DNA of 64,000 nt from Eledone cirrhosa. Lineage: Eukaryota. This document shows, piece after piece, positions 1 to 64,000 of this stretch (position 1 is its first letter; each line of letters opens with the position of its first letter). The stretch spans positions 37,944,001 through 38,008,000 of the forward strand of contig OZ024745.1 in assembly GCA_964016885.1 (NCBI GenBank). The letters are read 5' to 3'. Both the position numbers and the translations under genes were made by a program. The notes beneath the pieces are model-generated. The model did no database searches, had not been told where the DNA came from, and saw nothing but the letters and a program-made list of their open reading frames with translations.

Positions 1-1108
1 CCAGGTGGAAACGGAGAGAAAAAAAGGGGAGAAAAAATGAGAGAGAAAAGGAAAGAGAGGGAAAGGAGGAAGAAGAGGGAGGAAAAGGATGAAGAGAAAA
101 GAAGAAAGGGGGAAGGGAAAAGGAATAGGAGAAAAAAAAAGTGTACGTGGGAAGACACAGGTGAAAGAAACATGCAAAAAAGTAACCGTGGAAAAATAGG
201 GAAAGTAAGTAAGTTGTGGCCAACCTGGGAGACTTTAGCCTGGTGGTCAGCTACGACTCAGAGCTGGTATAATCGTGCTGCCTCTCACATAGACAGGAGA
301 AAGTGATTCAGAGACACGGGAAACCAAAAGTGAGGAGAAGGCAAAGGGAGATAATCCAGAAGGGTTTTTTACGATGGTGGTAAACACGTGCCGCAAAGAT
401 TGCGGACAGAGAAGCCACCACGGCACGTGTAAACATGTCAACACTCAAAACCGAACGGATGGATATAGAGAGAGAAAATACGAGAGTGAGGAGGAGAAGG
501 GAATGCGAAGGTGTGGAGGGAACACAGATCGACCAAAGCAGGTAGGGTCACAGCGGTAAATACAAAAAGTTATGAAACGAAAGGAGCTGTGTGGTTACAA
601 AAACAAGGTTTAGGACGAAACAGGAGGAGAAAGGACGAAAGGAGTTTCCATCGTCAGCTGTAAATGTTTCCCAAACCGATGTTTCGGCGCTGAATTACAA
701 TAAATCGGTGTATTTCGGATGCGCCCGAGGCCTTTTATTAATCAAAAGGCCAGGTGGAAAAGGAGAGAGAAAGAGAGAAAAAAGGGGAGAAAAAGGAGAG
801 AGAAACGATCGCGCGCTCAATCAGACTTCAACACTTGCATGGCAGCCAACTCCATTATGGTATAACGGCCATCCTTCACATCTATGCACAGACAAACGAA
901 CAAACCTACACTCGCACACACACACACGTCTATACTCTTAAAAAGTACAATGATTATCCTGCTATTTAGGCTTCTCAAATATCTAAGATACCTATTAACC
1001 AGCATTTCTCTAAAAGGCCTGAATGTATACGCGCAGGCGTTTTCCAGCAAAGTTTCTACCCGTTTCTAACAATCTAACTTTCTATTCCCTCTCTTATTTC
1101 TCATTCTT

Positions 1109-1143
1109 TCTTCTGATGAAGTATGGTGACTGAAATGTTAAGA
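1109..1143 (+). ncRNA. Minimal type I hammerhead ribozyme motif in a PLE-like 3' remnant
   Basis: tctt-CTGATGA-agt(atggtg)act-GAAA-tg-TT-aaga: stem I tctt/aaga, stem II agt/act, GUU triplet. Related degenerate copies at ~4655-4770, ~10918-10945 and ~21440-21475 (-). Confidence 0.55.
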
Positions 1144-1402
1144 TTTTTTCCTACTACATTGAGCGTTAAGCTAGTATACATATTCATTGTATTTTGATGT
1201 GATAATTTGGCAGAGATATTGATTCTATTTTAGCGTGCCAGATCATTGCATATTGGCACAGATCAGCATTCAGATAAATGACACTTTAGTACTTGACTAG
1301 TATATAATATTATCGATCCCGGAAAGATGAAAAGTAAAATTGACCTCGGCGAGATGTGAACATTTAAAGACCCTTCGTATACGTCATTATTCTCTTTCTA
1401 CG

Positions 1403-1584
1403 TTGGCAATATCGGTAGAGGGTCGGACGCCATGCTTTGACGCATAGAGTTACGGCCCTTGCCATTCTGAGTTCAAATCCCGCCGAGGTTAACTTTGCTT
1501 TCATCCTTACGGGGTCGATAAAATAAAGTACCAGTAATGCACTGGGGTAATTACTGGCCTTGTGCCAAAAGCAGAAACAATTAT
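1403..1584 (+). mobile_element. tRNA-derived SINE (octopod OK-like family)
   Basis: A-box-like tggcaatatcggtag, B-box gagttcaaatccc, conserved body ...ggggtcgataaaataaagtaccagt...gaaacaattat; about 9 further near-identical copies in the window. Confidence 0.85.
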
Positions 1585-3685
1585 TTTATTATACATTTGT
1601 TGAAAGATGCACCAAAAGGAATTGTGATATTGCACGAAAATAAGAAGACGAGCTGCTGAATATTTAAAATAACGTCGAAAGAAAAATAATATTATGAGAA
1701 ACAAGTGAATATCGCTTATATACAGTTTTGTAGGATTAAAACAATATTTCTACGTCTTGAAAATTATATCTGATTCTTCAGTCCAGGCACGATCAACGAT
1801 CAACTCAGTCGAAAAGGATAAAGACACACTAATCCTGTGTGGAATTACTTTCACCGAAAGTGAAAAAATCTTTTACAGAATAATAATAACATATACACAC
1901 GCACACAAACGTAAGTGCACCCACCTACACGCACACACATAAATATTTAGGTAAAAGTATTTACTCTCCATTATCTTCAATGCTAATTGTAATAAAAACC
2001 TGTAGTCATATCTACAATACGATTCGAAACGTTCAAATATACTCTGTATTTTAGTATAAATATTTATTATTTTGTATAAATATTTATTATTTAGCATAAA
2101 TATTTATTATCTAATTAAATACATTCCTAACCGAATGCACGTTTAACTATATTTTTCCTCAGGTATCTCTGAACCTGTTTGACCATCGATCCTTTCATAG
2201 AATGCTTGAAATTTCATTGCCCCAAGGCATGCACAAAAATAAATGAATGGGTAAATAGAATATGAAATATAGAAAGAGTAACACTTGATTGCATATGGAT
2301 CAGAAAACTAAACCAGTTTAAATTATCACCTTGGCTAGTCCCAGCATCGACTGGGAATCGATATCACCCCGCTGGGAAACCCTCTTCTATATTCTGCTTG
2401 GAATATACAATGATGATATGGAAATATTTATTCGTAGAGAAAATCAGAAGAGGATATATCTTCTTTTGAGAAAATAATTATCCCCGAAATGCATGGACGT
2501 AATATCTTGTATGTTTCACTGTAATCTAAAGAATAACTGAATGTATTTACACTTCAGTTTTTTTCACAGGGATGGTTTCTGATCAAAAATTGTAGTTATA
2601 TCTATATTACACTCACATTCAATCATTTAATATACTCCGATGGGAATCATAAATATTTCTTATGTATTATGGTCTTATATTAATAGTTGATCTCCACTTT
2701 CATAATTGTTATTCCGTATGTTTCGTTATTCTTTACTGGTTCTTTACGCTTATTTCGGAGACAATAACCTTCCTAAGGTTTTGTGGCTTTCACAGATCCG
2801 TCTTCAGAAACAGCATAATCTTATTAATGGCATGTTTATGTTCTTAGTAGTCCCCATGAATATCATAGGAGTAGGAAATAATGGATGTCTTATTTAACAT
2901 TTCACAGTAAAAGCATTACAATTATAATTGGCTTCACATGCCCTGTATCGCTGAGCTAATTTCATATAGAGGCCTGAATAAACCATATACAATACGCTTA
3001 TGTATATTAAACATACATGTCTTGCTGTATCTATATTTTAAGTTGTGTATATTCCACAACTACTTCAATAATCGTATGAGAATGCGAATAACTTGTATTC
3101 TAAAATATTTTTCACCTTAAGTGAGGTGAACTCATGTTGAACCGGGGAAAATAAGCTTATATGTACATGACAACGCAATTACACGAACACGCACAAACAA
3201 CAAAATGTACATGCATACAAGTACTTATCATCTGCTTAGTGCTTTTGGAGGAATCTATTTTTTTTCACCTTTCTCTCAATGAAATGAATATTTATGAAAA
3301 TATATTTTCCGTTTCTTGTTTTTCATTTTCCTTGCTTTTTCTCAAATCACTGCTTTCTTTTAATACTATGTTTGTTGTATACATTAAATACATCATTTTC
3401 TACAGGGAAATACATAAAATTACATGCATCTTTGCACAATGTGTATATATATAGACATTCACTCATTATCGTATAATTCTGTACTTTACATGTGAAGAGA
3501 TTTATTTATCGTATAAGTATAATGTTGCAGACGTAGTGGACTCGCATATTTATATCTATTAACATTACATTGTGTTGTTTTTTGTTTTCAAAATCTTACT
3601 CCCCCACCATATATATTTATATATACACCCCCTCCCCCATATATATATATATAGAAGTGGTTACACAACAGTTAGTTCACCATAC

Positions 3686-3723
3686 CGAGAACAATTGTTT
3701 CACCTTAGCGGATCCTCAGCTCG
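3686..3723 (-). ncRNA. Minimal type I hammerhead ribozyme in a (TA)n-flanked non-coding insert (~3651-4270)
   Basis: Minus strand cgag-CTGAGGA-tccgctaaggt-GAAA-caattg-TT-ctcg: 4-bp stem I, palindromic stem III (aacaattgtt). Confidence 0.65.
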
Positions 3724-4817
3724 CAATGGACATGGTTATACGGAACAGGAAGGACAACCGTATGAACGCGCATGCGAGGAAACGGTCATCCCACCCAGGC
3801 AATACTAAAATGCGTGCGAGAGGTGTAAGGAAGATAACTGCGAAAGTCCGAAAGTTTCTAGTTGATGAGAAAATTAGGATGTTGTTGTAATTCAATCCGG
3901 AGCTTTGTAGTTATGTAAGAGGTGTTTCAAGACGTGTGGACAACGTGTGAATAATTAATTTCTTGAGTTTAGGCAATCGCTATTGCGCAATCTCTTTAGA
4001 ATATTTATTCGTTCATCAATACATAGTCCGCACGACTGATTGCCCCTGTCAGAGCTACTGTAAATATATGCTATTTTCAAAAATACAGAGTGACTGATTG
4101 GCCTGATTTGCATATTAGCAGAATGAAGGGTTCATTCTACTGACACGGCTATAAAATTAAGGCTTGTTTGCATAATTGCAAACGAGTCGAATATTATTAT
4201 TAATATTCGAAAAACTCAGATTACATTTATTGTATTCAGCCATGTAGAGCGAACATTTTCTTTTTTATTATATATATATATATGATTCTACGTAGAATCA
4301 AGACGTATCTGAGGACCTTGCGATTTTCAGGTTCGATCATCATATAGATCGTGCCTCGAGCTGGTCGCCAGAGAAACGATTGTAATATGTCCAATAAATT
4401 CCATTCGACGCAACACTGATTCTTTTTTTTCTGTGATATCATACTCTGCTCGATGAGAGCATCGAGTGCTCAAACGGCCTACCGCTTACGGACGCTTTAA
4501 GCATCCAACACCAATTATATAAAAAATATATGTGTGTGTGTATGTAAATATCTCCAAAATGGCAGATTGAATGGGCACGTGATTTTTGTTCTCATGCTTT
4601 CCCGTTCCTTCTTCTCTTTCTTTTTCTTTCTATTTTAATTTTTATTTCTAATTCTATCTTATGATGTAGGGCTAGAGTTAGAAACGTTAAGCTTCTTTCC
4701 CCTTTATTTCAAGCGTTAAACTAATATTTCTTCAATGTACTGCGTCGTTTATTTTATTCCTCTTTACTTGTATATACACACGCACACACACAAACACACA
4801 CAAACACACACACACAC

Positions 4818-4870
<53 letters not shown>

Positions 4871-5789
4871 AATGAAAGATTAGTAAAATCGAAGTTTTGG
4901 AGGTGGCCAAGCTAACGAGATACAATTAGGTTTGTGCAAAACACTCGATAAGGCTGTATCGCCTTAGAGTAATTAACATACGTTAGATAGCGTGACAAAT
5001 TGAAAACTGTGGCAGGCAAGCCCAGCCACATAATACACCAAACCAACGAAAATACATTCAGGTTAGATAAGAAATCTGTTACATATATACATATATATAT
5101 ATATTTGGTCAGGATTGTTGAACGCAAGATTCAATAACCAAAACCATAGTGGAGATTACTGGTTTACTAAGGCGGATCCATTAACCTGTTAATAGGATGT
5201 TTCTCTGCTGTTCGTCGAGCAGTCAAATCCTGAATTAACAGAAAGGCTGCAATCCTCTGAAACGAGATACAGGTGAAATAGGGGCAGGACAAACGAAGGA
5301 TGTAGAAACACATTAGAAATACCATTCTGAGACTCGAACATAAACACACTATCACATCAACCTTCAGGCGTATTTAGGTGGCGTGGAAACTCAGAAGAAT
5401 GAAGAATAAGAGGGAAAAATAGGTGAGGAAAACTGAAGAAGGAAGAGGAAAGAATAGAAACAGATAGGAAGAGTAAGATCGAAATGTTTGAGAAATTTGT
5501 GGGGAAATAGGAGTTGAATACCTGTCGATTGTTTGGGACGAGTGCAATATATGTAGTATTAGGAATACTCGGATTGTCAGACAAGTGAGATATGCACGGA
5601 ATTTGTCTTGGAATTTATTAGAATATTTGGAACCTCGGAAATACCTGATATGTTAGAAATTAGTGTCAATTGCACTTGAATGTCCCTTGGATGTGTGGAC
5701 AGTCTGTGGAAAAAATGCCTAAGTGCAAGGGCAGGGCTAAAAGAAATTAATGACGATGGACCCCCGGGACTGTCAACAAACATGTGGAC

Positions 5790-6030
5790 CAAAACTGGTT
5801 CTGACGTTTAAAGGAAGGTGACGCCAGCCTCAAAGATAAACCGAGATCATGGAGAACTGTTGCGGAATGAGACCTTGCTTAAAATGGTTAAACAACAGGA
5901 CAAATACTCGCACATTGTTGGCAGAACATAGTCCTTTACAAAGTACCTCACATCGACACCTCCATAAAATCGGCTTTCGGAACAGACACTGTCAAAAGGT
6001 TCCTCATGAACTGACCAAACTTGAAATAAG
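5790..6030 (+). pseudogene. Mariner-type transposase fragment
   Basis: Frameshifted reading GDASLKDKPRS...TNTRTL...STSHRHLHKIG...VPHELT matches the mariner HTH/linker (W)VPHEL region. Confidence 0.7.
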
Positions 6031-7016
6031 AAAAAAAATTTGATTCAAAATCATAAATGATGAGTAAAGAATGAGAATATGTTGGGAAAGGAAGAGCAAG
6101 AAATTAGAGTCGTCTTTTTAAATGAGACGCATTGTTTGTGTGGAATACCCATGGACTGTTTGGAATGTCTGTGGAATATGTTGTCTATCTGGTATCGGTG
6201 AAATATCTGGAATATATGTGTAATATATTTTTATGTGTAGAACGTCTGTGAACATTTTGAATTATTTCTTCTGGTACTTTTCAATCTTCTTTATGAAATA
6301 TGTTTTATGCAAACTTTCTTTACTACATAGTTTATAGAATTTATACTTTAGATACTTCCTTTTCACATAATGTGTACTGATAGTGGTTTTATATTCCCAT
6401 TGTATTTTTGGAATAGACTTCAATACAATCGTCAATATAATTTCCCTTTTTACGGTTTAAATCTACAATTTACTCCGGTTATCCTTATGTGTAGGTTTGG
6501 GTACTCGTGTATTTATGTGTTGATACCATGCGTGTATGTGGGGGTGAGTGCGGGTTTATATGAACGAGTGCACTGCAGAATGTTTGGATAAAAGTGGATT
6601 AGTGCGCATGTCTATGAGAATTCGACCGTGTGAATGTGCCTTTTTTGTGTATGCAGTTTTTTGTAAAAATAGACACAGATGTTTGCTCGTCTTGTTTTCG
6701 TTTCCCGCATTTCACACAGTTTACTATCCCTTTGTCACTTCCTCTTGTTACTCATTTAACATTCACTTCTTTATCTGACTAATTCACCTGACTAATTACA
6801 GAATGTTTTTTGCTAGACCACCGGGTACATTAAAACAATTAACGTAAATATAATATGAATTTACCTGAAAAAAATAAAATGCATTATTTAATTATTTGCA
6901 ACGCGAAACGTGCGAGCATAATGTAAATCAGTAATTCCAGTTATCTTCTACCCTGCTTAACAAACATAGCATTGCAGTTGTAATTTTCCTCTGTAGACAT
7001 AATTATAATGGCAGTT

Positions 7017-7060
7017 ATCTTCTGATGAGGAGACGAAAATATCCGAAAAGCATAAAATTA
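7017..7060 (+). ncRNA. Degenerate hammerhead-like motif
   Basis: CTGATGA-gga...tcc-GAAA-agca-TA; stem I poorly paired. Confidence 0.35.
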
Positions 7061-10000
7061 CTCTTTTATCTTGTTTTATATGTGCTCAGAGAAATAGTGG
7101 AAAGTATTTGCACTTCATTCTCCTTAAAGTAAAACTTCTAATTAAAAAATTCTTGTAATCTCTACTGTAGAGTTACTTTCATGCACACACGCAAACACGC
7201 GCGCGCTTGAAATGGTGAAGTCGTATGATGTAGAAATTAACTGGAATCTATCCTAGCGAAAACCTTTGATGTAATTGCATTAAATATTTATCTAAGACCA
7301 GTGTCAACTTAATTTTACATTGACAGACTACAATGTAATTTATTTAAAACATCCGAAGTGCACCATCATTGGAAACAGATAGTAGGAGGCGTTCTTAATT
7401 GACTAGTGAACTTGCTATATACTGTAAGTGTTAGCCTTACTTAATCATTACGTGGAACTATTTATTATTGAATGTCCATGAATAAGAATAAGATTAGGAA
7501 ACCTATAAAGACGTTTTCCAAACTTTTTTTGGACAACCGCCTATTTCTAGAGAGGATATTTTCTCAGCACTCCACTCCATTTGAAAGTTGATCTGTATAC
7601 ATTGAAAATTAAAGTGTAAGGTTTTCATTTTATTTAACTATTTATTGAATAACTACACGTGACAGTTTTACGGGTTACTGGAAATTTGCAATTGTTACCC
7701 CTTCACTCAATCATCATTCTTTACCTACCAACGAATCCTATCTCTCTCTTGCTTTCTAGTACTGCTTTTGAGTTTACTGGTGCACTAAGATTTGCTAAAA
7801 CCCACTTTAGGAATCATTGTTATATGGCATCGATATACCTATCAAATACATAATCGTCTAGTGAATCATTAGCAGACCCCAGTCGTAATACTTATCAAAA
7901 TAGCTGAATTACAACGAGTCAAAGTAGGTACAAAGAAAGCTGGAAAAGATTAACGTATATGCCGTTTGCTTAGTTGCTCTATATAACTGACACTTTTAGT
8001 TTTATAATAAAGGATTTAAAAATACTAAAGTTTTATTTTTAATATATGATTTTTTTTTACTTCAAATATATTACCGGTGGTTGGGAGAGAGATTCTAAAG
8101 AAATATATTCCCTGAAAAGAGCTGCAGACCAAATATGTAAAAAAAACTCTACACAAGTAAATATGGTCTGAAAATATTTAGAGCACAAGGTTTGGCAAAT
8201 CAGTACAACGTTGAACAATATATCTTGCTGAATTTATTTTCACCTCTTCAAAATGTGAGTTCAAATACCATTGAATCCAATTTTGCTTTTCATCTTTGTA
8301 CGATCGATGCTATAACGCACTATTGAAATATGAAGGTGAATTAGATTATATATGTTCCCCAAATATGAGAAATTGTACATGAGAATTCATAGAAGTGCAT
8401 AATATCAGATGTATGAGTACAACTAGGTTTGCATGTATTCCCAATAGATTCGGAGTATTCCCTGTTGTACTGTCATGCTGTTGATGAAAGTTTGGTGTGG
8501 AGTCAAAAGGACCATAGTGGATAGGGCTTTGACTCAATAAATCTGTTGATTGCAAGGCTAAAGATTTTGGGCAAAGTGATATTGCAAATGTCATTTGTAT
8601 TGAGTAATGTCGCCCCGCTCTCACAAACATGGGTTATACCAGGTAGATTCATCACCAACAATCACCGCATCATGCGATTCATATTAGGGTGTTGTTATGA
8701 AGTGTTTTAAAGAAAATGGCTATACTTCCACGAGATGTATATGCTGGATCGCAATGTTATACGAAGGGATACGGTTCAGTGGATACATATCAGATCTCTT
8801 TGACAGCACCTGCGCAGTTTTTCAAACCTGAGTCGTCTTTTAAGTTCTGTAGGTTTTGCATCATGAGCTTTTGCAGTAGTATTTCCATAAAACGGCGGAA
8901 TCCGAAATGTGATGATGTTTATATACGTGAACGACATTATATCATACATTTTCGAAATCGAGGTTCATCAACACAATTATATAATACGCGTGGGTGCTAC
9001 GAGGATTGAGAAACGAGAGATAAGACCATGCTGTCAAATATTCGACATTGGACCAAAGGTTCTGTTAATGAATTCGGCGTCTTGTTCAGTCCAAATCTCC
9101 ATGTCAATAGAAATCGGACAGAGTCGGAAAGGTCTTACCCCGCCTCGGCGTGACGGCCTTGCTTTGATCCAGAAAATACCTGAATAGATTGGAAATCTGT
9201 TCTTAGGCCATTCTTAGGATAGTCAAATATATGTTTTGGTCAGAGGTTATAGCATCTGCTAACATCCAAACAAGGGAGTTTCGAGAAACCATGGCTGATG
9301 CTGTCTCTCATGTGATGAGGTAACAAAGTAGCCAAGAGTGATATGAAAGAGTCCCTCACAATCCCACCTCCACTAAATATCAGTTAAAGATACCAAATCT
9401 AAACTTTGATACCTCGTACTCGTTGTTGGTTAGCCTCAGGTCATCTGTAATTTAGTACAAGCATTCTTGCTGGAAACACCAAAATATATTGTATCCAATA
9501 ATTTTTTTTAATGGGGATTCTAATGTTATTTCTAACAGGTGGAGTTTCCACGTAAGGGCTCCTTGCTTGACTGGGCATTGGAAATAATCGGTTAAACTGA
9601 TCCCAAAATTAGAAAACCTGGACACGTGCGTGATACATCTACCACTACATATTTGAAAGAGTAACGTTAAACTAGCTGAGAGGGTGACATTATCAGGAAA
9701 AATACCCAATCGAATCAGTGTGAGAAGAAGGCATGGAATTTGAATACAAATAGATTTATCCAATCCCTTAAGATCATGACTCGTCACCTCAACAACCATT
9801 CGAAGCAACTTTAAAGTAATATGATGTTTGATCTACAATTGTAATAGCCGATGAATATTTTCATTTTTGGTGATCATAATACGTATGGTCAAATATGACA
9901 CACGTATTTTATTATAAGTATATTTTACCTTCTCCATTGCTGAGGTATTAATAATCCGCATAATTATCAACATAAATGTTGAAGAATTATGGCAAATTTT

Positions 10001-10598
10001 GAAAATCCTCAGCAAGGTTAAAATGTCATCTTAATTAATTGGATGACTTCCATCAGAAACACATACACATGCATACACATACACATACACACATACCGAG
10101 ACACAGACACGCACAAATTCCATATGAAGGTTAAGCGTAAGATCGATTCTGACAAGTTCCCTAAACTAGGCAGAGTCAGTTGAACCCATAGTTATGTCGA
10201 AGTCGTTATTTATATCCCTATTTGTCATATATACGTTATTAAACAATTACTGAACGTCAGCATTATATATATTTCGTTCCTACTTAAGTTAGAGTTGCGC
10301 ATAGCGGACATAATGGCCTTATTGCCGAAGAACCTGTGAGATTCAGGAATAATCATCAATATCAAATTCGATAAACTTAGATGAATTACTGTTCTTCATT
10401 CCGGTAAATCATTCAATTACTTCTTTCTTTAGTATTGCAGCAAAGTTTAATCGACAAATATATATATGTCTAGACAAAGGTATTCACATAATATGCGTGT
10501 TTGTACAATTATATAGACGCAATAATATCAGAAGATCTGAGAGCAAATGTGCTAGAAGATCGATTCTTAAAAATCCATATATATATATATATATATAT

Positions 10599-10690
10599 AG
10601 TAATAATAATAAATTTGAAGACTAAAATCCAAAGAGGGCTGGATAAGGATAAATATATATCAAATATATAAGAACCGTAGAGCAAAATCT
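10599..10690 (-). repeat. Short (TA)n-embedded repeat (PLE tail-like); other copies 11731-11821 (+) and 49676-49709 (+)
   Basis: ggattttagtcttcaattttattattattactata shared by three loci, each abutting (TA)n. Confidence 0.7.
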
Positions 10691-10694
10691 GTTA

Positions 10695-10755
<61 letters not shown>

Positions 10756-10785
10756 GTATATATATATATGTATATATATATATAC

Positions 10786-10852
<67 letters not shown>

Positions 10853-10981
10853 GTATATATAGATAGATATAGATGCAAGGGAAAGAATATATTTATAATT
10901 CTTTCAATTTTGCTCTTTCCTGATGAAAGTCCGATACGTTGACACATTTAGTTTGTGTCTTCATTCCCAAGCGTGAAACTA

Positions 10982-11171
10982 ATAATTGTTTCTATTTTTG
11001 GCACAATGCCAGCAATTAACCCTGTGCATTACTGGTACTTTATTTTGTCGACCCTGTAAGGATGAAAGGCAAAGTTCACCTCAGCGGGATTTGAATTCAA
11101 ATCATAAAGCACCGTAACTCTATGCTGCAAAGCATGGCGTCCAAGCCTCTATCGATACTACTAATCCACCG
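10982..11171 (-). mobile_element. tRNA-derived SINE with 14-bp TSD
   Basis: Reverse complement of the 1403 SINE; gtgaaactaataat at 10973-10986 and 11173-11186. Confidence 0.85.
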
Positions 11172-11213
11172 TGTGAAACTAATAATGTTTTGTATTTCTC
11201 TTGTTTATTCCTG

Positions 11214-11244
<31 letters not shown>

Positions 11245-11249
<5 letters not shown>

Positions 11250-11457
11250 AAGTAAGACAGGAGAAAGTAAGACTCCCGACGGCAGAGCTCAAGCCATTTC
11301 GATGGCTATTTCTGTTTTAGTCCAGAAATAGCTGTCGAAACGGCTTGAGCTCTGCCGTCGGGGTCTTACTTTCTCCTATTACCCACTCTACTACCCTAAG
11401 TATTGAGTACTCTGGTGCGTTATGGTCCATCTGGTTCCTTACCACAACTCCCTCGTT
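11245..11457 (+). mobile_element. Fold-back 3' remnant of the PLE family at 47808-49625, inserted in (TA)n
   Basis: ~55-bp inverted arms (11259-11314 / 11323-11378) plus tail; 11318-11457 is the reverse complement of 47808-47950. Confidence 0.8.
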
Positions 11458-11469
11458 ATATATATATAT

Positions 11470-11676
11470 AAATGTGAGAAAAACCACAGACCCTCCATCT
11501 CAACTCTACTTTTGAAAAGCAGAAGAACTGCGAAACCCGTAAAGGAACCACATAAATATATATATTTTTTAAAAAATAAGACTCCAGTTGCATTTTCGAT
11601 TTCATCTTTTTTTTCTTTATACTTTCATTCGTGTAGGACACCTCGGTTATTTTTCATTTTGTAAAAAAAACCTCAC

Positions 11677-11683
<7 letters not shown>
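11470..11683. repeat. (TA)n-embedded dispersed repeat; second copy inverted at 55146-55360
   Basis: ~210 bp alignable by eye (gtgagaaaaaccacagaccctccatctcaact...cctcactttctaat). Confidence 0.8.
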
Positions 11684-11737
<54 letters not shown>

Positions 11738-11817
11738 TCTACGGTTCTTATATATATTTGATATATATTTTCCTTATCGAGCTCTCTTTGGATTTTAGTC
11801 TTCAATTTTATTATTAT

Positions 11818-11860
<43 letters not shown>

Positions 11861-11892
11861 TATATACACACACACATATTTATTATTATTAC

Positions 11893-11923
<31 letters not shown>

Positions 11924-12495
11924 ATATATGGTGTGTATATATGTGTGTATTGAAAAATGTAAATAAAACAAAAGTCAAAGATAGGTTTTTAATTAGTTCA
12001 TTATTGTACAATCACTTCAGATGCTTGATTGATCACAGTTGATCGGTATATCGACAAGCTGGTGGTTATATCGCTACCAATTTCTAGTTCCGAAATTACT
12101 AATTTAGGACACCGTCTTCCTGAGAAACAATAAATGTATAACGATTTATCTCGTTCGCGGGCTTTCATGCTCAGTCTGTTAGATTCTATCCTTCATATCA
12201 AGAACTACTTTGTAGCTTTAATTTTCAATATAACCCCCCCCCCACAAAAAAAAACACACACACACACACGCCCCCCCCCCCCATATATATATATATACAA
12301 TATGTTGAAAAGGTAACACACCAGAGAGAGATATACAGTGCGTTAACAATAAAACAGGGGAAAAAACCCACCAGTGTATGGAATCTATAACCTATGAAAG
12401 GCAGACTATAGACACGATAATTAAGAATATAAATTAAAGCGTAAATAAATACCTCGATAACTATATAACACACGTACACATCCAAAGACACTAAT

Positions 12496-12559
12496 CCAAA
12501 GATATGTTTCACCAAAAATCTGTTGAAAGAAATGGGTTAGCCTCGGTTCATCAGCGTGT
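12496..12559 (-). ncRNA. Degenerate hammerhead motif in a non-coding insert (~12300-12750)
   Basis: Minus strand CTGATGA-acc...ggt-GAAA-cata-TC; stem I degraded. Confidence 0.4.
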
Positions 12560-14169
12560 GTAAGGCTATACATTTCAGACAACACTAAGAGAATTTCAAA
12601 ATTGACTGTCCAGCTACACGTGGGAAAGAGAAGTCACAGCGTGTTAAGGGCAATGGACATATTGTATTTTAAAGAGCTCAGGATTTCTTCTCCTTTGAGC
12701 ACATTATTTACAGGGAATAGCGACGGCCTATGCCTCCGTTAATTTATCGTGATATATATATATATATATATATATACAGCCTCACCTCTTACAACTACTT
12801 AGTTGTCAACCGCCTCAGCCTTACGATTATCCTTGCCACTCCAAATCTTAAAATGCTGAAGGACATTTTTCTTACAATTATTTTTTTTACTCTTTTTTGA
12901 ATGTATTAACTCATTCTATCTAGAATATAGTAACTTATTAATTATTCAATACACTCAAATTCAACTCTTATTTACTTTCATCGTAAGCTTTTGGACTTTC
13001 CTTCTTCCTACATTTTTCTGCACTTATTTACTTCAATACAAAATTCTTTTTCTCTTTTTCGGCTTTGGTTAGATCTGGAGAGGAATGAGCTCTGTCAGGT
13101 TTAAATTGCCCTAGACATCGCGCCATCGAGTCTATCACTGGATTGAACTATATGAATCTATTCCTAAAGTAACTCAATATCTGCATACATTTTAACAACT
13201 GTGAATACAGCATAATCGAATGTTCCAGGTTCACTCCTACTGTGGGAGATCTTGGACAAGTGTCATTTACTTCCTCTCGGTCTAGTTTATGTAAGGCAAA
13301 TAGTGTTGTTTTGATAACATACATTCGTAAAATAGCATTTAAAAAAAACGGTGTGAAGCTCTTAATGTTCAGTTTCACATGAAACAAAATATAAGGGTTA
13401 ACCCTCTATTATCCCCCCCCCCCCCCCAAAAAAAAACCCCACTTGAATAAGGTTCTTGATTATACAAGATTTTTTAAAAATAATAAAATGAGATAAATAT
13501 GCACTAATTGACCTCGTCTTAATTCGGGCCCACACTATTCTAGTTTTATGATCTCAATCAAAATATTTACATATGTGATCCTAGCAGCCGCTTGAAACAA
13601 TAAAATCCCGAAATCTAACATGAATCTTTCTAGACATTTATGATCTCATTTTATGAAGATTTAGAAATGTTGATGATGGATTTGGGAATTTTACTCTTCC
13701 AAATAAATTGCAAGAGACTCATATGAGAATAGGAAGAAAAGAGAAGTCCTTAATAAAAAAGAACTATGATAGAACATAGTTATGTTTTCAAAACAACACA
13801 TCGGAAAGAAAAGCTGTACATCATATATAAAAATACAATTCATAACTAAAACAAAAGCTTTAGACATTAAAACATACAGAAACTGATGCATTTACTTTTG
13901 AGTTATTTATTATTATTATATAGTAATACAAAGGGCAGTGAACCTGTAAGTTTTTTCTGTGAGGGTCGATCGATAACCTCTATGTCCTATAGAACTTCTG
14001 ATGCAAAGCAACAACAACAGCACCAGCAGCAACAGCAGGAACTATAACAACCTAGGAATGTGAATTGTCATACGTTTCCGTTCTGGTTATTATTAATCAA
14101 CAGCACTTTATTTTAGCAAACACACACACACACACTCACTCTCTCTCTCTCTCACTCTCTCTCTCTCTC

Positions 14170-14205
<36 letters not shown>

Positions 14206-14316
14206 ACACACACATACAGAGAGAAGCTCGCACACAACGATCTACATATATATACATAATTGCGCTTGTGTGGCCTCATAGAAATTTGCTAGACGTATAC
14301 TATGCAGAAGCCTGTC

Positions 14317-14395
<79 letters not shown>

Positions 14396-15007
14396 GAGAG
14401 AAAGAGAGATATTCTTTCATGAATGTTCTCAGGGAAAAATCTTCGTATTCACTTTTTGCAAAAAATTTATTTCATCACAAATACCTTTGTCAAATACAAT
14501 TTGCAAAACCAATTCTCACCCCGAAACTATTCTGCAAAATATGAGACTTTGTCTGACAAAAGTAACATCATATCGCTTTTTTTGTATCTAAGTTTACTTA
14601 GGAAAAAAGCCATCACAATAAAATATTTTTGAACCCGGATCTCATATTCTGTCATAAAATTTCGGATAGAGGGCTACTCAATGCTTTTACTGAAATTAGT
14701 AAATGTAACTCCAGTCTGTATTAACACTGGAAGAACATTGTCAGCCATAAATGTCTAATGATTTATTATACTATGAGTGAATGTACTAAATAGTTTGCTG
14801 TAGATTTAACTTTAGCTTGAATCCCTACGTATATCAGCGATGCCTGCTGCTCAAACACTATGTACTTTGATTTAACTATTCCACTGTGGACCTACGTCTG
14901 AAAGAAAAAAAGCATTACACATGGTCCACTTTGGGGAAAACATTCTCTACGTGTTATAATGTTAGCCAGAACATTATTTCTCAGTCACACAAAAGAATAT
15001 CTCACAA

Positions 15008-15197
15008 ATAACTGTTTCTACTTTAGGCACAAGGCCAGCAATTACCCAGTGCATTACTGGTACTTTATTTTATCGACCTCGTAAGGATGAAAGGCAAAGT
15101 CAACATCGGCAGGATTTGAACTCAGATCGTAAAGGGACGTAACTATGCTGGAAAGCATGGCGTCCGACCCTCTACCGATACTGCCAATCCACCGCCC
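15008..15197 (-). mobile_element. tRNA-derived SINE with 18-bp TSD
   Basis: gaatatctcacaaataac at 14995-15012 and 15206-15223. Confidence 0.85.
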
Positions 15198-15668
15198 TTT
15201 TATCCGAATATCTCACAAATAACAATATTAAAGCATATTCGTGTATTCGTTTTGCTCGACATTCGGTTAGTTTAATTGCATATTTATTACTTCTTTGAGG
15301 TCTTTAAAACAGTTGAATAAGTTGGTTATTACTTATTGATAAAATTCTTTATATAACGTATAATTTAAAAGTAGTGTGCTGCGTATTTTGTACGCATATA
15401 TCTTTCAGAAATTAATTTATGCATCTACCTGCCACTAGCAAAATTCTACGCCAATCATGTATGGTTTCTAAAGACGTTTAATTAGGTACGGGACTTCGTG
15501 CGTGTGGTGCTCATATGTATTCTCTTTCAACCACTGTATATGATTCAAAAGACCACCTATTGTATCTTCTATTCCACCTTTTTAGCATATCAGAAATTTG
15601 GATTCTATTATACCATATGGTTGACCAGCGCATTGCACTTAAAATATGGTAGATGGAATCTGTACAGA

Positions 15669-15699
<31 letters not shown>

Positions 15700-15701
<2 letters not shown>

Positions 15702-16448
15702 GATAATTTAATATATCAACTAACATAAGCGCACAGATGTACGCTAATGTCAGCAAATACACAGGTTATGTCATAGTACCTAGGTGGTTCAATGCAGGAG
15801 GATGCAGAACAATAATATAAAAGACGTAAAATAAGAAAATTCTTTAAAAAAAGTTTTTAAAAAAAATTTTAACTTACTTACTTAAATTACTTACTTAAAT
15901 TTTCACTCCTTATTTTACGTCTTTTATATTATTGTTCTGCATCCTCCTGCATTGAACCACCTAGGTACTATGACATAACCTGTGTGTTTGCTGGCATTAG
16001 CGTACATCTGTGCGCTTATGTTAGTTGATATATTAAATTATCTATATTTATCTCCAAATCACTGATTTGTCGAGCAAACCTGCCAAAACCACTTCTAAAA
16101 AAATTTTTTTGGGGGTGTTAGTAGGCGTCTGTCATCTTACCATCCCATTCCTACTGACTAGCCTCTGTGTTACGTGATTGATTCTTTAGAATCGGCCACT
16201 TGACTAGAGGCAGTGAGGATTTCAGTGCATGGAATTCAGTCCCCGCTAGCTGTTCCATCTACCGAATTATTATTATTTTTATATGAGCCGCCAGTGTCCG
16301 CGCATTGCCTGGAGACTTAGCTGAGAATAGACTCCCTGATGACGCAATGAATTCTCGACAGTTAGATTATCCCATTGCAGAAACTAATTAGTTGGAGTGA
16401 AAATTTAAGTAAGTTAACATTTTTTTTAAAGAATTTTCTTATTTTACG

Positions 16449-16457
<9 letters not shown>
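15700..16457 (+). mobile_element. Non-coding HHR retroelement: inverted arm + 529-bp terminally redundant unit, in (TA)n
   Basis: 15700-15835 inverted to 15909-16045; cttattttacgtcttttatat repeated at 15909 and 16438; (TA)n on both sides; family member at 32150-32463 (-). Confidence 0.8.
16331..16398 (+). ncRNA. Type I hammerhead ribozyme
   Basis: actcc-CTGATGA-c-gcaatg...cattgc-a-GAAA-ctaattag-TT-ggagt; 5-bp stem I, 6-bp stem II, palindromic stem III. Confidence 0.8.
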
Positions 16458-16514
<57 letters not shown>

Positions 16515-16623
16515 GCAGGTTTGACTGTGATTTAGTCAGGCAAGTTTATATTCGATGGAAGCTTTTTGTATATAAATGAAGAATTTTATTCCATTTAATT
16601 ACATCATTGCTGTTTTACATATT

Positions 16624-16752
16624 TCTTCTTCTTCTTCTTCTTCTTCTTCTTCTTCTTCTTCTTCTTCTTCTTCTTCTTCTTCTTCTTCTTCTTCTTCTTC
16701 TGAGAGGGTTGTGGGGGCAGAGTCCTCGAACACTCCTTCCAGCAGCTCCTGT
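16624..16752 (-). mobile_element. (AAG)n tail plus ~50-bp 3' end of a 5'-truncated LINE (RTE-like)
   Basis: Perfect (TCT)n 16624-16701 abutting a GC-rich segment reading RSCWKECSRTLPPQPS on the minus strand. Confidence 0.4.
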
Positions 16753-16788
16753 CAGAGACAACTGTCTCCAACTAATCTAGCTGGATTT

Positions 16789-17747
16789 CACAAAAGGCGG
16801 AGGGGGTATTTATGGGGGTGTTTATGTCAAGGCCATAGAGCTAACCCTCCTACAACCTTTTGTGGTATTTTTATCTTGGTTGTAAGAGGCTTAGCTCTGT
16901 TTCTTGACAGCTGTATCACGTGATAAGTTCCCCCTCCACCTTTCGGGATTCTATCTCGCGTCCTACGGACGTGTTTTGAAACTCTAATTGAGGTATTCTC
17001 TTGATAAGTCGGCAAACCTCACAAAAATACTGCATCTCTATGATGTAATGTTTTTGCATAGTAGCCACGAATCTACGTAGTCGAGGATAGTGAAGGAATT
17101 TAGGTATATTATATATTTTTTTATTTATGTCTAATGTTTCTTCTTTTTTTTATAATGTATTATATAGCTCTGATATTGAATCAATCTAATCCATTAAGAT
17201 TATTTTGTACCTATTATTCATAGAGCAACAACGGTTAAGGTTGGCACCACACAAATCCAGGGATATATGTGGGTATATGCCTGTATATGTATGTATTCGC
17301 GTGTGTCTGTGTATTTCTTTGTATTGTTTATAACCTGCTACGGTAGAGTAACCATTGAAGTGTAGTGACTGCTGTATAGTTTACACTACTCACACTTCCC
17401 GCCCTCCTAACCAACTCGTCTACAGCCTTGACATAAATACCCCCTCCGCCTTTTGTGGTAGTTTTCTCTTGGTTGTAAGAGGCTTAGCTCTGTTTCTTGA
17501 CCGCTGTATCACGTGATAAGTTCCCCCTCCGCCTTTCGGGATTCTATCTCGCTTCCTACGGACGTGTTTTGAAACTCTAATTGAGGTATTCTCTTGATAA
17601 GTCGGCAAACCTCACAAAAATACTGCATCTCTATGATGTAATGTTTTTGCATAGTAGCCACGAAACTACGTAGTCGAGGATAGTGAAGGAATTTAGGTAT
17701 ATTATATTTTTTTTATTTATGTATAATGTTCTTCTTTCTTTACAATG

Positions 17748-17750
<3 letters not shown>
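16789..17750 (+). mobile_element. Non-coding HHR retroelement: ~1.5 copies of a 593-bp unit with short inverted 5' piece
   Basis: 16850-17160 repeated at 17443-17750; 16789-16838 inverted to 17420-17458; ends in (TA)n. Confidence 0.8.
17587..17682 (+). ncRNA. Type I hammerhead ribozyme, U3-A8 core variant (second copy 16994-17089 has GAAT)
   Basis: tattctc-TTGATAA-gt(c)ggc...gccac-GAAA-ctacgtag-TC-gaggata. Confidence 0.75.
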
Positions 17751-17824
<74 letters not shown>

Positions 17825-19239
17825 GAGAGAGAGAGAACATATTTCGTTATATGGCCTGATTTTGTTCTGGATATTCCACTTCAGCAGCATACTTCATTCT
17901 ACTGACTTCACTACAAAAGGCTTTGCAATAAATATTTCTACCATTGATTTCTGTCATGTTATCAAGGGAGAGATATTTTTATGCATATGTCATAAAAGAA
18001 ACTAACGAATTCTTTAAATATCTCTAAACAAAAAGAAGCAAAACAATAACTGATGTGCGTTAGTCAAAGCAATTTTATATTCATAAATATCTAAGTTTTA
18101 TAAGAGATTCTAATTTGAAAAATGAATACATTCCTTTTATATTTATTGCCTCTATCTAAATTCATTTGTGGTATAAGAATTAAAAATTATGGCTGTAAAC
18201 TCAAATCATATCGATAACATTCACAGATATTCTTCTATCTTTTTTATGTTGTTTATTGTTGTTAGACTCACGTCGGTTCTGACGACGAGTGTTCCAGTTA
18301 TATGTTCAATCATGAAATTAATGTGCAAGTGACTGAGCGTTCCATAAACATGAGGTTGAATTACATGTTCAATTCGTTTTTTGCTAGTCGACAGAAGCAA
18401 CTAGAAAAAAACAACGCTCGATGAGTTACGGAATTAAGATCTTAAGCCAAACACCTGAACCACTACGTCAGGCACATAGATGGATAAACCGTGGACATAT
18501 GACACAGGATAACCAAATATCGTGGGCTAAAATGAAATAAACAACCATCGATTTTGACGATGAATATTCTAGTTGTTCGATTCCACAAACTGCTTGTTCC
18601 TGAAATTATCGTGTAAGTGACTCAACAATCCAAAGAGCCGTGTACAGTGTGTGTGTGACAAGGCCGATCCTTTTAATCACAGGGATAGTCAATCTGACAG
18701 TTATTTCTGTTTTCCCAATTTCCCTCAAAATCTAGGGTCAACCTGTGACTAAATGATACTTACCCAACATGCCACGATTAGATAACTTCATGTTTGCGAA
18801 GCGAACTTTTTAATCATTGGAACATGCCTCCTCTAAGCTACAATTCATTATAAATTTATAAAAACAAGTATTGATGAGAATACATACAATCATTTTTTAA
18901 TGTAAATGCCTTGTGGAATCATCAATACTAGTGTTTTAATATGTCGGGAAGTATATCAAACGCCCTATTTGTATTTTTATTTATTTTTCTTATTTTATCA
19001 CTCTTGTCGCTTTATTTTTCAGAGACAGGTAGAAGGAAGCGAGGAACGTAATTCAAAATGGAGACTGGTCAAATGCTTTCATCATAGAGAATTTCACTAA
19101 CCTGCAAAATTGCCAGGTAGTAGTGGTAAATAGATACTGCTTGAAGTAAACATCCCACGAACAAGGACACAAAGTGTCGAAAGAAATACCGTAAGCTATC
19201 ACATCTGACTCTAAGAATTCCGCCTGTCTATCACACTGA

Positions 19240-20093
19240 ACTGGTACTTAATTTCATCGGTGAATTGCAAATTTGATCTCGGTGCTAATTGAATTCAGAG
19301 CGCAGATTTCCGAGGCAAATAGTGCATATTCTTTTGTCCTATGTTCAGATCACTCTACCAATTCGCCACTTATTGGTACATGTTTCTCTTTTCCCAGAAG
19401 GATGAAAGGTAAATTCAACCTAGGCTAGTTTTGAAAATAGGACGCAAATGATAACAGTACTAAGTGAATAAGATACAATATGTAACAATAAGAGAAATAA
19501 AAATAAGAAGAATCTTTCTAAAGTAGGCACCTGGCCGAAAAGTTTCGAGCAATGAGTTGGTAGATTAAAACAACCGTAATGATTATATTACCGAACGTAG
19601 AATAATGAAGGGCAAAATTGAACTCCAAACGTAAATATCTGTAGTTAATGCTCTACTGATTCTGTCAATAATGGTTATATGATAATTGTTTCTACTTTTG
19701 GCACAAGGCCAGCAATTATTCCAGTGCATTACTGGTACTTTATTTTATCGACCCCTTAAGGATGAAAGGCAAAGTTAGCCTCGGCGGATTTGAACTCAGA
19801 CTGTAAAGGGCGTTACTCTATGCAGCAAAGCATAGCGCCCAATCCTCTACCGATACTGCCAGTTATATGATAATGATTTCTTATATAGGCACAAGGCCAG
19901 CAATTTTTTTGGGGAGGGGAAAGTCGATTAAATCGACTCCAGTGCGTGACTGGTACTTTATTTTATCGACCCCGTAAGAATGAAAGGCAAAGTTAACCTC
20001 GGCGGAATTTGAACTCAGATCATAAAAGGTCGTAACCCTATGTGCAAAGCATGGCGTCCGACCCTCTACCGATACTGCCAGTTATATGATAAT
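19240..20093 (-). mobile_element. SINE cluster: two young copies (19682-19861, 19885-20080) plus older degenerate copies
   Basis: Similarity to the 1403 SINE; gttatatgataat repeated at 19674, 19862 and 20081. Confidence 0.85.
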
Positions 20094-20918
20094 GATAATG
20101 AATTAGCTTTTCATCACTAAATCACCTAAAACAATATACACATTGACCACCTAATACCAATCGCACTCCAAATTATCTAAACAATGGCCACCTAACAACA
20201 TCCATACACTACATTCTCTACACAATCACTAACATTAAAACACATGGCTCCGCTCACACTGTACATACGAAACACAAACCCCATCCCCCAAAATAACAAT
20301 TCCCATTACAGAAAACTCGATAATGGATCTTCAGTATGTTTCGATAATGATCACCCAATTATTCGATCAATTGAACTTCCAGCATATGAATTAAGTTGTA
20401 AATGTGACTTTAACATAATTCTAAAGCTAATTAGCGTGACATATGTGTCAACGATAGAAGTTTTAACTACAAGATTCTTTCACCTGTTTGGCTTCAATAC
20501 AATTTTCGTCTATACAATTCCATTCATATATACTCTACAAAGTAAATGATAGAACGAGCAAACCTTTACAGGGATGCACAATAAGGTAAAAGTAGCAACT
20601 AAAACTCCCTCAAATCACATCCCAAAGTCTTAGAAAATGATACATTAAATAACGTGTTTTGGGGTTGTCAGTATCAGAAAAAAAAGGCTGGATGGTCATG
20701 AATGGAGAACCGTTAATCATAGGTCTGCCCGATCAGGAATAACTCAACGACTAGCAGCAACAACAACAGCAACAACAACAACAACAGCAACAACAACAGC
20801 AAATGAAATAGTAAAATAATGCTTGAAACAATACACTCTATTGTAGTATGTTTACAAACATGGCCTAACACACCTCTGAATCACACACGTACACACACAT
20901 ACACACACACGCGCGCAC

Positions 20919-20950
<32 letters not shown>

Positions 20951-21128
20951 TACGATGCAGATAAGAATAAATAATATTTGGAAATATCAGGTAAAGTAAA
21001 CCTGGAGGATGCAAGAAATGGATACAGACGCCTGCAAGGAATCGAGCTAATCATCTTCCACACACCGCTCAAGCGCACATAATCATGATACCAGAGCACA
21101 CACACACGCATATATATATATATATATA

Positions 21129-21260
21129 TAGGAAAAGAGTCAGGACCCCAGGGGTCCTGACTCTTTTTCTAGTACCCATTCTACTACCCTAAACCCTAAG
21201 TATCGAGTACTCTGGTGCGTTATGGTCCATCTGGTTTCTTACCACACTTTCTTTGTTATA
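21129..21260 (+). mobile_element. Minimal fold-back PLE remnant (same family as 11245 and 47808) in (TA)n
   Basis: Near-perfect palindrome taggaaaagagtcaggacccc-a-ggggtcctgactctttttcta followed by the family tail (ctactaccct...gagtactctggtgcgttatggtccat). Confidence 0.8.
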
Positions 21261-21262
21261 CA

Positions 21263-21360
<98 letters not shown>

Positions 21361-22321
21361 GAATAAGTGAACAGAGCACAAACAACAGAGGCAGTACAAA
21401 TGGTAGGTTTTTAGTTTCACGCTTGAGATGGGGGGTGGGGGACGACGTTTCGGTCATAGGCCCGTCATCAGGAGAACAGTGGGTGGGAAGAGTGTTCCGA
21501 GGGTGAGTGGGGGAGTGTTGGACAGACATTTTAAAAAAAAGTTGGGGGAGGAGAAAAGGGGGGAAAAATAATTTTTAAAGAGTAAAGGAAATTTTTTAAA
21601 AGTAGAAATAAAAATAAAAATTTAAAATAAAAATATAAATAAAAATATAAAAAAAATATATATATATACATTTATATATATATAAACTTAAATTATATTC
21701 ATCACCATCGTCATCAACATCAGGATATAAAAGAGAATTGCTTACCTTGTTATAGTGAATCTTCCTTGTTACTGCCACATTGATATTGTAGAACAGGTTC
21801 GTACGTTATAGTTATTTCTCTATATACATTATTTTGTAACATACACACATACACACAACACCATACACAACTTATGCCTCTCTCGCTATATTCCGACTAA
21901 CCACCAGAAAAATGACTGCAGCCAAATAGTCGTTACAACGATATGAATGGTGGCAGCTACAGTCGTACTAGTGATGACGTTTACCGTTGTTTTTAGTAGT
22001 GATGGTGATGGTGATGGTGACAGTGATGGTGATAACTCTGGTATGTTGTTATGGAGAAGACATCGTTATGTTACAGACGTTTGTAGTGGCGGGGGTGGTG
22101 CGGTGGTTGATATGCTGGTGGTGGTTATGGTGATGCTAATGGTGGGTATGGTGTATGTTGTTACAAACTAACACACACATTCCCACTCTCTCCCTCTAAC
22201 TATTTCCTCTTGTTCACATTTTATATAATTTTCCCGCCCTCTTCCTCTCTAAAATGCGCATGAAAAACATCGGTGTTTCGTTTAATAACTCTGTCTATCG
22301 CTCCCTCTTTCTCCCTCTTTC

Positions 22322-22445
<124 letters not shown>

Positions 22446-23221
22446 TATTTAAATAGCAAAAGTAGAAAGCGCAGGTGTATTTTTGATGGTTCTTGTTTCC
22501 TTAAATCCGATGGAATTCATATTTTTATATTTGTTTCATCCAATGAAGTTAAATATTAGTTTCGATTAGTATGTCAATGTTATCAAATATTAAAAATGTT
22601 CGTTCTCTTATTCTGTGGGCAGTGAGAACATATGTGGACTTTCTGTGAATATCACTTATGTATATGTTCTTTATGTTGTGGTGGTGACGGGTGAAGTGGT
22701 ATTCAACAGGTCAGTATTCAATTGATTTACGAGAAAATTCTATTGTTCACTAAATACAAGGTTTTTGATTATTAATATAACAGATATAACGTATCTTTTG
22801 TGTGAAAGAACAAAGAGACCTGCCTACTTTGTTGATAATACTGTCATAACCATATTTTTCTAGGTGTAAAGAAAACCTACAACTTTAAACTTTAATTTTA
22901 TGTAATAGAAAGTTCCATTTCTATTCAGAATAAAGGCCAACATGGTACTTTGTTATTCCGTGGTGTTTGTGTTTGTGTGTGTGTCAAATTTCAAGTTTGT
23001 TTTCAGAGTATGTAAAGAAATGTATGTATGCATGTATGGTCCGGAGACTCCTGATAGAGTCATAGGGGCGCCGTATTGACATACGGCGTTTCTTGAGCAT
23101 TTTAAGCCTGGCGGAGCCCATCCCTCTCCAGGCCTGAGTACAACAGATTTCTTCTAGAGAAAGATAAAAAGTGAGAGAGTGGAAAATCAGAATAGATATG
23201 GAAGAATCGACCGTAGAATTA

Positions 23222-23374
23222 GACTGGTACTATTTTTTTCATCGACCTCGAAAGGATGAAAGGCGAGGAAAGTTTACCTCGGCTTGTTTTGAACTCTGAG
23301 AGCAGAGAGCCAGAACGAATACCAAAAAAAAAAAATCATTCTATCCGACGTTCTAACGACTCTGCCAATTCGCC
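23222..23374 (-). mobile_element. Older diverged SINE copy
   Basis: gactggtac...atcgacctcgaaaggatgaaaggc...gaactc...ctgccaattcgcc. Confidence 0.7.
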
Positions 23375-23761
23375 ACTGATTGTAATTGAACATAAAATAT
23401 AAATAAATAAATAAAAATAGATATAAACATAATTGAAATATCAACTAATATTACAAAGGCAAATATATTAATATAAAGCGGAAATATTAACACTATAAAA
23501 AAACTATTCAGTGACAAAATGTTTTTCAGTGCTGAAGAATTGTTTGTTGGGGTGTGATATCTTTAGAAAAGTTGTGACCTTTCACTTGGCTTGTGTGTGG
23601 ATTTGTGTGTGGGTTTCTGTGCGTGTTTGTAAAGTGTTCAAATTTATTTTAATGTTTGCTGTTAAAATGAAGAATAAAAACGAAGCGAAATAAATGAATA
23701 AGAATACAAAACAAATAACAGGTTGACTGATAAAATGACAAGTCAGTCAATCATATTGATG

Positions 23762-23864
23762 GCCTCCCCACAGCTCCGGCGCACAGAATGGAGAGGGTGT
23801 TTCCCCGAAGGACGGCAAGGTAGACGCGCTGGATGAGCCATTCCAACTCGCGAGCGCACACCTG
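23762..23864 (-). mobile_element. 3' fragment of CRE-like non-LTR element (same family as 27195)
   Basis: Minus strand reads RELEWLIQRVYLAVLRGNTLSILCAG, alignable to 27480-27575. Confidence 0.7.
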
Positions 23865-24160
23865 AGATAGAGACATGACTGAAATCGGTCCTTTGAGGAA
23901 GAGGGTGTTTAAAATTGTCAAAGAAGAGGTTGTTAGAAATTGAATAGATAAATGCTAATAAACCAAACTTTGAGGTGTAACTTTTCAGTCAGGAAATTTG
24001 TCTTTGGCGTTGTTTTTCCTTTCACCATGTGGTGTATGTGTGTGTGAGTGTGTGGGCGTGTGTGGGCGTATATATGTGTGTGGTTACACATACATATATT
24101 TGTTCACAGAAGTGTGTAAATTATTGGCTGCAATATATAGATCATTATATTTTAATTTAA

Positions 24161-24341
24161 GGGCACTATCGGTAGAAGGTCGGACGCCATGCTTTGACGC
24201 ATAGAGTTACGGCCCTTGCCATTCTGAGTTCAAATCCCGCCGAGGTTAACTTTTCCTTTCATCCTTACGGGGTCGATAAAATAAAGTACCAGTAATACAC
24301 TGGTTAATTGCTGGCCTTGTGCCAAAAGTGGAAACAATTAT
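24161..24341 (+). mobile_element. tRNA-derived SINE with 14-bp TSD
   Basis: attatattttaatt at 24144-24157 and 24337-24350. Confidence 0.85.
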
Positions 24342-24764
24342 ATTTTAATTGTGGTAAATATTCGTCAATGCTTTCCTTTATTTATTCTCCGTTGTTAAGT
24401 GAAAGAGTGTGAGCACTTGTAAAGGGGGAATATTGAAATTTGATAAGTCTGTTCTTGCACATGCTTCAATGTGATAATTTAACAAGATTTGTCTCATGTT
24501 TTCATCGCGGAATTATTAGCGGTGTATGGTCATTCCTTTGTGTGATGGCAATCCCTTCCGTCCTATGTAATTTTGCAGATATCCACATCATGTAATCACA
24601 CAGATTATATTTTCCGAGTAGCAAGTGAAATTGTTTTTACTCTGAACCTCTGAAGGTTTGTTTTTCCATTCATAGAATTGAATTTTGCTCCTTCTTCTTC
24701 TTGATTACTTGTGTGGAGGGGGGGGGGGTATTATTACGAAATAACCGAAAGAATGCAATCAGGA

Positions 24765-25310
24765 ATACAAGCGGCCGAATTGGGGTTCTTCCGAAAGGGT
24801 TTGGAATAAAGTTACTCGATAGAATGCGTAGCTCAGAGATTAAAACTTCACTCCAGGTTGATTCAGTACTTCTCCGATAATAGGAGCATGCGGTGGAAAT
24901 GTTTCATAAAGAATCACTGGACAGATTTTACGAGCAATCAAACCGGCAGGTAAACTAAATGTAAACCTCGAGCAAGATGGCGATCAATTAGTGCCGGTTG
25001 AGCAGGATTGACATGCGCAGCCGGGTTGGAAGCGGGGTCATGTCTGGTTGGTGTAAAATCAGTCGGCTGGAATATGCAGACGACATTGTGTTACTTAACT
25101 CGACAGAATATGATCACCGAATGGCACTTGATAGGTTTGATGCCGAGTGTTATATGAAATTAAAATCAATGCACTCTACATCTGAGTGGAGTTCCATTGA
25201 AGCAGGTAGAGAAGTTCAAGTATCTCGGGGCCGTGTTCACTTCACGAGTGATGGGAGGCAGCAGGCTGATTTAATTGCAAGAATTTCAAGAGGCGGTGCT
25301 ATAATTCCGG
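24765..25310 (+). pseudogene. Degraded RTE-clade LINE fragments
   Basis: RIQAAELGFFR...LLDRMRSSEI and LEYADDIVLL...QVEKFKYLG...FTSDGR motifs across frameshifts. Confidence 0.65.
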
Positions 25311-26974
25311 AACACCCGCTTCCTTGAACTTTTCTATACGATTTTTTTTCGCATTATCAACGAATATGACATCCGAATCATTAAGATACGACTGTCTATG
25401 TAGAAAAAAGTTAGGTGTATGGGAGAGGAAGGACCATCGGGGATTTGCAGATCTACACTCGATGCGTTTGGTGGGAAATAATTATTTTTCTTCGTTTATT
25501 TTTCATGCGCGATGAACTAATCTGACTTTCCCGGATTAGAGTTAATGTTAGGTTTGGGTTTAGGGTTAGTGTTCGGTTTTCCGTTTTCGGGGGGGGGGGG
25601 GGTGTTCTAATGATATGAACCTTTGTCGTATCATGAAAGGCAACCTGTAATGAAGTATCTTCTTCAGGAACAGTGATCCAGCATCGAACCTTCAGTTTTA
25701 TGATCGTAAGTTCAACACTCTGACCACCACACAACCCACCGTATATCAATCTACTGGAAATTAGTGCTGGGAAAGAGTGAAACTCTGGGCCTCTAAGAGA
25801 ACCAGCCGTTTGGTCTTGTATCCAAAAACACTGGATAATTTCAAAAATCCCTCGTCTAATACTACTACAATTTAGAGTAAAGCTCTGCAAGACCCAGGCA
25901 TACATGTCTCCCATCTCCACACCGCTAAAGTTGTCCAAAGGGAAAGTAAAGGCCGATACTAATTAGCAGCAGTATAAAATCGCAACTCATCTTTACAGCT
26001 GAGTGTACAGGAATAACTTGAAATACAGTGGCTTCTTAAAGGATACAGTGCTCTGTCTGGTCAAGGAATCAAACTCTGGCTTTTTAACTGTGAGCTCAAC
26101 ACGCTAAATACCAATCTACAGACTTTCACAAATATCAGTAAAATACTGGAATAAATTCAATTGGTTATACTTGGCAGTCCTAACAAAACTGGCTTTTTAG
26201 CTACGTGGAAAATATTTCATATCAATGACAATAAGGAAATAAAAGATTGGACGGCTATATGTATATTGTAGATGGGCATGTGTGTATTTGAACGTGTGCA
26301 TGTGTGTAGGTGCGGCTGAATCAGTAAGACAGCATTAAAAATAATAACTATGTTGAGGGAAATTTTTCAAATGCTGAGATAAAATTAAGGAGGAGAATGT
26401 ACATGTTATTTAAAGGATGAGGGATAGACTGAATATGAAAAAGAGAAGGGGGCATGTTGAAAGAGTCTGTGCCTTTATAGCTAATAAAGCTTAGATGGAA
26501 ACAAAGAAAAATGTTAAGAAAAAAGTAAGAATAGGCATGGAAGTGATGAAGTGGAGGGATAGATAACTAAGGGGAGAGAGTGAAAACATGACCTAGAGTA
26601 GATAGCAGCAAACGTGACGTCAGACAATAGGGAAAGATGAAGAAAAGGAGAGGGGGAAGAGGATGATATAATATATTGTTTAATTGAGTTCATTTTACTC
26701 AATATAAATGTTATTGAAAATAGTTCACAATGAAATTTATTCGCGGCCCCGTTTAGATTACTGGCAAGGGCCTGTGTATCTTATTTAGATTACAATTGAA
26801 CACATAAATAAACATACACGTATGTATGTATGTATGTATGTATGTATGTATGTATGTATGTATGTATGTACACACCGACACACACACACTCTCACACTCC
26901 ACACACACATATATACATATATATATATGCACGTTTGCATGCATGTATGTTTTGGTTATATTATTTTCACTGAG

Positions 26975-27005
26975 AGAGAGAGAGAGAGTGGGAGAGAGAG
27001 AGAGA

Positions 27006-27079
<74 letters not shown>
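26975..27079. repeat. (GA)n microsatellite
   Basis: Directly visible. Confidence 0.95.
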
Positions 27080-27080
<1 letters not shown>

Positions 27081-27194
27081 GGTTTCTAATATAGAAACAA
27101 GTCTCATTGTAATTCGGACATCTAAGAATGCATGTATGTATGTATTCATGTATAGATGTGTGTAAATTTGTGATTGAATGTATATATAGCATCG

Positions 27195-27605
27195 AGGGGG
27201 TGGCAAAAGGCTAGATGGCATGACCATCTTCCCGTCCCGCGGTGGCAAACCCCTCGCCTCGGATGCCACTTGCACCGACACTTTCTGCAGCCGCAACTTG
27301 GTGCAGTCTGCGACTGACCCAGGTTCTGCTGCACGTCGGGCTGAGGGGGCCAAACTCCTCAAATACCGGTCGCCCTCCGAGAGGTTTGCGGTCGTACCCC
27401 TGGCAGTGGAGACTTCTGGGGTCCTTGGCCCCAGGGCTACCTCCTTACTCACCACCATAGGCGCTGAGCTGGCCAGCCGCAGGTGTGAGCCCCGCGAGTT
27501 GGAGTGGCTTTTCCAGCGCGTCTCCCTTGCCATCCTCCGGGGAAACACCTTCTCCATTCTGTCCGCCGGGGTTGTGGGTGGGCCCCATCGCGTACCGTTG
27601 TGGTT
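27195..27605 (+). pseudogene. C-terminal restriction-like endonuclease (RLE) domain of a CRE-clade non-LTR retrotransposon, 5'-truncated
   Basis: RLDGMTIFP..GGKPLA.DATCTDT...AE..K..KY...PLAVETSG.LG...QRVSLAILRGN, the PD-(D/E)xK-type C-terminus of CRE elements. Confidence 0.75.
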
Positions 27606-27839
27606 GTATATATGTATATATATATATATTTCTTTTGATTATTGTTAGTTATATATACATTCCATAACATTTTAATACGTAACAGCAATTTTACTTTTCC
27701 AGTTGTTCTATCAACGGAATAACCAAGATTAATATAGCATTAGCATATGAGTTTCTCGCTCTATATCTTATATATCGGTTCGAACATTCGCAAAATAATA
27801 TTGGTCGCTGAATCTGACATAATTCTTTCGCCTGGTGTT

Positions 27840-28150
27840 ACAGAATTTTCCAGAAAATCACAGATCGGAAAATTGCCAGGAACTGTGCGAAACCTATTGC
27901 TTCTCTTCCAGCAACTGGACTGTAATTTGTTCTTGAAGATCCACTTTCTTCATTCACACTTCAATTTCTTACCAGAAAATTGTGGTGCGGTGAGCCACGA
28001 ACACGGAAAGCGTTTTATCATGATATTGTAGCCATGGAAAATTTTTTTGATAAATTGAGCCCAAATATGTTAGCAGATTACTGCTAGTTAGGTACAGGAG
28101 ATGCACCAGAACGTGACTACAAGAGCCAGGTTAAGAAACGCCGTGTAATA
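27840..28150 (+). pseudogene. DNA transposase C-terminal fragment (probably CMC/Chapaev-3-like)
   Basis: LDCNLFLKIHFLHSHFNFLPENCGAVSHEHGKRF...PNMLADYC; family assignment from memory. Confidence 0.6.
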
Positions 28151-28289
28151 AATTTTATTTTTAAATCATAAAACCTCAAATATCTAACAAATTCGACCTA
28201 ATCACTCAATTATTTTGTCATTTTCAAGTTCGGCGCACCAAAATGCAGAAAGAAATTAATATTTGAGCTCTGAAGCAGACAGTCTTGGA

Positions 28290-28520
28290 ATATCTATAGA
28301 TCTGTATTATCCATCAACTAATGTCCTTAGCTGTGAAATCTTTAGCGTCCATCATGAAGAATGAATGATTCACTCCAACAAATCTGATGATGAAGTGAGA
28401 TACTGCTATGATTTCTTGCTTGCGTACGAGCTAACCCAAATTGCTGATAAGCCCGCACTTGTTCATTACGTTAAGGGTCAATTGTCCAATAACTTGACCT
28501 CTTCCTCACCACATATTTGT
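28290..28520 (+). pseudogene. Degraded APE endonuclease fragment of a CR1/Jockey-like LINE
   Basis: FSVHHEE*..HSNKSDDE...AYELTQIADKP resembles GDFNxH...LxQxVxxPT. Confidence 0.45.
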
Positions 28521-29239
28521 GGGTGTAAAAATCCCGCAAGAAGTCAAAGCTTTTGTTTGTAGCTTCCCTTAAATCTGGCAATAGGTACCTAAATATAATT
28601 AAATAAAAATTATTAACATTTTATCTTCAATATATCATTATACAACGGGTGCTGTAGAAATACATTCTTTAAAATTCATGGAAAAATTTTGAAAGTCTGG
28701 TGTACGTGATTACGTCGTTACTTCCTTTTATGATTTAGTAGACATAGTCTAAAAACACGTTTGTTTATTCAAATGTTTCAAATGTTTCAACCCGTAGGGA
28801 AATAGTACGCAAAAATTGCACAAAACTATGGGATGCAGCCATAGTGACGTTATGCTCATACGGTTTCATGCAGCAGATGAGGTTAAGACATGGTTCTAAA
28901 CAACATCTGCCTCACGTATAACAAAACGAAGACAATTTCTGAATAGCTGCCTAAAAAAGGGAATACAAAAGCTTCTCATCATAATTCAATAGCCTTCTTT
29001 TCTTCAATGCATCACTTTATCTAACTATTCTCTCTGGAGCTATGAAAATAATTCCACATACACATACAGTTAACTTGTCAGCTCAATAATTCTGTAATCC
29101 ACCTACTCGTACAGTCAAATCTTTTTTTTTATTTGACTTTCCAATCGCTTGTTCCAGCAAACATGCATAAACAGGTTACACATTCATGCATACATTACAT
29201 ATATACATACATTTATACATACATGCATACATACATACA

Positions 29240-29438
29240 TGGTGGCTGCCAACTCGTTTTCGAGTACGGCCACTACTTTATATCCATGTAGGAGAACGAG
29301 TGTGACATTTTAGTCCAGCCAGCGACTTGAAAACTCTGGTACAATCACTACACTTGTGACAATTATTGACACATAGTGCTGGGCCCATGGTACCATGTGA
29401 CGACAAGTGCAGAGATCTCCAGATATAAAGCAATGCCT
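29240..29438 (-). mobile_element. 3' end of RTE-like LINE in (TACA)n; longer copy at 32720-33058 (+)
   Basis: Inverted match to 32837-33058, which encodes CHKCSVCTRVFKSLAGLKSHTRSAHR* and ends ggcagccaccat. Confidence 0.75.
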
Positions 29439-29576
29439 ACATACATACATACATACATGCGTACATATATACATACATACATGCGTACATATATACATAC
29501 ATACATAGCAATGCCTACATACATACATATATACCTTCATATATACATGCGTACATATATACATATATACATACAT

Positions 29577-30336
29577 GATGGCTGCCCCCTCGTTATCGAG
29601 TATGGCCATTGCACGAGGAGAAAAAAAAAATAATAATAAATAAATAATAATAAAAAAAAAGAAATATATATATATATATATATATACATATACATACACA
29701 TATACACACACACACATACACACTCACACACACATACACACACACAGACATTAATAACAATAATAATAATAATAATAACAACAATAATAATAACGACAAC
29801 AACAATAATAATATACATATACATATATATATACACACACACGCACACACATAAGCATATCTACACACACACACACACACGATAGCAACTAACAGCGCTG
29901 CGATCGAATGTGGCTTTTTAGCCCAGCCAATGATCTAAAATGTCTTGCACAGAGTCGGCAACCAAAACATTCACTGGGAATAGTCGGCTGTGGTTGGAGT
30001 TCGTGTACTTTTGCATGTCGCTTGAGCCCTCCTGCTGATTTACATTCTCTACCACATGTTTGGCAAGCATGATGAGTAGCATCTCCAACAGCAGCCTGGT
30101 AGTCAACCACTGGTCTTACTTTATGACTGCGAAGATGACTTTCCAGTCCAGCTTTGCTTAGGCAGAGTCTCGCACATACGCTGCATGTCAGCACCATAGG
30201 AGGACCCTCGCCGTCTGGAAGTGCAACAGCAATGCCCTTCCTCACATCCCGCTTTACTTTCTCGTGTGCGATTCGAGATGCCTCAACGGCAACTTTTCCC
30301 TCATATACAGTCTTTCTCCATTTATTACGATCAGCA
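29577..30336 (-). mobile_element. 5'-truncated RTE(BovB)-like LINE 3' end with three C2H2 zinc fingers and a microsatellite-rich 3' UTR
   Basis: ADRNKWRKTV...CSVCARLCLSKAGLESHLRSH...CQTCGRECKSAGGLKRHAKVH...CRLCARHFRSLAGLKSHIRS* (29889-30336); terminus ggcagccatc-atgtatg. Confidence 0.75.
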
Positions 30337-30679
30337 TACATACATTTATACATACATGCATACATACATACATACATACATACATGCGTACATACATGCG
30401 TACATATATACATACATACATACATACAGGCTACACATTCATGCATACATTACATATATACATACATACATTTTTACATACATGCATACATACATACATA
30501 CATACATACATACATACATACATACATACATACATACATACAACATTTGCAAACCATTCTTGCGATTCAAGGGATGACAATTTCTTTTCTTTTACAACCT
30601 TGCCACCAGTAGGTGACCGGTCAAAAAAATAAACTCGAAATTAAGAGAAAGAGATAACATACATACATGCGTACATATA

Positions 30680-30715
<36 letters not shown>

Positions 30716-31806
30716 CATGATAACTGCCACAGGAGCCGGTCATATCTTCAATAAATTCTCTGCTATTATTAAGCACCACCAACTGCAGGCTGCTGGACAG
30801 TTTGATGACTGAACAGACTTTGTTTAGGTCACCTTTTCTAGACCCTTCCAATGTGGTATGGGTGAGTAGTGTGTTAAAAAAAGGGCTACTCAGATGCTCA
30901 AAACTCCACCTCAGCATGCTGCTGTACGTACGCATGTATGTATGTGCCAGCACATATGTACGTATGTATGTTTTTATGTTCCTATACAAATGCATGTAAG
31001 CATATATGTGTGTGTGTAAGGATGTGCGTGAATATATGTAAGAGTGTGTATCTTACATATATTACTATGTATATGCGTATGTTTTATGTATTCATCTATA
31101 TGTACATACACAAGCATTCAAACAACCGAACATGAATACAAACATACATTCATACGAGCAGACATATACATACATGTATGATATATAATTGTTTCTACTT
31201 TAGGCACAAGGCCAGCCATACCCAGTTCATTACTGGTACATTAATTAAAGATCCTTGTACATCGGTCTAGAATTATACAACTGACAATTCATTAAAATAC
31301 TTCCCTTTGATTTTCACCTTTCCATTAAAGAATTACTGACATGAGCGTAAATTTGATTTGTCCAACCACTTTACTACTTTCAGAAATATACACACCCAGC
31401 CTGTTTGAAATCACTGTGTGTGTTCGTTAATGGATTCTTTCACGGAAGTAAAATGCCATAAGAAAACATAGAAACTCATGTATAATTTGTGTAAGAGATT
31501 ATAGCTCCTGTCTGTAAACAAGAGATGATTGGAACGCGAAAAAATCCTTTAATTTTTGAACTTGGTTGATATGATTTCTATTATTCTAATGCTACTACAT
31601 ATAAACTGAATACAAACTAACGGTTATTCAATGTACTGCTAGAAAATGATATCTACAATTCTACTGTACCGCTAATATACTCTATACACACATACACTTA
31701 TATGATAGACTATTTCATTCATATCTTCACGACAGTGAATATTATCGAGGTCAAATTCTAGTATTAAATATATTCAATTATAAAACACACTTGGCCTCAC
31801 CCATAT

Positions 31807-31911
<105 letters not shown>

Positions 31912-32050
31912 GGTAACATGCTCACACGCACTTATATATATATATTTATATATATATATATATATATACACGGGGTAACAAACAAATAATAGTTATATGC
32001 AGTCCACTTAGGTGTAGTCCAGTTATGGTACTCCGTGTCACTCTTCTTTC

Positions 32051-32151
<101 letters not shown>

Positions 32152-32322
32152 TTAGTACATCTACCAACATATGTGTACAGATGTACACTAATGCTAGCAA
32201 ATATATAAGTTATGTCAAAGTACCTAGGTGGTTCTATGCAGGGGGATGAAGAATAATTATATGAAAGACGTAAAATAAGAAAATTTAAAAAATTAAAAAT
32301 TAACTTACTTACTAAAATTTTC

Positions 32323-32404
32323 ACTCCAACTAATTAGTTTCTGTAATGGGATAAATATAGTTTCACAATATAACTATCGAGAATTCATTACGTCATCAGG
32401 GAGT
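32323..32404 (-). ncRNA. Type I hammerhead ribozyme (homolog of 16331)
   Basis: actcc-CTGATGA-c-gtaatg...cattac-a-GAAA-ctaattag-TT-ggagt. Confidence 0.8.
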
Positions 32405-32521
32405 CTATTCTCAGCTAAGTTCCCAGGCAATGCGCGGACACTAGGAACCCATATAAAAATAATGGGGAGATACGGTACTTCGGACCTAATGTATATATAT
32501 ATATATATGTGTGCATGTATG

Positions 32522-32557
<36 letters not shown>

Positions 32558-32719
32558 TGTATGTATGTATGTATGTATGTATGTATGTATGTATGTATGT
32601 TCTTCTGGTTTTATAATTTCACAAAGTTTTACCAATAGAGAGAGAGTCGGTTGTATGTATGTATGTATGTATGTATGTATGTATGTATGTATGTATGTAT
32701 GTATGTATAACACCTGCAA

Positions 32720-33056
32720 GCCTGATGGTATCCAATGATGTTGACTTGTTCTTCTTTTTGGTAAATATCATCTTGGTTAAGAGAGTGGGACTGGCTTAGT
32801 GCAGTGCCTTTGCTCACTATAAAAGCTTCACGGCACAGGCATTGCTTTATATCTGGAGATCTCTCTGCACTTGTCGTCACATGGTACCATGAGCCCAGCA
32901 CTATGTGTCAATAATTGTCATAAGTGTAGTGTTTGTACCAGAGTTTTCAAGTCGCTGGCTGGACTAAAAAGTCACACTCGTTCAGCGCATCGGTAGGGGG
33001 TTCTCCTACATGGATATAAAGTAGTGGCCGTACACGAAAACGAGTTGGCAGCCACC

Positions 33057-33058
<2 letters not shown>
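32720..33058 (+). mobile_element. 3' end of RTE-like LINE with C2H2 finger
   Basis: CSVCTRVFKSLAGLKSHTRSAH followed by a short 3' UTR, flanked by (TATG)n/(TA)n. Confidence 0.7.
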
Positions 33059-33110
<52 letters not shown>

Positions 33111-33117
<7 letters not shown>

Positions 33118-33833
33118 TAAAAGGAATTCCAGCTTTGTCTGATTTACTCGTTTTATTTACAATCCTTTAAAATTATAATGATATTATAATGAAATAGTAT
33201 GGTAGAATATTAAGTGTTAAATGTTAATGGAACAAGTAACTTCATGCTTGCATGACTACTGCTAATATGACTACGCCTACGACCATATCGACTACCACCA
33301 CTAACAACAACAATAATAAAGATAATAATAATAATAATAATAATAATAAAAGTGTTGTTGATGTTGATGATTACTGAAGATTTTTTATAAAAACCCTAGA
33401 AAATGCTATTTTCATCATTTCTAAAAATAGCAAAACAATTAATGCTTTGGATAGGGTCAAATAGAAGTCGTTAGACATACTCAACCAACCGTGACACCTA
33501 AACCAATCAGCTTTAGTAATCTTGTGAAACTACACACCGATTGGTCGAAATAGAGTTTGTAAAACTTAGCATTCTGTAGCCCCTTTTTACTGTATATAAG
33601 GCACAGATTTTACCCATCTCATTACAGTCTAAAATTGCAAACTTGACTGTCACCACTGAATATGAACCTGAAGATTGGGAAAGCATGAAAGTCCTTGTTC
33701 AATTAACATTTAACACTTAATATTCTACCATACTATTTCATTATAAATGTTTGTAAATAAAACGAGTAAATCAGACAAAGTTGTAATTCCTTTTATTAAT
33801 ATTATCTTCTATACACAATCATACACACCCGTG
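33111..33833 (+). mobile_element. Fold-back HHR element in (TA)n
   Basis: 33111-33249 inverted to 33681-33802; HHR-like gaac-CTGAAGA-...-GAAA-gtcc-TT-gttc at 33664-33700. Confidence 0.65.
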
Positions 33834-33839
33834 TATATA

Positions 33840-33883
<44 letters not shown>

Positions 33884-34832
33884 GAAATATATGGAGAATA
33901 GAAATGCCTGTGTAGTTGCTATTTAAGGTAAATTAAAATGCAGTGGGAATACGAAGAAAGCAAGAACAGGGGGGTCCTCATCAGTTGCCTACTGGGGGTC
34001 TCGGATATTTCTACGCTTTAAAGACAATATACCGCGCCCCAGGGCGTCAATAACTGGATAAGATATTGGGAAAATGAAGGAAGAAGGGAAGGAAAGCAAA
34101 GGGAAAAAAAAGTAAAAACAGTAACAAAACAGCGAAAAAACAACAACAAACCGAGCAATATGCAAGCAACTATAGGTAGGAGATCCAAAACCACTCGATA
34201 AGACAACTTAAGTTCAAGACTGAGTGGTTGAGAGGAGAAAAACACGTCCGATCGACGCAGTTGTAAGTGAGAAGAGAACTGCTAAACGGTCAGGCGAGGG
34301 GGTGAAGGTGAGAGGGAGAAAGGGAGGGGAAGAATAAGGGGTGAGAGTAGAAAGTAGCGAAATATGTAGCTAGAAGGGGAGTGAAGAATGGTCACAGCGA
34401 AAAACATGATGAAATATATGGAGATTATATATATACATACAGTGGTGGACTGGCCAGGTTGTCATGTTGCCCAATGGCAAGTGAGCCCCAGGGGGGCCAC
34501 GGTAGCATTGCAAGGCCCACTGTAGTATGTTAGGGGTCAATGCTTTGCTTTAAAAAAATACCTGAAGTCTAAGAGAAAGAATAAATCTTTAAAAATAAAT
34601 AAATAAAACAATTAAGCAATGCATTTGGTCAACCAATTCCCCGGGGAATTAATAGAAACCAAAATATATGATAGTGTAGATAGCTGAAATCAATGGCTAT
34701 ACATTCTACTAAATCTAAAGCTTAGTGTATTCATGCATGCTTGAAAATATACATATACAGACACACACATTCAAGCATATATATATATGTATATATATAC
34801 ATACTTACACATACACACGAACTACTGACCAA

Positions 34833-35020
34833 ATAATTGTTTCTACATTTGGCACAAGGCCAGCAATTACCGAGTGCAATACTGGTACTTTATTTTATCG
34901 ACCCCGTAAGGATGAAAGGCAAAGTTAACCTCGGCGGGATTTGAACACAGAATGGCAAGGGCCGTAACTCTGTGCGTCAAAGCATGGCGTCCGACCCTCT
35001 ACCGATACTGCCAATCCACC
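34833..35020 (-). mobile_element. tRNA-derived SINE
   Basis: Near-identical to the reverse complement of the 1403 copy. Confidence 0.85.
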
Positions 35021-35048
35021 TGGGTTAAAGACATCTGTATTTAACCAA

Positions 35049-35384
35049 TTTTAACTTTAATTTTGAAAGTAGGTTTATAAGTATGATTTTTCATTAGATT
35101 ATTGTAGCTTTTCAGTGAACTAGCGGTAGGTACTAGAGACGGTGGAGATCATGGTCTTCGGTAGAATCCTGGTTGAGAAATACATGTAATCTTTTTTCAG
35201 TTTTTATTTTACATCCCATAGGAAAAAACTTAAAAAGTTTACCGAGAAACGTACTCCTGACCAGGACTGAACTCAGATCAGGATCACCACCGTATAAGAT
35301 TCATCCAACTAGGCCGCTGAGACAGCTACAAAAGAATAATAAAAATTAATAATTATAAACATACTTTCAAAATCAACGTTAAAA
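35049..35384. mobile_element. Degenerate palindromic MITE-like element
   Basis: ttttaactttaattttgaaagtaggtttataa pairs with ttataaacatactttcaaaatcaacgttaaaa; internal segments also pair. Confidence 0.55.
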
Positions 35385-35528
35385 GGTTGTGCTGCCGTTC
35401 ATGGCTTTCGTAGAGATATTAGTCATATTTAGGGTCGACTTACCAATCTTCTGTCTAAGAAGAATACACATAGGAATAAGGTAACTACCTCATTCCTATG
35501 TGTGTTTAACTGTTGAATTAATTTAATC

Positions 35529-36265
35529 TGATTATTTATCAAACAAATAATATATATATATATAAAAGAAATAGAATTTCGCTTCAAGCATAGCTTTATA
35601 CAATATGTATAAATATTTCGTATCTCCAAAGAAATACATTTTTAGGAAGCCGTAGTTATGCAAACACCTGGAGGGGGGCTTAAAGCTTGTGGTGATGTCC
35701 AGCAGAAGCAAGGGGGACAACCGTCTATGCATTTCAGGCTTAACTGGCCTTCGTCAGGACGGTCCCTCCGACCCCTTGCGACTGCTGGACTAGAAGACAG
35801 CTGAGAATATATACTTTTCTCGTCTGTGTAAATGAGGTGATTAATCTCATTTGCATATGAAGCTGCATAAGTTGGCTCAACTTATAATAAAAAAGAAATA
35901 CGATTTCGCTTCAAGCATAGCTTTATACAATATGTATAAATCCTATTTCTTTTTTATTATAAGTTGAGCCAACTTCATATGCAAATGAGATTAATCACCT
36001 CATTTACACAGACGAGAAAAGTATATATTCTCAGCTGTCTTCTAGTCCTGCAATCGCAAGCGGTGGGAGGGACCTCCTGACGAAGGCCAGTTAAGCCTGA
36101 TATGCATAGACGCTTGTCCCCCTTGCTTCTGCTGTACATCACCAGAGGGCGTTAGCCGCCAGGTGTTTTCATACCTACGGCTTCCTAAAACTGTATTTCT
36201 TTGGAGCTACGAAATATTTATACATATATATATATATATATATTATTTGTTTGTTAAAATAATCA
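35529..36265. mobile_element. Palindromic HHR element: ~1.15 copies of a 327-bp unit plus an inverted copy
   Basis: Direct repeat 35564-35614 / 35891-35941; 35942-36225 inverted to 35605-35900; outer inverted termini tgattattt...aaacaaataa. Confidence 0.8.
35720..35763 (-). ncRNA. Minimal type I hammerhead ribozyme (degenerate partner at 36071-36112 +)
   Basis: accgtc-CTGACGA-aggc(cagttaa)gcct-GAAA-tgca-TA-gacggt; all stems perfectly paired. Confidence 0.85.
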
Positions 36266-36318
36266 AGATCCCGTTAAGTGTGAATGCAGCGATTCTTTGC
36301 TTACACATTAATCTGTTA

Positions 36319-36360
<42 letters not shown>

Positions 36361-36387
36361 TTGTTGTAGATATATATATATATAAAT

Positions 36388-36434
<47 letters not shown>

Positions 36435-36774
36435 TAGATATAGAGAGTGAGTGTGAAAGACCAAAGGTCATTATTGAAAGTCCCTGGATTTCCCGCAAAA
36501 ATCTGATTATGTATGTTTTGAAAATGTTATTTATTCATTATAAAAGTTATATGATAGTATACTATATGTAGGTGGGCCCCCTTCATCTGGCAAACAACAT
36601 TTTTAGAACCAGTCCGCCACTGTATACATATATATATATAAATAAATATGTATGTGTGTCATGGGTGGGGGTGGGGGGTTATGCGTGCGTGTATTTGTGT
36701 GTGTGTGTGAGTGTTTTATGTATACTAGCTTGAGCTCGTATTCTTACAGAACTTATTTAGTTTTTATTATAAGT

Positions 36775-37157
36775 GATTGGCAGTATCGGTAGAGGGTCAG
36801 ACGCCATGCTTTGACGCATAGAGTTACGGCCCTTGCCATTCTGAGTTCAAATCCCGCCGAGGTTAACTTTGCCTTTCATCCTTATGGGGTCGATAAAATG
36901 AAGTACCAGTAATACACTGGTGATTGCTGGCCTTGTGCCTAACGTAGAAACAATTATAACTGTATGTATATAATTATTTCTACTTTTGACACAAGGCCAG
37001 CAATTATCCCAGTGTATTACTGGTACTTTACTTTATCGACCCTGTAAGGATGAAAGGCACAGTTAACCTCGGAGGGATTTAAATTCAGACCATAAAGGGG
37101 CGTAACTCTATGCTGCAAAGCATGGCGTCTGACCTTCTACTGATACTGCCAATCCAC
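36775..37157. mobile_element. Tail-to-tail inverted SINE pair (36775-36957 +, 36970-37157 -)
   Basis: Two near-full SINE copies in opposite orientation, ~12 bp apart. Confidence 0.85.
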
Positions 37158-37466
37158 ATTTCTATTGCCAATCCGCAATAGATAAACATACACAGGAGAA
37201 AAAGCGAGAGAAATACAAACACAGACGATACCGTCCCCGCGGTATACTTCCATTTACTCTAAAAGTCCTTATATATCCATATTCCACTGATTATGCCCAT
37301 ATTTGTATCATTAAGCAAGAACTATTCAGACGCTTTAATGTTATTTCATTCGGCACGCGTTGTTGCCTTTATTTAATTGAAAATTCTATTTCATGTATCT
37401 TTTACATTTATGCTATAATTAAACACGATTATCGCTCTCGCTCTCTCTCTCTCTCTCCCCCTTTCT

Positions 37467-37497
<31 letters not shown>

Positions 37498-37592
37498 CAT
37501 ATATATATGTGTGTGTGTGTGTGTTTGTGTTTATGCTTCTTTATATACTGTATATATACGCGTGTCTCTTTTTCTATTTCTCTCTCTCTTTC

Positions 37593-37651
<59 letters not shown>

Positions 37652-38255
37652 ATATACATGTATATATATATACATGTATATACACACACATATATATAAT
37701 ATATATCTACATTATATTTTATCTGATGAAAGCACACCTTAGTTTCACTTGGTGTCCTTGAAATATATAAAATGAAATAAATATGGTTTTATAAATATAG
37801 TTTCCATTTGCTAATATCGTATTTTTACTCCAATTATTTGTTGAGTGCTTTATATCAGTTATAAAAATATTTGCTTGTTGTATCCCAATAATTTAAATAG
37901 AACTTTTACATATATATATGTGTGTGTATATACAAGTATATATATATATATGCATATATATATATGTGTGTATATACATGTATATATATATATGCATATA
38001 CATGTATATATATATATATATACATGTATATACATATATCTATATACATGCATATATATATATACATTCTTTATTGAGGCCAAGCCTGAGTCAGAGAATC
38101 TTTTAATTCTTCCTCGAAATCATTACTATAATTAATTATGTTTTCTTTTTAATTATTTCTTTATTTTAATTATGTATTTGACTAACATCCTTCTTATCCC
38201 CCCCCCTCTTTGCTTTTTTGACTCTATTAATAAATCTTAAAAATATAAAACCCAC

Positions 38256-38299
<44 letters not shown>

Positions 38300-38349
38300 C
38301 TATATTTATATATATAATTAACAAAAAGGGGGTATTAAGATACCAGGTG

Positions 38350-38895
<546 letters not shown>

Positions 38896-39588
38896 GGATT
38901 TAAATGGATATAGTTCAGTTAAAAGGAATTTATTGACACGTGTTTCAATAACAGTTACATAACCTGAAAACAGCTGCTATCTACAAAGTATTAATTATGC
39001 AGACACTCAATATTTCAATGTTATTATCAACTGTCATTTCATCAGAATAATTTTATTGAGAACCTGTTTGGTTTTTATAGAGAATATTAAGAGGGAGGGG
39101 TGAAGTTTTTAGAAGAATAGTTAAGGGAGTGGATAGAGATATTTTTGATAGCAGTGAGAATCTTTTTTAGCAGTGAGTAATTAGATTCCCATCTGTTGTT
39201 TTGACATTTTTATAGAATACGTTATTTGGCGTTGGTTATTTTTCTAAATCTATAGAAGGATTAGAGATAGTAAAGATATGTATGGTTGGTTTTGTGTTTG
39301 CACTTAATTAACATACAGACTTAAATATTTCTTTCAAGTGTACGTATCCGTTCGCCCACACATTCACACACAAACATATATGCACACCTCTACAAAATAC
39401 ATACACTCACATACACATACTTACATGCTCATACTTACATACATATATACCTGCACATATATATATATACATATATATACATATATATATATACATACAT
39501 ACGCATTCATGTATATACATTTTCATACTCAACTTATCTTCATATACACACGTATAGGCACACACATATATACATACATACTCCTGTC

Positions 39589-39637
<49 letters not shown>

Positions 39638-40030
39638 ACTTTAATACATGAATACACATACATCTAACTATACACATCAAACATATATATATATTTACTT
39701 ATTTATATACATTTTCACATATATATACATACATATGCTCGCTTTTAGACACATTCATTATAGCATATTCGCACCTATTCTCATCAGCATATCTTTCCAT
39801 TATTAGTGTGGTAATTTAAGGTTATTAATATACATGTATATGTTGAGAAGAGATTGTTTTTATATTTTTCTAACTAGATTGAGGTTTATATAGTTGGGGG
39901 GATGTCCCTCTTTTATGTAATATTCAGCTTGTTGTGGGAAAAAAGGGTTTTAGTTCGGTGGCGGCAGAATAATGTTCGTTCAATTCTGTTATTAAGCAAT
40001 TTCTTCTTGTGTGTGATTATGTAATAAATA

Positions 40031-41660
40031 AAGACCCAAGAAGCAATAAGATGGTTTAATAGCATTAGCAATAAGAATAAATCTAAGTTTATCCAGTTTG
40101 ATATCGACGAATATTACTCATCGATATCACCTGAAACTCTGAATAGAGCCATTAAGTTTGCTAAGGACAACTCTGACCTTACAAACAAAGAAATTAAGAT
40201 TATATTAGAAGCTAGGAAAACTATAATCAAATTTGAGAACAGTTATTGGGTTCGTAAAGATAGACCTTCTAACTTTGACATAAAAATGGGCTCTAACGAT
40301 TCGGCGGAAATAACTGATATTGTGGGGTTATTTATCACCTTTAGACTCCAGGAAAAATTCAGTATCTCAACGGTGGAATATACCGCGACGATATTCTCCT
40401 CCTAGTTAAAAACCTAAATAACCAAAAACTAGAAAAACTACGCAAAGATATAAGAAAACTACTACTTGAAATAGGACTAACTATAACATATGAATACAAA
40501 CTTAAAGTAGTTAACTTCCTGGATGTAACACTCAATTTAAACTCTGGTCTGATTAAACCGCTTCATAAATTGAATGAAAATCTCAAGTACGTAAATGTTG
40601 GGTCTAACCACCCCATCTCTATAATTAAACCTATCCCTAAAAATATTTCCCTTAGAATCTCGGGTCTATCTTCTAACATACAGGTATTTAAGGAACATGC
40701 CGAGTACTACGATAACGCCCTTAGTAAAGCAGGCTACCTCAACAAAATAGAGTATATAGATGAAAACAATCAAAACACCCAAAATAAATCCCACATAGGT
40801 AGATATAATAACACAACACCAAACCACACTTACTACCATAGTATACACACCAGTAAACCAACAAACAAAACTAATAGAAAGCGATGCAAAGAGTACTTAT
40901 GGTATAACCCTGAATACAATAGTTCCATTAGTACAAATTTACCAGTACTCTTCTTTAAAATAGTTAAGAGACATTTCCCTACATCACACAAATACCACAA
41001 AATCCTAAACCGTACCACTATAAAACTGTCATACTCTACAGCGTTAAACCTCGAACAACACATAAAAAAGATCAATACTAGAAGGTTAAACGAAAACACT
41101 AAAAACTTAAGTACAAAGAACACAAAAAAACAGTAGACAATACACTACAGAACATAAATAAACCACACCTAAATTCGTCCGCAATACTACTCCAGAGTAA
41201 ACCTAACTACAAAACCAACGTACACAACTGTAACTGCACCTATCCTGACAACTGCCCCCTCGGCAATAACTGCCTGGAAAAAAATATCATCTATAAGTGT
41301 ACCATTGAATCCGGAGGCAACGAGTGGTATTACGTGGCATCAACGGCAACATCGCTTAAATCTCGATTATATAGGCATTCTTACTCAATAAAACTCCAGA
41401 GCCAAAGAAATGTAACAACTTTAGCAGAAAATTCTTGGACGCTCAGGGATAGCGATCAAAAGTTTACCCTAAAATGGGAGAAATTAGCTAAAACCCAAAG
41501 CTTTTCCAGGAGCCAAAATTTCTGCAAATTGTCTAATCTTGAGATTTATTACATAATCACACACAAGAAGAAATTGCTTAATAACAGAATTGAACGAACA
41601 TTATTCTGCCGCCACCGAACTAAAACCCTTTTTTCCCACTACAAGCTGAATATTACATAA
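40031..41660 (+). pseudogene. PLE RT + GIY-YIG endonuclease pseudogene (YRDD-type RT, possibly Nematis-like)
   Basis: FIQFDIDEYYSSI, MGSNDSAEI, GIYRDD (40381), NFLDVTL, SNHP, WYNPEY, CNC...CPL...C...IIYKC...YVAST...RLYRH; frameshifts and stops present. Confidence 0.9.
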
Positions 41661-41935
41661 AATAGGGACATCCCCCCAACTATATAAACCTCAATCTATT
41701 TAGAAAAATATAAAAACAATCTCTTCTCAACATATATATGTATATTAATAACCTTAAATTACCACACTAATAATGGAAAGATATGCTGATGAGAATAGGT
41801 GCGAATATGCTATAATGAATGTGTCTAAAAGCGAGCATATGTATGTATATATATGTGAAAATGTATATAAATAAGTAAATATATATATATGTTTGATGTG
41901 TATAGTTAGATGTATGTGTATTCATGTATTAAAGT

Positions 41936-41974
<39 letters not shown>

Positions 41975-42494
41975 GGAGTATTTATGTATATATGTGTGTG
42001 CCTATACGTGTGTATATGAAGATAAGTTGAGTATGAAAATGTATATACATGAATGCGTATGTATGTACATATATATATGTATATATATATGTGCAGGTAT
42101 ATATGTATGTAAGTATGAGCATGTAAGTATGTGTATGTGAGTGTATGTATTTTGTAGAGGTGTGCATATATGTTTGTGTGTGAATGTGTGGGCAAACGGA
42201 TACGTACACTTGAAAGAAAAAATTAAGTCTGTATGTTAATTAAGTGCAAACACAAAACCAACCATGCATATCTTTACTATCTCTAATCCTTCTATAGATT
42301 TAGAAAAATAACCAACGCCAAATAACGTATTCTATAAAAATGTTAAAACAACAGATGGGAATCTAATTACTCACTGCTACCAAAAATTCTCACTGCTATC
42401 AAAAAAATCTCTATCCACTCCCTTAACTATTCTTCTAAAAACTTCACCCCTCCCTCTTAATATTCTCTATAAAAACCAAACAGGTTCTCAATAA

Positions 42495-42554
42495 AATTAT
42501 TCTGATGAAATGACAGTTGATAATAACATTGAAATATTGAGTGTCTGCATAATT
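42495..42554 (+). ncRNA. Hammerhead-like motif in the pLTR (mirror copy ~38993-39052 -)
   Basis: CTGATGA-aatg...catt-GAAA-tattgagtg-TC; stem I imperfect (aattat/ataatt offset). Confidence 0.5.
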
Positions 42555-42761
42555 AATACTTTGTAGATAGCAGCTGTTTTCAGGTTATGTAACTGTTATT
42601 GAAACACGTGTCAATAAATTCCTTTTAACTGAACTGTATCCATTTAAATCCTTCTATTTTCTCCGGATTACTTTTGAAACTACAAATGGAACCGTCGAGC
42701 AAACTCTACGTGAGCTGTCCATCTACTGTGTGTAATATTCATATTACAACACTACGGAAAA

Positions 42762-44165
<1,404 letters not shown>

Positions 44166-44177
44166 TATTAATTCAAA

Positions 44178-46245
44178 ATATTAACAAAATAGATATTCTT
44201 GTGATGAAGTATATTTTATTATACATATTTCAGAGGTACGTCCTCATCAGATAAAATAAGATGATGCATGGCATAGTAGATGGTTAAGATTCAGTCATGG
44301 TAGTGAGTAATATATGACAAAACTCAATATTTATACCCTAATATTGAGAACATGAGAAACACATATAATACATACAATAGAGAGGGTGCGTGAAATACAG
44401 CTAAAAAAATACATGGCCTCAATATAACAGTTAAAAAACTTTTTTTTTAAACTACTGAAGAAAGAGGAAAGAAAGGAAAGCATAGAGGAAGAAACAGCTG
44501 ATGGGATAATATAGTTAGTAGGTGCCCCGAAAAAAACAAATGAGAGATGATTAAAGAGAGAGAGAGACAAAGGGGAATAATTTATGTTCAAGTTTATAGA
44601 CAATTATCCATATATGCAATATGTATCTAAAACTTATTTGGTTGACCGTTAATATTCAAAATATTTAATTGAAGTTATTTCAGAGTAATGAGTAATATTT
44701 TAGGTTTTAAAAGTTAATAGGTATCTGTATTAATATTATATTATTCTATCAAGTTTAGTTTCTAAAATTAAAATTTTATGAAATCAAATTTAAAGGATTT
44801 ACGAAACACGAGAAAGAATGCTTTTATAGCCTCACGAATGTAATCTTTACCAAAATTATTTATAATATTGACAACAGTTTATATAATATAATTTATAAAA
44901 TAATTATAGTTATAATTATTAAATAATTTATGATTAACAGTTTGATTGCCTAAAGGATCAACCGGCCTTATAATTAAACTTAAAGAAGTCTGAATTTTTA
45001 ATTATATATATGTGTTAATAAAAAAAATACACAAGGATTATAATGTCTAAATATATATAACATAATACAATAATACAATATAGTAAATATGTTACTGAAA
45101 ATATTGTTAAAAAAATATTGTTAAAAATTAATGTTTTATATCAATTATTGTGAAATGTTCATTTAGTTGATATATACTATAAATATATAAATCAAAACTA
45201 CATGATTCCTAAGGATAGGGGCTAGATACACAATAAATATAAAGATAAAAAGTGAAAAATAATGAATTGTTTGCGAAACTTAAAAATGCCCAATATTATA
45301 ACATATAGTATAAAATGTAATAGGGTTTTAATATATAGTAGACAAAAAAAACTTCTAAAATATCCAGCGAATGTGATAGAAAGAGGAGCTAAATATTTGA
45401 AAAAGCCGAAGGTAATCTAAATTTAATTAAAATAAAATAAATTAAATTAAATTATATTAAATTAAATAATAATCATTATATAAATTCGAACTTCCAGAGA
45501 ATATCTAACACTTATAACAATAGAGAGTCATTTGAGTATCTAAATTATTTATAAATGTAACTACGAGTATGTTATTACACTAGATAAACATATTTGTACA
45601 ACTATATAGAGATATTATTATAGGTGAAACGATATACATTTAATAAATAAATAATTATAATCATTATTAGTAATGCTATAATTGTAGGTTTACCTCCAGT
45701 TCAGTGGAGAGAGAGACCAATATTTGTAGATTATTATGGTTTGTTATATTTATACCTAGATATATATAACATATATAAATGCAAATCTAACTTTCTGAGT
45801 CCCCAAAACATACCCAAAATGAGTAAAATATGCAAATGTATGAATGATATACAGTTCAATTATAACCGGTAAATTTACAAGTTAAATATCCAAATTATAT
45901 ATTTAAAACAGAGACAGATAAATAAAAATGTATGTATTATATGTGTTTCTCATGTTCTCAATATTAGGGTATAATTATTGAGTTTTGTCATATATTACTC
46001 ACTACCATGACTGAATCTTAACCATCTACTATGTCAGGGTAGGTCAAGCATCATCTTATTTTATCTAATGAGGACGTACTGTTGAACTTAACTCAGTACC
46101 TCTGAAATGTGTATAATAAAATATACTTGATCACAAGAATATCTATTTTGTTAATATTAATAACTCTTGAAACCTTGCTGTTGAGTGCTTCCAATCTATT
46201 GTAAAACTCATTCTTTGATGTATTCATCGAACCTTGTTTAACTTT

Positions 46246-46250
<5 letters not shown>
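44178..46250. mobile_element. Old PLE-derived element with ~200-bp inverted HHR-bearing termini
   Basis: 44178-44376 inverted to 45929-46158; HHR 44212-44258 (-): tattttat-CTGATGA-gga...tct-GAAA-tatgta-TA-ataaaata; decayed GIY-YIG-like 'IGET' near 45620. Confidence 0.65.
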
Positions 46251-46287
<37 letters not shown>

Positions 46288-46938
46288 CACATGCACGATC
46301 GCAAATACACCAACATATATATCTATGTATGAATGCGTGTTTATATTTGTTGAAAAAATATCGAGAAATGCAGAAAGAGTGTTACTTGTTAGAGGGTGAA
46401 GGAGAGTGAAAGAATGAGAGAGTTGTGTAGGAGTGAAATAAATAATTAAAATTAAGAAATTGCTAAAACGAAAATATATATAATTAACATAATGAGGCAG
46501 GGAAACAATAATGAGAGCGAAAAAATACTTCAGTAAGAGACGAACAATAGTTGAAAAGAAAGAAAAGGAGCCGATTATCAGATCAGACCAAGGAAATAAT
46601 GCTTCTACTGCTGAATCTATCTACCGAGCGCAACTCCCGAAGGCGGAGGATGGATATGAATAGATGTACGAGGCAATAGATAAAAATAGATGAATGAAAG
46701 AGAGACAGAGAGAAAGCAGTTTCGGGCCTTTTAAGGTGTAACGAAAACGTATACTCTAATGAAAAGAAAGGGAAGACACGACTGTGTGGACATGAAACAG
46801 TGAGCATAGAGATTAAAGCTTTCATCGGACAGATGAATGAGCTGGGAGTGGTGTATGGGTTAATTGAGTGATAGTGTGAGATATGTGGGTGGATGGAAGG
46901 CTTATTAAAAAGTTGGATGGTTAATTAGAGGAATATAA

Positions 46939-47077
46939 ATAATTGTTTCTACTTTTGGCACACGGACAGCAATTACCCAGTGCATTACTGGTACTTTATT
47001 TTATCGACCCCCATAAGGATGAAAGGCAAAGTTGACCTCGGCGGGGTTTGAGCTCAGAATGGAAAGGGCTGTAACTC
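46939..47077 (-). mobile_element. 5'-truncated SINE
   Basis: 3' two-thirds of the SINE consensus. Confidence 0.8.
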
Positions 47078-47171
47078 AATAATATATAACAGTCAGTCAC
47101 ACATACACAACTACGCACACACACATGCACACCCAGACGTACAAGCACTAATACACACGCTTCACAGGCAC

Positions 47172-47202
<31 letters not shown>

Positions 47203-47270
47203 AGGACACATATACAGAGACACACACTCACTTATGCATATATATACACACACATACATACATACCTATA

Positions 47271-47763
47271 TCTATATATATATAAAGTTGTAGTTCCTGT
47301 CTGTTTGATTGTTTGTTCACGAACTCCTCCTATGGTTTTGGAGGTAGACCCCCATAAACATATATGTTCTGAAACTACTTGCCCAGGGTACTTGGATAAG
47401 TATATTTCATTTTAATCAAAGGGTTCCTCGAGGGCACAAACCCCCCACTGAAAAGTTTAAATTTCATACAAATTACTTCGATTTATATGAAATTTAAACC
47501 ATAGCTAAATGACAAGATATGATTCCTATTCACAAAAGTTTTGAATTGATATTTTGAAAAAAAATTATTTACAAGAAACAAAATAAGAATAAGATTCATT
47601 TCATTTAATATATTACAAAAAATAATGTTTTCCAATTTTTTATGCATTACATTTTACATTGAGTAATATTGAAATGCAGAGTTTTTGTCCATAAACTATA
47701 TCACTGATTTAAAATCATTCATCATTTTCTCACAAAAAAATGTGCAAGACGCGGGTAATTCGG

Positions 47764-47768
<5 letters not shown>
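47271..47768 (+). mobile_element. Possible non-autonomous Helitron-like element
   Basis: 5' TCTATATATATAAA...gtctgtttg; 3' GC-rich gtgcaagacgcgggt...cggct with degenerate CTAG. Confidence 0.4.
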
Positions 47769-47807
<39 letters not shown>

Positions 47808-47810
<3 letters not shown>

Positions 47811-49625
47811 CAAGGAATTGTGGTAAGGAGCCAAATGGACCCTAACGCACCAGAGTACTCAATACCTAGGGTAGTAGAGTGGGAAATAGGAAAAAGTATG
47901 TCCCGACGGCAGAGCTCAAGCCGTTTCGACGGCTATTTCTGGACTAAATTAGAATGTTTAGCCTATTGAATAAATAGCCGAACTTTTCAAGGGGGTACTT
48001 CCTTATATGGGAAGATTGTAGTTGTCAAGAGGACTGGTTAAAATTTGTTGTAAACACAAATAAGTCTATCATGGCATTTGGTGGGAAGTAGGGGTGGCTG
48101 AACTTGCCTGTAGAACAATAGGGGAGTGAGTGGAGCGATCAGGCGTTGAAAGTGATATGTATACATCAGATTCTAGGGATAGTGTATTATTACAGGTTAA
48201 TAAGTTGAGAATAGAAAAAAACTTATAGAAATTACAAAACAGATACAAACTTATAGGGGTTTTTAACACATCTGCTATAAGTAGTTAGTAAAACGTATTC
48301 GGCCAATTCTATCTTAAAATATCAGGGGTGGGGGAACTGATGCTACAAGGCCCGATGGGCTGCATCGGGGTAGGCAAAAGGGGAAAGCAGGCGCGGAAGA
48401 AAATAGGGGGTGGAAGGAAGTGATAGGATGAGACAGGGGTAAGAAGGAGACAAAGAGGAAAAGAAAAGAGATACAACATTTACCCATTTAAGCTGGGGTT
48501 TCTCCTAACTTATTCGGCAAGTGTGTGTTTGTGTGTGAGTGGGGGGGGGGGGTATCAACCCTTGCCTACCCACCCGGATCGTTATAGGGTTAGGGCGAGG
48601 TAAGTCCTACGCAATTTGTGTTTGCATGCGGGTACCAGTTCATCTTTCTTGTTTAGGAGTTGGTCCTTCGAAAACAGCATTTGTAATGTTTCCTCCGAGC
48701 ATAAGTTACACGGACGGCGTCCTCCCGTGTAAGACTTAGCTCTGGACACTAAGCTCCAAGTGAGATTGTAGCTTATATGTTATCTTGGAGGTCCCAGATG
48801 TGGCCCGAAAGTGTAGTGGCATGTCGCCGAACCGGGTTTCGGAAAGTGCGTCGGTGTTGGTAGAGCCGGGTCTTGAAGTCACACGCGGTTAATCCTATAT
48901 AAGCTTTGTTGGAGGTGTCCGTCCTCACGTTGCACTGGTAGATCACGTTACATTCTCGGCATTTGTTGTTGAGGGGGCACGTGGATCTATCAGGGCAGTT
49001 ACACATCCTGGTCGGCTCTCCACTGATGTCTAGGTTATTTCTTCCATAGGGGTTGAGTTTTTTGTTGTTTGAGGAGACGATGTTTTGTGCGAAGTTAGGT
49101 GTGGTGCTGTAGGAGAGTTTGATAGTGTTTTGTTGATTATGTTGTGGTAGCGGTGTTGTAGTGGGAAGTGTTTTTCGAGGAGTCTAAAGAAGATTTTCCC
49201 GATAGGTGTTGCCACCTCGGCATTGTGGGGAGGATTGAACACGTTACGTTGCGTGAGCAGCGGTGTCGCCTGCTGGTTCCGCTAAGGGAAGCTGGATAAA
49301 AGGATATTTCCTCCCGGAAGCCACTCTGCTTGAGGGCCTGGTTGTAATGAGGAGCATGTTCGTCAAATATCTGCTCATTAGTGGACAAACGAGATATGCG
49401 GAGGGAGGTGTTTTTAACCAGGTTATTGGTGATGTTTCTAGGATGGTTAGAGCGGCGGTGGATGTAATGCAGGTTGTCGTTTTGTTTCCTGTATGGGTAG
49501 TGCAGACCAAAGGGTACAACCACAGTAGTACAGATCGAGTAGTACAGACCGGGTCCGTAAACAACGAATCATCTTCTTCCGGGACTGGGGATTTAAAATC
49601 ACCTTACAAACGTCCCTAAAAAACA
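47808..49625 (-). mobile_element. 5'-truncated Penelope-like element (RT thumb + GIY-YIG + pLTR) with internal 5' inversion
   Basis: YIHRRSNHP, FNPPH, CNCPDRSTCPLNNKCRECNVIYQC...AYIGLT...RLYQH on the minus strand; 3' end runs into (TA)n at 47766-47808. Confidence 0.9.
47902..47994 (-). ncRNA. Type I hammerhead ribozyme in the pLTR, U3-A8 core variant
   Basis: ccc-TTGAAAA-gtt-cggctattt...aaatagccg-tc-GAAA-cggc(ttgagctct)gccg-TC-ggg. Confidence 0.75.
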
Positions 49626-49704
49626 CATAGTATATTCTTGCACCTGTATTATGTTAAACGGCACGTTATTGCTACTGGATTTTAGTCTTCAATTTTATTA
49701 TTAT

Positions 49705-49764
<60 letters not shown>

Positions 49765-49917
49765 TTACATATATATGGTCTTTATTCTCTCTCGTTCACA
49801 ATTCACCGAACTTATATTCATGGAAATCTGGGACTTGACTCTTTCTTCCTCACTTTTCGTTGCATTACCATCTTTGTTTGTTTGGAAGATCACTGATGAA
49901 GGACTAAGTTTATTTAA

Positions 49918-50024
<107 letters not shown>

Positions 50025-50027
50025 TAC

Positions 50028-50110
<83 letters not shown>

Positions 50111-50684
50111 TGTGTGTATATTTCCCACATCTTATGTTAACTACTTTCCCATTTTGACGCTATAGTCACTTATATATTATGGGATACTGTTGGCTTCTTG
50201 CTACAATTCTTTCTATATATATATATAATATATGTTTATACTATATGTTTATATACAAATATACAATGAAGGTATGAGAGACTTGCTATCAAGGAAAAGA
50301 AAATATTACCTGTATGAAAAAATTATTTTTTTTATTTTTTGCTGTGTCATAGATATCTCAGTATCGTTGAGAATGCCTGAGAGCTGTTTCAAGAATCGTT
50401 AATGTCTTATGAGTGACATTCACTCAACTGAGTTGAAAAAAAGATTAGAACCTATATAAATTTCATGTGATGAGATTTGCAGGTCACTATTTTGATGCCT
50501 CTTGTTTTCTGGGGGTACGGTCAAATTTGGACTTTGAATCATTGGGTAGCGCTTTTGTTCCGAGTATGAACATAAATAAATAACATATTTCTTCTCCTCC
50601 CAATTGAGCACACTGCATTCCTTTTTCCTTTCCTTTTTACATCTACGGATACTGCTACATTTACATATACGTGGAAACATATAC

Positions 50685-51838
<1,154 letters not shown>

Positions 51839-51840
<2 letters not shown>

Positions 51841-54800
51841 GTATGACATTAAACTACATCCAGTGGCAAGGCTCCAGTTCGGGAGTTCAGGAGATGTGGG
51901 GAATGTGGAGTTACCCCTTAGTTGTCATGACTCCCAGGTCTGCCCTGGCCCGGGGTGGTAGTACCTGTTAGGGCTCCATTAATGGGTTAAATAACTACCT
52001 TATTCGAGTGGCGCCGGTAAGGTATCGTCAGCCATTGAAAAGAAATATGGAGAGTCGATCTAACAGCACTAGGGTTAGAGCCCCTAATTACACTGTCAAG
52101 GAGCAGCCTGGTCGTTATGACTCTGCTGGCTTAGAGCCACAGAGAGGGCCAGTGGATGATGGATCAGCTGTCTCTGAGACAAATATAAAGAATGCAGTTT
52201 TGTCCTGCAGAAGAGCCATCAAAATGAGCACTTTGAATGTGAGGACTATTCGAACGCTGGAGAAGAGAGAGGAGTTGGGACATCTGTTCGAGGAGAGTGG
52301 TATACAGATACTTGCGATCCAAGAACACAGGATTCTACACAATGAGCCCGTGAGGAGTGTGATGATCGGGAGGAAGAGCCAGCTCATCACTACATCGGCA
52401 GTGAAGAACACAACAAATGCTGCAGTGGGAGGAGTGGGTTTTGTGTTCAGTGCAAAAACCAATCTGTTGGTGAGGGAAATAATGCCTATCTCCCCGCGAG
52501 TGTTGAGGGTGACCTTCAATGGAAACCCAAGACTGACAGTCATCTCAGCCTATAGTCCAACCGAGGGGGACAGTGATGTGAATGCCGAGGAGTTCCATGA
52601 GGAGGTATGTAGAGCTGTCAACACCACTCAGGCACACAATATCCTGCTTGTTTTGGGGGACTTCAATGCACATCTGAGTAAGGAGGGCAGTGAAGATACT
52701 TGCTGGTACTTCCATAACAACACCAACCGAAATGGAAGACTACTGAGAGACACCCTGCTGGAGGCGAACTTGATGGTGACCAACCTAAGGTTTAGGAAGA
52801 ATCTGGGGAAGATGTGGACCTACATCTCAGATATGCACCTGTCCAAGTCCCAGATTGATTTCATTCTGGTGAGGAAAAAGTGGCGGAATAGTGTTCTGAA
52901 CACGGAACCATACAGCTATTTCAGTACAGTGGGTAGTGACCACCGGCTTGTTATGAGTGAGGTCCGCGTGAGCTTAAGAAAGAGCAAGGCTCAGCCCCGG
53001 AGAACAATCTATGACTGGGGAGCTTTCAAGGAAGATGATAAGCTACAGGAGAGGTTCACAGTGGAAGTGAGAAACAGGTTTAGTGCTCTGTGTGGAGAGT
53101 CAGAGGAGAGAGAGAGATTGGATGGACTGAGGAGAGTGACGACGGGGTACGGGCACTTCACCAATGCAGTGGCGAAAGCAAGTGAAACCCTGGTGCCGAG
53201 GAAAAAGAACAAAGGGAAGCACGTCAGCTCTGCAAACCCAAATGTGTGTGCAGCCAGAGAACACCTGAAAGCTGCCAGGGACCAATTCTATGCTGATCCT
53301 ACGGAGGAGAGGATGGAGACTGTGGAGGTGATGAGGGAAGAGCTCTGTACCGCTTACACTGAGGTCAGAGAGGAGGCACTGATAGAGAAGATCAGAAGTG
53401 TGGAGAGAGCGGTTGACAGATCTGGATGTAAGGAGAGCTGGATGATCATCAACGAGATCACAGGGAGGAAGAAAAGGTGTTCGAGTCAGATCCAGGGAAC
53501 GGGGCCCGATGATAGGAAGAGGAAATGGCTAGACCATTTTAGGACCCTACTAGGAGAGTCACCCTCCACAGCCCGGAGCACTGGGGAGATCAGGCGGCTG
53601 TTTGGGGAACTGGATGTTGAGACAGAGCCCTTCACCAGAGAGGAGCTTCAGAGAGCCAAGAAGAAGATCAAGGAGGGCAAGGCTCATGGAGAAGATGGAG
53701 TGGCATTAGAGGTGATGAAGAGGTGTGATTTTGATGATATCATCCTGGGGTTCTGTAACGGGGCACTGGAGAAAGGAGTTGCCCCGAATCAGTGGAGGAT
53801 CAGTAACATCGTCCCAGTGCCAAAGAAGGGAGATCTCTCTAACACCAACAACTACCGGGGGATCTCACTGACGTCACTTGTGGCAAAGACCCTCAACAGG
53901 ATGATTCTTAACAGGATCCAGCCTGAGATGGAGAAGAAGCTCAGGGACAACCAGAACGGCTTCAGAGAGGGTAGATCAACCACCAGTCACATCCTGATGC
54001 TGAGGAGGATATTAGAGGGAGCTAGAGCAAAGTGCCTTCCTGCGGTCATGGTTTTCATTGACTTAAGGAAGGCCTTTGATTTTGTGGACCGTTACTGCCT
54101 GATGAAGATCTTACAGGCTTATGGAATCCCCAAGAGGATAGTGGACCTGATATCACTGCTCTACACCAACACCAAAGCCCAAGTCATTACACCTGATGGG
54201 ATGACAGAGTTCTTTGAGATACTGGCTGGAGTGCTCCAGGGAGATACATTGGCTCCCTACCTTTTTATCATCGTAGTGGACTATTGTATGCGCCTTGCAC
54301 TGGAGAAACACCAGGACACTGGCTTTACTGTAGCACCGGCTCAGAGCAGGAGAGTTGGGGCGAAAAAGGTATCGGATGCTGAATTTGCCGACGACATAGT
54401 TTTGGTGACAAATACAGTGAAGGAGGCAGAGGAATTGATGCGGGAGGTTGAGACTGTGTCGATGAGTGTGGGGCTGAGAATGAATGAGACTAAAACAAAA
54501 TATCTGGTAGAGAATGTTGAGAAGCCAGAGGGGATCACTAATGTAGGCGGGAAGCCGCTGGAATTGGTTGAGGACTTCCTGTATTTGGGAGCAAAGATTG
54601 GGAATACGGAGGATGATGTGGTTGAGAGGAAGAGCAAGGCCTGGGCGGCGTGTCACAGCTTGAGATCGGTGTGGAAGTCGGACCTTCGTAGAGACCTGAA
54701 AATCCGCCTCTTCATTGCTGTAGTGGAGTCTGTGCTGCTGTATGGGTCTGAGACTTGGACACTGACCAAGAGACTCACTCAGATGGTGGATGGGTGCTAC

Positions 54801-55147
54801 ACGAGAATGCTGAGGATGGCTCTGAACATTAATCAGTATACACTGAGGATGAAAAACTCAGAGCTGTATGGGAGCATCCCAAAAGTCAGCTCAAAAGTGA
54901 TACAGAGGAGACTGAGGTTGGCTGGACATGCTCACCGACATCCAGAGTTGACATTGCACTCAGTGCTCCTTTGGGAGCCCCTACATGGACACACTAGAAG
55001 AGGAAGACCAAGGTTAACATATGTTGATCCCCTAAGGACAGACACTGGTCTGTTGGAGATGCAGGATATGGCAGCGATAATGAGGGATAGAGACCGCTGG
55101 AGAGAACTCGTCCATGGATCTCGGGAATTTTACCCGCCTTAGATATA
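51839..55147 (+). mobile_element. Near full-length RTE-clade LINE inserted in (TA)n
   Basis: ~200-bp GC-richer 5' UTR, single intact ORF, ends at the stop codon followed by ATATAT. Confidence 0.9.
52008..55142 (+). CDS. RTE-clade LINE ORF: AP endonuclease + reverse transcriptase (first ATG at 52047)
   Basis: APE motifs TLNVRT, LAIQEHR, AYSPT, GDFNAH, IDFILV, SDH; RT motifs NYRGISL, QNGFR, FIDLRKAFD, GVLQGDTLAP, FADD, FLYLG; RTE C-terminal YGSETW, RGRP, DRDRWR; no stops in 1044 codons. Confidence 0.95.
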   Translation: MAPVRYRQPLKRNMESRSNSTRVRAPNYTVKEQPGRYDSAGLEPQRGPVDDGSAVSETNIKNAVLSCRRAIKMSTLNVRTIRTLEKREELGHLFEESGIQILAIQEHRILHNEPVRSVMIGRKSQLITTSAVKNTTNAAVGGVGFVFSAKTNLLVREIMPISPRVLRVTFNGNPRLTVISAYSPTEGDSDVNAEEFHEEVCRAVNTTQAHNILLVLGDFNAHLSKEGSEDTCWYFHNNTNRNGRLLRDTLLEANLMVTNLRFRKNLGKMWTYISDMHLSKSQIDFILVRKKWRNSVLNTEPYSYFSTVGSDHRLVMSEVRVSLRKSKAQPRRTIYDWGAFKEDDKLQERFTVEVRNRFSALCGESEERERLDGLRRVTTGYGHFTNAVAKASETLVPRKKNKGKHVSSANPNVCAAREHLKAARDQFYADPTEERMETVEVMREELCTAYTEVREEALIEKIRSVERAVDRSGCKESWMIINEITGRKKRCSSQIQGTGPDDRKRKWLDHFRTLLGESPSTARSTGEIRRLFGELDVETEPFTREELQRAKKKIKEGKAHGEDGVALEVMKRCDFDDIILGFCNGALEKGVAPNQWRISNIVPVPKKGDLSNTNNYRGISLTSLVAKTLNRMILNRIQPEMEKKLRDNQNGFREGRSTTSHILMLRRILEGARAKCLPAVMVFIDLRKAFDFVDRYCLMKILQAYGIPKRIVDLISLLYTNTKAQVITPDGMTEFFEILAGVLQGDTLAPYLFIIVVDYCMRLALEKHQDTGFTVAPAQSRRVGAKKVSDAEFADDIVLVTNTVKEAEELMREVETVSMSVGLRMNETKTKYLVENVEKPEGITNVGGKPLELVEDFLYLGAKIGNTEDDVVERKSKAWAACHSLRSVWKSDLRRDLKIRLFIAVVESVLLYGSETWTLTKRLTQMVDGCYTRMLRMALNINQYTLRMKNSELYGSIPKVSSKVIQRRLRLAGHAHRHPELTLHSVLLWEPLHGHTRRGRPRLTYVDPLRTDTGLLEMQDMAAIMRDRDRWRELVHGSREFYPP

Positions 55148-55400
55148 TTAGAAAGTGAGGTTTTTTTACAAAATGAAAATTAACCGAGGTGTCCTACACG
55201 AGTGAAAATATAAAGAAAGAAAGATGGAATCGAAAATGCAACTAGAGTCTTATTTTTAAAATGTTATATATATTTATTTGGTCCCCTTACGGGTTTCGCA
55301 GTTCTTCTGCTTTTCAAAAGTATAGTTGAGATGGAGGGTCTGTGGTTTTTCTCACATTTGTAAGGCGACCTTACTTTTGGGATTGCCCTCGTATATATAT

Positions 55401-55480
<80 letters not shown>

Positions 55481-55713
55481 GCATGTATGTATATGAAATA
55501 AACTTTATCACAGAAGTTACACAATCATATATACGCTTAAGCAACGTCTGCTTTAATGATTATTTAATGCATGATAATTCTGTTACATTTGGTCGATAGC
55601 TCTAAGCTGGATATATACCACTGACCTTAGGAGCTTTCACCTGCTTAAACCCGTTTATCAACGAGAATTCACTGCGCAACACTTACAGATAAACAACTCA
55701 GCAACAAGTAACA

Positions 55714-55793
<80 letters not shown>

Positions 55794-58060
55794 CATCATC
55801 ACACACACACAGATATATATATAGATATATATACGGCGGACATCTAACGCTTTTGCCTACCAAATTCTACTAAAAAGGCATTGGTCAATGAGGCTATAAT
55901 AGAAACCACTTAAGATGCGCTTAAGATGCCGCCTAGCGAGACTGAACCCAGAATCATATCGTTCCAAAGTGAAATTCTTAATTACAGAATCTCTCCTCTG
56001 TTTATATAGGATTTTTTTAAAGCTCACTGGTCAATTCATATATTTCTGTGTCAGCCTTATCAAAACGTTTATTACATTATTTCCCTGTTGCTTCATCGAT
56101 AAAATTATTTAAATAAAGCTGTGACATTAAACAAATACATTATAAATGCTATGGTTTTCAGAATAGATAATTCACAGATGTCATTCCCATGAATGAGCCA
56201 AAAGACCCCCCCCCCCAAAAAAAAAAAAAAAAATCACTGACGGTATAGCTTGGCAATAGTGTTGTCGATGAGTAGACTGGGGCAAAGTTGAATAAACTGT
56301 TTTGTCAAAGACACAACGCACGACCCGATCTCGGAAGCGAACTAATCTTACGATCATGAGAATTAGCAACGAAGGTATGCGTTGACATCATGATAAGAGA
56401 ACCCCAGACAACACGGTTTCAATGATGTTTCTGAACTATATAATTCTTAAACAATTTTATATTCCCACATCAACGGAATTCTTTACGATATTTGTTCTGG
56501 ATGTCAATTTTGATTTTACATAATTTCGGGGTCGATAAACAAAATACCAGTACAGGCCAGGTTATTGAGTGGAATTAGTCAAAATGTTTAGCCGTATTTG
56601 TTCCGGCTCGTTGCGTTCTAAATCCCACGTCGATATCCATACATTTATTTATCAGACACTATAAGTGTAGGACAACATGGTCTGATGTGTCTTATTTCAG
56701 GGAAAATTGGTGTTATCACTAGCAGGTTCAGCGACTACGTATCAGATGCCTCTTGATTTCGTGATCAAATACGTTAGTTATTGTTGTTTCCCCCGACCTG
56801 TAATGATATAGCTAAGTGTTAAAAACTCACTGATATCAACTTTGTCTTTCGAAATCTTTCAATCTAGCCCTTGACGTCTATGCTAGCTTTTGGCATACGT
56901 TCACATCGCACATGTTTCCTAATAGCCATCATATAAGATATCTGTGTCCACCTTGCACGTTCTTTGCACGAACCATGGTGGACGACATTAGAGCTATCCA
57001 TGCTATGAAACCATCTCGGAGCAAGCCATGCTTGAGGACAATGATGACTACATTATCCATTTTAATATTTACGTATTATATCAATACATTTATTCTGTGA
57101 TATATAAGTTCCCATGGAATATAGTTTTCTTCGTGCTCTCGCTAATTATCTATATCGTGTTATTTTTATTTGCAAGTGTAGTGTGTTGTTCAAGGGAAAA
57201 TTTTCTTCTGTTTGCAATTGGTTGAGCAACCATTTTGAGATTGTTCCTCGTTGGGATATGACTAAACACGTTCTAAACAGCTTCTTTGATTAAGATTTAA
57301 GAGGAGTTCATCCACAATCCTTTTAGCATATGAATTTAGCGTTTTAAGGAAAAATTGAAACAAATATATTTTTATGAAAAATAAAATAGATCTGGCCGGA
57401 CTGCATGTAGTCTGTTGTAGTTGATTAAGATAACGTTGATGATGATTTGGATGGTGATGATGATGATGGGGATGATGATGATGATAATGCTAGCGGATAT
57501 GTTGATGTTGGTGATGTTGAGGATGATAGTGATAGTGATGTTAATGGTCCCGGATATGCTGATGGTGGTAATGATGATAAATCTATAGTCATGTTGCTGA
57601 GTTTGACGAACATGACATGGTTGATCATTAACAACACAGCAAATGGTTCTACGTTAAAATTATAATGACAGTACATTTAGCAAATCAATTCATTGCATTA
57701 TACATGCAAACGATTACAGATATTGTTCTGACAACAACAACAACAACATCAATGACTGCAGCAAGAATTAAACATAAATGATGCAGTTGTAAAATTACAC
57801 AAAAGCTTTTAATGTAAGCCTGTTGAAAATCAATCTAGAATATAGGCGTATTCTTAAATAATATTCCATCATTAAACAGCAGCCATGCTGGCGTACCCCC
57901 TCCAATTAATCGACTCCAGTACTTATTTTATCAGGTCAGGTAAATATTTTGTCACTCTCAATTACACTAACCACTATGTTATAAACGCAAGTAGAAACGC
58001 AAACATAAACATAAACACGTAAAAACGCATGTTTTACCAGCATATGTGTATATATATAAA

Positions 58061-58133
<73 letters not shown>

Positions 58134-58494
58134 TATATATATATGTAATTTTTAGCCTGTCTTTGTCTTTCATGACGAGGTCATGCTGAATTATTGCATT
58201 CAAATTCGAAAGTTAAGGCATTTTCTGATGTTACTTCATATACCTAGTTCCGTCAAAGTATTTGCCTTTTAAAAAACGCAATGCTTTTGGGGGGTTTGTT
58301 TGTTTTGTCTAATGTTAGGTTCTAATCCCTAATATCTGCAATTTTCCTCTAATAATTCTTAATTTATCTACAAATTTGGCACAAAAGCTAAATTAGTGTT
58401 CAGGAAATTTTATTCATTGCATTCGTGATCACCATTATTTAAGACATATTAATATTTGGTACTTTACCCGGCACAGGGTGCTGATAATATGTGC

Positions 58495-58557
<63 letters not shown>

Positions 58558-59744
58558 AGTGGTGGGAAATAATCAGATACCCCCACTATTTGCAATTGAG
58601 AACGAATTAGACATAATAAAAATGAGGAATAAAAGCCAAACAAGCAAAATATGGTATTAATGTTTCTTCTCTTCCCTAGCTACTGTAACAAATAGAACAT
58701 TAAACCATTCCTTAACATATTGCAAATGAAAGACACTGATTGCGATTTTCAAATAATTTTGAAATTAATTCTAATTGGAACAAATATAGTCATATAACTA
58801 AATTTCGGATTATTCCGTCTTATTTGGAGTACATCTTACAATACAATACACAAGGAGAGTTGGTATTTACATAAATGCGTGTAGACAGAAGGAAATCAGG
58901 TAACAATAAACAATAAAATAACAACAGATTTTTGCATTGGAAGTAGCAACACCTATTGTAGTTTAGAGGCCCCGCAGATCCGGATTCACCCTAATTATCA
59001 TCGGAAGGTACACCTCTCCTGTCGAAACTCCAGATTATTGGCGCATGCTCAGAATAGGTCTAGTCATTCGGGTCATTCTCGCTACAAGTCAGCAGCGTTA
59101 TAACAAATGTACATCCGTCTATAACCTCTCCTTCCTGTTCAAGTGAACTTGAAAAGGTTGATGAGGGCTTGGCCAAAGAAGAAAGTGCCTGTCTTCAATA
59201 TTTTCACCCGAAACAACTACACAAACTCTTTCCCTACATCCACCATGCAGAGGAAAACTGCCAACTTTTCCGGTCAAAAAAAGGTGGCAGGTGTCGATCG
59301 ATAGTCGGATCCGTCCTACACGTAATAATAGCGTTTCGACAAAGCCCTTCGAGTCAGAAATGCTCGGATACTCGACAAGTGCGTGCAAAACGGTTACATC
59401 TCTCTGTGCACATCTTGGACAATTAAGTGTAACAGAATTTCTGTGCTGGTAAAGTTTATCTCGAACTGGCAGTGCCTTCTGTTAGTAATACAAGTTTCGG
59501 ATTTCTGGAAAGTGTCCTTAGTCCCAGGCTCGAAGATTCTCTAGAAGAGTTTGGTTAGTTTGATTTCGTGAGCGAACTAGATTCTCATTGATAGCATCAT
59601 CGCACTTGCGCATTACTATTCCTATGAAGAATGATAGGGAGGAATTTCCATTAACCACATTAACAGATTGGAGAGGTTGTGTAGCACTTGGCAACATTTC
59701 AGATTCTAGGTACCCATTCTCAGTCTTCGCAAACGTAAAGACAT

Positions 59745-62030
59745 GGAAGCAGGATGTTGAACAATAGTCAGGCAGTGTGGATTGAGACAGTTCAAAAGGA
59801 GATTAGTGAACAAGTGCACCAACAACCTGATTTGAGTATCACAGTTGAAACTCTTAAAGGGCAGGCCAAAAAAACTAACCAACTGGAAATCACCAGGCCC
59901 AAATGTTGTGCAGGGGTATTGGATAAAAAATATAACATCCCTCCACCCGAAACTGACAACCATGTTCAATGACTGCTTGATGTCGGGTGAGGTACTAGAG
60001 TGGTTGACAAAAGGTACCACAGTTCTGGTAATGAAGACCGAATCAAGGGTAATGATGTTACCAACTATAGGCCTATCACATGTCTGTCCGTAATGTGGAA
60101 ACTGTTAACAAGCATTGTGTCTGAGGAAGTATACCATCACCTCCTCATAAAGAACTTGTTACCGGACGAACAGAGAGGATGCCGAAATAAGTCCCGTGGC
60201 AAAAAAACCCAGTTACTTATTGATAATATGGTAATGAGGAATTGCAAGAGGAGACACACTGGTCTTGCCATGGGATGGATAGATTACAAAAAGGCATTCG
60301 ACATGGTACCTCATTCTTGGATAACCAAAAGCCTAGAGATCTTCAAGGCGGCTGATAACATCAGACTGCAAAAGTATGAAGTCCTGGGAAACAGAGTTAA
60401 CATCGGGTGGAGAATCCCTCTGCTGTTTGTCCTTGCCATGATACCCCTGACCGTTATATTGTGAAAAGTGAGAGCAGGAAACAAGTTGGGAAAAGGACGT
60501 CTTACCATCAACCACCTCCTCTTTATGGACGATTGTAAACTCTTTAGGAAGAGTGAGAAGGAGTTGGATGTACTTGTTGACACTGTCTGTATTTGCAGCA
60601 ATGACATATGTACGCAATTTGGTATTAATAAGTGTGGAGTCCTAGTGATGAACAGGGGTAAATTGAACAGGAGCAACGGAATCCAGGTACCAACAGGTGA
60701 GATGATAAAGGAAATTGACACTGAAGAAGGATACAAATAATTAGGTGTTCTGGAGGCAGATGACATCAAGAACAAATAAATGAAGGAATTGATAAGATCT
60801 GAGTACATTAGGAGAGTAAGGAGCGTATTAAAGTCACATCTGAACAGTAGGAATGTCATAAGTGCAGTGAATTCCCGAGCTGTGTCTATTATTAGATACA
60901 GTGCGGGAATTCTGAAATGGAATGTTGCTGAACAAAAAGAAATAGATAGGAAGTCTAGGAAGCTATTGACTATCTACAACATGTTCCACAAGAGGAGTGA
61001 TATCGATAGACTCTACTTAAAGAGATCTGAAGGTGGAAGAGGTCTTATCAGCATAGAGGACTGTGTTCAGATGGAGAAAAACAAGTTGCACAATTACGTG
61101 ACTGAAAGTAGGGAGCCAATGCTCAAAATTGTACTGAAGGAGAGGACAATAGACCAGGGTATGTCCAAGGAGGAAATAGCATCAAGGAGGAAGAGCAACC
61201 TTCATGATAAATCCCATCATAGTACCTTCTTTAAGAAAACTGAATTTAGAGATTCACAGACATGGAACTGGTTAAAAAGAGGAGACCTTAAAAAGGCTAC
61301 AGAAGGAATGCTAATGGCTGCGCATGAGCAGGCCCTCAGAACGAAGTGGGTGAAACACCATATTTACAAGGAGGAGGCTAGCCCACTGTGTATGATCTGT
61401 GGAGAGAGAGAGATGAGACTGTGGCTCACATTGTATCCAAGTGTAAACACCTAGCCCAGACTCATTATAAAGGCTGGAGACATGATGTGATAGGCAGGAT
61501 GATCCATTGTACCTATGCAAAGTAAACAATTTACCACATTCTGAGAAGTGGTATGAGCATAAGACAGAGTCGGTGATAGAAAATGACCAGGTGAAGGTGC
61601 TATAGGATTTTAGGATACAGACGAACAAGAAATTAGAACACAATAGGCCTGACCTGGTGGTTTTGGATAAGAAAAAAAGATCGTGCCTGCCCATTTGACA
61701 CGAGAGTGCAAGAAAAGGAGAGCGGGGGAGAAAATTAACCGATACCAGGACTTAAAGTGGGAGGTAAAAAGGATTTGGAACTGCCATGAAGTCATGGTCA
61801 TCGACGTTGTCATAGGCGCACTAGGTACTATCTCAAAGAGTTTCCAAGGTTGGTTAAAGAAGATTAGTCCAGCCCCGCTTTTTGGAACACTTCAAAAGGC
61901 ATGCTTGCTGGGAACAGCAAGAACCCTCCGATACGTCCGGAATATCTGAGGCTGCAGGTAGCGGCTTGATATTCATTTCAACAAACTTTCCAGTTAAATA
62001 ACATCAATGACTGAGACTCAAAGAATAATA
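59745..62030 (+). mobile_element. Degraded R4/Dong-like non-LTR retrotransposon (RT + CCHC + RLE), 5'-truncated
   Basis: WKSPGPN, NYRPITCL, EQRGC, WIDYKKAFDMVPH, LFMDD, LYLKRSEGGRGL, CMICGE...HIVSKC...RHD, NRPDLV, EK..RYQDL; 3' end in aataataat. Confidence 0.85.
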
Positions 62031-62033
62031 ATG

Positions 62034-63505
62034 ATTTCTTTATTGGCCACAAGGGCTGACATCAAGAAAAACATTACAGATGACACAGGACGGTACAGGA
62101 CGGTACAGGACGGTACAATGTGGGTTTTGTGCGTGTAAAGATTTTTATTATTTATATAAGAAAAGAAAAAGAAAAGGACATAGAAACATATATATATAAA
62201 CAATAAAAATGAAAATTGAAACAATTAAAAATTCCCCAATAGGGGGGAAACCTCCGAGGGTCACTCGTGGCGAAAACCACACAAGAGACAACGGCCACCC
62301 TGACCACCAGGGCAAGCGCCCTCTCTCAATTTTTACATTTCTCAAACTACAGGCGTATATTCAGAGCGGTCCCGTTCACTCGGACAATTCTCGCTACATT
62401 CACCCACCTTTCAACAAACTTGCTAAAAGGTGACACTTGCCTCTCCACCCTGATTTTCTTCTTCAAGTGAAACTTGAAAAAGTTAATTAGGGATTCGCCG
62501 AAGTGGTATGTGTCTGTCTTTAACCCTTTCAACCTTGTCCACCACACAATCTCTTTCGCCATGGCCACCAGGCAGATGAAAACCGCCTGCCCTTCCTCCT
62601 CGAAGAAAGACGGTGAGAACATCTGCACAATGGACTCAGTCAATAACCGGATAAGTCCTACACGCGACAGCAACTGTTCGACATAGCTCCACCTGTCCAC
62701 GGGCACTGAACAAGTGCGTGAACGACGGTTTCGTCGCTCTGTGCGCATCTCGGACAGGCTCGGCTGACGGCACTTCAGTGCCTGTAGAGCTTATCTCGAA
62801 CCGGCAACGCTCCACCTCCGCATTCACCACCTCCGCCCGGCCTTTCAGCGACAGCTTCCTCTCGGCCCATTTCTGGGTGAGGGAGGCCACCCTGCTCGTC
62901 ACCTCGCTCCAGTTTTTCTCCATCTGGAGGTCCGGTCCGACCAGACCCCGAGCAATTTAACCGGTCCGTCCATCCAACGTCCCGCGACGTTGTCGCACGG
63001 CATGAACTTGTCTCTCCAGATGCCGAGCTGCAAGCCCACCGGCTTTTCCTGGGTTATATTTGCTCCTGTCACCGGTTCGTATTCCTTGAGAGCGGTGCCG
63101 AGCATCTGGATGTGTCTGGTGCTCGACACGACCACGGTGACGTCGTCGGCGGAAGATGACTCGGATTTTCCGCATGCTAGCTCGCATGTGACGCCCCTCA
63201 TCGCCCCAGTTTGTGCAGTAATGGCGCGAGAGCCTATACGTACAAGAGGGACGAGAGGGGACAACCCTGGCGGACCGAGTGCATTATGCTGAACGGCTGC
63301 GACAGGTGACCGTTCACCGTCACAACTGAGCAGTGTCGCTGTACATCGCAACGATCCAACCCCTGAAAACCGGCCCGAAACCGGCTGCCTCGAGGACCGC
63401 GGCCAGGTACCGATGGTCGACCCTATTGAATGCTTTGGATTGATCCAAGTTGATCAGGGCCCCATTCCCCACTAATCTCCTGAAACGTTCTAAAATGGCC
63501 CTTCT
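62034..63505 (-). mobile_element. Degraded Tx1/L1-clade LINE 3' portion
   Basis: LINLDQSKAFNRVDHRYL, ADDVTVVV, LLGVW, KWAERKLSLKGRAEVVN, AKEIVWWTR; 3' end with aataaa signal (ggccaataaagaaat). Confidence 0.8.
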
Positions 63506-64000
63506 CAAAAATTCAGAATTAAAAAAAAATGAAACAGGAATTTAGATCTCAAATTGACTAGCATCAATGACATGTTTATAGCAGCAAGCACACATAAAAG
63601 CAACGCAACATCCCACCTCCATTCCGCTGTCATGGCTACAAATGTTAAACTAACTAAAATAAAATACAAAAAGAGAAAGAACAACACACTAGCAGCCCAA
63701 GTGACTTCAAAAAGTAGACAATCTACTTTTAGACCGTTGTTACTGAACTTCAAACAAAATATAAAACCAAAGCAAAAACAACAGAAATAAAACTAGCCCC
63801 AGACATCAAACAATTACATTGACACTCCTCAACACCATCACTGCGACTACCGCAAGCATTTGAAAAATTAACAATTGGAAACAATGATAATAATGATTTC
63901 ATCATTAGCCACATAGTGTTCACATGAAGACAATTTTAAAGATCTTTAATGGTAAAAATGTCAATACGTGTGATATAAACTCCCAAATCCAGTGATGGTG

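Follow-up and report, generated by a model that had tools for sequence, protein, structure and literature searches.

The feature at 21129–21171 lies within a 64-kb stretch, referred to as the window, whose host looks like a cephalopod, and consists of two reverse-complement arms of 21 bp each (21129–21149 and 21151–21171), which carry identical subfamily letters, differ at 1 of 21 positions and flank a single A at 21150 that matches neither arm; the palindrome and its extra A had been described in an earlier note on this DNA. DNA folding of the palindrome gives z = −6.5, with 0 of 200 shuffles equally stable, and the computed fold needs a 3-nt loop. The forward copy extends ~87 nt of tail past the palindrome, to about 21258, and this tail is present on one arm only; the tail-less arm ends at family position 47886, where loose ends followed by (TA)n are observed in reads, an end common to hundreds of other read records. 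Both flanks are (TA)n, inside which no target-site duplication is readable. The feature is a real, head-to-head, 5′-truncated stub of a Penelope-like element (PLE) in (TA)n, a known insertion form (Table 1). Retrozyme and MITE-like readings of the stub were ruled out, given the lack of tandem units and of a ribozyme core and the presence of a PLE tail and a coding relative; the non-LTR retrozyme definition used, taken from part of bioRxiv 10.64898/2026.07.22.740005, is tandem units each with a complete hammerhead, and the locus holds a single head-to-head stub without the core.

Table 1. Positions of the stub, its relatives and the predicted hammerhead sites within the window
Feature	Position	Strand	Basis
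(TA)n target run, left	21110–21129		sequence
Inverted tail-less arm, family +1 to about +21 after predicted hammerhead cut	21129–21149	−	alignment, reads
Single A, likely untemplated RT addition	21150		matches neither arm; 1–5 extra bases at other family joints
Forward copy, +1 after predicted cut through tail, without ribozyme core	21151–21258	+	alignment
Palindromic part; tail (both within forward copy)	21151–21171; 21172–21258	+	
(TA)n-rich run, right	21259–21357		sequence
Predicted type I hammerhead, with an internal loop in stem I and a long stem II	47889–48001	−	free and constrained folds
5′-truncated, frameshifted PLE assigned to the Hydra clade: RT thumb, CxCX5C linker, GIY-YIG endonuclease, 3′ region, predicted hammerhead, tail	47808–49625	−	
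Second head-to-head family copy; arm starts in stem II (about −44 to −50 / −37), off the cut	11247–11457	+	
Head-to-head copy of another hammerhead family (predicted cuts 16394 +, 32327 −)	15693–16051		
Predicted hammerhead sites of repeat families	12474 (−), 35725 (−), 38442 (−), 44219 (−), 16394 (+), 32327 (−)		

Two further copies of the family were located in the window by BLAST, at 11247–11457 and at the 3′ end of 47808–49625 (minus strand), and insertion in (TA)n is common to all three window copies and to the read loose ends. The link to a coding PLE at 47808–49625 that the earlier note had drawn is real, with the qualification that this copy is itself truncated and frameshifted, retaining RT thumb and endonuclease: it aligns to residues 378–711 of ~720-aa relatives bearing YRDD and YIG motifs, carries the CxCX5C linker, and bears CxxC and CxH motifs in its translated endonuclease piece. 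A search of 1.84 billion proteins returned 2941 relatives at E ≤ 0.001; among the seven long relatives scanned, RWK/RWR was present in 3 and DKT in 5, the remaining relatives being shorter, and the region concerned (the RT N-terminus) is lost from the local copy and seen in relatives only. Because the relatives' RWK, DKT and YRDD motifs accompany the copy's linker and endonuclease motifs, the family is assigned to the Hydra clade of PLEs, an assignment made by the motifs of PMC8557442 with the RT core missing from the local copy. Linked RT and C-terminal GIY-YIG endonuclease domains, together with an inverted 5′-truncated copy and a one-sided tail, place it among EN+ PLEs. Pfam at curated cut-offs gave no match for 5 ORF pieces or 8 long relatives, a homologous-protein search limited to longer proteins gave 0 of 67 candidates, an exact 25-nt family motif had 0 matches in metagenome and viral contigs, and no related locus was confirmed among the viral contigs searched. 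A second Hydra-clade PLE, with RT core, lies at 38890–42657 (YRDD region 40034–41657), with a flanking 1140-bp inverted repeat, 96% identical, and minimal hammerheads at 38934 (−) and 42613 (+).

The long family copy carries a predicted type I hammerhead ribozyme with an intact U3–A8 core, which by its folding would cut after GUC. Three stems surround the core, with the 3–8 pair, GAAA and NUH triplet of this type: UUGA-N-AA at 47990–47984 (minus) constitutes the U3–A8 rather than the C3–G8 variant, GAAA lies at 47927–47924, and stem III is of 5 bp with a palindromic loop. The unconstrained minimum-energy fold of 47889–48001 is a three-way junction of z only −1.7, with 11 of 200 shuffles as stable, and the same hammerhead three-way junction is obtained when the core is held open. 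The predicted cut falls between 47905 and 47904, a small correction to the earlier note, which gave 47902–47906 as the sequence immediately following the triplet; the copy is without one G of the G run that most reads carry. An Rfam search of the 64-kb window at E up to 1 yielded no hammerhead among 130 matches, all microRNA-like or other sub-threshold. The U3–A8 variant is described for Schistosoma PLEs in part of PMC4209133; it also occurs in families of the genome record G001, introduced below, and is missed by descriptor scans for CUGANGA. At least 8 distinct hammerhead-bearing repeat families are found in the 64 kb, none of them in the Rfam listing.

By alignment to family copies 11310–11457 (GTC = 11357–11359, first G = 11360) and 47808–49625 (minus), the first base of both arms is the base following GTC, so that both arms begin immediately after the GUC of the predicted hammerhead, as had been claimed. 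Reads were aligned to 47806–48400 at 80% likeness, with 4 of 9 runs used: X1 (15302 contig pieces), X7 (22644 RAD reads), and, each from a further organism, X4 (28 pieces) and X6 (17 pieces). An X7 consensus of 1548 reads with a loose end at 47894 carries the subfamily letters of the 21129 copy followed by CCCC and the complement of GTC, and the stub start is thus exact in its own subfamily too; the same consensus continues into the ribozyme, so that the stub's subfamily mostly reads through the predicted cut. Variation at N7 (47986), the free position of the core, is present in roughly half of the X1 depth and of the X7 reads, and a C is inserted behind 47901 in 4376 of 5975 X7 reads.

Read depth across the family, which in the form of RAD reads and summed contig depth does not equate to copy numbers, peaks just 5′ of the predicted cut (47906–47945) and drops ~tenfold only beyond 47945 (2.9e6 to 2.8e5 in X1; 7716 to 870 in X7), so most family copies run through the predicted cut. 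No pile of molecule ends was present at 47904 among 6 of 7 rows examined. At 47904 and 47902 there are loose ends (75 contigs for the former; 289 contigs and 5268 reads for the latter), but these do not count as cut-site ends, their consensus running into the ribozyme or the tail-less arm; they arise because of indels in the reference copy, and such indels at 47897–47902 may also hide short arms. The best-supported 15 of 28 joints, which are not a random sample, include 9 strand changes, that is 18 ends, with 1/18 at the cut (47904; chance P 0.17; an opposite-strand joint with 19 reads and 4 starts) against 7/18 at 47942–47945, 38–41 nt upstream within stem II (scan-corrected P 0.0003). A symmetric fold-back at 47942/47943 is observed in reads, and 1–5 nt of extra bases occur at several other joints of the family; the extra A is therefore not specific to the cut.

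Eight head-to-head insertions with an identifiable hammerhead family, comprising 16 arm ends, are found in the window, and an arm at the exact predicted cut is present in 2 of the 8 (3 of the 16 arm ends). These are the 21129 insertion, with arm starts at 0/0, and 15693–16051, whose minus arm begins right at the predicted cut (15909) and whose plus arm begins at +44 to +48, with 1-base microhomology; the earlier note took 21129 to repeat the 15909 observation independently, and the two agree in one arm only. Arms start at about −48/−14, inside stem III, in 50782–51350, and both lie >80 nt upstream of the cut in 38387–38719, 35603–36227, 38890–42657 and 44177–46158. The 11247 copy folds back off the cut and family copies mostly pass it, so enrichment at this nucleotide is not supported as a general feature. 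The window cut-site cases prompted the idea and constitute no independent test. Cut sites placed by eye beside the fold-back centres of the 51079 and 38577 regions were wrong, the true ribozymes lying elsewhere.

Several other inverted structures were recorded in the window. At 50782–51350 there is a young fold-back with 272-nt arms, 100% identical; its junction falls within stem III (19 bp) of the hammerhead, whose cut is at 51621 in the neighbouring copy (51573–51813), and the arms are joined via short microhomology supplied by stem III. A 185-nt dispersed repeat, which we take to be SINE-like, occurs at 1403–1586 and in about 12 further copies (for example 10978–11171, 15004–15194 and 36775–37154), 82–95% identical, with one head-to-head pair at 36775–37154 and no hammerhead found by motif scans. 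Palindromes or inverted pairs near (TA)n at 35463–35506, 33057–33880 and 35049–35384 have no ribozyme-bearing relative in the window.

An independent set was drawn from the DNA of another host, present as contigs inside G001. Protein alignment led to 100 loci of Hydra-clade relatives, 12 of them from these contigs, and the resulting set comprised 160 loci of 1.54 Mb (140 contigs whole or largely so, and 20 short windows), picked by ribozyme motif or family match, with 4 of the 6 family searches represented by the best 40 of more or by those among the matches listed; the 20 short windows, picked after match starts were known and over the whole −30 to +40 range, gave 1 of the 4 starts at the cut reported below. 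The first 120 loci yield 124 hammerheads, which group into 38 clusters. Copies that include the entire ribozyme (105), starts upstream of −40 (57), copies of <85% identity (19), at contig edges (4) or still homologous upstream (3) were set aside, and rows at +7 and +28 were removed for a chimeric reference; 80 copies were kept. Exactly at the predicted cut (position 0) lie 4 of the 45 kept starts within −30 to +30, in four different families, with a binomial P of 0.006 for a position named in advance, 0.011 with filtered rows restored and 0.012 without family F22; widened to −1 to +1, P is 0.18 and the excess is gone. Position −22 also holds 4 starts, and none occur at −4 to −1 or at +1. The proposed enrichment of starts at GUC|GGGG is thus borne out only in part, by a modest excess at the exact base in these genomic copies; among the read joints the upstream ends prevail over the cut.

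Among the copies starting at 0, L138 is a cut-centred palindrome whose arms begin at 0 and +2 and which has one additional A, and L109 folds back at 0/+60 through a single base of microhomology, resembling 15909; symmetric fold-backs elsewhere in G001 stand at +4/+4, +8/+5 and −38/−38. Family F1 sits behind a Hydra ORF, and the other three families with a start at 0 are linked to PLEs by tail and inverted-arm structure only. One of the four, F22, includes many copies whose core is changed; 10 of its 42 copies start at −35 to −38, a larger hot spot than that at 0. In the 100 loci from other hosts, hammerheads were present with copies per family too few for start counts, and six further MAGs gave few motif matches, near control level.

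The main start hot spot lies 35–41 nt upstream of the cut in both the 21129 family and F22, about 135 nt from the tail end, within stem II in the window family (47942–47945) and just before stem I in F22. It exceeds the cut-site signal, and could reflect a site where transcription begins, where RT stops strongly or where a protein leaves its footprint. Eukaryotic host contigs bearing PLEs occur in bacterial genome records, in G001 (L080, L083, L084, L086, L090, L092, L093 and L095–L098) and likewise at L078, L079, L085 and L089; G001 contains some 740 short eukaryotic host contigs and a few long ones.

Both halves of the stub start at +1, and the balance of evidence tips modestly towards the explanation that the ribozyme had cut the template RNA beforehand. 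In the proposed sequence of events, the element protein would nick the (TA)n target on both strands, and cDNA would begin at the two fixed internal start sites of the family, one at the tail end (+97) and one at the tail-less end (about +19 to +21). Both RTs would then run off the same RNA 5′ end, the predicted hammerhead cut, after which one RT might add an untemplated A and jump onto the other cDNA at its 3′ end, or repair might join the two ends. Templating on cut RNA is likely a minority route, most family copies deriving from RNA that extends past the cut.

An ordinary PLE inversion might instead have ended, through a cDNA stop or later trimming of the centre, at a random base that coincides with the cut by chance, the ribozyme being uninvolved. 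This is judged less likely, though a fair rival, with several observations in its favour: fold-backs of the family mostly end 38–41 nt upstream, the single end at the cut among the best-supported joints is at chance level, symmetric joints and extra bases are found at other positions, the window cases were chosen post hoc, and the two misplaced by-eye cut sites demonstrate how easily triplets are over-read. Against it stands the independent G001 set, with its 4/45 starts at a pre-named base in four families (P 0.006–0.012), among them L138, another palindrome that is centred on the cut and has an extra A. A quite improbable alternative retains uncut RNA, with RT stalling where stem I meets the three-way junction and so placing the cDNA stop at the cut; starts do cluster in or just upstream of ribozymes (stem II at 47942–47945, stem III at −48/−14 in 50782–51350, −35 to −38 in 10/42 copies of F22), and F22, itself a zero-start family, often has a changed core, but a stall would be expected to smear starts over several bases, where those of G001 fall on a single base and leave −4 to −1 and +1 empty.

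The geometry suggested in the earlier note, in which the 3′ cleavage product was copied once and then folded back, with a single cDNA of cut RNA copying itself over the added A, would accommodate the shared subfamily letters and the 1/21 mismatch of the arms, and self-priming has been proposed for PLE palindromic junctions in part of PMC3846280. It is less likely, with a slightly slimmer chance than RT stalling on uncut RNA. The short arm meets (TA)n at the fixed tail-less end (47886), fitting a second start site, and folding back would require a separate endonuclease cut there; the asymmetric cases (0/+44–48 and 0/+60) indicate that arms end independently. By nucleic-acid geometry, priming is impossible from a hairpin whose loop is 1 nt long and whose 3′ end is not already paired, and the fold computed for the palindrome calls for a larger loop.

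Extended to the living animal, templating on cut RNA would mean that in germ cells PLE hammerheads cut and the 3′ product is reverse-transcribed from both internal sites, with the stubs 21129, 15909, L138 and L109 as its genomic record, joined by template jumping; this broader proposal is advanced tentatively, as slightly less than an even prospect. The data hint at one new element: in two hosts, slightly more copies than expected start exactly at the cut, alongside larger upstream hot spots. A one-base genomic start peak at the cut would provide evidence of cleavage in vivo from existing assemblies; if the proposal is true, mapping of copy starts reads out ribozyme activity per family, and the larger hot spot 35–41 nt upstream marks a second, uncut RNA end. 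The existence of symmetric stubs limits the ways in which the inverted arm can be made. The cut-site signal is small, a testable lead atop a known insertion pattern. At stake is the role of PLE hammerheads, whose function is called unclear in the consulted part of PMC8557442 and without in vivo evidence in that of PMC4209133, and which the sole in vitro system, according to passages of PMC11167929, found dispensable.

The standard EN+ PLE insertion, as described in passages of Craig et al. 2021 (PMC8557442), comprises a pLTR, an adjacent inverted 5′-truncated copy and a one-sided tail, and head-to-head junction palindromes are described, and read as self-priming, in part of Arkhipova et al. 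2013 (PMC3846280). The stub shares with this unit its head-to-head arms, junction palindrome, one-sided tail and (TA)n setting, and its family the hammerhead in the pLTR; it is distinguished by its extreme shortness, a tail of about 80–87 nt versus 30–40, and both arms at the predicted cut. Within the main texts and passages of the literature searched, as distinct from supplements, PLE copy starts at the hammerhead cut are unreported. Section 11 of PMC8557442 attributes to Hydra PLEs a CxCX5C linker, CxxC and CxH around conserved E and N, and (TA)n insertion; the family shares CxCX5C, CxxC/CxH, the (TA)n target and the hammerhead, its relatives carrying RWK and DKT, and departs from that description in the missing N-terminal half of the local copy and in a predicted ribozyme with a U3–A8 core and 5-bp stem III.

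For the anole Poseidon PLE, passages of Frangieh et al. 2024 (PMC11167929) report that in vitro both target strands are nicked and extended, that two internal start sites bound the tail, that insertion is unchanged by ribozyme mutants and that none of the RNA-seq reads had its start at the cut. A pair of fixed internal RT start sites and two-strand nicking at AT-rich DNA would be common to that element and the family considered here, where, unlike in the anole, a minority of genomic copies start at the predicted cut; the dispensability of the anole ribozyme counts against the explanation by cut-RNA templating. In R2, the 5′ junction is determined by the cut of an HDV-like 5′ ribozyme, and untemplated bases are added as the RT runs off, according to passages of Eickbush et al. 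2013 (PMC3774820). The ribozyme and the element class are other ones here, and the main R2 route leads to full-length 5′ ends, where the route proposed for PLEs would be minor and lead to inert stubs; in both, by this proposal, a ribozyme cut would set the cDNA end and untemplated run-off bases would serve joining.
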